Assembly: GCA_951406725.2 (NCBI GenBank)
Contig: OX597820.1
Span: 47,802,001 to 47,866,000 of the forward strand
Reading direction: 5' to 3'
Source of the DNA: Octopus vulgaris
Taxonomy: Eukaryota
DNA: 64,000 nt
Shown here: one piece after another, positions 1-64,000 of the stretch
Layout of the letters: each line of letters begins with the position of its first letter
Position numbering within the stretch: position 1 is the stretch's first letter
Notes under the pieces: generated by a model
Databases searched by the model: none
What the model was told of the DNA's origin: nothing
The model's input: only the letters and a program-made list of their open reading frames with translations
Translations under genes and position numbers: made by a program

Positions 1-500
1 AGAATTGTTATCGTTTTTGTTATTTCGTTATTCAATATTAATTCCGTTTTTGTTGTTGTTGGTTTTGTAGTTGCTATAACTCGGCGAAGAATACTTCGTC
101 GCCATCGTTGTTGTTATGTAAGATATTTATTGTTGTAAGTATATTTGCTTTAATTGTATCTTGCCGATCTTCACGTATGACAATTTCCTAGACTTTGTTT
201 TACTGTTATTATCATGGTGTCTTGTTTCTTCTTGTTGTTGTTGTTATTATTGTTATAGCTGCTGTTGTTGTTGCTGTTGTCGTTGTTGCTGTTGTTGTTG
301 ACGTTGTTAATGTTTTAGCGTGATGAATTTTCTGATTCGATTTTGATTTTGCTATTTGGGGTATATTGATTTGTTTTATATCATTTGTTAATTTTGTGCT
401 TTTGTTCTTTAAATTCGTTGTATTTTTTTTGTTATGATCATAGATGTTGTTGTTGTTGTCATCATTATTGGTGTTGTTATGGATATTTACTTCTTGCAAT
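1..500. repeat. Degenerate (GTT/ATT)n low-complexity tract
   Basis: Runs of gttgtt/attatt; ORFs here are poly-T/N/C artefacts. Confidence 0.8.
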
Positions 501-639
501 TATAACTAAACGTATTCTTGATATATGTCTAACTCACAAATATACAAAAAAAAACACATACATATATACACGCACGAAGAAACACCCCAAATATTCTCAT
601 GCTCTCCCACCCGAAATACGTACACAATAACACTCTCAC

Positions 640-955
<316 letters not shown>

Positions 956-1350
956 ATAATTAGCATCCTAACAAATAGGCAATTTTAGAATACCATCTAA
1001 AAAGATGTTTCATTGAATATTTTCCTCTTGAATTATTCCATTTTATTCTACGTATTAGCGTAGATACGTAACTGGATTTTGTTTTTTATGCACGCAAAAG
1101 AAAACGCCTTTGAAACTTAGTTTTATAAAATATGATGTATATTTATTTTTTACCTCTACGTCGTAATATTAGCAATATTCAACATCAAATAGCGCAAACA
1201 ACACAACACCAGTAGTACGACGGAATATGTGAGCCAGCTAACATGGCATGAGTATGTGACTGACTTCACTTTGTTGTTTATATTTATATCAAATTTTATG
1301 CTCGTGCTTGTAACAAAATCGTGATAATCAGTTTATGACACCTTTATAGT

Positions 1351-1738
1351 GGGAAGCACTCCGTCGGTTACGACGATGAGGGTTCCGGTTGATCCGAATC
1401 AACGGAACAGCCTGCTCGTGAAGTTAACGTGTAAGTGGCTGAGCACTCCACAGACACGTGCACCCTTAACGTAGTTCTCAGGGATATTCAGCGTAACACA
1501 GAGAGTGACAAGGCCGGCCCCTTGAAATACAGGTACAACAGAAACAGGAAGTAAGAGTGGAGTGAGAGAAAGTTGAGGCGAAAGAGTACAACAGGGGTCG
1601 CCACCAACCCCTGCCGGAGCCTCGTGGAGCTTTAGGTGTTTTCGCTCAATAAACACACACAACGCCCGGTCTGGGAATCGAAAGCGCGATCCTCCGACCG
1701 CGAGTCCGCTGCCCTAACCACTGGGCCATTGCGCCTCC
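1351..1738 (-). mobile_element. tRNA-head SINE family A, full length, with 13-bp TSD
   Basis: Minus-strand head GGAGGCGCAATGGCCCAGTGGTTAGGG...TTCGATTCC (A/B boxes), shared with 57386; flanked by acacctttatagt (1338-1350) and acacttttatagt (1739-1751). Confidence 0.85.
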
Positions 1739-2042
1739 ACACTTTTATAGTATTATTAGGATGGCATTCGTCCAAACTTAAACCAACTTAACTGCTAAAA
1801 TGTTTCAACAACAAACAAGTTTCTTTATTCTTAAGAATATTTTATCTGTAAAAATCGTGCCTGGAAAACGATGGGCAGTCTGGAAGACCTGCAACGAGCG
1901 CCACCTTTAGAAATCTGGAGAAAATTCATCAGTTTGTGCATACGGATCGTTGGAGCACAATAACACCATTGCTGATATTGTTGGTCTGTCGTACGTATCC
2001 GTGTAGGCAATCCTAACGTCTGAATTGAACATGCGGTGTGTC

Positions 2043-2192
<150 letters not shown>

Positions 2193-2507
2193 GAGTGAGA
2201 GAGCAGTTCATGCCATCAAAGTGACACTGGGGTAAAATATACGAAGCCCAATATACCCATCATGACTACCCGTCTGATAAAGGTACACCAGGCACATGCA
2301 TCACAACCATATGTGCGCGACATGGTGATCTCATATCAAGATAAACAGCACATGACCTTGCAGGTGGAGCCCAGTTAGAATTTTCTTCAGGTTGAGTAGC
2401 CCATCCTGCTCAAAAGGTCCCTGAATAAGGGTTGCTTTAGGATGTTGAACGAAACACCTATGTTTCCAGAGGTGAATTATTCAAACCCCAAAGAATCCCT
2501 CTCAACA
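2193..2507 (-). mobile_element. Non-LTR retroelement 3' fragment ending in an (AAT)n tail
   Basis: Non-microsatellite segment of balanced GC running directly into (AAT)n on the minus strand; family not determined. Confidence 0.5.
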
Positions 2508-2639
2508 TTATTTTCCTCCTTTCTTCAAATTTTCTTCCATTTCTCGCAAGGTGTTTTCCGTACACGTAGGGCAGAGAAGCTCATTGTATGCATTCCCAGA
2601 TTACACACGCAAATTTACAGGTAAAATGTGTATTTAAAA

Positions 2640-2792
2640 AAAATTAATAAACAAATAAATTCATGAATGGATGTTGTTTTCACAGCGATAATGCTCTTCT
2701 CAGTACATGAGTCGTTCCAGTTAACAGGATTTTTTTGCACTTCCTGTAGGGATGGTAAGCCTGGTATCATTTTCAAATAGGCTTCAGTACCT
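2640..2792 (-). mobile_element. R4/Dong-like (RLE) LINE C-terminal fragment
   Basis: With one frameshift reads IPGLPSLQEVQKILLTGTTHVLRRALSL*, matching the LQK..LLGT.HILR..L C-terminus of RLE-type LINEs. Confidence 0.7.
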
Positions 2793-3011
<219 letters not shown>

Positions 3012-4125
3012 AAGTTTGTGTCCCGCCTGCGGAACACCGAGAAGAAAGAACATCGCATTGAAATCTGTCAAGATCTCCATCACCGTGCCGCTGTTGACCC
3101 ATCCTTCGTGTCGAGAATCATCACCGGTTAAGAGCGTTGGGTGTATTACAGGTACGACTCTGAAATGATGCAGCAGTCATCACTATGGCAGTGCCATTCA
3201 TCTCCACAACCGAAGAAGGCAACGGACCCGCAGCTCAAGTAAGAGCTTCTAATGGTTTTTTTCTTTTTCAACATCCGCGGAATTGTGCATCGCGAATTCA
3301 ACCACCCCCCAGGGCCAAACCGTCGATCGAGAGTTCTACTGTGACATTTTAAAGCATTTCAGGGTGGACATTCTGCGAAAGCGATCGGATCTGAGGAGCG
3401 TGAAAAATTGGATTCATCATTGTCACCGAGCTCTCCACACACATGAGTTTTTCCCCTAAAACAATATGGCATCGCTTCCGCATCCGCTCTATTCATAAGA
3501 TTTAGCACCTGCAGACTTTTATATCTTCCCCAAGATGAAAGTGTAGCTGAAACGTCGCCATTGTCGAGGTCTAGAGCGGATCACAGAAGATCTTCGACTC
3601 GCTTACGGATTTCCATGCTGGATTCCAAAAGTGTCAGGAACGCTGGGAGCGGTGTATCGCTGCTCAAGGTGACTATTTCGAAGGAGATGGTATTAAGACT
3701 TAGGTAAATATTAAACACAACTAGTCCGGGAACCTTTTGATAACACCTCATATACTTACATAATACATACATACATGCATGCATATATGTGTGTATGTGC
3801 GTGCGCATGCGGGTTTCACGCGAATATAGATACACATATAGGAAGACTTAAGTACATAGAAACATACAGAAATACATGGTGGCATAAAAAACAGAGAAAA
3901 GCTCGTATTCGCTAAAACAGAGTAGAGCCAGCTAATTCGTATTCTTCAAATGGAATTGGTGAGAGGGACTTTGAAAATTTGTAAAACATTTCGGGGATTC
4001 TTCACTGCAGGTTCCTAGTTGAATACAATGAAATACAAACAATGAAATATGCATGTGGAATACACATACGCACGTACACACAAGCAGTAATGAAGCACGA
4101 ACACACAGAAACACAAATACACAGA

Positions 4126-4157
<32 letters not shown>

Positions 4158-4494
4158 AATTTGTTCTATCGTAAAACGTACACTCACTATTCCAGAGCAA
4201 GTTTATCAGTGAGCACACACATATATGCCTACATCTACCAATTCAAGGAACTATAAACCCTAAGTACTTTGATTTAAATAAAAGAATATTGCCACTTTAT
4301 AAGGGATCAGCGGGAATTCTACAAAAGTAAAATAACCTCGCAGTTGAAATGTGTTAGGGGACTAGGTTTCAATTAGAGCGATGGCGATACCTGATAATAA
4401 ATGTTTAAGTGAAGTCAACAGATTTGAGAGCTTTTGAATAGCTAATTTGTATCTTCTAAGACACTGTAGAAACAAACTTAAATATATGCGAAAA

Positions 4495-4530
<36 letters not shown>

Positions 4531-4534
<4 letters not shown>

Positions 4535-4712
4535 ATCCAAACAAGAAAACACAGAAAAAAAGAGAAAAAAACAGCAACGCGAGGACGTGGAACAATTAAA
4601 GTATTATTGACGCTCTGGAAAGAAGGGAAGGAGGGTTTAACGTTTCGAGCGGAGCTCTTCGTCGGAAACAAGGAGAAGGAAAGATCCCAAGAAGGGAAGA
4701 CAGAGGAAAAAA
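4531..4712 (-). mobile_element. About 185-bp hammerhead-containing mini-element, copy 1, ending at (TA)n
   Basis: Close inverted copy of 59521-59712 with the same two boundaries. Confidence 0.8.
4635..4669 (-). ncRNA. Minimal type I hammerhead ribozyme motif, CCGACGA core variant
   Basis: Minus strand GTTT-CCGACGA-A-GAGC tcc GCTC-GAAA-CGTT-AAAC: stem I GTTT/AAAC, stem II GAGC/GCTC, palindromic stem III, predicted GUU site. Confidence 0.65.
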
Positions 4713-5221
4713 TATTTTTGCTGGTGGTGCTCAAGAGATCACATACAGCCAATTCTAGGATGGAAGGTCCTCATTAGGGATTAAATACTTCAAAAATGTC
4801 ACTGGTTAATCACTATCATTTAAAGAGAAAGTCTCGGCGATATATTAGGGATTATTATAGTAATACATATTGTTAATGATGAAAGAAAGAAAATGATGGA
4901 GAATTATGGATGTATAAATAATTTATTTGTATTATATAATGGGGGTGTAAGTTCTTTTATAAAAACAATACAAATGAATTACAAATTATAAAGCTCTAAA
5001 AGAAATGGCAGGTGCCAAAAACTTACATATATGTTTCGATTCATGCCCCAGCGTTCACATCATATTGTATCATATTTAAAATCAAGTATTGTCAACAGTT
5101 TGAAGATTTCACCGTTAAGATATGTATCTTGAAAACCTGATTGGTAAACGCTTAGTTGTCAATATCTAAAATGTATATATACATATTTATGTATTTATAC
5201 ATTTGTATATATATATATGTA

Positions 5222-5278
<57 letters not shown>

Positions 5279-5291
5279 GTCTGTCTATCTA

Positions 5292-5334
<43 letters not shown>

Positions 5335-5604
5335 TTCTCTATCTATACTTCAATATATATGAGTACGTATTTACACATTTACACATGCGTATATTCACAC
5401 AATATATATATTTATATATATATATACTCACACTCAAAAAATATATATTTATCAAATTCATTTTCATTTAATTATTATCTCAAGGGTTAAGTTGTTAGAA
5501 TTATGTTATGAAAAGTTTAATATCTAGAATTGATCTATTAAGACGTCAAATAGAAAATGTTGAACGAGGAAGTGAAGAGAAAAGAATAAAGCGTATTATA
5601 ATGA

Positions 5605-7350
5605 GACTAGCTTAAGGTGAGCCGCTCTACGTGCGGGTGAGTGTGTGGTTGTTACTTTCTGTTGCTTCCTTTTTGTTTCTTATCGCCACAACCTCCCTCT
5701 CTCCTTTCTCACTTTCCCACTTTGTTACTCTTCCTTTCTCTCGGACTCTCCGTCGCTTTCTCTTACTCTCTATTTTTATCTCTCTCTCTCCCATTTATAA
5801 AGAACAAAAGATCTTGAGTAATTTGAGAAAGAAAATATTTTTAAAGAACAATCATAAATATCAAGCAGTGACAACGGAAAGGTCTGCTTCAAGGCGGACA
5901 GCAAAACACTAACATTTAAAAGGGACAGACGAACTTGCGAGCTGAATAAAAATTTTAAAATATTGGAAACCAAAGTTTGAAGGGATAGAATCTGAGGCTA
6001 GTAGACTCACTACGGCTCACATTCAAAACTTCTTAACGACGGACAGCAACATACTGGCAGTTTAACGGCTGGCGCAAAATTTTGAACTTGATATAATAGA
6101 AAATTCCTAAACACCAAGTTTTGAAGTGATTCTTTCTCACGACAGTAGACTCACCATGGCAGGCATTCAAAACTTCTTCATGACAGACGGCAACACATTG
6201 ACGATTTAAAGGCTGGCGCCAATTTTTTATCTTGATGTAATAGAGAATTCCTAAACATCCTCTCCTGTAAATTTTAATCCCCTTCCAGCCCCATTTAGAC
6301 CTCTTTTCACATAAAATTCCAATTTGTATCAACGTAATAATTCACCATTCTAAAACACCTGTGGAGGGACTATCTAAACTTTTGCGGCTGTCAACGCTTT
6401 CTCTCTATAGATATAGACAGACGTACAGTGAGAGAAGTGGTGGGAGAAAGATTGACAGAGAGACGGTGAAGCTGTCAAACGTCGTTATAGATAGAGATAG
6501 AGGAAGACAGGGTGATATGCGAAAGAAAGAAACGATAAACACTTGTCAAAGTGAGGGTTTTGGTGTTCTAGTAACCACAGCTTTTGAGATGGGGGTTTCG
6601 AACCAATTCCACTCTCTTCCTCGCCTCCTTTTACATGTCCCTGTAAATTTTGGAGCCAATCCGACCCCATCTAGTGCCCCTTAACCTGTTCCAATCAAAA
6701 AATGAGACAAACAAACTTTTCGCATTTCAGCCTTATAGATATTGAACTAGCTCAAGGTGACACTCTCTACGCGCAGGTAAGTGTTTGATTGTTAATTTCA
6801 GTTGCTTCCTTTCTGTTTTTTATCTCCACATTCTTCCTCTTTGTTTCTCTCCTCTTTCTCATTTTTCCACTCTCTTACTCTTCCTTTCTCTCGGACTATC
6901 TCTCGCTTTCTCTTACTCTGAATCTTTCTCTATCTATCTCTCTCCCATTTATAAAAAATTAGATTTGTGCGTTTAAATTACAAATCTGCTTCCACTTTAT
7001 CATGTTGAAAATTTGATTGTCCGATCTAGACACCCAAGTGTCCCTCCAAATCAATAATATCCCAGTTTTCACACAAAAGCATCCACTGTAGCGCCCCAAA
7101 ACGTTTCCCAATCAATTTCCCCCCTCAAGTTACCCTCTCCTGTAAATTTTAATCCTCTTCCAACCCCATTTAGACCCCTTTATACATAAAAATCCAATTT
7201 GCATCAACGTTCGCATTCTTCATTTTATAGATTAGACAGATATCCCCGGTCGTGCTCGGGATTAAAATAGTTTATTATTGTTTTACTTGTTCCGGTATTA
7301 TAACCCGATTTAATTCGGGTCTACACGGTCCACATTTTAAAAAATGAGGA
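5605..7350 (+). mobile_element. Tandem Helentron/HINE-like non-autonomous units (about 5605-6742, 6745-7232, 7233-7350)
   Basis: Repeated starts actagct.aaggtga..c.ctctacg.gc.ggt (5605, 6746); shared block 6258-6335 = 7134-7210; ends ttatagat; internal 143-bp tandem repeat (5970-6257). Confidence 0.55.
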
Positions 7351-7677
7351 ATTTCGCCGTAGTGGCCATGCGTTTCAATTGAGCAAACTCAAAGATGCCA
7401 TGCAAACACGCTAACACTTTTAACATAGTTGTGCATATTTTCAGCGCAATCCGACCACATATGCACACATTATATATATGTATATATATATATATATAAT
7501 GGCGGTGCCCCAGCATGGCCACAGCTCATGAGCTGAAACTAGAATCAATCAATCAATCAATCAATATATATATATATATGGCCGCGAGCGAAACATTTTC
7601 TGTTCCCAAAAGCGCTTTCTATTTACTGTTCGTCGCATATTTGAGCCATTTAGTTTTAAACTGCGTATAGTCACTTT

Positions 7678-8020
7678 TGTGGTTAGAGCGTCGGGCATAT
7701 GGCTAAGTGGTTAGAGATAGTGAGTTCGATTCCCGGACTGGGCTGTGTGTTGTGTTGTGTTCTTAGGCAAGACTTCTTTATTTCACGGTGCTCCAGTTCA
7801 CCCAGCTGCAGAAATGAGTTGCGACGTCACTGGTGCCAAGCTGTATCAACCTTTGTCTTTCCCTTGGATAACATCGGTGGCATGGAGAGGGGAAGCTGGG
7901 ATGCATGGGCGACTGCTGCTCTTCCATAAACAACCTTTCCTGGACATGTGCCTCGGAGAGTAACCTTTTAGGTGCAATCCCATGGCCCTTCATATCGGAA
8001 AGGAGGCCTTTACTTTACCT
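7678..8020 (+). mobile_element. SINE family D (tRNA head, CORE-like segment, RTE-5'UTR-like body)
   Basis: B box gagttcgattcc; CORE-like gtgttcttaggcaagac; homologous to 38140-38450. Confidence 0.8.
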
Positions 8021-8399
8021 ACTAAGAAATGATATTCCAATTCACGTTTATATTAGTTTTCAAAAGACATCCAAAAACTATTTAAAACCTACTCTAAATG
8101 AAGGAGTGTACAAATATAAATCAATCCTGAACACCAACATCATTACCACTTATTCAATAGTTAAAGTTTCTCCGTACAAAAACGACCAGATTGATATATA
8201 ACTGTAAAAATGCAATGAAATGAATAAAAAAAGTAATTTAAAACTGCTTTCAAGAAGTTATAACAGACTATTTTTCGAAAGGGAAAAGACAAAACCAACC
8301 AAGATTATAGACGATATCGTTATTTGAGTTTATATGAAAAACCAAACCAAAAATCGTGATGGCACTTTAAATAATCAATACTTACCTTAATGCAGTCTT

Positions 8400-9650
8400 A
8401 GTCACTCTATAAGTGCATCTTGGAAATACCTACAGCACATTTGGAAAAGAAGTAAATTTACATAAATTTTGATAACAAACCTGTTGATAATATGAACAAC
8501 CTCCGAAATAGAGTGGAACATTAAGAGAACATCTTACAGTTGAAGGGCAATAAATAAGTCTAAAACATACTAACCACTTTTTAAAACTGTTGACAATATC
8601 AACTGAAGAGTTCAACTGTAAATAACATCAACTTGAGTGTTTAACAGTAAATAGCATTATACAATTTAAGGTGAATTAATAAGTGTATGACATACCAATC
8701 TCTAAAAAGATAGCTAAAATGTACTGAGATTCCACATGCCTTCGTTTTGAAAGGAAATTCATGAACGTAAAATATTGAGTAAAAAAAATCTGTTATCGAA
8801 AATGTGTTTTCAATTTGATAATGTCTGGAGGAAAAGGCATCAACGTGACCACCTACCATCACACATGAATGAACAAAATAAAAGCACTATCATTTCTACC
8901 AAGAAATAGAATTAAGTTTCTTCGAACTGAAAACGCACCACAATCACCAATATCGATAGTGTAGTACATATCCTATATGACGATAACAAAAATCAATTAC
9001 GCAGCTGAGAAGGTGAACTTGATAAAAACTAAAGAAGAAAATAAACAATAAATGACAGAAAATTGGTAAACATGTGTATTTGTATCCAAAGTAAACAAAA
9101 TAAATCATACAAAGATATTCAGGTAATATACTCTGCTAAAAAGAAAAGCTCATGACAAACATCTTTTGTAAGTCAGACACAAAAGAAAAAAACACTTAAG
9201 TAAGATTGGAAAACAATGAAAACTTTTTATTTTCCAAGATCATAGCTTCGATCTCTTCAATCAGTTAAGCTCCATAAAATCCTAGACTCAAAAGCTTCAG
9301 AGTCTGACAGAATTACAAGTTTACACTTAAATATGTAGTGTCTGACGGAATAAGTTTTCTCCACCAGCAGCTTACATCTACGGCTACAGAGAGAAAATTT
9401 GTGAACCCCGTAATCTAAGCAAAATCATGTTTAGATTATGAGGTTATTTGGGTTTAAGTCCTGCAGAAACAAACGTAAAGTAGCATCACATAGATCCATT
9501 ACCCTCTGAAAGATGCCAATTCTTCGGAATCACATGGTTTTAAGGAAAGGACAATAGGTATTTTTCAGGAGATAATACAACTATGGACACATGTTTCTAA
9601 TCAATAGGCGTCTTCGGTAGAGCAGTTATCTTACCTTGACTCTAGCAGGA
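8400..9650 (+). pseudogene. Possible highly decayed LINE reverse transcriptase
   Basis: A-rich stretch with ordered weak motifs (YRKC.., IFQDHSFDLF like IFQGDSLSP, FGFKSC, QFFGI); many stops. Confidence 0.3.
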
Positions 9651-9802
9651 ATAAAAGGTAGACACACATAAAAAGTGTAGAAGACATTTATCCCGAACAT
9701 TTGTTTACAAAATTTATTTTGATTGGTATAAAATGTATATATTCATTTGTTACGCTCTGTCGGCTTGTCACTCCAGATATATATGCGTATGAAATGTATA
9801 TC

Positions 9803-9894
<92 letters not shown>

Positions 9895-9964
9895 ATTGAC
9901 CCTACATACACAAACACACAGGTACAGACACACAGGCACACACACACATATGTATATATACATA

Positions 9965-10166
9965 TACAGGGTGCGAGGGGTAAACTGTTACCATTTTATA
10001 TTTTTAATTTTGAACATGCGCAGGAGTGGCTGTGTGGTAAGTAGCTTGCTTACCAGCCACATGGTTCCGGGTTCAGTCCCACTGCGTGGCACATTGGTCA
10101 AGTCTCTTCTACTATAGCCTTGGGCCGACCAAGGCCTAGTGAGTGGACTTGGTAGACGGAAACTGA

Positions 10167-10207
<41 letters not shown>

Positions 10208-11105
10208 CGTGTGTCTGTGTTTGTCTCCCAACATCGCTTGAAAACCGATGCTGGTGCGTTTACGTCCCTGTAACTTAGCGGTTCGGTAAAAAAGACCGAT
10301 AGAATAAGTGGGGTCGATTTGCTCGACTAAAGGCGGTGCTCCAGCATGGCCACAGTCAAATGACTGAAACAAGGTAAAGAATAAAGAATAAACAATAATG
10401 CGCATTGTCTTTGATTTTGTCGACTACGGAGTATAGTAGCATGACTCAATTCACTCTGCCAGAAATTTGGAAACGACATGCTGTACTGCTTGGCATTCAC
10501 GCCAGAAGATCCAATACGAACATTTCAGAGTTTTTGCTTGTCAATCTCAGAGCAGTGCAATCTGAGGACATGTACCAAGAGTGATAAAAATCGAACATCC
10601 AGTCAATATCATTGTGTTTGGAGTGATTGCTAGTGATAGCGACGTTGTGCCGCCATTCCTCTTCCCACACAGTCTCAGAATCAGTACGGAGATCTACATC
10701 AAGTACATGGAGGAGATAGTGCTGCCCTGAGTCAAGAGGGTGGCTGCTGGACGTGGTCGTCGACATAGAGTCTGCGACCACATCAATCCTAACACCGCAC
10801 ACTGCAACGCTCCTTGATTATTATGTGTGGGGCGTATTTGAGCGAGAGACCAACAAAACTCCTTGTAGCACCTAAGATGTAATGAAGGCAAGGATTATGG
10901 CAGCATTCACTAACTTCAACAAGGAGATCGTCCAGAAGAGTTGCAGGAGATTCAGAAGTCATCTGGTGGCGATGTTACTGAAAAATTTTGTTCTTTAGTA
11001 TTTCAAGTCATTTTTATGTAATTTTGGTAAATAGATCTATTAAAATGAGATGTCAGTGATATTTTCATTTTTGCATAATTTAAGCAACAGTTTATTTACC
11101 GTAAC
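9965..11105 (+). mobile_element. Internally deleted maT/DD37D-like Tc1-mariner transposon
   Basis: TA+CAGGGTG end; MTQFTLPEIWKRHAVLLGIH..., HPVNIIVFGVIASD...YIKYMEEIVLP, LDYYVWGVFERETN. Confidence 0.8.
10017..10390 (+). mobile_element. SINE family B, inserted in the maT-like element
   Basis: Head gcaggagtggctgtgtggtaagtagcttgct...gggttcagtccc, internal (TA)n, tail tgactgaaacaag.taaaga. Confidence 0.9.
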
Positions 11106-11116
11106 TTTTGCGCGCG

Positions 11117-11318
11117 CGCATGTGGGAAGAAGCTTGTTTCAAAATCATATGTTTCCAGGTTCTGACCCACTGCGGCGTGGCACCTTGGACAACTGTCTTC
11201 TGCTGTAGCCTCCAGCCGACCAAACCCTTGTGCGCGGATTTGGTAGACGGAAACTAAAAGAAGACAGTCGTATATATATGTATGTAATATATATAATATA
11301 TATATATATATGTATGTA

Positions 11319-11361
<43 letters not shown>

Positions 11362-11382
11362 GAATGAGTGCGTGTCGGTGTT

Positions 11383-11431
<49 letters not shown>

Positions 11432-11634
11432 GTATGAGTGCGTGTCAGTGTTTGTGTCTGCATTTGCCCCTACCATCACTTGACAACTGACACTGGTGTG
11501 TTTACGTCCTTGTGACCTAGCAGTTCGGCAAACATATCCGATAGAATAAGTACTAGACTTGCAAAGAACAAGTTCTAGGAACCATTTCTGCGAGTAAAGA
11601 CACCTGACTGAAACAAGTAAATGAATAAAAAGAA
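11117..11634 (+). mobile_element. SINE family B (diverged)
   Basis: Homology to other B copies. Confidence 0.8.
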
Positions 11635-11660
11635 TATATATATATATATATATATATATA

Positions 11661-11854
11661 CTCTTTTACTTGTTTCAGTCATTTGACTGCCGCCATGCTG
11701 GAGCACCGCCTTTAGTCGAGCAAATCAACCCCAGGATTTATTCTCTGTAATCCTACTACTTATTCTATCGGTCTCTTTAGCCGGCGGAACCGCTAAGTTA
11801 CGGGGACGTAAACAAACCAGCATCGTTTGTCAAGCAATGTTGGGGAGACAGACA

Positions 11855-11908
<54 letters not shown>

Positions 11909-12080
11909 CGTATATATACGACGGGCTTCTTTCAGTTTCCGTCTACCAAATACAACCACAAAGCTTTGGTCAGCCCGAGGCTATAGCAGAAGACACTTAC
12001 TCAAGCGCCACGCAGTGGGACTGAACTCGGAACTATGTGGCTGGTTAGCAAGCAACTTACCACAGAGCCACTCCTACGCC
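11661..12080 (-). mobile_element. SINE family B
   Basis: Reverse complement of B from head (12080) to tail (11661). Confidence 0.9.
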
Positions 12081-12782
12081 TATATATATATACATATACA
12101 CACATACACATATACATACATATATATACAAATATATACATACATATACATATACATGTATATATATATGTATATATGTATATGTACATATATATATATG
12201 CATATATATATGTATATATAGGCATGTATATATATATATACATATATATATATACATTTATATATTTACATATATGTATGCATATTATATATACGCACAC
12301 ATATATTCACACACACATATATATATATATACATACACGCTCACACACATATATATATATACATACACGCACACACACATATATATATATGTATGTATGT
12401 GTGTATCTATGTATCTATGTATATCTGTGTATACGCATGCAGATATAAGTCTGTACATATAAAGTAAGGCATATATATTTCAGGCATGCTCTTTACACAA
12501 ATCATTCAAGCAACCAGACACTGCACCAAGTTTAAACCAAACACCCGAAATATCATTACAAATAATGATAGCACTAAATAATCACCGCTTGCACCTCTCT
12601 TCCAAGCAGAACCCCCACCAGACTTAGTATCACGCACAGAAAATAATAATAGTTATTGAGTGACAAAGGAAAGGAGAAATATATGCACATTAAGTGATAT
12701 ATATGTGTGTGTGTGTACATATATATGTATATATATATACACATGCGAATATATACAAATATATGTATATATACTTATGTAA

Positions 12783-12856
<74 letters not shown>

Positions 12857-12948
12857 TAAGTGAACTCGTATATATGAGCAAAAAACAACCAATAATGAAG
12901 ATTAATGAGAAAAATAATCTATCTCTCCTCTCATATTAGTGTGCGCAT

Positions 12949-13080
<132 letters not shown>

Positions 13081-13092
13081 ATCTATCTATCT

Positions 13093-13155
<63 letters not shown>

Positions 13156-13582
13156 TACATACACTTATACATATATACGTCCCTACATATAATACATATA
13201 TATGTGTTTGTGAATTTGTGTGAATTTGTGTATGTATTTTTACGTACACATACACATCTGTAAACAGTATTGTATTCTCTTCGCATCGATTCATCAAGTG
13301 CAACAAAACATTTTGGCGGTGAAAGAAATTATTAGCACCTTATTGATTTTATAGTGATAACCAATCGTTTAACAAGTGCAACAACTGTAGCATCAGCAAC
13401 AACAACGATAACAGCAGAGGAAATTGCCATCACGGCTACGTGTATAACTTCGTGGCCACATCACCACCTGATAAAAGTTTTACCACTGTTATAGCCAGTA
13501 CGACCACATCCGTCCGATGGAGACTCAGCATGAGATAAAAGGCCACAGCTTCGGATAATTATACACACAAGTGCTCTAGTGC

Positions 13583-13644
<62 letters not shown>

Positions 13645-14149
13645 TGATGATGATGATGATGATAATAATAGTAATGTCTATCATGCTCATGATATGAAAG
13701 TTTGCTGCAGAAGGTTAAGACGTTTGCTTTTAGAAGTGTTGTTAGTGTATTTAAGTGCATTTTACAATATTTGAAAAACATTTTGAATTAATTAATATTG
13801 TAACCCTATTGAGAAAACAAAATAAACGTCATCAGTCTTAAATAATTACATTTTTTTTCTTTTCTTGTTAGGCAGTAAAAGAGACAAAACTTATAAAAAT
13901 TATCTATATTCGTTAATGAGTAATCTCAATGGCTGCACGAAGTTTTGTCAATGAACAGGTCGCGGTCTCACAGCGACGAAAATATTTTGACAAATTAAAT
14001 TCAAATGTTGAAGTGAATCTAACGGTTTTTGTGTTTCTTAAATGGCTTATAAACACCTTCCACGCTGTAATTGTTTTCGTTCCAGCACACGATCTCAGAT
14101 CAAGTCACTTGCTATGCAAGTACATCTCCGTAACTATATATATATATCG

Positions 14150-15056
14150 CTCTTGTAGTCCAGTACAACCTGTTCCATGATCGGATCCTCTTGCGGGATA
14201 CCTGATCACAGGGAAGGTTTCAGGAGTAAAAATCGAAGAAAAATTAAGAGTCGAAGCCCCTAAGACAGCTCGATGTTGACTTCAGCTTCGTCCTGGCAGC
14301 TCCTGTGACCACGTTGGCACCAAACTGTAGCAGCCCGCTGTTCCTTTGGATTCGTTAGTGAGTTGGAGAGAGGGGAAAAGTTGCATCGGCAACAATCTCT
14401 TCTCCATACTACATTGCCCAGGCTCACATTCGTCCACGCCATCGTTAAATATGCACACCTGCACCTAGAGAGGACACTCCAGCTTCGCCATTTATTTGGT
14501 GTCGACACAACACGGGAAGCAGCAGATACCGGTTATAAGCCTTTACTCAATTAGCGTAGAGTGCGGTGCCAGATGTTACTTCCGACGGTAGAAGAGATCT
14601 TCGAGTCTCATTGGACAGCTACCGCCCGCCTCAAGATAGGCAGACCTCAGCCAGTAAGGTGTTGTCCCGCAAGGACTTTGGGCTGACATCAGCCTGAAGA
14701 AGACAAACGTTCTGGCGCAAGGCACACCAGCACAACCAGCCGTCACCATTGATGACTACGAACTTGAAGTTGTTCATCAATTTACCTATCTTGGGTCCAC
14801 CATCACTGACAACCTCTCTCTCGATGCCGATATTGAAACCAGAATTGGGAAGGCAGCCACTACGCTCGCGCGCCTCACACCAAAAGTGTGGACAAACCCA
14901 AAGTTGACAGTGAAAACAAAGATGGCTGTGTACAATGCCTGTGTCCTCAGCATCCTGTTGTATGGCAGCGAGACATGGGCCACATACGCCTGTCAGGTGA
15001 AAAAGCTGAACAGCTTCCATCTCAGAAGCCTACGACGCATACTCGGTATCTCCTGT
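14150..15056 (+). mobile_element. RTE-clade LINE fragment: probable 5'UTR joined to RT C-terminal region
   Basis: KDFGL.ISLKKT...FTYLGSTI...DIETRIGKAA...LLYGSETW...FHLRSLRRILGIS. Confidence 0.85.
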
Positions 15057-15316
15057 ATGAACTGTATTTTTGATAAAATGTACATGTCTGAATAGCTCTT
15101 CAGCTGAGTGAAATTGTCTGCATGCACTCCAGGAATATCATTCTGCCTGTGAGAAAAGTCGATATTTTCATAATATTGTGTGTGTATATTATTCCGAGCT
15201 AACGAAGTGCCTTAAATTAAGTAACTAATTCAAATGAATCTTACTTACACATACAAATACACACACACACTCACACATACATGTATGTAGGTATATATAT
15301 GTATATATATATAACA

Positions 15317-15724
15317 CAGGAGTGACTGTGTGGTAAGTAGCTTGCTAACCAGCCACATGGTTCCGGGTTCAGTCCCACTGCGTGGCATCTTGGGCAAGTG
15401 TCTTCTGCTATAGCCCCGGGTCGACCAATGCCTTGTGAGTGTATTTGGTAGACGGAAGCTGAAAGAAGCCTGTCGTATATATGTATATATATGTATGTGT
15501 GTGTTTGTGTGTCTGTGTTTGTCCCACTAGCATTGCTTGACAACCGATGCTTGTGTGTTTACGTCCCTGTCATTTAGCGGTTTGGCAAAAGAGACCGATA
15601 GAATAAGTACTGGGCTTACAAAGAATAAGTCCTGGGGTCGAATTGCTCGACTAAAGGCGGTGCTCCAGCATGGCCGCAGTCAAATGACTGAAACAAGTAA
15701 AAGAGTAAAAGAGTAAAAGAGTAA
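15317..15724 (+). mobile_element. SINE family B
   Basis: Near full length, (gtaaaaga)n tail. Confidence 0.9.
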
Positions 15725-16234
15725 TATATATATATATATATATTATAGCGTGTAGTAGTGTTATATAAATGAGTATGTAGTGTTTTATTATTAACTTTTG
15801 AATGATGAAATAATATATTTCACTCATAAAATATTAGTTAAATTATTTTCAATTGTGGTTTGTTTTGGAGAAGTATTATGTTTTGGACTTTCATTATAGT
15901 AGTATCTATGGAAAACCGGTGGGATTTATTATTTGTTTGGACTTAAAGATTGGTCGTAATCTAGCATATAATTTAGTTATTGCAGTTTACTATTAATACC
16001 GATACAACGTACATTGATTTATATGTCTCTTTGTTGTATTTTCATTAAAGTTAGTGTTTAATCCTGCCTATATATATATATATTGATTGAAATAACGTGG
16101 TTATTAAGCTTTTACTTCCATATTATACTACGGAAGACGGTAGGGATTATAATTTTTGCATCACTTAATAAAGCTGTCGCTGTTTAGTTTCGTATTTAGG
16201 AGTGGTTGTAATTTACGTATTGATCTTCAAGCGA

Positions 16235-16579
16235 CATGTGACCATTCCAAAATTGTGGAAACTCCTCCTAAACTTGTGTTTTTCTCATGGCAGTATCCTT
16301 GTAACCTGTTTCGAGCATGACAACTCCTTCGGCCGCCGTTTTCCCCAGAAGAAAACAGAATTTCACGGAAGTACGCTGTTCCTTCGTTTCAGCCATTGCA
16401 AAAAACAGGGGAGAAATGCTGCAAAGCAAAGACGCATCCCATGACAGTAGGAGAACATTCGACGACGCCGGTCGGCATGCTGATGCCTGAGGGTCGCATC
16501 AAGTGCGGTGGAAGCCTGAACTACAAAGGGCTTGTCCCACGGAAAACGTTTCAGTTTATTTTTGGGTACCCCTTCGTAA
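16235..16579 (-). mobile_element. Mariner 5' fragment, same family as 30142-31033
   Basis: TIR tttgggtacccttcg+TA; N-terminus MAETKEQRTSVKFCFLLGKTAAEGVVML. Confidence 0.85.
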
Positions 16580-16581
16580 TA

Positions 16582-16790
16582 TAGGTTTCAAATTTTGGCA
16601 CGAGGTCAGCAATTTCGTAGGGTAGGCGTATGTCTTTTACATCGATTCCTGTGCTCAGTTTGTCGACTCGGTGGAGATTAAAGGCAAAGTCAACTTCCGC
16701 CGAATTCGAACTCAGAAAGTGGAGACGGACGAAATGCCGTTAAGCACTTTGTCCAGCGTGGTAACGTTTCTCCCACTTCGCGCAGCCTTT
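16582..16790 (-). mobile_element. SINE family C fragment
   Basis: aaaggcaaagtcaacttc...aattcgaactcagaa is the reverse complement of the C core. Confidence 0.7.
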
Positions 16791-18293
16791 GTAAAATATA
16801 TTGGAGCTATGAATTGCTACTGTTACATTACTAAGTATGTGTGTCTTCAGGGTGTTCAGGCAAGTAAAGCCTGAAGGAATGGTGGAGTTTTCGTGCGCAC
16901 GCGCACACGCACATGCATGCACATACATACACACACACGCATGCAAGCACATACACACGCACACACACACACACGCAAACACATACATGCATACACACAC
17001 ACACAGTAACACACGTTTAAGGTATCTATATATCTGTTTACTTACGTGCCTGCCTGTGCAACAACTGAAAAGGCTTACATAAATACATGTATGTATGTGT
17101 ATACACACATCTTCCGTACAATTCCGTACGCAGTTAGAAACGCTAGCGGCACACGGACACATATATACACACAATACACACACAGCAGTGTAAAATATAA
17201 TTATTTTAAATGTAATACATTTAAAGGGAGAAAAAATATAAATTTTCAGAACTTCTCTTTTCCTCAAGTAAAACCTTAATAATTTTATCATTTTTCTCTA
17301 TCTATTCACATTTGAACATATATCATTCCCGACCCTAATTTATTTCCTAGGGTACAATACACCTTAGGTCTCATTAACAAGATATACAGAATTAAATTTC
17401 TACTCCTCTGTCTATATTTTCTTCCACACCAAAAGAAAAAAGAAACGAAAAAATATAAAATAAATGAAGAAAAAGAACTCCTATAGCCGCTCTTACTACG
17501 TTAAAATGGCGCTTATTAGAACCACAGGCCCTACACTTCATAGACGCATGTGCGGTTTCTTTTTTTCGAAATTTTCGTGTAAGTCATTTCTTTGTTACTC
17601 CAAGTAATTAGAGTTATTCAGAACTCCTGAGAAATTTGAACCCCGTAACCTCCGTTTTTCGGATCTAAATTCGTTTCTATGTCATATTTTATTTTTATTG
17701 TACGTATTTTAAACGAAAAATGTCTGAATATGCCATCAAGTAAAAATAGTTTTCTACATTCATACATACATACGTACATACCTACATACCTACATACATA
17801 CATACATACTACATACATACATACATACATATGTGGATATATATGTGTGTATGTAATATATATATATTACATACACACATATATAAGTATTCATATGTAA
17901 TGTAAATTATATATATACATAGACATATATAGCTAATACATACATATATATGTTATATACATATATATATATAATATACATGTATATGTATACACACACA
18001 CACAAACGCACACACGTACATCCAAATTCATTCTCCTGAGGTTCTATCCATGATAGTTTGCTTATAATTTCCTCTTTCACTTCCCAATTTCAACTTCTTT
18101 TCCTCATTCATTTTCGCTTTCTTCTCCTCGTTCTGTAACTCATTATCATAGCCCAATAGTTCTTGATTTTCTGTCTTTGTATAGTTGTCACCGATACACG
18201 TTTACCGTTTTTATTCGACAATTTTCATCTTTCATTTATATCCCTACCTACATCTACCTACTTTTGCATATGTCTGTCTATCTATCTATCTAC

Positions 18294-18366
<73 letters not shown>

Positions 18367-18370
<4 letters not shown>

Positions 18371-19341
18371 GCATCCTCTTTCGCTTCTTGTGGAAAGGAT
18401 GCGTCCCGATGGTCAGGCGATCCATTTGCTGTCAACACCCGTTAAAAGGAGGGCTGGGCATGCCGTGGTTGATGATGCGCAGACACGCGCTGAGACTGCG
18501 GCATCTCTGGCTCTATGTAGACGACGGTGAACAGGTGTGGTCGCCGTTTGTGAGGCACGCTTTCCCGCAGCTCGTCTCCATGACCGAACTGCAGTCGTGG
18601 ATCAAAAAGAGGCCGAGGAAGGGCGAATGGCACCGCGAGTGTCGCGTTGCTCTCAAGCAACTCTGCCGTCATGGGTCGACCTTAAGTGACTTCAACACAA
18701 CCAAAGCATTCTATAGGGGTTTAGTGGAGGGGAGGTACGACGACGAGCTCGGGGCGAACCTGGACGTCGACGAGGAGTACCTGACCCGCCTGTTCAGGAC
18801 GACTTTCGGGCCAGGGCCCATGGACAACTTCCAGAGATCCCTGGCCTGGCAGTGCTACCGAGAAGCGCTACCCGTTCGGGATAAGCTCTACAGACACGGC
18901 TCGAGAAACACGGGGCCGACCTGCCCGAGATGCGGTCAGAGCGACGAAACCGTTCTGCACGCACTCGTGCAGTGTCCAACAATTTCCGACCTGTGGGCTT
19001 ATGTCGAACAACTGCTGTCACGTGTGGGACGAGTCGGTTTATCAGCTGAGTCTATCGTCAATATTGTCACGCCTCCTTCCTTCAAACGGGAAGGAAGAGC
19101 TATTTTCATCATCCTTGTGGCTATGGCGAAAGAATGTATCTGGTGGACGCGTCTGAAAGGATTGGAGACAAACACTTTCCTCTCTGGTCAATCTCTCATC
19201 AACTTCTTCAAGTACCACTTGAAAAGGAAAGTGAGAGTAGAGAGGCAAGTTTTGTCTAGCGAATGTTTTAAAAAAAGATGGGTGAATGTAGCAAGAATGG
19301 CACGTATGAATGACGAAGCCACCTTGAGCATAGTCCTATGA
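18367..19341 (+). CDS. L1-Tx1 ORF2 C-terminal part (zf-RVT zinc-binding region), 5'-truncated
   Basis: 324 open codons: FLWKG...KGGLGMP, WQCYREALPV, CPRCGQSDETVLHALVQC; the N-terminal 68 codons of the ORF-track call come from flanking AT-rich and (TATC)n sequence. Confidence 0.9.
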
Positions 19342-19672
19342 ACCCAGAAATCGAAAACAGAGAGTTGCTTATTTGCAAAAAAAAAAAAAAAAAAAAGAAA
19401 TATAAAATGTGACTTCATTGACCGAGGTTACCGTGGTCTTTTCCGTAGGCTTTTCTTTCCACGGGTAAACCTCACCTGTCCTCCCCTTTACACTTCATAT
19501 TGACATTTCTGTGATAACGATCCCTATTGATCAATTTTTTTTCCTCCCCCCCTTTTTTTTTAACCCCCTTTTTTTGTCCTCTTTCTCTCCTTTTACGATC
19601 CCTTTTGATCGAAACTCCCCCTTCCTTTTTTTTTTTTTTTTAAACCTTCAAAAGAAAAGCTCTACCTTGTAA
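18367..19672 (+). mobile_element. Young 5'-truncated Tx1-clade LINE between (TATC)n and (TATG)n/(TATC)n arrays
   Basis: Intact CpG-rich ORF plus probable T-rich 3'UTR; microsatellite on both sides; 3' end uncertain. Confidence 0.8.
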
Positions 19673-20180
19673 TGTATATAGGTATGTATGTATGTGTATG
19701 TATGTATGTATCTATGTATGTATGTATGTATGTATGTATGTATCTATCTATCTATCTATCTATCTATCTACCGGTGCGTCCGTTCGCCTGTCTGCCTGTC
19801 TGTCTATGAAGTATCTGTCTCTCCATCCATCCACCCACCCATCCATCCGTCCGTCCGTCCGTATGTCTGTCAGTCTGTCTGCCGCTATGTCTATTAAGTG
19901 TTTGTGTATCCATCTATCGATCCATCCGTCTATGTATGTATATAGGTATGTATGTATGTGTATGTATGTATGTATCTATCTATCTATCTATCTATCTACC
20001 GGTGCGTCCGTTCGCCTGTCTGCCTGTCTGTCTATGAAGTATCTGTCTCTCCATCCATCCATCCACCCACCCATCCATCCGTCCGTCCGTCCGTCCGTAT
20101 GTCTGTCAGTCTGTCTGCCGCTATGTCTATTAAGTGTTTGTGTATCCATCTATCGATCCATCCGTCTATGTATGTATGTA
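19673..20180. repeat. About 228-bp tandem duplication of a compound microsatellite
   Basis: ccggtgcgtccgttcgcctgtc at 19771 and 19999. Confidence 0.9.
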
Positions 20181-20469
20181 TGTATGTATGTATGTATGTA
20201 TGTATGTATCTATCTATCTATCTATCTTATCTCTCTATTAAGTGTCTATCCCTCCATTCATCCATCCATCGAGTCATCGACCCGTCCATCCGTCTGTCTG
20301 TCTGTCTGTCTAAGTGGCTATCCATCCATCGATCCATCCATCCATGCATCTGTCTTCCCCCCCCTCTCTCTCTCGCTCTCATTTTTACGTATGTATGTAT
20401 ATACGTATGTATATATGTATGCATGTATGTATGTATGTATGTATGTACGTATGTATGTATGTATGTATG

Positions 20470-20524
<55 letters not shown>

Positions 20525-20747
20525 TTGTCTGTCTGTGTCTGTCTGTTAAGTGAGCGTTCATCCATCCATCCATTTCTTCATCTCTCTCCCCCTTTTCTCT
20601 CTCCCTCTCTGTCAATATATCTGTCTATTTATTTATCTATCTATCTATCTGTCTGTCTGCATGTCAGTCTGTCTGTATCTGTCTATTAAGTGACCGTCCA
20701 TCCATCCCTCCATCCATCCATCCATCCATCCCTCATTCTCTCTCCCC

Positions 20748-20783
<36 letters not shown>

Positions 20784-20813
20784 ATATATCTCTCCGTCTG
20801 TTTGTCTATTCAT

Positions 20814-20910
<97 letters not shown>

Positions 20911-22015
20911 CACGATAAGTGAAGGTCATATCCTTGACTAATGTAGGTTTTCCTCATCCCATAGCTATTTTATGGTAGTTTAAAATTTGTTCCATTTTAT
21001 AAATATATTTGCACTAACATGTAAGTCTATCAGGTATGTTCGTTTTTCTTTTTAACCATCTGGCAATAAATCAATTAATCTTATTCAGACTGTCTATGTA
21101 TTTGTCTACCTTTCCTTCTCTTGCACTCTCTCTCTTCATATACATACATACACACACACACGCATATATATATATATATATACACGTTTATAAATATACA
21201 TATATATATACACATATATACACAAACATATACGTAGTATATATATATAATATATATATGTATATATATATCATATATGCATATATACGCATATAGTACA
21301 TATATCACATATTCATATGTATCTATGTACATATATTATACTTCCTTCGCTTCCCTCTCTTTCCCCCTTCTCACCCCAACTATGTACCCAGTACACCCTT
21401 ATTGCGACTTATATATATGCACACACACGCACGCTCGCACACACACACATATAAATATAGGTATAGTTATATACTTACAAACATGTGTGGGTGTGTGTGT
21501 TTAACTCAGGACCAATTTCATTTCTTGTAGGTGATGATCTAATGTACTGAATGATGTATACAAAAAGTCTCAATAACCTGAAATTTACCCTTTAGCTGGG
21601 GGAAATAAACAAATTCCTACCGTCAGTTGTTGACGGCTACAAAATACTGAGTGTTGGAGATAAACAAGAACAGAAATAATTTCACAGAAAATCTCATTCT
21701 AGAGTTAGGGACCAAAATTTGAATTTTGTTAGCAGACAAGGTGAAAAAGAATTATGAAGTTGTTTCGATAGCAACACCATATCAGAGAATCATACAATTT
21801 GTTAGCTTGTTTAATTCGGGAAAATACGAGTATAAGCGCAGGCGTAGGTGTGTGGTTAAAAGCTTGTTTTCCAATAACATGGTTCCGAGTTCTATCCTAC
21901 TGCTTGGCACCTTGGGCAAGTGTCTTCTACTAAAGCCTCGGGCTAACCTGACCAAAGCCTTGTGAGTGGATTTCGTACACGAAAACTGCAAGAAGCCCGT
22001 CGTATATATATATAG

Positions 22016-22176
22016 TATATAAGAATTTTTTGCGCAATAAGATAAAAAACCAAGGCTGTAGAGTATTAGAGCATTTATAGATAGAAGGTCTTACAGTTGT
22101 TTCTAGGATATTTATTAATAATATCCCTTCATCGGAGACGGTGTGAGAGGAATGTTAAGTCATAGTTAGTTTAGAT

Positions 22177-22179
<3 letters not shown>
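22016..22179 (-). mobile_element. Hammerhead-containing mini-element in (TA)n
   Basis: About 165 bp of non-SINE sequence flanked by TA repeats on both sides. Confidence 0.65.
22088..22139 (-). ncRNA. Type I hammerhead ribozyme motif, CCGATGA core variant
   Basis: Minus strand GTCT-CCGATGA-A-GGGATATT attaata AATATCCT-A-GAAA-CAACTG-TA-AGAC; predicted GUA site. Confidence 0.65.
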
Positions 22180-22229
<50 letters not shown>

Positions 22230-22257
22230 TTGTGTGTGTGTGTGTGTGTGTGTATAC

Positions 22258-22304
<47 letters not shown>

Positions 22305-23128
22305 TATACATATGTATGTGTGTGTATGTGTTTGCGCGTGTCTTTGTGTCTGTGTTTGTTTCCTGCCATCGACTGACAACCGAAGCTGGTATGTTTACTC
22401 CCCGCATAGCGGTTCGGCAAGAGATACCGATACAATAAGTAACAAGCATAAAAATGTTCAGAGATAGATTTGTTCGACTAAAATCATCCAAGGCGGTACC
22501 CCACCATGGTTGCAGTCTGAAACAAGTAAACAAGTAAAAGAATAAGAAAAGTATTCCTATAAGTTATAAAACTAGTTTGTTTTTATCCTATTGCAGTTCA
22601 CTGAGGAATCTTTTACGAGCGTCAATCAGCACATCGCCACCTGAATCCATTCTTTATGTTGAAGCCACTGATTAGCTTTAGTTATTTCCCTTAAATTTCA
22701 CGAAAAATACTGAGTGTTTTCACAATGAATGTCTGTTGTTGCTTATAACTGTATAACGCTCTGTAACATGATTTTTGTCCTTGGTTAGCATCTGTTATGG
22801 CGCCCCCGCACTACTTCCGTTCATGATCAGAGATGCACATGTTGTCAGTCAATAAGGTGCATGCTCAAGTGGTTGGCTGAAGCAAATGACAAGCAAATCT
22901 GTGGTATAAAGCAGAATATTTGCTATAACGATATTTCTGCTTCAGCAACTCAGCGGTGAGTCTATCTAATGTAACAGAAGATAGGTCAGTTTCAAAATAT
23001 TGAGGTTCAGGTTACAAAAGCAAAGTTTGAAAGGAATAGTAGTCATTTCCTTTGATTTCTAGTGAGAAGCAAATAAGAAGCAACACTGACGAAAGACAAG
23101 AAAATAAAATGTTTTTACCGTATAGGAT

Positions 23129-23317
23129 TAGGAGTGGCTGTGTGGTAAGTAGCTTGCTTACGATCCACATGGTTCCGGTTTCATTCCCATTGCGTGGCAC
23201 CTTGGGCAAGTGTCTTCTGCTATAACTTCGGGCCGACCAAAGCCTTGAGAGTGGACTTGGTGACGGAAACTGAAAGAAGCCCGTCTTATATATGTCTATA
23301 TATATATATATATATAT

Positions 23318-23382
<65 letters not shown>

Positions 23383-23440
23383 TGTGTGTGTGTGCATGTA
23401 TTTGTATGTCTGTGTTTGTACCCCCAACTTCGCTTGATGG
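23129..23440 (+). mobile_element. SINE family B, 3'-truncated
   Basis: Head and internal (TG)n. Confidence 0.85.
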
Positions 23441-23449
23441 TTCTATTGC

Positions 23450-24305
23450 ACACCGTCTCCAAATGCAGGAGGTGATGCCTCACAAGGCGGTGTAGTAGCT
23501 CTGTAGGCGTTTCGACCTCTTCTACCATGGCTGCAGAGCCGGCTCTAGACATCCACCGACATTAAATACCAGAAACTCGCTGCTACGCGGGCGCACAGCA
23601 GGATCTTCAGAGGAAGAACTTAGAGGAAGAAATCCCATACGACAAGTGTTTCGGTCCTTATACCTGACACCCTACGGGAGCCGGTCCAACTCAGGTCATG
23701 ACTCATATTTGTCACTCTGCTGCTTTCCAAAACCAAAATCCTATCTCCAGCGGAATTCGAACCTGGTTCATTCTTTTAGTGATCTTGTGTTCCCAGGTCT
23801 GTGTTTCAGACCACTAAGCCACACTGACAACCGAAGGAACCAGTTCTCTTTTTCCTTATAGTTCCTATTAATAACCACTGGTCCATTGATCATTTCTCTT
23901 TGCCCATATCGATACTGAACTCTTTCCAGCAACATCAGACAAGTGTTTGGTTGTGGAAGTTCTGCAGTCTTCGATACCCGACAGTTTGAGTACCGGCAAG
24001 CGGTCACAAATCCTCGTGATCCAACTTCAATTGGTTTCATAGTACAATGGTAACCCTCGCTCTCTAGCTGCTTTGCCAGCTCACCATATTTGCTCTTCTT
24101 AAATATGTACTGCTCTTTGATGCAGGTCTCGTATGGTACTGACAATTCAATGAGAATCTCTTTGGCATCTTGTTCAGACTATAAGACGATGTCTGATCTC
24201 AAGATATTTTTGGTGATGAACTCTGGGTAGTTGTTGCGCTTCTCAATGATGTCTGCAGCTATTCCCCAGGAATCTTCGAGTCCAAATAGGTTCCCTCCTG
24301 CCACT
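23450..24305 (-). mobile_element. HERO/NeSL-like (R2 group) LINE 3' part with RLE endonuclease
   Basis: RSDIVL*...ILIELSVPYE...KKSKYGELA...PIEVGSRGF, the PD..E..K..KY..EVG.RG signature. Confidence 0.85.
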
Positions 24306-25302
24306 GTTATAAATGACAAAATTCCCGCACAACACCTCATATAGATATGTATGTATTGTGCCTCTATATGTATAAACGTCGTCTTGAATCTGTAATACTC
24401 ATTGGAATAATAATTTCTAGCATAGACACAAGAAATTTAGTAGAGAAGACCGGTGAATTACATTGGCCATCGTTACTTGACTGGTATCGTATTATATTGA
24501 TCCCGATGGGATTTAATTGTAGAATTGACCTCGATGGCCTTTGCAACCAAAGAGTAAAAAGTCGGAATAAATATTGCAATGTATTTTATACGACCTTCTG
24601 ACGATTCAATCAATCTGTGGAAACAGCCAGTCATTTTACCCACATATCGTAACTAGTAACCAATTCAGCAATCCTGCTTATACAATACTATATTTCACCG
24701 ATGTCATATTATGGAAGATAAACATATCGTAATGTACGACTGAAGATTTTTTTCCCAATAAACTCAGTGAAATGTGTTTTTCTTTTTGTCTTTACTAAAA
24801 CATCACTTCCTCTACGATGCCTTCCTTCTTCCATATTTCTTCCCTCATTCTTCCTACAAACACGGTAAGTCATGTGACCATAGCTGTATATATACATCAC
24901 AAAAGCAGTAAATATGGAGGATGGAAAGAAAGTAGCTTCAGTTTTTTTCACGTCAATTTATGGTCCCTAGATAATGCTAAAAGAAATACATATTACACCA
25001 TCATTTTTCTAGGGAAGAGGGTAAGTATATATTTTTTTAAAGATAAGGTCAGAGACTCTGTCCTCATAAACTTCTTTACACATATTGTCATCATATACAT
25101 CTTGCAAATACCAGCACTCGCCCCACGCTCGCCATCTCTTCAACGCAAACCCTTCATATTCTTCCACAAACACCCGCCTCATCGGTATAAAGAAATCAAC
25201 ATGTGCACGTGTGTGTGTGTGAATCTGTGTGTTTGTGTGTGTGTGTGTGTGCGTAATTGTGTGTGCGTGTGTTTATACGCTCATAAGCAACACATGTTAA
25301 TA

Positions 25303-25366
<64 letters not shown>

Positions 25367-25700
25367 CATACATATATATGCATGTATATTTATGTGTATC
25401 CTTACGTACATGCATAAGCAGACACAGTTTAGGTATGCACACGCACCCAGATGCATAATTTCACGCATAAGTACCTATATATAGACCTTAACGTCAGTGT
25501 AGCCGTTTTCGCTCTTTCCCTCCTCTTTTTCTCTCTATGTGCATAATGCATCTCTGTATGTATGTTTGTATGTATGTATGTATGTATGTATGTATGGATG
25601 GATGGATGGATGGATGGATGGATGGATAGATCCATGTGTGTGTGTGTGAGTATATGTATATATCTATATAGATATCTCTTTGTCTTTATATATATATATG

Positions 25701-25757
<57 letters not shown>

Positions 25758-25765
25758 TATATATA

Positions 25766-25817
<52 letters not shown>

Positions 25818-26029
25818 TATTTCTCTCTCTCTCTCTCTCTCATATATTTATATATACATATATAGGAAGTTTGCAGTCACGTGTTTCCGAGATCCGTCAT
25901 TGCGTGAAACTTGATAGCTAAAGTCGCATTGCATAAATTTCGTTTGACCAAATCAGCATATCAGCGCGAGCGAAAAGCTAAATGTTTTCAAAGAGAGAAT
26001 TCCATAACAAAAACCTTGCTTAACGTTTC

Positions 26030-27310
26030 GATAATAATACCAATGATATCATTAGCTGGTTCAACAATGTAGACGTTCAGACCTTTTATAGATTTACTCA
26101 ATTCGACATTGATTTTCATGTTTAAAAATCTACTACGTATGACATAATATTTCCTAAAAACTAACCTACAATAACTTATTTCATTATAGAAAGAATTATA
26201 CATGCTATATAAGAGCACTGCCTAAGTAAAATATCACACCAACAGATTATATTGATGTAACTACAGGATCGTACTCTATGATATATGGATTTTTATCGAA
26301 CTATACAACTTAGATGTACTTACTTAAGAAATTTGCAACAATAGACTTTGGCGTTTATGGAGATAAGGGAATAGAAATAAGGAGGCAATAATGGTTAAAC
26401 TTTAGATGAATTAAGGAATGTTTTCAGAACTTTATCAAAAATATTTATGAACAGATTTCCAGTCTTTCCTGAAATATTCGATAAGACTTTCCCTACTATA
26501 AAAACGCTCGCATTAGCTACTGAATTCAAAGAGAAATAAGCATCTTAGACTTTGAACAAACGAAAGAAAGGGACCTACAATTATATATTACGCACCCATA
26601 TTCATTAAATGTGATATCTGTTATGGCAACAAGACTTATAGAAAACCCCAGTCCTATCATAGAAAACTTTTAAAACGGTTCAATCTGAAAGAAGATTGAA
26701 ACAAAAGAATAACAAAATGTAATAGCACATTCACCTGACAACATAGCTGAAACTCCATATTCATACAGAAACGCAGGGACACGCCCTCTGCACAAAACGT
26801 GCAACTGTGAAACCGTAATTTATGAGGAAAAGCCACTTCTGTAAAGCAAAATCAAGGAGTGGCATGGAAAAGATGTATAGAAATGGCGAAAACAAATTTT
26901 AGCCAACAACTCTAAAACTTTAGAAACAGCAAAAAATGAAGACTAAAGTCAGCTTCTGGTAAGCTATTAATCTAGAAATTAAAACTGCTTCAGAATACAG
27001 CATTAAATGAATTTATCCTTAAAGTATCTAAAGGTTACCAAAATGCGAGATTATGAACGGAAAAATAACCTTAAAAGCCCAGAGAATCAAGAGCTGTAAT
27101 TATATACAAAATCAGAGGTATACATGAAATGCGCATGCTACGAAACCCTGCTTTCTCTAGACTATAATCACACGAATGCTGTATAATTTAGTATGCAAAA
27201 CTCCTGAAGTCACTTAAAAAATGCCTGCCTTACCAGTGTACTTTGTTGCATTTATCATAAAATAGGTTATAACGCGTGAACGGAGCAAGCTACAATGTCA
27301 GTGATATTTC
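26030..27310 (+). pseudogene. Decayed Penelope-like element (RT plus GIY-YIG), Neptune/Naiad-like
   Basis: Ordered relics FTQFDID, DVTTGSY, FGVYGDKGI (like GLYRDDGL), SYRNAGTRPLHKTCNCETVIYE (like CNC...CPL..C...VY), YSIK*, KSEVYMKC. Confidence 0.7.
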
Positions 27311-28178
27311 AAAATTTCATCCCTACTGCTATTTCAATAATTCTTGTATTATCCTTCATTCTTATGAAACATCTCATAGGAGGAATCTTTTAAAATATGA
27401 GCTGCAAAATTCAATTCACTCCCACAGAAGTTTAAGATTCAAGGAAAAAGTTAAAAAAGTAGAATATAGACATAGAAAATAAAAGAAAAATATAATGAAA
27501 TAAGTTAAAATATAAGTGTATGTTGTTGAATATATGCATTTACCTAATTACAGCGGTATATGTTTGTACAAGCATCTACAAATGAAATTACTCTATTCAG
27601 TGTTCTTGTTAAAACGTGTGTGCATGTATCGTAATACACCTAAGTGCGGGTAACCCGTCTCCTTTATGTTTAATACCATACTAAGCATACGATAATTTAG
27701 GATCTGTTACTCGATAACACTGCTTTGCTGAGTAAAGTATGTTATGATGTTATCTATACTACTAAATATGATTTATAATGGCTAAATTTCCAACAACTAT
27801 TTACAGAACAAGAATTTAACTATTTTCTTCCTTTCTTTTATGAATTTCTCTCTTTTTCTTTCGATTTTGTTTCACTCCTGCAGCTTAAACTGACATAAAA
27901 GTATATTGAATTTTGTAGCTCAGATTAAAAAATTATCTCAGATGAGATAACTCTTACTAATCATATCAATTATTAAAGCCTCCTTAGAAACCGGATTCTG
28001 AATAACCACTGTACCAACAACTTGGATCTGGAGTAAGTCACGCAGCGTGACATCATGGGCAACTAAATTTCTCTTTTTTTAGCTCCGGGCCAGCCCAAAT
28101 CTTGTGAGTGGATTTGGTAAACGGAAACTGAAAGAGGCCTGTCGTATACATACCTACATAAATACATACATACATGCA

Positions 28179-28212
<34 letters not shown>

Positions 28213-28276
28213 CATACATACATACACACATACATATAAATACAGAGGCGCACGCGCGCGCGCACACGCACATATA

Positions 28277-29068
28277 CGAGGTAGTATCAAACATTTCCCG
28301 GACTGGTTCTGTAGCGCATTAAAACACGGCAGCACACAGTTGCGTGCGGAATGAGAGCTAGCAGTGACCTTCATGGGGCAGTGTGCCGAGTGACATCGCT
28401 GTGTCTACTTCGCAAGTTGTGAAATTTGTATTTTTGTGATCATATATACGTTGCAGTCCGTGACTTTGTCATGGACAGGAACAAAGATCCAACTTTAAAT
28501 TTTGTGTGAAACTTAGGAAGTCTGCTACTGAAAGATTGAGCATCATTTGGCAAGTTTACGGTGATGAGGCAAGGGGCCGTATGCACGGGTGTTTCAAAAA
28601 CGGAAGTGCGTTCCTGGAAGTTGATGATCGATCTGGAAGACCTGCCACGCGCGTCATCCCAAGAAATGTGGCATTATGCATCGAGAATTCGCCCCCAGGG
28701 CCAGAGACCGTAATTCGAGAGTTCTACTACGACGTTTCGAAAGGTCTGGAAAATATCTTTTGTCGAAAGTGACCGATTATGTGGAACGCGAAGAACTGGA
28801 TTCTTCACCGATTTCTCGCCACTCGTGAGTTTATTGCCAAAAATTTTTTTAAAATGGTATCGCTTCAGCACCCACCCAACCTGTTCGTCAGATTTAACAC
28901 CTGCGGACTTCCATCTCCTCCCGAAGATAAAAATGCAGCTCAAAGAAGGTTGCCGTTATAACACCGCTCTTGATATCCAGAGTGAATCGCTGAAGGTCCT
29001 CGACTTGCTTACGGAAGACAGCTTCCATGCCGTCTTCCAAAAGTGGCAAGAACGCTGGGACCTGTGCA
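28277..29068 (+). mobile_element. Internally deleted mariner, same family as 1855-3750
   Basis: TA+TIR cgaggtagtatcaaacatttcccggact; FCVKLRKSATE, DDRSGRP, SDLTPADFHLLPKIK, KWQERW. Confidence 0.85.
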
Positions 29069-29085
29069 TATATATATATATAATT

Positions 29086-29706
29086 TTTTAAAATAGTATA
29101 AAATCTTTGTAAGAATTTATCAAGAAGTCAGCGGGAAGAAGCTCATAAGGGAAAAATTCATAATTATTCCCCTTTAAATATATCTATTTATATTAAGGGC
29201 GTAAATGCCTCACGCTATGAGGGACTCTTAAACTCAAAACTACCATAATAAATACAGTGTACCGAACGCGACGGAATGCAACTCTTGAAGCGAACTCTTA
29301 AAAACAGATTCAGCCGCAAATCATATATAATTTCATAGTTAGTGTACAAAATACACCTTCTAATCGTCAGTTCGGGCATAATCAAGACACATAAAAATGA
29401 AGAAAAAATCAACATACCAGAGGAACACCAAATGTATCCAGCATAGTACATAGAGATGTTCATTCTTATATATCTATATAAGAGGCGGGATTTTGGAATT
29501 GCATCTCGGTACACGTGTATATTCAGAATAATTCAGCACTTAATATATTCCGGTTAAATTTGAAATTTAAAAATAGGATGGAATCTTTGTAAGAATTTAT
29601 CAAGTAGTTAGCGTGAAAAAGCTCATAAGGGATGAATACATAATTATTCCCTTTAAATATATTTTTATTTATAGTAAGGGCATTACTACACGTAAATGCC
29701 TCACGC
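29086..29706. repeat. About 130-bp direct repeats (29086-29214, 29567-29706) flanking a 350-bp core
   Basis: aatctttgtaagaatttatcaag...gctcataaggga...cgtaaatgcctcacgc occurs twice. Confidence 0.85.
29314..29376 (-). ncRNA. Degenerate type I hammerhead motif
   Basis: Minus strand CCCGAA-CTGACGA-TTAG aa GGTGTA ttttg TACACT aa CTAT-GAAA-TTATATATGA-TTTGCGG; cleavage triplet damaged. Confidence 0.45.
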
Positions 29707-29775
29707 ACGATTCCCGGACGGGGCGACGTGTTATATTTCTATATACATACATACATACATACATACATACATACA

Positions 29776-29847
<72 letters not shown>

Positions 29848-30017
29848 GCATGTTTACATCCCCGTAACTTAATGTTGCGACGAAAAGAGAAAAATAAAAT
29901 AAGCACGGACTTTAAAAATATAAGTACTATGGTCTGGCGTTTCGACTAAACTCTCCAAGGCCGTAGTCCAATCACTGAAACAAGAATACACACACACACG
30001 CGCGCACATCCACACAC

Positions 30018-30070
<53 letters not shown>

Positions 30071-30141
30071 CAAGAATACGATACACATTCTACGCTTTTA
30101 AAAAAAATAAAAGTTTTTTTTATATATGTGGTTGATCTATA

Positions 30142-31033
30142 CGAGGGGGTACCCAAAAGTAAGCGGAAATGTCCTCTTTGGAATAAGTCCGTTATAGTTC
30201 GGGTTTCCGCCGCTAGAAGCCACTTGATGTAACCCTCAGTCATCAGTATGCCAACCGATGTCATTAGCTGAGATCGTACTGCCACGTGGGGCGTCTTCGT
30301 TTTGCAGTGCTTTTTCCTTGTTCGACGATTTTTGCAATGGCTGAAACGAAGGAACAACGTGCTTCGGTGAAATCCTGTTTTCTGCTGAGAAAGACAACCG
30401 CTGAAGGGCTTGTCATGCTTTAAACATGTTACAAGGACACTACCATGAGCAAAACACAAGTTTACGAGTGGTTTTCACGCTTTAGGAATAGTCCCGTGTC
30501 GCTTGAAGATCAACCTCTTTCAGGGCAATCGTCGACTTCCCAAACGAATGAAAACATCACGAAAATTCATGTATTGATCTTGAAGGACCATCGCCAAACA
30601 TTTGGCGAACTTTTTGATATGAGTGGTGTGCCCTGGAGCTCATGCCAACGAATTTTGAGCGAGGAATCGCAAATGAAAAGAGTTGCAGCAAAATTTGTGT
30701 GTCGCTTGCTCATGGAAGATCAAAAGCAGTCACGATTGAATGCGTGTCGTGAACTGAAAGAAGAGTCGGAATTTGATCCGGACCCTTATTCGAAGATCAT
30801 CACTAGTGCTACGGAATTTGCAGATGTGGAAGTGATGACGAAAAAACCGACGGAGGCATTAAAAGGTTTCACTTCGGAAGAATTCCAGGACTGCTTCGAA
30901 CAGTGAAAACGCATCTGGATCGATATTCTACTTCAAATGAAGAATACTTTGAAGGCGAGGAAAATGTAAATATGTAAAACTAAGTGAATACAATTATATT
31001 GCAAAATTCTGATTCCTTTTGGGTAACCCTTCG
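30142..31033 (+). mobile_element. Mariner with both TIRs and TA TSD, catalytic core deleted
   Basis: TA-cgagggggtacccaaaag ... cttttgggtaacccttcg-TA; MAETKEQRASVK...SKTQVYEWFSRF...AAKFVCRLL...SKIIT. Confidence 0.9.
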
Positions 31034-31097
31034 TATATATTTTATCTGCTGTAATGACGAGATTGTTACACCTTGAATCCTCAGAATTTATGTCTGT

Positions 31098-31466
31098 GAA
31101 GGCGCATAGCCTACAGGCCAAGGTTTTGCACTTACGATCGTCAGATCGTGGGCTCGATTCCCAGACCGAGTGACGTGTTATTTTCTTGAGCAAGACACTT
31201 CATTTAACGTTGCCTTAGAGTTGTGTGAGAACGGGCATGTCTAACTATAGACTCAACGTTTCTTTTGTGCATCGTGAAAGGCAACTAAAAGTGGTTGGGA
31301 CAGGATTTTCACTCCGACGTCGCAAACTCTAGTCAGCAACGACTACCCAACTAGACCCATGGATCTGGAAGGTAGTCGCCTGAGTGGTGCAGAGACGTCA
31401 TCCGCCAGGTGTTGTAAGGAATCGCCAACAAATGGTAGATGGAGTGACGCGCTGTTACAGCGTTTA
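31098..31466 (+). mobile_element. tRNA-head, CORE-like SINE with (TAC)n tail
   Basis: ggctcgattccc B box and ttcttgagcaagacactt; body ends at (tac)n. Confidence 0.55.
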
Positions 31467-31675
<209 letters not shown>

Positions 31676-31949
31676 GGTCTGCTTTCAAGAAAGCTGATCT
31701 ATCTTTAAACCCAATGATAGGAAAAGAATAGAACACTAAAAATAAGAGCAAAAACAGAAGACAGCACGGAAGTATTGTTGGAAGTTTGGTGCTTGTGTAT
31801 GGGCAATTCGTGTGGAATTACATGTGTACATCAATTAGTCGAAGGGGTATTTCAAATGAATACATTAAAATTTGGGATGCAGAATATAAATGGACAAGCT
31901 GGATTTGAATATAGTTTGCGTATATATGTGAGGAAAATGTATCACAGCA

Positions 31950-32055
31950 CACACTGCAAAAGTGACTAAGCAAAAACTGGAGGAACATGAGGGGCTGGAC
32001 GTACTGCCCTACCGTGCCTATAATCCAGATTTTGCACCATCAGTTTACCACCTTG
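31950..32055 (+). mobile_element. Mariner transposase fragment
   Basis: AKVTKQKLEEH...VLPYRAYNPDFAPSVYHL, like HPPYSPDLAPSDYHL. Confidence 0.7.
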
Positions 32056-32069
32056 AAATACGAAAGAGC

Positions 32070-32450
32070 TTTTCACTCAACATAGTATGAAAGCTGACCA
32101 GAAGAGAATTAATGCATTCGAGCTTTGGTGTTGGAGAAAACTTTTACGGATTCCATGGACAGCGATGCTCACCAAACCGAAACTGTCACTGGAAGCTAGA
32201 ATTACCAAGCATAGATTGGAATATTTCGGTCATATTATGCGTAGAAAATCCCTGGAGAAGGACATCATGCTTGAAATGGTCAGTGGAAAGAGATGAAGAA
32301 GCCGATCAAGAACCCGCTGGCTTGACACCATCGAGAGTGACACGGGAATGGCTATAGCCAATCTGAAAGAAGCGACCCAGGGTAGAACTGGCTGGAGAAC
32401 ATTGATCCATCGAGTAATCCGAGAGTCGACTTCGACTGAGCGGATAGATA
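32070..32450 (+). mobile_element. RTE (BovB-like) LINE 3' end
   Basis: RINAFELWCWRKLLRIPWTA...LEYFGHIMRR.SLEKDIML. Confidence 0.9.
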
Positions 32451-32518
32451 AATAGTATGTGTTTGTGTATGTGTGTATGTACAAACACTCACACACGTAT
32501 ATATATATATAAAATTGC

Positions 32519-32550
<32 letters not shown>

Positions 32551-32577
32551 GTATATTTATATATATATATATGTATG

Positions 32578-32629
<52 letters not shown>

Positions 32630-32759
32630 CACGCACACACGCATACACACACATATATATACACATATATATAAATTTATATATATTGTCGTGTATGATA
32701 TTTTGCTTGCGATGGTAGATCAAGCTAGGTTTCTTAAAAAGTTAAGTAAGATTTAAGCA

Positions 32760-33000
32760 GCTTCAGCCATTCAACCATTGAGTCATCTGTTTCAATTTCT
32801 TAGGAATTGCTTGTAGTTTATTTGGAATTTCATGAGAGAGTACTTACCAAATTAAAATTTGAATACATTCCGATTTGCAAGAATTGTGATAGATTTAGGA
32901 GCCATGTTGAATAACTTCAGGCCAATTTAGATAAACATGTTATATATCAGAGATGAACTGTCGAAATGTTCAGGATATATTGCACAAGAAAAAGAAAAAA
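32760..33000 (-). mobile_element. Decayed CR1-group LINE C-terminus
   Basis: GLKLFNMAPKSI...VFK...EIPNK resembles GPRLFN.LP..I...FK..LD..L..IPD. Confidence 0.5.
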
Positions 33001-33423
33001 ATTAGTTTTGTGAACATGCCAGAACAATATAGATATGGAGCCTCAAGAGAGATATTTTGTAGAAATATTATTCAGTTTTTCTTAAAATATGTTTGTAATA
33101 TACCTATATATCTACTCAGCCTATATTAATATGCGTATTCACAGAAACGTAAATGGTTAGATACGTACAGATAGATGACTCTATGTGTGTGTTTGTAGTG
33201 TGTGTAGTGTGTGCATGTGATTGCTTGTGTATGTGGAAGTGTGTATTTATCTTTATCTACTTTTATATACTTAATTCATAAAAGAATCACCAAAGAAGGA
33301 ACACATTCAATGCCGCGAATTATATCGTTCATCATCCGTCTATATGTAGATATGTATGTTTGTAAGTATGTATATATGTATGTATGTATGCATGCATTGC
33401 ATTATATATGCGTACATAATCAA

Positions 33424-33465
<42 letters not shown>

Positions 33466-34108
33466 GTATGAACATATACATGTGTGAGCATACAAACATG
33501 GGTAAAGATGATTTAGCTTTGCCGTAGATAAATACAGAGAAAGCCAATGATAGAACATTATGAATGATATACTTCCTTAATTCTACATCAGTATAGGATA
33601 ACTGATTTATCTATTTAGATTTCAAAGAAAACAACCATACCAAAAAACAAAACAACAACACAACAAATTAAACAGCAACATACCTAATAAAAACATACAT
33701 AAGTAAAATACAAATCACTGCAAAACTTTCCCCATTTGGGACATACACACATATATAAAATATATGTCTCTGTGTACATATGTATGGATATGTATATGTA
33801 CATGCGTTATGCATGTATCTATGTAGATATTCTCATGCCAAGTGTGAATATCATACGCATCATATGCGGTTGTGTTTTGCGTGTTCCCAAAATGATCTGT
33901 TGACCAACATATATTTTGCATTTGTGTATATATATTATCTTGCTGTTTGGTGTATATTATATATATTATTTACTAATATATCTTTTAGTGTGTGTTTTAT
34001 TATCATTCATTTCATTCCTATATTTATAATTCCTTTTCCATGTTATGTTGTTTTGTGTATTCGTCTGAAATTCCATTAGTGAAATCTTGGATTTCAATGA
34101 CATGGCTA

Positions 34109-34143
<35 letters not shown>

Positions 34144-34174
34144 AACACTTATCTAAAAACATATATAAACACAA

Positions 34175-34220
<46 letters not shown>

Positions 34221-34248
34221 TTGTTATGTATATATATATACATACATG

Positions 34249-34306
<58 letters not shown>

Positions 34307-34502
34307 TACATATATACACGTGCACATATATACCCGTGTGTATTTACATACAAACCATATATATATATACATGTATGCATACATATCTATATATGAATAT
34401 CTATCCTGATATATAGATATATAAATGTATATATATATGTATATGTGTGTGTATAAATATGTATGTATGTATATATGCATATATATATATATATGTATGT
34501 AT

Positions 34503-34539
<37 letters not shown>

Positions 34540-34997
34540 AATGCGCATGTATGTATGTAAATGCGTATGACAGTGAGTGCTTATGTATGAGTGTACGTGT
34601 GTGTGTTTAGATGCATCATAGTTGGTATAGAAGACAAGTAGTGTTAAGGATGAATGGGGCACAGGTCACGGTAAAATATATCTTCATATAAATATAAAAT
34701 AATCGTGTATAATTCTTGATAAACTGTTGCAAAATCTAACGTTATACCGGCAACGCAGAGGAAATTTTGTCTCTTTTTACGAAAAGTTTTTATCCACTAT
34801 ACATAGTTCTATATATATACAATTGTATGTGCAGAAATGTATATATATATGTATGTATGCATGTATGTATAGATTATATCTCATATATATATATATATGT
34901 GTGCGTGTGTATATACATATATATATTTACGCATAAGTCTATGTATCGATAGACATACGTATACTAACAAATGTATATTTATATCTATAAACATAGA

Positions 34998-35059
<62 letters not shown>

Positions 35060-35072
35060 TGTATATATATAT

Positions 35073-35424
35073 ATGTGGTAAGTAGCTTGTTTACCAACCA
35101 CATGGTTCCGGATTCAGTCCCACTGCATGGCACCTTGGGCAAGTGTCTTCTACTATAGCCTCAGGCCGACCAAAGCCTTGTGAGTGGATTTGGTAGACGG
35201 AAACTGAAAGAAGCCCGTCGTATATATGTATATATATGCGTGTGTGTGTTTGTTTGACAACCGATGCTGGTGTGTTTATGTCCCCGTTACCTAGCGGTTC
35301 GGCAATAGAGACCGATAGAATAAGTACTGGGCTTACAAAAGAATAAGTCCCGGGGTCGAGTTGCTCGATTAAAGGCGGTGCTCCAGCATGGCCGCAGTCA
35401 AAATGACTGAAACAAGTGAAAGAG
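35073..35424 (+). mobile_element. SINE family B
   Basis: Close match to other B copies. Confidence 0.9.
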
Positions 35425-35732
35425 TATATATATATGTATTTAACACTACACCCACACAGATACACACGCGGAAATATATATGCAGATAGATATTTACACA
35501 GACATTCATCCATTTTTTTATAAATATATGTATACATACATGTATATAAACGTATGTATATCTATATGTAGACATGTGTGTATCTTTGTGTGCGTGTTTG
35601 TGGGTGTGTATGTTCGTGTCAGTGTGTATGTGCGTGTGTGTGTTCATTTGTTAATGTATATGTGTATACTGATAGCGCTTGAAGTTTCGATTTGGAGATA
35701 TTTAATTTGGAATATTGCTGAAAAATCGCTTG

Positions 35733-35852
<120 letters not shown>

Positions 35853-36017
35853 AACAAACACACACACACACACACACAAACACACATATATATGGACATA
35901 TTTATAATGCATGCATATATATATATATATATGTAATTTCAAATATGTAAGTATATATATTTATGGTTTCATATTTGTATATGTGTGTATGTATATCCAT
36001 AGATATATTAACGTACG

Positions 36018-36087
<70 letters not shown>

Positions 36088-36270
36088 GATATGTATATCT
36101 ACATCTATGTAAGCATGTATGCAAGTTGGTACGCATCATATATATATATATATATATATGATGCATTCATATATACAGATTTATATCTATCTGTCTTTCT
36201 GTCTATTAGTCTGTGTGTGTGTATATGTGTGCATATATGTGTGCGTGCGCCCGCGCATGTGTTTGTGTGT

Positions 36271-36320
<50 letters not shown>

Positions 36321-36735
36321 ATGTATATCTCAACAATTGCGTGCATATATATTTACGTTCTCTATCAGCTGTGCTATTCAGATAGAAAAGAACTAAAAAT
36401 GCGTTTACAGTGTATTCTCTTAGCTAAAACCCGCATTTATTAATTTATCTAACTTGTTCCTAGTTCTCGGAGTTCCTCTCGCGAGAGTTTCGAAAACACT
36501 TTAGCGAAAACAGAGGCAGGATATAATAAGCCGTAATCGGATAATATCTCTGTTGATGTGTCCATAAATCTTTGACTGGTTATTGAAAATGGAATTTTAT
36601 TCATTTCTTTTTATGGTGTTTGCTTATATATATTTGTATGTGTATGTATGAAGTGGGAGTTCTATGTATGTTTTGTGTCGCCTTTGGAGAGTAACAATTT
36701 GTATGGATTAATAACTTTGCAATATGTATGTTTGA

Positions 36736-36781
<46 letters not shown>

Positions 36782-36839
36782 CTTATAAGTATATAAATAA
36801 TTTTGTAGTTCTCTAGTTCTCTAGAATATTTCAATGCGG

Positions 36840-37013
<174 letters not shown>

Positions 37014-37411
37014 GTACACTCACACAACCGAACTCAAAGCGGTATGGCATCGTAATTATGAATTTTGTCTCGTAACTACATGCCACTGGGTTCATTCCCG
37101 TTGCACGGCGCCTTTGGTATCAGGCCAATATCTTGTGATTTGTTATGCTGACCGAAAACTGTGCGAATGCCTGTTGTTGTATATGTATGCATGTGTATGT
37201 GTGCGTGTGTGTGTGTGATTATGTGTTCGTATGATATGTGTGTTAAATATATACATACTAGTTAAATCAGCAAAACTGCTCTCTAGTCTTATTTTATCTT
37301 TGTACCCTCTCTGTTCCTCTTTCCTCTCTCTATCTCTCTTTTGCTGTATGCATACATACACACACAAACACACACACATGGGTATACACAGACACGTACA
37401 TATATTTGTAT

Positions 37412-37611
37412 TTATTATTTCTTTATTGCCCACAAGGGGCTAAACATAGAAGGGACAAACAAGGACAGTGCGTAATTGGTACTTAATTTATCGACCCCGA
37501 AAGGATGAAAGCTAAATTCGACCTCGGCGGAATTTGAACTCACAACGTAATGACAGACAAAATACCGCTAAGCATTTCGCCCGGCGTGCTAACGTTTCTG
37601 CCAGCTCGCCA
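37412..37611 (-). mobile_element. SINE family C
   Basis: Reverse complement of ggcgagctggcagaa.cgttagcacgccgggcgaaatgcttagc... Confidence 0.85.
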
Positions 37612-38139
37612 AATATTTTTGTATTTATAAAGTATTAAACACTTTCGATATGCAAATTAGGGACCCCATCATAGAGTAACTGCTGCATTTGTTCAGTATA
37701 TAAACAGTTTGGATGCTTGCTCCTTTGGAGTTTCTCAAAGGGATGAGGGCGCCTCTGAAGAGAAACCAATAAGATTAGAAAATCGATTAAGGTTATTTAT
37801 AATTTTTTTTCAATCTGCGGAGAAATGGCTAAAATTTGCCCTTTTTATACCATATGTTACGTGTACATTCTCTCATACCTTGATACTGTGTGGACTAAGA
37901 TTATATCGTATGTTATGTATATATATATATATTAATATATATAAACTATACATTAGTTTCGCAAATTGTTCGTGGTATGTGGGGTGGGTTATAGTAGATA
38001 AATACATAATGTTTTCGTTTCCTTAAATAAAAAAAAATCTGCTGTTTTGGGAAATAGGCATTAAAAATTTTTAATTTTTCTTTTTCTTCTTATCCTTTCT
38101 GTCAGGAGAAAAAATCATGTTTTTTTTTCTCCTTTGAAT

Positions 38140-38450
38140 GCGAATGGCTCAGTGGTTAGAGCATCGGGGCCACAATCATGGGGTAGTGAGTTCGGTTCCT
38201 GGACAGCTCTGTATGTTGTGTTGTTGAGCAAGACACCTTTTGATTTCACGTTGTTCCGGTTCACTCAACTGTAGAAATGAGTTGCGACGTCACTAGTGCC
38301 AAGCTCTATCAGCCTTTGCCATTCCCTTGGTGGTTTGGAGAAAGGAAGCTGGTATGCATGGGCGACTGATGGTTCTCCATAAACAAACTTGCCAGGACTT
38401 GTAACTCTTTGTAGGTGCATTCATGACCGAATGGGTCTTTACACTTTACA
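38140..38450 (+). mobile_element. SINE family D
   Basis: A box tggctcagtggttaga, B box gagttcggttcc; homologous to 7678-8020. Confidence 0.85.
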
Positions 38451-39162
38451 GTGTATGATATAGATAGAACTGGGATCTATAGGGAATGCTTGCAACGGAA
38501 TGAACTTCACTAAAGTCACTCCGGGTGCCAGTGAGAATGCTTTAGCATTATTTGTTGTGGTGATGGAGGTGGTGTTGGTCCTCCTCCTCCTCCTCCTCCT
38601 CCTCATACGTCGTCAACTGACATATATACGATCCCTCATACGTTGTCTTCGACGGGAGAGTCAGTTGCACACACACTCTCTCTCCCTCTCTCTCACACAC
38701 ACGTATATGTACGCGGGCGTGTGCTTGTGTGTGACTCTGTGTGTGTGTGTACAATGGATTCTCCCGTCGAAGACGACGTACGAGTGATCAGCTTGTGTAT
38801 GTGTGTGTGTGTGTGCGCGCGCGCGCGTGCGATGTGTGCCTTTAAGCTTCCGCCTTCTAAATCCACTCATCAGACGTGCCCCCTGTAGCAGAAAGTACTT
38901 CCTCTAAGTACTCCGCAGATGAAATGAATGCGAAAGTGAAATTCTCACCCACACTGCCATGCCTGCATCTTTTTGAAATTAAATCTCCCCAACTTCCATG
39001 GACACATCGAAGGGTTCTTGTGAAATCTTATTTCTAGCTGCATAACACAGCGAAGATAATTTTTCACTTAGAGTCTTATCTTCACACGTTCTCTCAGTTA
39101 TCTGACCTAAAGAAAATTTCTGTTTCTTTACCTTCAAACACTTCTTGCCGTTCCTTGACATT

Positions 39163-39325
39163 TGAAGGTGGTGTCAAAAATTTCCCGGACTAGTTATGTT
39201 TAATAAACCAAAAAGACAAAAACAAAAATCTTATTTACCCAAGTTTTAACATCATCTCCTTCGAAATAGTTACCTTGTGCAACAATACACTTGTCCTGCT
39301 CCCTTTGGAATCCAGCCTGGAAGGC
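39163..39325 (-). mobile_element. Mariner 3' end, family of 1855/28277
   Basis: TIR gtcaaaaatttcccggact; KCIVAQGNYFEGD. Confidence 0.8.
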
Positions 39326-39439
39326 GGGAGTGAGTGAGTTAGCTAACTTTAAGTACATACATTTGATCACTACAAATAGATCATTTGTGTAGGTCATTTG
39401 GCAAAAACTTAACATTCATACGACGTCCTCGACATCCAT

Positions 39440-39479
<40 letters not shown>

Positions 39480-39568
39480 ATAATATATATATATATATAT
39501 AAAACAAGTCTTTTAAACGCTCTTCAACAGAAAGATACACAGAAACAAGGAAAAAAAAAGGAGAATAA

Positions 39569-39608
<40 letters not shown>

Positions 39609-40447
39609 TTCTTTGGTTCAACTTATTGTCTATGGTTGGTTCTTTATTTCGTTAACCTTGAAACGATGAAGATTAAAGATACTTCAGTAGAATTTGATCT
39701 GAGATTGCAAATTTTCAGAAGTGAAGATTCTTTTCTCATTCATTGATTCTCTAAAAGTCTCTACAAATTCACTTTACTGGGTTAATCTTGAGGGCTGAAA
39801 AATAGGGATCAGTTGGGGATAGTTTAATTTTTGCGTTGGGATGTCATGGATAATTAAGTACCAATTGTAGCAAAATTCCTTAAGTGCAACAGCATTTTAT
39901 TAATCGAAATATCGAACAAGAAAGCGTTATATATGCAAATCAGTCTGTTCGATTTTGTTACGTCTTTACCAGAAGCAAGGAATATTGGATGATTTAGTAT
40001 TTAGTCATAGACATACTGTTTGAAGAAAAGACAGTATAGTCACGGACGTATCGTCTTTGATTATAGGTTAACTGGACCAGGACACATTTCGAGCTGAACT
40101 GCAACAATCAATAACTATAAAAATAGGGTTTGGGAAGGGATGGGGCCGAAGGATTGAATTGCTGAACGCAACAGTGATAGGGAATAGTTTATGAGCCATG
40201 AGGCGTCGTTAGTTAAGTCAATCGACGCAAGATTCTAAATAATGACAGAAAGGAATAAAATGAAATATTACAATGTAATTTAGTATCGTGCTTGAATTTG
40301 TCTGTAAACACCTTGTTATCTTTCCATCTGGTCTGTCTTTCCATATATTAAGATGATTATCTCAAAACTCACGTATGCAACGTCATACGCAAATGTACAC
40401 ACGCACGCACACACATACACAGACACACAGACACACACACACACACA

Positions 40448-40491
<44 letters not shown>

Positions 40492-40636
40492 ACATACACA
40501 TAGGCATACACCTCGCACACACAATCATACAGAAATATAGCGATTCATAAACGTCATCTATATGTATGTATATATGTATGGATGTATGTAAGTATATAGG
40601 TATGGATGTATTTATGCATATATATCTATGTATATA

Positions 40637-40701
<65 letters not shown>

Positions 40702-40917
40702 GTATATTTAAGTATGTATTTATGTATGGCTATACGAATGCATGTATGAATGTAAGCATAACTGTTTATGTGTGTGTTGAAACACAGACACGGAGGCTCA
40801 CGCGCGAACACAAACTCATGTCAGTACGTATCGATATATCTTCGTTTGTCTCTACTCGACTCTCTATCGGTCTGGCCCTCAATCTCTTTTTGTCTGTCTG
40901 TCTTCTCTGTCTACCTA

Positions 40918-41057
<140 letters not shown>

Positions 41058-41075
41058 CACGCGCACACACATACA

Positions 41076-41149
<74 letters not shown>

Positions 41150-41567
41150 GAGATAGTGAGAGAGAGATACATAAATTGGTAAATATATATTTGTGTGTGC
41201 ACGCATATTTATGTACATACGTATACACACACACATGCATACACATACATGTGCACTGTGGAAATTGAGCGAAAATAATCTTACAACAGAAGATCCGTAG
41301 GTGTCCTTATCACATAGAATCTTCTATGCTCCATGGACACTAGTGTCATGTTGAAAGAATCCTAAAATTTATGAGCTTTGGATCTACTGCATTGCAGTAT
41401 GTTTCGTGCGTTAACTGCTTCGCATATGATCGAAATGATAATATTATGGTAAGAAAATTATTTACATAAAGAATGCGACTAATAAATAAACGAGATTTTT
41501 TTCTTTTTTATGAATTTCTCAGCTGAAAAATTACCATTTATTATACACTCGTATTTCAATTCTTTAA

Positions 41568-42910
41568 GGCGGCGAGCTGGCAGAATCGTTAGCACGCCGG
41601 GCGAAATGCGTAGCTGTATTTCGGCTGCCGTTACTTTCTGAGTTCAAATTCCGCCGATGTCGACTTTGCCTTTCATCCTTTCGGGGTTGATTAAATAAGT
41701 ACCAGTTACGCACTGGGGTCGATATATAATCGACTTAATCCCTTTGTCTGTTCTTGTTTGTCCTCTCTGTGTTTCGCCCCTTGTGGGTAGTAAAGAAATA
41801 GGTATTTCGTCTGCCGTTACGTTCTGAGTTCAAATTCTACCGAGGTCGACTTTGCCTTTGATCCTTTCGGGGTGGATAAATTAAGTACCAGTTACGCACT
41901 GGGGTCAATGTAATCGACTTAATCCGTTTGTCTGTCCTTCTTTGTCCCCTCTATGTTTAGCCCCTTGTGGGTAGTAAAGAAATAAGTATTTTGTCTGCCG
42001 TTACGTTCTGAGTTCAAATTCCGCCGAGGTCAACTTTGCTTTTCATCCTTTCGGGGTAGATAAATTAAGTACCAGTTGCGCACTCGGGTCGATGTAATTG
42101 ACTTAATCCTTTGCCTGTGCTTGTTTGTCCCTTTTATGTTTAGCCCCTTGTGGGCAATAAAGAAATAAGTATCGTTAGCATGCCGAGAAAAATGCTTAGC
42201 GGCATTTCATCCGTCTGCACGTTCTGAGTTCAAATTCCGTGGAGGCTAACTTGGCCGTTCATCCCTTTGGGGTCAATAAAACAAGTATCTGTTGAATGCT
42301 GGGGTGGGTCTAACCGATTTCCACCTTCCCTAAACTTGCTGGCTATATGCCAAAATTAGAAACCAGTATTTCGGTTCCTTATATTCCGGTTCCTCACATT
42401 TTGATTTCAAATCCAGTTAGCTTTGCCTTTTCATTCTTCTGGCGTCGATAAAATAGGTACGGGTTGTGCACTGTTGTCGATGTTATTCACTCCTTTGCCT
42501 CCTCAAAATTCCTGGCCTTCTCCCAAAATCTGAAGCCATTATTATCAATTAATATAGGAGTTCAAACGATAAGGCAGCAAGCTGACACGCCGGACAAATT
42601 GCTCTTTACGTTCTGATTTCATATTCCGCTGATGTCGACTTTGCCTTTTACCCTCTCGGAATGGATAAGTACCAGTTGAATATTGGGGTTGATTTAATCA
42701 ATTTACCCCCACCCCGAACTTGCTGGGTTTGTGCCAAAGTTTGAAACCAATATAGGCTCGTAGAACAGCAAATGATTAGAGCGACTGACATAATACCTTT
42801 TTTATTTGTTCCGGCTCTCTAGATTTTTGAGTTCAAACAATGCCTGAATCAGTTTTGCTATTAATCGTACACAAAGTACGAGTTAAGCTCTCGAGGGATT
42901 TAATCGATTA
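41568..42910 (+). repeat. Tandem array of SINE family C units, about 185-bp period
   Basis: ttctgagttcaaattc core at about 41636, 41822, 42006 and 42222, then diverged copies. Confidence 0.85.
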
Positions 42911-42913
42911 ACG

Positions 42914-42972
42914 TAGAGGTTCCCAACCTGGGGTCCGCGGCTCCCTGGTGGTCCGCAAAGGAAGTACTGAGG
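42914..42972 (+). mobile_element. hAT (Charlie-like) terminal fragment
   Basis: tagaggttcccaacctggggtccgcgg resembles hAT MITE ends. Confidence 0.5.
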
Positions 42973-42974
42973 GT

Positions 42975-43169
42975 ACTAGCGGGGAATTTATCAGAGCCTA
43001 CAGCAGAATAGTACTTGACCTTTTTTATGTTGGGAATCAACTTCGTTCCCTTCTCTTACGTTAATATCAATGGGATCACTACAGACAGGGCAGTATTGTT
43101 TCTGCAGTATTTTTGCCATTTCTTTAGCATCGTGTATGGGAAGATAGCGGTTCTATACTTATTTGCATA
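42975..43169 (-). mobile_element. Duplicate of the 5' end of the CR1-group LINE at 47672-47867
   Basis: Colinear high similarity and the same breakpoint (ttatttgcata). Confidence 0.85.
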
Positions 43170-43194
43170 TAAATTTCATATATATATATATATA

Positions 43195-43269
43195 TATTTC
43201 TGGATGTTTTGTTGTCACCTTTTTGTACCACCTAACTATCTGGATGTTTTGCGTTCTTGTCCCATTTTC

Positions 43270-43321
<52 letters not shown>

Positions 43322-43893
43322 CGGCGTACGTAGACTTTGGCCTCTTATATATCTTTCTTTCTGTCAGCCCTTTCATGCTTATTCTTTCATTCCACACTTC
43401 GTTCTTTCGTTCCCCCTCTCTCACATTTCCCTGCCTTCTGCTCAGGCTCACTTTCCCTCCTCTTTTCACTTCACTGTGTCCCTGTCATTTTTTTCCCGCC
43501 TCTCCTTAATTCTTGTGTTCTCTCTGCCTCTAGCTCTCTCTCTTCTCTCCCAACGTGACCGGTGTACGGCCAAGCCTGATCTTTCTTTCTCGGTTCGGCC
43601 GTCGTCCGTGCAACATCTATATTCCTCCCTCTGCCTGTGAAATCTTGTATCCCTGCCGTAAGGCCTTATTTCTACACACGCCAGCGTAATTTAATTCATT
43701 CTTAGTCGAAAGAGACGTTGTTATGTCCTGTTACTTGTATTTGTGTAACATTCTCCGTTTTTCTCCGTCCTTGATTTCGTATACATTCGCTGCTTTCTTC
43801 CAAGGAATCTAATGTTCTTAGCTTAGTTTTTCCTTGGGGCTGGCCAGATTGGAGCAATCTCGAGTATAACCAGCCGAAATTGCAAAGATAATG
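43195..43893 (+). mobile_element. Unclassified TA-associated repeat, possibly a Penelope-like terminal region; related to 52518-52645
   Basis: Shares gccgaaattgc.aagataat and gatgttttgcgttcttgtc.catttt with the reverse complement of 52518-52645. Confidence 0.5.
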
Positions 43894-44403
43894 GCGATGA
43901 ACCCACCGCAAATAGCTCTTCATTGCCGCTGACTTGTTCACACGCTTCAACAATTCTTTGAAGATATCCTTGGTCACGAATCTTTTCAGAATATACAAGG
44001 TATTTAATGAAGCTCCAGAAGAAAAGGTGAACGCGACGGCCAAGTCATCTCCCTTTAAAATGTTCATTCAGAAAATCACGAGTCTGTAATACATAATAGG
44101 ACGGAGACCCGTCCTGCTGAAAACAGACAGGATTTCCTCTTCCAAATGAAAGCACGTGAGACGTCATCTTGTTGCCAAGCATGTCCAGATACGAATCACC
44201 TGTCACAGAGCCCTCAAAATAAAATAGTCTAGTTACTTGATTGTGCCAAATCGCACAACATTACCTTGCCTCCTGCCTTGTTGATTATCTACCTCCATCC
44301 AATGAGGATTTGTTTGTGAGTAATATCGGGAGAGATAATAAAAAAGAGAATGTTAGCAATTTCATATATTGCAGGATCGTGCATGACTTCATGGCCACAC
44401 TGT
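43894..44403 (-). mobile_element. Tc1/mariner-superfamily transposase remnant (DD41D/rosa-like)
   Basis: YFEGSVTGDSYLDML, FQQDGSPS, RDFLNEHFKGR*LGR, FFWSFIKYLVY; TA+CAGTG end at about 44403. Confidence 0.7.
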
Positions 44404-44422
44404 AGACTTTTATTATAAAAGA

Positions 44423-45250
44423 CGACGAGCAAGAAAAATCGTTACCGCTCTGGACGAAATGCTTGGCGGCATTTCTTCTGTCTCCCTACGACCTAAGTTC
44501 AAATTCTGCCGAGGTTGACTGTAGCTTTTATTCTTTCGGAAATAATAGAATAAATACCGAATGAATAGTAGGGTCTATGAAATCGACTTACCCTTCTCCT
44601 AAAGTTGCTACCCTTTGAAACCATTATTATAAACTAATATAGGGCGGCGAGCTGGCAGAATCGTTAGTACCCCTGGCGAAGTGCTTAGCGGTATTTCGTC
44701 TGCCGCTACGCCCTGAGTTCAAATTCCGCCGAGGTCGATTTTGCCTTTCATCATTTCGGCGTCGATAAATTAAGTACCAGTTGTGTACTGGCATCGATCT
44801 AATCGACTGGCCCCATAACCCAAAATTTCAGGCCTTGTGCCTATAATAGAAAGGATTATTATAAGCTAATATTTCAACTGAATGCTGATCCCGTCAAGGT
44901 CACCTTTGCTTTTCTTCCTTCCGGATCGATAACATAACGAACTCGTGAAGCACTCGGGTCGATGGTATCAACTAATTTCTTCGCTCAAAATTGCTTGTGC
45001 TGTTCCTAAACTGGAAACTATTATCATAAACTGACATATGGTAGAATCGGTAGCAAGCCGAGCAAAAGACTAAACCTTCTGTCTGTCTTTACTTTCTGAG
45101 TTCAAATTCCGCCGAGTTTGACTTTGCCTTTCATCCTTTCGGGATCGATAAAATAAAATACCACGCAAATACATGGACTATGTAATCGACTTAAAACTTT
45201 CCCATCAAAATTACTGGCCTTGCGTTAAAATTAGAAAGAACTATTATGTA
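44423..45250 (+). repeat. Second cluster of SINE family C units
   Basis: About four units; best preserved at 44642-44860. Confidence 0.8.
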
Positions 45251-45346
45251 AGCACTTATAGTCCGGCAAAACAGATAATCCGGCACAAGTCTGGAACAAA
45301 GTTTGCTGAAACTGTGTCGACACTCTCACACAGACACACACACATA

Positions 45347-45389
<43 letters not shown>

Positions 45390-46104
45390 CTATAGAGACA
45401 ATACATTATGGTGTGTGAATGATGCAGCGTAAAAAGTGTGGTTCATGGGACTCCTTATTCGTTCCAATTCTATAAGCAATGATTCCATCATGCTCCATAG
45501 GTTGTTTTATCCATATACACCCAATTTAACGGGACTAGGAATTAGGAAATAAACAATAGATGGAAAAGAAAAAACAAAACAAAAAGAAAAATAAAAACAA
45601 GGAAAAAGTAAGAAAAAAACACCCCAAAAATACTGCTGTCATGTGAGATCAGAGTTGTTTGAAATTTCGGCGATCTTATCTTTTTAGTCCGGAAAAATCT
45701 ACTTGTAGAATTTTCGGACGTAAACATCTTTAGAGATTTTGAGCAACATGGAAGTAGAGAGAAGCAGATATAAAGAGAGACAGTAAGCGAGCGAGCAAAA
45801 GAAAGAAAGAGAGAGAGAAAGAAAGAGTGAGAGAAGGAGAGAGAGAGGGGGAGAGAGAAAACGAGAAAATGAGTATGCGTGGGAAAGAGAAAAGGAAGGG
45901 AGAGAAAATTCTTGAGAATATCTAAAGAATTCAGAAAATAATTATTTTTAGGCTTTTCAATCTTTGGCTAGCGTATTTATAAGACGAAATAACTACTGTA
46001 AAGCATACGAGCAAATGTGAAGTTAGATACAAACACTTTTAAAACCCTACTGCATTGCTTTCTTAATTCATTAAAATCCTATATATAATATAAATACTGC
46101 TCAT

Positions 46105-47867
46105 AAAACTTAGATAAAACTTAGATATGTTTCGACCAAAGATTGGTACAGGCCATGTCTAATTTAATAGCACCGCTTGATAGCATTATCTAAATCCTTT
46201 TTAAGTCAAGTTTTGTTTATGGTCCATTCAAGTAGTGAGTTCTTGTTGAGTGAGTTGTATCGAGGTAGGGGTGGCTTATCTGGTATTCCTTGAAGAAATC
46301 TGTCCAGACTCCGTTTAAAGGTGATGGGATCCTTTTCCTCTTTAATCAGTTTTGGGACAAGGCCTGTTGAGGAAAAGAAATAATGCCGCAGTTTACCTAT
46401 ATGTTGTGATCCTGAATTGTGCAGTGGACGTATGGCCCGTGGTCCCAGTTTTAGATGAACCTTGAAACTAATGTTCAGACCGTTTGAGAAATTCTGGAGG
46501 TATATTCTCCACATCGTGCAAATGATGTACCGCTCACGGCGGCGCTGGAGAGAGTAGAGTTTCAAGGCTTTAAGGCAGTCTCAGTAATTGAGATCAGTCA
46601 TGCCTTCAATTTGTTTAGTGAGTGCCCTCTGGGGTGGTTCAATCCTCGAGATGTTTTGTTTTGTATGGGGAGACCACAAGGGGCAGCAGTATTCGAGGTG
46701 TGGTCATACAAAGGAGGAGAAAAGTGGAATGATGACACATTGTTATCTGAACCGGAATGTCATCCTACGAACTTTATCGACTTTATTGTTGATGTGGGCA
46801 CTCCAACTGTGATTGTTACCAACAATCACACCCAGATCTCTGATATTATTAGATGTCGTGAGCGGTTCCCCAGAAGAAAGGGAGTATAGCTGTTTTAGTA
46901 TAGACTTTCTTCCAAAATGCATTAGCTCAAATTTTCCATCGTTCAGTTGCATTTTGTTTTTGTCTGCCCATTAACTCACAGCATATAGATCAGACTGGAT
47001 CTGAGTACGGTCTTCTTCTTCATTGATGATTTTCTGGAGATTAGTGTCATCAACAAATATTTTCACTTTGCAGTAATTTACGACGCTGGAAAGATCATTT
47101 ATGTAAATTATAAAGAGGAGCGGGCCCAAGACAGTCCCCTGAGGGACACCACTGATGACTTTTGCTGGGCTTGAGTGAACTCCATCAACCACAACTTCAT
47201 GTGTTCGATTCGCCAGGAAATAATCCAGTGTAGAAGTTTTCCACGGATTACATTTGCCAATTTTGAGAGTATAATATTATGGCCAACCTTGTCGAACGCT
47301 TTACTGAAGTCAAGATATATGACATCAGAGTTCGAACCTATTCCCAAGGCTTTAAGTATATCTTCAATGTGGGGTAAGAGCTGTGTTAGACAGTCCCTGC
47401 CACAGGAGAAGCCATGCTGATTTGTATTTAGGAGTTTGTGGGTCTCCAGGAAGTCAGCTATCCTTGATTTTACCACTCTTTCAAACACTTTAATGATGTG
47501 GGAGGTGAGTGAGATTGGGCGATAGTTGACTGTGAGGGATCTGTTTCCCTATTTGAAAACCCGGATGACAGACTGGGATAGGAGCTGTTTCTGTATATAA
47601 CCTGAGTCTAAATAATTCCTCCAGAGGTTGGTCAGAAGGACTGCAAGCTGGTGTCTACATTCCTTCAGGGGACTAGCGGGGAATCTATCAGAGCCTACAG
47701 CAGAATAGTATTTGTCCTTATTTTATGTTGGGAATCACCTTCGTTCGCTTCTCTTACGATAATATCAATGGGATCCCTACAGACAGAGCAGTATTGTTTC
47801 TGTAGTATTTTTGCTATTTCTTTAGCATCGTGTTGTGGAAGACACCGGTTCTATACTTATTTGCATA
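46105..47867 (-). pseudogene. CR1-group LINE, decayed RT and 3' end
   Basis: NYRPISLTSHIIKVFER, QHGF, YLDFSKAFDKV, SGVPQGTVLGPLLFIIYINDL, FVDD, LYSLQRRRERY, IPDKP. Confidence 0.9.
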
Positions 47868-48423
47868 AGAGTCATAGATTTATTTTAACTATTTACTAAT
47901 GTTTTAAAAGACGAGGTCTGACTCAAAATAACATCACGGCTACGATAAGCGGTTTCAAATTCAGGCGAGTTTATTGATTTATGTGACAAAATATCCTAAG
48001 CTACCATCACAATATCAAATGAAAACCTGTTTAGAGATTTATATTTCATGAAAGTTTGCCAAATATGAAACAAAGGCTAAGCGATGGATTTAATGACCAA
48101 GAGAAATTCTGAGAACATTTGAAGCCCTGCAATTTTTTGCTGTTTATCAAACTTTGGAAAGAACATTATATCTCCTATTTAGCTATAAGCAACGTGAACA
48201 AATTATTAAGGAAACTGAATGATATGAATTGTGTGTCATTTTTAATTCATTCCTGTTCGCGTATATGCACGCAGCCGCGTGAGCGCATGTGCACACATTC
48301 AAAAATACGCACGGGCGTTCATAGATTTAGATATACGTCTACTTATTCCCATATATTAATCAGTTTGTCTCTCTCTTTCTACAATTTATCTATTTATCTC
48401 TGTATATGCGTATGGGTGCGTAC

Positions 48424-48458
<35 letters not shown>

Positions 48459-48505
48459 AATCTATCTATCTATCTATCTATCTATGTCTGTCAGTCTGTA
48501 TCTTT

Positions 48506-48622
<117 letters not shown>

Positions 48623-48826
48623 GTATATATAAATATATGTGTATATATATATATATATATATAGACAAATTATACATATATATCTATCTCTATACACACA
48701 CATACACACGTATATATTCATTTAGAAATTCTACATGCATATCTATACACATACATGTATAATATGCACAACACAAACATGCATACAAAATATGAATTAT
48801 TACATACATATATATATATGAATGTA

Positions 48827-48954
<128 letters not shown>

Positions 48955-49329
48955 TGTATATATATATATATAGCCACATACACACACACACTAGCAAAAC
49001 TATGCGTGAGTATGTGAATGTTAATTTGATGCCTTCGTTTGGAAAATCCTTCCAGAAGAAGGGGTGAGAGAGAAAGAGATAGAGAGAGAGAGAGGGAGAG
49101 TGAGAGAGAAAGAAAGAGAGAGAGAGAGAGCAGTGAGGAGACCGAAGTGAGAGTGCTATGTCGATGTAATTAGTAAGACAGGTACAGAAAGAATATGGAG
49201 AGTGATGGAAATATTGACAGTATGCATGGATGGCTGGAGGCGATATATCTAGAGACGACAGATAGAGACATACAGAGAAAGCGAGCTATCAATACATACA
49301 TACATACATACATACACACACACACATAT

Positions 49330-49439
<110 letters not shown>

Positions 49440-49659
49440 TATCTATATGTATGTATGTGTGTGTATGCGTGTGCTTATATATGTGGTTAGGGAGAGAAAG
49501 AGTGGAAAAGGTGGCAGAGGGTGGACGTATATACAGCAAGACACCAGTTGAATGAAGCTGACATGTTGATTCATTCATAAGCCGAAAGCTTTAGTCTTAA
49601 ATTAAGGTATTTCCTGCGTCAATCCGATATGACTAATTCTCCAGTGTCAACAACGGCCG

Positions 49660-51180
49660 CTTACCCCCTCCTCCTCCTTCTACTTCTTTTTCTTCTTCTT
49701 CTTCTTCTTCTTCTTTTTCTTCTTCTTCTTCTTCTTCTTCTTCTTCTTCTTCTTTTTCTTCTTCTTCTTCTTCTTCTCTTCCCCCCCTGCTCCCCGCCAC
49801 ACCATAACACTAATACTTTTATTGCTTTCATCACTACCACTATAACTGCTGTCAACACGCCCAGTAACACCGCCTACACTATAGCGAGCATCATAATCCC
49901 CACAACCACAAATACCACCACCACCACCACCACCACCACCACCACCACCACCACCATGGTCATGACGAAGATGTCCACTGCCACCACGACCATGACCACT
50001 GCGGTGCCCACCATCACCACCACCACCACCGCCGCCAACACCATCACCACCTCCACAACCACCACCACCACCATCACCTCCACTACTACATGCCCCACCA
50101 TCTCAACCACCACACTACCATCACCAACACCAACACCACAATTACCACCACCTCCACATTAACACAATCTCCACAATTACTACCGCCACCACCACCACCA
50201 CCACCACCATACCACCATCATCACCCCCACCCACTACTACTATGACCATCAGCATTACTGTCTTACCACCAATATCCTAACTAATAACAACAGCAACATC
50301 ACCAATACCATCAACCACCAGGCCCAAAATACTGCCAACACCACCACCGCCACCACTACCAATATCATCGCAATCCGCCACCACTACCACAATCGGCACC
50401 ACCTACGCAAAAATCATAGCAACACCTGCAACGACAAACCCTATCACAAATATCGCCACCACCACCACAACCACCACCACCATCACCACCATAATCACCA
50501 CCAACACCAACAACACGACGAAGTCGACGACAACGACGATGACCACCACCACCGCCGCCACTAAAACCATAACAACCACTATTCTTGTCATCACCTGCCC
50601 AACGTTCACTAGCATAAGTAGCACCACCGCAACCACTATCATCAGCGTAAGCAGTAGCAGCAGCACCACCACCATCACCACACAACCACCAAAACTGCCC
50701 CAACAACCATAACGACCAGCACTACCACCACAAACGCCATTACTACCACCACCACACCGCAACTATCCCTAGCATTACAACCACCACAACCTCCATAACT
50801 ACCACAACCCCCACAACCACAACAACCACCACAACCACCCCAAGTACCATCACCCCAACCATCTACACCACAGCCACCACAACCACCACAACCTCCACAA
50901 TCATCACGACGACGACAACCACCAGCACCACCGCCGCCACCACCATGATTCATACAACTATCATCTCCACATTGCAATCAACACATTTCTAATACCACCA
51001 CTACCAATAATATCGCTACCAAAACTACTTACTTTCACCTAACCACCCCCCACCTGGAACAACACCATCCGCTACAGCAAAATCTACCAACTATACTCTA
51101 CACCACAACGACCACCACCACGAACACCACCACCGCCGCCACCACCACCACCGCCACCACCACCACCACCACCAACTCTG
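49660..51180. repeat. (CTT)n followed by a long degenerate (ACC)n low-complexity tract
   Basis: Direct inspection; stops in the Thr-rich frames. Confidence 0.85.
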
Positions 51181-51783
51181 TTACTAGTTCTGTCTTCGCC
51201 ACGCCATACCTTATGCTAATCACAAAGCTCTTGAAGAATTATGACCATTATTGAAAATTACTGTAAAACTGCCAACTGTACAAAGTTCAAAAGAGCTCGG
51301 CCAGCGGAAACCTTTGAACTGATTCTGTCTGCATCTCTGTCTGTCTCTCTGCTTGACTGTCCGTCTGTGTTCCGCTTTCTCTTTCTGTCTCAATTTCTCC
51401 CTCTCTCTCTCTCTCTCTCTTTGCCTATCTATGCACCTGTCTATCTGTCTGTTTCTCTATATGTCCGTCTCTCTGTCTTCACGTCCGTCCTTCTACTTGT
51501 TTCTCCGTGTCCGTCGGTCTGCAGCTCTATCAGTTTGCCTGCATGTTTAGTAGATATATAATGAGAGATGATTTGTGCGTATTCTTTCGTTTGTACATTT
51601 TCCTATATGTATGTGTTTTCTTTTTTGTGCTCCTGTTTCCTTGTATGTATGCACGTATGTACGTGTCAATGTATGCGTACGTGCGTGTCTGTGTATGTAT
51701 CTGTGTGAGTGTATGCCTGTGTGTATATCTTTATGTGTGTATTATCTATCTATCTATCTATCCATCCATCCATCCATCCATCC

Positions 51784-51840
<57 letters not shown>

Positions 51841-51880
51841 ACTATCTATCTATCTACCTATCTAACTATCTATCTATCTG

Positions 51881-51929
<49 letters not shown>

Positions 51930-51941
51930 ATATACATACAT

Positions 51942-52091
51942 AGGCGCAGGAGTGGCTGCGTGGTTAGTAGCTGGCTTACCAACCACATTGTTCCGGTTTC
52001 AGTCACACTGCGTGGCACCTTGGGCAAGTGTCTTCTACTATAGCTTCAGGCCGACCAAAACCTTGTGACGGAAACTGAAAGAAGCCCGTCG

Positions 52092-52152
<61 letters not shown>

Positions 52153-52363
52153 TTGTGTGTCTGTGTTTGTCCCCCAACATCCATTGACAACCGATGGTGG
52201 TGTGTTTACGTCCACGTCACTAATCGGCTCGGCAAAATAGACCGATATAATAAGTACTAGGCTTACAAAGAATAAGTCCTGGGGTCGATTTCGCATAAAA
52301 GCGGTGCTCCAGCATGGCCGCAGTCAATTGAGTGAAACAAGTAAATGAGTAAAGAGAAAAGAG
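51942..52363 (+). mobile_element. SINE family B
   Basis: Head through tail present. Confidence 0.9.
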
Positions 52364-52455
52364 AGTATACACACACTCACGCGCGCGTATATCCATACAT
52401 GCATGCCTACATACATACATATATACATACATACATACATACATACATACATACA

Positions 52456-52491
<36 letters not shown>

Positions 52492-52710
52492 CATTTATAT
52501 ACACACATATATATATATAATACAAAATGAGACAAGAACGCAAAACATCTGGACAGCTAGGTGATACAAAAATAGATACACGATACAAAGAAAACAAGAA
52601 TGGGTCAATCGAAGCCCACTATCCTCAGTCAAGCACCAGATTATCTTCGCAATTTCGGCTCATTATATATATATATGTGTGTGTGTATGTGTATGTGTAT
52701 GTGTGTGTGT

Positions 52711-52751
<41 letters not shown>

Positions 52752-52924
52752 GAAAAGGAATATGGAGATTGGGAAGTTAATTGTTTATCATTAACCGCAA
52801 ATTAATCACACACACACACACATATTTATATATAATTAATCATATATATACCTATTTATCTATTTATCATATATCTATCTATCTACCTACCTGCCAACTT
52901 CTCTCTCTCTCTCTATTTTGTTGT

Positions 52925-53825
52925 ACTGTAGAAAGGGTAAAATGTCAGACACAATATTTCCTACAATGTACCGCTCCTTTAATCAATGCACCTGACCAAA
53001 TGAACTTCAATCTGTTTTTGGTTAATGTGAGAATGGAATATATCCTCAGGAATACCACTGTGCTCTTGCCAATGTATCACGATGTGGTAATAATTTAAAG
53101 GAACATTATGCATATCATCGGCGAAGAATTTTCAGACAACTTATGAAAGCTACCGACAAGGAGAATAAACATACAGTTAAGGACCCTATGGGGTGAATAT
53201 AGCTACGTCATGAGTAGAAGTGAAGCTCTCAACTTTGAACGGTACTTGGAAATATTTGGTTAGCCTCGGTTTGTGACTTTACATGTTTTCCACAAACAGA
53301 AAATCTACATTAATTACGAAATGATATTCTGACAAAAATATACAGTATTTGAAGAAGTCATAAACGATGATGTGGTTGAGTTACTAGTCTCTGGTAGAGA
53401 AAGTCTATCTAACGAAGATCTAGAAAAAGAGCCAGCAGAAAATATAGACAAGAATATGAAAATTCCATCAATTTTCTTACATTAATTGCAAAGAATATTG
53501 CACCACTGCCTTTTTTACACAGTAAAAATCTTTTGTGGTAACAACGTATCTTATGATATATTGATTGTTACTTATTCCCTGATGTATTTCTCTTCAAATG
53601 TTTTCATCTATAATATGGAAATTGTTAGTTTCAAGCATGAATGTGGTCGTGCAGCATCTTGTTGTTGTTACTTATTTCGGAAAAATAGAAACAAAAGCCG
53701 TCGAAACACAATATTACTTCATGGCATGAAAAATCAATGGGAAAATTCATTTCTCTTTACGGGACACCCCCTTACAATAAGATTTCCAGGAAAGCAAAAC
53801 TCGCGTAAAGCAGGAAATTCCTGCA
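52925..53825 (+). mobile_element. Tigger/pogo-like transposon remnant
   Basis: NAPD, TTVLLPMYHDVV (like TSLIQPMDQGVI), EEVINDDVVELL...LSNEDL. Confidence 0.6.
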
Positions 53826-53977
53826 CCCCGCTACACACAAACACACACACAGTCATATATACATATATGTGTGTATATATGTGTATATGAGTATATATAT
53901 ACATAAATACATGCACATCTATACACACACAAACACACATATATAGATATAATATATATATATATATTTTATATATA

Positions 53978-54370
53978 TTCTTTTATTCTTTTACTTGTTT
54001 CAGTCATTTGACTGCGGCCATGCTGGAGCACCACCTTTTAGTCGAGCAACTCGACCCCGGGACTTATTCTTTTGTAAGCCCAGTACTTATTCTATCGGTC
54101 CCTTTTGCCGAACCGCTAAGTTACGGGGACGTAAACACACCAGCATCGGTTGTCAAGCGATGTTGGGGGGACAAACACAGACACACAAACATATACACAT
54201 ACACATACATATATATACATATATACGACGGGCTTCTTTCAGTTTCCGTCTACCAAATCCACTCACAAGGCTTTGGTCGGCCCGAGGCTATAGTAGAAGA
54301 CACTTGCCCAAGGTGCCACGCAGTGGGACTGAACCCGGAACCATGTGGTTGGTAAACAAGCTACTTACCA

Positions 54371-54373
<3 letters not shown>
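53978..54373 (-). mobile_element. SINE family B (well preserved)
   Basis: Reverse complement close to other B copies. Confidence 0.9.
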
Positions 54374-54421
<48 letters not shown>

Positions 54422-54432
54422 TATATATATAT

Positions 54433-54586
54433 ATCACCGTGATCGACCAGGCTATCAGATGTTGCTACACATCGATGTTCACAATGCGCCTCGCATTGTT
54501 TTAACCTTCAAATGACGCCATCCCGCTGGCTAAGCGAGCAGGCCAACAGAAGAAAGAGTGAGAGAAAGTTGTGGCGAAAGAGTACT
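54433..54586 (-). mobile_element. 3' half of SINE family A, tail type 2
   Basis: Reverse complement of 57533-57685. Confidence 0.85.
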
Positions 54587-54920
54587 TCATTTTTGTTATC
54601 TATTCCTTCTGTTTCGCATATATGAATTACAGGGTATGTCGTGTGGAGAGCCCCACTTATAGAAAATAGAAATAAACAGTCTTGACTGCCATTTCTAATT
54701 TTTCGGTATGCGGCCAAGCAACCTATTGCCTGTCCCTTTTTATTATATACAGTATATATATATATATATATATATATACACTTATGCATGTACATATATA
54801 TATGTGTGTATAGAAGGGCTTATAATCCAAGGTGTGAAGTATTTTGTTTTTATATATATACACACACACACATATACACACTCACACACACACACAAACA
54901 TACACACATGCACACACATG

Positions 54921-54974
<54 letters not shown>

Positions 54975-55039
54975 TATATGTGTAAACTTACTGTTGACAA
55001 AAGCTGCGTTGTGTTCAATTATAAGTAAATGAAAATACA

Positions 55040-56522
55040 CAAAAAGTACAGGACATCACCGGGAATAGAAAATGATGTGAATCGGCACATTGCCGTCCAG
55101 GAGGTGGCACTGCCATAATTGAAGAATATTTATACCATTGGATAGATATCAGCCAAAATTCTCAGATAATCCTTAGCATTAACTTTTCGTGTAGAACAAC
55201 TCAAAGAGAATTCACCACAGAACCACCCCATGCTTTAGGCTGTCTTCGAACAGAAACCCAACCCAAAGAGGGGAAAAGAGTGAATGATTATTCCATTGAA
55301 CCAGTGAGCACTTCTGATCAATCTGACACCATATTTCCGCTTATGAATGTCAGATGGGAGAGGCAGAAGACATTTAACAATTACAGTACTTCCCATGGTA
55401 TCAAGCGTCATGGAATTCCCGATGAACCGTTTTCGTTAGACAATTTAGATAACTTAGATAGGTTTCGGCCATGTCTAACTTAATAGCACCACATGGTGAA
55501 GTCTTTTATATCGTGATTCACACCTCAGTCATATACGACATACCATGGTCCACTCGAGCAAAGAGTTATTATCTTTGGACACATATCCAGGTGTAGGAGG
55601 TTGGTCAGGAAATTTTTGGAGAAATTTGTCCCTAGAACTTTTGAATTTTATGGGACCTGTTTCCGTTTTGATGCATTTTGGTATAATATTAAAGAGAACT
55701 GAACTGGTTGAGGTAAAATAAGGATGTCATAATGTTGTTATGTGTCTTGACTTCGATTTTTGTAGTGGGCGTATAGCATGGGAGGGGGTAAGTCTTGTGT
55801 GGATTTTGAAATTGATGCCAACATCCACAATTTATGCAATATTGATAGAATCTTTTCTACATCACTCAAGTGATGTAGCGCCTACAGCGGCATTGGAGAG
55901 AATAGAAAAGAGATTTTTTAGTTTACCTCAATAGTCAACGCCTGTCATGCCGTCTATCGTTCATGTTAATGACCTCTGGAGTGCTTCCACATTCATTATG
56001 AGTTGCTTCGTGTGGGGCGACCTACAGTGAGCAACAGTATTTAAGGTGGGGTCAGAATTCGCAAGGTGGTGGTTTAGCTTTGCCGTCACCTTTGCTTCCA
56101 TAGTTTGTTGGTTTTTAGACACAATACGTTTCGCTGTGAGATTTCCCTCCAGTCCATAAATACGCTTGCCAGAAGAAGTTTTACATTAAAATACATTGTA
56201 TTTTAAGTATCAAAACGATTTTAAAGATTGTACTTCTCGAAATGTTAAGCAATTCAGCAGTTTTAATCACTGAAGATCCAGGTATCCGCACTTCAACAAT
56301 CTGCTCTCTTTGAAAATCAGATATCAGATAGGTCATGGACTTTTACTTATTTATACACAAATATCTGCAAAGGCAAAAAAAAAAGAAGAAAAAAGGAGGA
56401 AAACAGAGAATTTATATCATGAAGTGCAACGTATAACGTAATGCAAATGAACTCATATTTATAGACTACATTTCTTGAATTTGTCATATTGCTGAAACAA
56501 AACAGTTTTGTCCAACACCTGA
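55040..56522 (-). mobile_element. Tc1 transposon remnant, interrupted by a CR1-group LINE
   Basis: SDFQREQIV...KTAELLNISRST, KRIVSKN...AKVTAKLN, TKTVHREFH, VNAKDYLRIL; TIR CAGGTGTTGGACAAAA at about 56522. Confidence 0.8.
55443..56052 (-). mobile_element. CR1-group LINE 3' fragment
   Basis: KFPDQPPTPGYVSKDNNSLLEW; 3' end ggccatgtctaa.ttaatagcacc shared with 46151-46174. Confidence 0.8.
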
Positions 56523-56563
56523 ATACATACATACATACATACATACATACATACATACATACA

Positions 56564-56595
<32 letters not shown>

Positions 56596-56696
56596 AACAC
56601 TCTCACACTCACATATATGAATATGTATGTGTATATATATATATATATATATGGTTTTGAGCAACTTGTTGCAATTAACCCTTAATTATAATTATC

Positions 56697-56751
<55 letters not shown>

Positions 56752-57248
56752 ATTATATTATATATGAATATAACTTAGAGAAGAACCACCATGAAGCAAT
56801 TCAACAATGATATACTTAAATCATACCATGTAGAAAAAAATTAAAGATACGATAAAACATTTACCTACAACTAAATTAAGTACGAAATAATAAATAAATA
56901 GTGTATAATTAAATAATTATATAATTCTTGCTTTAAGGAAACTATCCCCACTTCAAAAGAGGGTTGAATGAAACAGGGAGGTAATCTTAAGAATTATTTA
57001 GAACTCTCCAAAACTGGATTGTTATTACGGAGGACCAAGAAAAGAGCTGTGGACATAGATCTGTCTCAATATGCGTTACCGTATCTTTAAAATTTTTCTA
57101 TATGGTATGATTGAAGTGTACCATTGTTGAATTGCTACATGGTGATTCTTCTCTAATTTATATACATATATTATATATTGTGAAATTTGATTTAGTATTA
57201 CTAAATTGAATTTTTCCCTGTAAGTTTTGGAATCATATTCCCTAATAT

Positions 57249-57690
<442 letters not shown>

Positions 57691-57715
57691 ATATATATAT
57701 ATACACACTTACACA

Positions 57716-57942
57716 CACGGAGAGTGTTGAAAGGTTCCTGGTTTGTAGTGAAACATAATAGAGAAGGATCTGTTAATTACTTAATTATGATTTTATTCAA
57801 CATATTCCCCACTCAGATTCGGACACTTACTGCAGCAACCCTTCAGTTTTCCTAAGCCCTGTAAAAGAACTCGGAAGGTTGGGTCTCTAACCTTAAATGA
57901 CTCCCCTTAAAGTCAAGGACTTTCCAGTACACCCTCGCGTAT
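57716..57942. mobile_element. Mariner-type MITE
   Basis: Imperfect TIRs gagagtgttgaaaggttcctgg / caaggactttccagtacaccctcg. Confidence 0.6.
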
Positions 57943-58243
57943 ATGACGCATATTGAGACAGATACATGTCTATAGCTCTTTTCTTGGTCCTTCGTAATAG
58001 CAAGCCAGTTTTGGAGAATTCTAAATAATTCTTAAGATTACTTCCCTGTTTCATTCAACCCTCTCTTGAAGTGGAGATAGTTTTCTTAAAGCGAGAATTT
58101 ATCTTTCGTGGTATTTATTATACCCTTGCTCGCCATAGTTCTTCAAATATATGTAACTGGCCACTCCGGGGTATTTCCTTTAACTCCTCTCTATATTATA
58201 AATACATACATACATACATGCATACATACATACTTCCAAACAT

Positions 58244-58280
<37 letters not shown>

Positions 58281-58291
58281 CATAAATATGC

Positions 58292-58347
<56 letters not shown>

Positions 58348-58536
58348 GTATATACACACATATATGTGCGTATGTCTGCATGCATATTATATGTGCGTAT
58401 GTGAGAATATGTGCCTATCTCTTTTTCAATCTGAGCTTTTATTGATTCTTCTTTCCAACCACCCACCTCGCCTCTCTTTCCCTCTGCCTACATCCCCCAC
58501 TACACGCATACACACATGCACACACACACACACTCA

Positions 58537-58606
<70 letters not shown>

Positions 58607-59129
58607 TCTCCCTTTAATTATTTAAGTGCTTCATATCATGTGAATTAAGAATTTCTGAAAGATATTTATTTGATATTAGCGAGATGTTGTATCGTGGTGT
58701 AGAACCTCGTTTATTTTATAGACTTTATAATTGTTATCAAATACCATTCTCGACGCTATACATGTCATTAATTTACTAGATGTTTAAATCGCTTGAGGCA
58801 AATGGCCTTATGTCGACCCAATCCAAAACTGAAGAATTCAGGAGAGGAATGTTAGGAAGCATCTTGCGCTTTCGTTGTACTTTAAGAGTAACTCCCAAGA
58901 TAATTATGAGATCTTATAATTCATTTTGGCAGGATAGCTAAGTAGAACGAGAATTCGTTGCCCCTTTTAAATATACGACATTTTTATATTTTAGATATAG
59001 AACAAAATATATTTGTTTCCTTAAAAAAGTAATACTCAAGCACCTTCCATCAACCACATATATACACATATGTACATAAGTTTATATAAAAGCCACACTT
59101 ACAGAACACGCACTCACTTCCATACAAAT

Positions 59130-59164
<35 letters not shown>

Positions 59165-59296
59165 CATATATATATATATATGCATATTTATACATACATA
59201 CACACATATATACATACACATTTACATACATATACGTATACATAAACACGCAAACACAGTGTCATTCAGAAGACTACAGTAAAAAAGAGAATTTGG

Positions 59297-59460
59297 AAAG
59301 GCGTGGCAGTGTGGTAAGAAGTTACCTTCTCAAGCACACGGTTTCCGGTTCAGTCCCATTGCGTGACACCTGGGGCAAGTATCTCTTTTACTATAACCTC
59401 CGTCTGGCCCGGAACCATCTACACAGATTTGGTAGATGTCGTCTGAATGATGCCCATCGT
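59297..59460 (+). mobile_element. Old SINE family B head
   Basis: ggttcagtcccattgcgtgacacctggggcaagt. Confidence 0.7.
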
Positions 59461-59520
59461 ATATCTACATACATTTACTTATATATATGTGTGTGTATAT
59501 ATGTGTATATATATTTGTGT

Positions 59521-59708
59521 AGCAAAAATATTTTTTCCTCTGTCTTCCCTTCTTGGGATCTTTCCATCTCCTTGTTTCCGACGAAGAGCTCCGCTCGAAA
59601 CGTTAAACCCTCCTTCCCTTCTTTCCTGAGCGTCAATAATACTTTAATTGTTCCACGTCCTCGCGAGGCTGTGTTTTTTTCTCTTTTTTTCTGTGTTTTC
59701 TTGTTTAT

Positions 59709-59712
<4 letters not shown>
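59521..59712 (+). mobile_element. About 190-bp hammerhead-containing mini-element, copy 2
   Basis: Close inverted copy of 4531-4712; followed by (TA)n. Confidence 0.8.
59574..59608 (+). ncRNA. Minimal type I hammerhead motif, CCGACGA core variant
   Basis: GTTT-CCGACGA-A-GAGC tcc GCTC-GAAA-CGTT-AAAC, identical to 4635-4669. Confidence 0.65.
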
Positions 59713-59785
<73 letters not shown>

Positions 59786-59911
59786 ATGTATATATATATA
59801 TATGTATATATATATACATATATATGTATTTATACATATATATATGTATTTATATATATATATATATCTATATATCTATATCTATATATATATATATATA
59901 TATATGTATAT

Positions 59912-60411
59912 AGGTTATAAAATGAGATAGGGGTTGAAAATTCAACCCACCATGGGATAATATATATCCAATATACTGCTAGATAGGTACCCAACAAAAA
60001 TAATACATAGATGTTAAAAATTGTCAAGCAATCAGTTCATCTATTGTATTAAATGGGTAAAGGTAATAATATTACCGTAAATTAATACTACAAAATTAGA
60101 GAATGGAGAAACATACTTAAATCAGTAAAACATCAACTATCCGATGATACTCAATCCATACTTTAATACACCATTACATATGAGTAAAGGCAATATATAA
60201 AATGAAATGAGATATACAGTAATAGTAAAAGTAAAAAGATAAAGAGATATAAGTAAAAAATTTCAAATATAATATGCAAATAAATCAAAACTGACAGCTG
60301 TTTCGGCAGTGAGGACAGTCATACCTCATTTAACCTATAAGCCATAAAGGCAGGTATAAATGAGGCATTAACAAGGATGCCCCACGGCCTCTTCAGAGAA
60401 TTAAATTAAAT

Positions 60412-60415
<4 letters not shown>
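59912..60415 (-). mobile_element. About 500-bp hammerhead-containing element flanked by (TA)n
   Basis: Non-microsatellite AT-rich segment between two TA arrays, containing the motif below. Confidence 0.6.
60291..60398 (-). ncRNA. Type I hammerhead ribozyme motif with long stem II
   Basis: Minus strand CT-CTGAAGA-GGC...GCC-GAAA-CAGCTG-TC-AG; stem II includes ATGCCTCATTTA/TAAATGAGGTAT; palindromic stem III; GUC site. Confidence 0.75.
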
Positions 60416-60490
<75 letters not shown>

Positions 60491-60505
60491 GTATATATAT
60501 TTCTG

Positions 60506-60690
60506 CGTGCTGGCAGAAACGTTAGCGCACTGGGCGAAATGCTTAGCGGTATTTCGCCTGTCGTTACGTTCTGAGTTCAAATTCCGCCGAGGTCGACTTT
60601 GCCTTTCATCCTCTCGGGGTCGATAAATAAACCACCAGTTTCGCACTTGGTCGATGTAATCGACTTAATTCCTTTGCCTGTACTTTGTCA
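60506..60690 (+). mobile_element. SINE family C
   Basis: gctggcagaaacgttagc...ttctgagttcaaattccgccgaggtcgactttgcctttcatcc. Confidence 0.85.
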
Positions 60691-60816
60691 CACCACACAC
60701 ACACACACAAAAGTAAACACAGGGGTGCAAAGCAAAGTGGGAAAAATAGTACTCGGATACCGAAAGCACAATAAAATAATATTTTTTTAAAGCTGAAGGA
60801 AGCTTAACAAACTTAC

Positions 60817-60890
60817 TCAGAGTTTCACGTGGCCGTTTGTCAGACAGTTGTAATGGTACAGAATCTGCATCATCATAACTGCTGCCAGAA
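60817..60890 (-). CDS. Candidate 74-nt internal host exon (SGSSYDDADSVPLQLSDKRPRETL), product unknown
   Basis: Acceptor tttctatacttcaccgttgacAG, consensus donor GTAAGT, open frame, non-repetitive sequence. Confidence 0.55.
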
Positions 60891-61050
60891 CTGTCAACGG
60901 TGAAGTATAGAAATGTAGTATATACGTATGTATACATGCACAGACATACACAGAACTGTCAACGGTGAAGTATAGAAATGTAGTATATACGTATGTATAC
61001 ATACACAGACATATATGCACAGACATACACATGTATGTATATATATACAC

Positions 61051-61135
<85 letters not shown>

Positions 61136-61543
61136 CAGAGAGAGAGACATACATGCATACGCATTTATGTGACTGGATGCAATTTAAACCACGTGAACAC
61201 TTGGAAACACACGAATATATGAGACTTTAGTAATTTTTACGATAATGGCGTCAAAAAAATGTTTATTAGCTACATGTAACTCGTTCTTTGCTGGCTTTCA
61301 AAAGACTGCATTTGAGGGTGAACAGGAAAAAATTACCCTTGTGATCTTTAAATGTAATATACATTTTAGGTGCTCATAAACGTATATTACTCTCGTACAG
61401 TACTCTCATCTATTTTAAGGTATTGTCTAATGTTTGCGCCTCGTTATAAATTTTATGACTGATTCTGGTGTTTGTTTCTCAATGTGCAAGTAGATATGTC
61501 AGATTTGGTAAGACTATTTTGCCTGCCAGAGAGGAAGAAAGAA

Positions 61544-61588
<45 letters not shown>

Positions 61589-62132
61589 AAAGAGAGAGAG
61601 TACTGTTTTTAGAGATTTAAAAAAAGTTTTCTCTTATCTTTTTCTTTAAAAAAAAAACACTTTTGAATATTGTTCATGTGTAAAAGAAAAAAACAATTTT
61701 TTTTATTATCTCGAAAAGCTCGCTCTTAAAATCCATCGATATTGTTTCATACTTATGATTATTTTCACAGCTATATTTTCTACTTACTTATAATGTATCC
61801 TTAATCGTCATATATAATTGTTTTTCGTTGTTAAATTTGGCGCTATAAGCGTTTAAATCTTAAAATCTCAATTTTCATAGGCTTCGTTTTGGTCAAATAT
61901 ATAACACCCATAAAAGCAGAAACGTAAAATGCCTAGTCATAGCAGAACGGAGTGCTGAAATAATAGTAACGAAAAATCACAGTTTTAATTATTGCTATTA
62001 TTATAAACCGAGCTTTATATACTGAGCGCGTTTACCTAGTACACACACACACACACGCACATACACACACGCACACACACACACGCGGGCGCACACACAC
62101 ACACATACACACATACACATACAAACACACGC

Positions 62133-62172
<40 letters not shown>

Positions 62173-62285
62173 TATACATCATACACATACACATACCCCT
62201 ACATAAATGTGTGCGCCTGTGTAATTTATATATGTATATATTAATATTTATATATGAAGTTACTTCAACCGTATCTATATATATG

Positions 62286-62359
<74 letters not shown>

Positions 62360-62468
62360 CATACATACATATACACAAAGAAATATATAGCTACATATAT
62401 ATATATATGTATGTATGTATAAAACATCCATAACTAGAATCATAAAGTACCTTAAAAGTATATATATA

Positions 62469-62499
<31 letters not shown>

Positions 62500-62552
62500 G
62501 TGTGTGTGTGTGTATGTGTGTGCGTATATGTATATATATATATATATGTATG

Positions 62553-62583
<31 letters not shown>

Positions 62584-63158
62584 ACAGAGAGAGGAATAGA
62601 TGCATGAGAGGTATATGTATGTATATATATATATACGAATTTGAATGCATGGATATAAATATATATATAAATATATATCTACGTATGTATGTATGTATAT
62701 ATGTATATACGTATATATATCTACTTCGTGCTCTTCAGTGAATTTTTAATGCAATCTTCTTGAATTGAACTGAAAGTGCGCTCAGCCAATATTTTAACAA
62801 GCAGTATACAATGAAATAATCTTCTCTGTGGAGTTTTAATAACTTTGATAACGACTAACACAATAACATCAGTCAGTTAACATAAACCTCCCTTGACAGT
62901 CATATAATTTCGTAGTTCATTGTCAGTCTTCATACGGTCGAAAAGATCAAAAATGCTATATATTGTGGAAAGGCTATTTAAAGGAAATGTTTACTGCTTT
63001 ATATTTTTATCATAAATAGGGGTTGATAGGTTGATTTAAAGTACACAGTATATATAGTTTCAAAAGTGAATGGGTATACCAGGTCTTCAAAGAATTGCGA
63101 ATCGATAATTATTAACGGGTTAACCACAAAACCGTCATCTAGACGTCTAGGCAGGTAT

Positions 63159-63215
<57 letters not shown>

Positions 63216-63348
63216 TATGTATAATTTATGCATGTGTGCATACGTGCATATGCATACACACTTATGTGTGGATTAATATATTTGAATTTATAAATATAGA
63301 GAATCGCTGACTTACCAATTCCACTCAAACTTTTGCATACGTGCATAA

Positions 63349-63408
<60 letters not shown>

Positions 63409-63508
63409 GCACAGATACACACAATTGCATATTCATGTGTGTACTCATATGTAGGCGCATATATACGTATCTATACACATACATATGTGAATGTGTGTGT
63501 GTACATAT

Positions 63509-63549
<41 letters not shown>

Positions 63550-63870
63550 TGTGTATGTGTGTGCGTATATGCATACAGGCACACATATATAATTTATAGG
63601 AGGATCTGAAATTCCAGAGCATCCATTGAACACGGAAGTCGAAATCTTTGTGTATGTATATTCATATGTACAGAGACACATTAACCACCCATATACACGC
63701 ATATAGTTACGTGTGCGCGTACGAAGATGAGTACACACCCACACCCACACACACATATATATATATCTACATAAATTAGGATGCTCTCTGCACATTTCGA
63801 TCGAATCCCCTGCGAGTCAATACGGGATCTTCTAACGACAAAGCAAATATCATCTAATCAAAATAACCTT

Positions 63871-63954
63871 GGCCTGAAGAGCAGCTTGCGGTCTACTCCT
63901 CGTCTGGATAATTACTACTTCCGAGGTTCCGCTTGCTATGAAACATATGTAGCC
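63871..63954 (+). ncRNA. Type I hammerhead ribozyme motif, canonical core
   Basis: GGC-CTGAAGA-[AGC/GCT, GCGG/CCGC, CCTCG/CGAGG stem II]-GAAA-CATATG-TA-GCC; palindromic stem III; GUA site at 63951. Confidence 0.75.
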
Positions 63955-64000
63955 TGGATTTTATCTACTCCATTGCCCAATTTTTGGATATTTATTCACA

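What the first reader, a model, noticed from the sequence alone, without database searches (positions are those of the whole stretch)
59521..59712. Defined 185-190 bp retrozyme-like unit in two copies with a 35-nt U4C-variant hammerhead
Seen: copies at 4531-4712 (-) and 59521-59712 (+), 55 kb apart, share both ends (AGCAAAAATATTTTTTCC... to ...TTAAC(TA)n). The 35-nt hammerhead motif is identical while the flanks differ at several positions. The core is CCGACGA instead of CUGANGA and the predicted site is GUU. Stem III (ACGU) has no loop, so it could form only between two molecules. Inference: a discrete element, not random truncations, with a non-canonical obligate-dimer ribozyme.
Basis: partly seen in the sequence, partly recalled or inferred. 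Interest (0 to 1): 0.75.

Follow-up and report, generated by a model that had tools for sequence, protein, structure and literature searches.

The report
Penelope-like retrotransposon end with variant hammerhead
These two stretches are cut-short tail ends of a common kind of jumping gene, present in thousands of copies in this genome, whose small predicted self-cutting RNA carries one unusual letter and likely still cuts some of the time.

Summary
Both copies and the motif are real, but they are not a stand-alone retrozyme. They are solo 3' pseudo-LTR (pLTR) ends of a Neptune/Nematis-type Penelope-like element (PLE). Full copies read pLTR - RT + GIY-YIG ORF - (CA)-rich UTR - pLTR, about 6 kb. 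Loopless ACGU stem III, GUU site and dimer cleavage are the published PLE minimal hammerhead (PMC4209133). The residual interest is C4. It is lineage-level (7,583 CCGACGA and 2,681 CTGACGA of 11,607 motifs) and conserved between subfamilies (2 of 35 nt differ, against 31% of 4-fold sites). It is also the majority state in two unrelated hammerhead families here. 5' ends of C4-lineage copies pile up from the predicted cut (25 of 180 at +1..+22, 3 at -1..-22), which suggests cleavage in vivo. The mostly-U4 lineage shows none (0 of 49), which is unexplained. U4C itself is known from a viroid.

The parts
59521..59712 (+). Copy B: 5'-truncated solo pLTR (3' end) of a Neptune/Nematis-type PLE, subfamily A; begins 84 nt upstream of the predicted cut
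59574..59608 (+). Type I minimal hammerhead: stem I GUUU/AAAC, core CCGACGA, extra A, stem II GAGC-UCC-GCUC (59586-59596), GAAA, palindrome ACGU (59600-59603), N17 = U
   Evidence: sequence; layout as in PMC4209133
59579..59579 (+). C4 in place of canonical U4; majority state of the family
59604..59605 (+). Predicted cleavage site (GUU|A); 5' ends of C4-lineage copies accumulate from here downstream
59713..59772 (+). (TA)30 target microsatellite at the fixed 3' junction
   Evidence: TATATA follows the 3' end in 82 of 91 sampled copies
4531..4744 (-). Copy A: solo pLTR of the same subfamily; begins 106 nt upstream of the predicted cut, inside the main 5'-end cluster
4635..4669 (-). Minimal hammerhead of copy A, identical to that of copy B
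4499..4530 (-). (TA)16 target microsatellite at the 3' junction of copy A

Best explanation
The two stretches are 5'-truncated solo copies of the 3' pseudo-LTR of an autonomous Penelope-like retrotransposon (RT plus C-terminal GIY-YIG endonuclease) inserted in (TA)n, and the motif is that element's minimal hammerhead, predicted to cut only as a dimer and likely still weakly active despite C4. Shown: the element anatomy, fixed 3' end, (TA)n target, clustered 5' ends and constraint on the motif. Inferred: a promoter in the pLTR starts an RNA about 110-125 nt upstream of the cut. The endonuclease nicks (TA)n. The RT primes at the UUAAC-UUUAUAUA tail about 100 nt downstream of the cut and copies back to or near the 5' end of its template. 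That gives about 215-nt solo pLTRs from uncut RNA (copy A), about 100-nt ones from ribozyme-cut RNA (about 14% of C4-lineage copies), and long copies when priming is at the downstream pLTR. Odds: identity as a PLE pLTR about 0.97; Neptune rather than Nematis about 0.75; C4 ribozyme cuts in vivo about 0.55; -114 cluster is a transcription start about 0.5.
For: Full elements have the unit at both ends of an RT-EN ORF, 4.5-6.2 kb apart (L065, L067, L074 in subfamily A; L079-L081, L083 in subfamily B). The ORF has DKG, YIDD, a CX4CXXC linker and GIY-YIG with two cysteines, with Pfam RVT_1 and GIY-YIG hits below the curated cut-offs and 474 relatives at E<=1e-30. Internal pLTRs continue TTAAC TTTATATA CCGC... 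into the 5' UTR; terminal ones end TTAACTATATA (28 of 91) or TTAACTTTATA (27 of 91). Between subfamilies A and B, both reached through the EN search, the motif differs at 2 of 35 nt against 123 of 397 four-fold sites (binomial p 3e-4). N17 is U, A or C and never G in 60 of 60 motif-picked copies. In 180 copies picked by their 3' terminus alone, 25 ends fall at +1..+22 (7.1 per 1000 nt at risk), 9 at +23..+66 (1.2) and 8 at -1..-65 (0.9); 16 fall at +1..+10 and 0 at -1..-10. The fullest 22-nt window starts exactly at +1, and 0 of 20,000 uniform draws reach it.
Against: The mostly-U4 lineage, which should cut better, has 0 of 49 ends at +1..+22 (Fisher p 0.003 against the C4 sets, computed on 48 unique copies). 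The predicted monomer fold pairs the core GACG with CGUY, forming a hairpin whose foot lies at the cut, so an RT stall would give the same boundary. This misfold is strongest in subfamily B (-8.8 against -0.5 kcal/mol for the open-core fold). The double hammerhead is far from the two-strand minimum (-5.7 against -22.5 kcal/mol). Motif against its own pLTR flanks by substitutions only is borderline (2 of 35 against 35 of 171, Fisher p 0.05). Most copies span the site, so most templates were uncut. In the Anolis PLE, hammerhead cleavage needed protein, was dispensable for insertion in vitro, and no RNA-seq reads ended at the site (PMC11167929). The 22-nt window width was chosen after seeing the data.
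Confidence: 0.88

Rival explanations
1. Same element, but the C4 motif no longer cuts in vivo. It is kept as a structural or protein-binding hairpin, and the 5' ends at +1..+22 come from the RT stalling or switching template at the hairpin whose 3' foot coincides with the cut. (Confidence is for this sub-question.)
For: The core-paired hairpin ends at N17. Subfamily B has a U-U mismatch in stem I and the strongest misfold, yet 13 of 90 ends at +1..+22. U4C considerably lowers activity in vitro (PMC3088659, passage citing the viroid variant).
Against: U4-GUU copies have a stronger hairpin than subfamily A (-7.7 against -6.5 kcal/mol) and no pile-up. All other catalytic positions, the ACGU palindrome and H17 are kept, which a plain hairpin would not need. 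The cluster has a sharp upstream edge and a tail of about 20 nt, like the -114 cluster.
Confidence: 0.4
2. One reading: an independent, fixed-length 185-190 bp non-autonomous retrozyme.
For: 76 of 90 subfamily A copies end within 200 nt upstream of the cut, so short solo units dominate. Retrozymes are argued to derive from PLE pLTRs (bioRxiv 10.64898/2026.07.22.740005, part 1 of 5 read).
Against: There is no shared 5' end (0 of 90 within 6 nt of -84). The sequence is collinear with the pLTR of full elements. No head-to-tail arrays of the short unit are seen, apart from one pair 184 bp apart among the first 100 hits (not inspected). 65 of 90 subfamily B copies extend beyond -255.
Confidence: 0.04
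3. C4 is post-insertion decay or a private mutation of a canonical U4 motif.
For: Canonical CTGACGA exists in 2,681 copies.
Against: CCGACGA is in 7,583 copies, in 70 of 73 readable subfamily B copies and in 54 of 64 regex hits in subfamily A, with no CTGACGA among the latter. It sits in both pLTRs of intact 99.8%-identical elements. A tree with positions 4 and 17 masked groups most U4 copies apart from C4 copies.
Confidence: 0.01

Closest known systems
Minimal hammerheads (min-HHR) in pLTRs of metazoan PLEs (Cervera & de la Pena 2014, PMC4209133; read: main text parts 1-2 of 4, supplement file 2 parts 1-2 of 3)
   Same: Type I; extra nt after A9; G10.1-C11.1; loopless palindromic ACGU stem III; short stem I; U-rich 5' flank; GUU or GUC site; dimer-only, low activity; mostly solo copies from truncated PLEs. 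The Acropora digitifera Neptune entry has a closely similar layout (CUGACGAA, 4-bp stem II ending GCUC, GAAACGUC).
   Different: C4. Every representative I read in Fig. S3 has U4 (CUGA or UUGA), but their descriptor required it, so C4 motifs could not be found there.
Neptune/Nematis clades of EN+ PLEs (Craig et al. 2021, PMC8557442; read: passages, section 11, supplement searched)
   Same: RT, then CX2-5CxxC linker, then C-terminal GIY-YIG with CCHH; DKG; partial tandems forming pLTRs; microsatellite targeting is stated for Neptune.
   Different: Clade not fixed by a tree with reference elements. The unit is about 6 kb because of a (CA)-rich 3' UTR of up to about 2.7 kb. The family motif was not found in that paper's supplement.
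Natural U4C hammerhead of a viroid (PMC3088659 passage; the original, Ambros & Flores 1998, not held, title only) and CYGANGA descriptors (PMC13481778 passages)
   Same: The same core substitution; reported as reduced in vitro but sufficient in vivo; C/U degeneracy at this position is already in a published descriptor.
   Different: There it is a variant of an RNA replicon with a full stem III. Here it is the majority state of three genomic repeat families, in one of them with no stem III loop at all.
Poseidon_Ac of Anolis (Frangieh et al. 2024, PMC11167929; read parts 1-2 of 4)
   Same: Internal RT initiation downstream of the pLTR hammerhead; AT-rich targets; protein-assisted hammerhead.
   Different: There priming is at a non-homologous AC-rich stem loop inside the ORF, and no RNA ends were found at the cut. 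Here the 3' junction lies at a TA-like tail matching the target, and genomic 5' ends cluster at the cut.
Non-LTR (animal) retrozymes (bioRxiv 10.64898/2026.07.22.740005 part 1 of 5; PMC7229834 search listing only)
   Same: Short, type I hammerhead, pLTR-related.
   Different: Retrozymes are tandem non-autonomous units with defined monomers. These copies are dispersed, have variable 5' ends and are collinear with an autonomous element.

Membership tests
EN+ Penelope-like element | Single ORF with RT and GIY-YIG endonuclease | tested here: met
   816-aa (L065) and 1008-1009-aa (L079-L083) open frames with DKG, YIDD and GIY-YIG; Pfam hits weak, below cut-off
EN+ Penelope-like element | Partial tandem forming pLTRs on both sides of the ORF, hammerhead in the pLTR | tested here: met
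   The unit lies at both ends in L065, L067, L068, L074, L079-L081, L083
Neptune/Nematis | C-terminal EN with CCHH and a CX2-5CxxC linker; DKG unmodified | tested here: met
   CSRSRCNTC linker, LIYCIKC..C..Y[IV]GQT, then EH and RHF; this excludes Naiad/Chlamys (N-terminal EN) and Hydra (no CCHH, DKT) as defined in PMC8557442
Neptune (versus Nematis) | Placement in an RT tree with reference elements | not testable with these tools
PLE minimal hammerhead | Stem I, extra nt, G-C-closed stem II, GAAA, palindromic 15.2/16.2, NUH | tested here: met
PLE minimal hammerhead | Core CUGANGA (U4) | tested here: not met
   C4 in the window copies and in 7,583 of 11,607 motifs; sister subfamilies have U4. 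Filed as a variant.
PLE minimal hammerhead | Self-cleavage as a dimer | not testable with these tools
   Indirect only: 5'-end cluster from +1 in C4 lineages, absent in the U4 lineage
Non-LTR retrozyme | Defined monomer, tandem arrays, no linked ORF | tested here: not met
   Variable 5' ends, dispersed copies, collinear with an ORF-bearing element
Non-LTR retrozyme | Circular RNA of unit length | not testable with these tools
   Only assembled contigs of runs guessed to be RNA were available
Rfam hammerhead families | Covariance-model match | tested here: not met
   No hammerhead family at E<=10 on 59500-59715; expected for a loopless minimal form (own knowledge)

The most novel reading that the evidence does not exclude
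U4C is a working, repeatedly adopted form of the retroelement hammerhead in this genome (majority state in three unrelated families). The genome holds a fossil record of its cutting in vivo: about 14% of C4-lineage insertions begin at or just after the cut, while the canonical U4 lineage left no such copies. C4 may help by removing a U4-A1.1 pair that extends a core-sequestering misfold (about 1 kcal/mol). CUGANGA-based surveys would then miss a large share of PLE ribozymes.
Probability: 0.35. Interest if true: 0.6.

Novelty: new variant of a known kind. Interest (0 to 1): 0.33.

Why it matters
The element, the dimer-only ribozyme and the GUU site are ordinary. Whether PLE hammerheads cut in vivo and what for is still open (PMC8557442, PMC11167929). 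This family offers a natural U4/C4 pair on an otherwise identical 29-nt scaffold, thousands of datable copies, and a 5'-end map whose edge sits on the predicted cut, so the question can be tested directly. It also shows that searches fixed on CUGANGA miss 7,583 of 10,264 intact C4 or U4 motifs of this family.

Tried and rejected
Rfam: no hammerhead in the 150 of 339 window hits shown or in the local scan. PDB sequence search with the ORF: 0 hits. Expression: no RNA holder listed. Contigs of four runs guessed to be RNA cover the pLTR but cannot show starts, ends or strand; not used as evidence. BLAST-based 5' extents crept into microsatellites and failed for 2 of 31 copies; replaced by 3'-anchored sampling and local alignment. 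The variable-column test over six subfamily majorities (4 of 35 against 135 of 205) is inflated, because four groups were largely picked by the motif itself and gaps were counted; I rely instead. The 0.9% divergence of subfamily A is biased low (best BLAST hits); its ORFs are 92-97% identical, against 99.8-99.9% for B. Direction U4 to C4 is unrooted: U4 groups are older (3.4-5.7%) than B, but one small C4 group is 5.4% (n=5). No ORF link was shown for the two other C4 families in 12 fetched stretches. In one search, 1 of 50 loci was dropped (wrong side fetched), two are duplicates, and 4 of 28 readable cores were C4. Papers not held: Lunse et al. 2017, which may already list C4 among its short-stem-III variants, and Ambros & Flores 1998. 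Supplement file 1 of PMC4209133 could not be searched, and bioRxiv supplements are closed; either may bear on the novelty of C4. Literature searches. None of their listings showed a report of C4 in PLE hammerheads or of genomic 5' ends at a PLE hammerhead cut.

Full report
Observation. The 35-nt motif is identical and reads as a type I hammerhead: stem I GUUU/AAAC, core CCGACGA, an extra A, stem II GAGC-UCC-GCUC, GAAA, ACGU, U17. With only five difference events between the copies, an untouched 35-column block has P about 0.37, so two copies alone show no constraint.

Copy number and extent. The unit has 1,540 first-look candidates in a 2.8-Gb genome. The 29-nt motif with four free positions occurs 11,607 times (control 0). 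Two of four extended copies led 1.3-2.7 kb upstream through a (CA)-rich stretch to a GIY-YIG fragment. That protein has 16,066 candidates in the genome. Of twenty 10-kb stretches around EN hits, eight carry the unit on both sides of an RT-EN frame (L065, L067, L068, L074, L079-L081, L083), with motifs 4.5-6.2 kb apart in the seven measured. The protein has DKG, YIDD, a CSRSRCNTC linker and a two-cysteine GIY-YIG. By the definitions in PMC8557442 this is Neptune or Nematis, not Naiad, Chlamys or Hydra. (TA)n targeting favours Neptune; no reference tree was possible.

The 3' end. Internal pLTRs continue TTAAC TTTATATA CCGC into the 5' UTR. Terminal ones stop at TTAAC followed by TATATA (28 of 91) or TTTATA (27 of 91), and TATATA follows in 82 of 91. 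This fits priming at a TA-like tail on nicked (TA)n DNA (inference; internal initiation is shown for another PLE in PMC11167929).

The ribozyme against the literature. The loopless palindromic stem III, the extra nucleotide, GUU sites, dimer-only low activity and many solo copies from truncated PLEs are all described in PMC4209133. Only C4 departs from that paper's representatives, and their descriptor demanded U4. A natural U4C is known from a viroid, weaker in vitro but sufficient in vivo (PMC3088659), and CYGANGA is in use as a descriptor (PMC13481778).

C4 is a lineage trait. Exact counts are CCGACGA 7,583 and CTGACGA 2,681. In the first 100 hits (hand count) T4 occurs 23 times and the mirror CpG change A5 4 times, so U4 copies are mostly their own subfamilies. 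A tree of 119 copies with positions 4 and 17 masked groups most U4 copies apart, with scattered T4 copies inside C4 groups. The youngest subfamily B (ORFs 99.8-99.9% identical, intact 1008-1009-aa frames) has C4 in 70 of 73 readable copies. Between A and B the motif differs at 2 of 35 nt, against 31% of 397 four-fold sites (p 3e-4) and 20% of 171 aligned flank positions (p 0.05). N17 is U, A or C in 60 of 60 copies. Two sequence-unrelated hammerhead families also have C4 as the majority: 2,197 hits with 74 of the first 100 (one copy lies in this window at about 22015-22179, minus strand) and 185 hits with 97 of the first 100 (hand counts). Their link to an ORF was not shown.

5'-end map. I sampled the first 90 listed copies each of A and B by the 3'-terminal 22-27 nt only and mapped their 5' ends, with +1 as the first base after the predicted cut. 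Ends at +1..+22 number 12 (A) and 13 (B); at +23..+66, 8 and 1; at -1..-65, 5 and 3. Pooled, there are 16 ends at +1..+10 and none at -1..-10, the fullest 22-nt window starts at +1, and 0 of 20,000 uniform draws match it (window width chosen after viewing). A larger cluster lies at -93..-130 (37 A, 6 B), with its edge at a homologous TTTCA, a candidate start site; PLE promoters lie in the pLTR (PMC6765202 passage). A third cluster lies at -66..-92 in A (12).

Results against. In 49 copies sampled the same way from the mostly-U4 lineage, none ends at +1..+22 (p 0.003), although U4 should cut better. Folding predicts that the core GACG pairs with CGUY in the monomer. That hairpin ends at the cut, so an RT stall could give the same edge. 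It is about 1 kcal/mol stronger with U4 (U4-A1.1 pair), which could explain weaker cutting in U4-GUU copies, but it is strongest in B, which has the pile-up. Neither cutting nor stalling explains all three lineages. The double hammerhead is not the predicted two-strand minimum, in line with the protein-assisted cleavage reported in PMC11167929.

Verdict. This is the ordinary pLTR end of a Neptune-type PLE, not a discrete retrozyme. The lineage-fixed and recurrent U4C core, and the clustering of genomic 5' ends at the predicted cut, are modestly new and directly testable. I did not find them in the searches listed under Tried and rejected, but the most relevant paper (Lunse et al. 2017) was not available.

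Noticed in passing
window 22015-22179 (-); L145-L164, L177-L181: 3' end of a second repeat family (2,197 motif hits) with a hammerhead-like motif: GTCT/AGAC stem I, CCGATGA core, AT-rich stem II, palindromic ACAGCTGT stem III, GUA site. It ends in (TA)n, and some copies continue through a TTATATATAC tail, as in the main family. No ORF link shown.
   Followed up: partly
L063:629; L165-L176; L182-L188: Third hammerhead family (185 hits) with CCGATGA core, 6-bp stem I, palindromic ACACG(G)TGT stem III and GUC site. It occurs in partial tandems of about 363 bp and in inverted pairs, which is more retrozyme-like than the finding itself.
   Followed up: partly
L066:1105(+) and 855(-); L018; L126: Hammerheads with the U3-A8 covariant core (TTGAAAA), a variant already described in PMC4209133.
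   Followed up: no
window about 9560-9640 (-): Degenerate hammerhead-like string CCGAAGA...GAAACATGTGTC; stems incomplete.
   Followed up: no
L429-L478: In the U4 lineage five 5' ends cluster at +37..+41, where ATAATACTATA resembles the (TA)n target; probably a microhomology hot spot.
   Followed up: no
window about 59296-59445 (+): A SINE-like repeat with a tRNA-like head lies just upstream of copy B; similar repeats flank many loci (label from my own knowledge; ARAGORN found no tRNA).
   Followed up: no
L183:5255-4710 (-): 182-aa open frame with a cysteine pattern recalling interleukin-17-like proteins (label recalled, not tested).
   Followed up: no
G000:C1:119858849-119867924: Four subfamily B pLTRs about 3 kb apart in tandem, a possible internally deleted tandem array (listing).
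   Followed up: no
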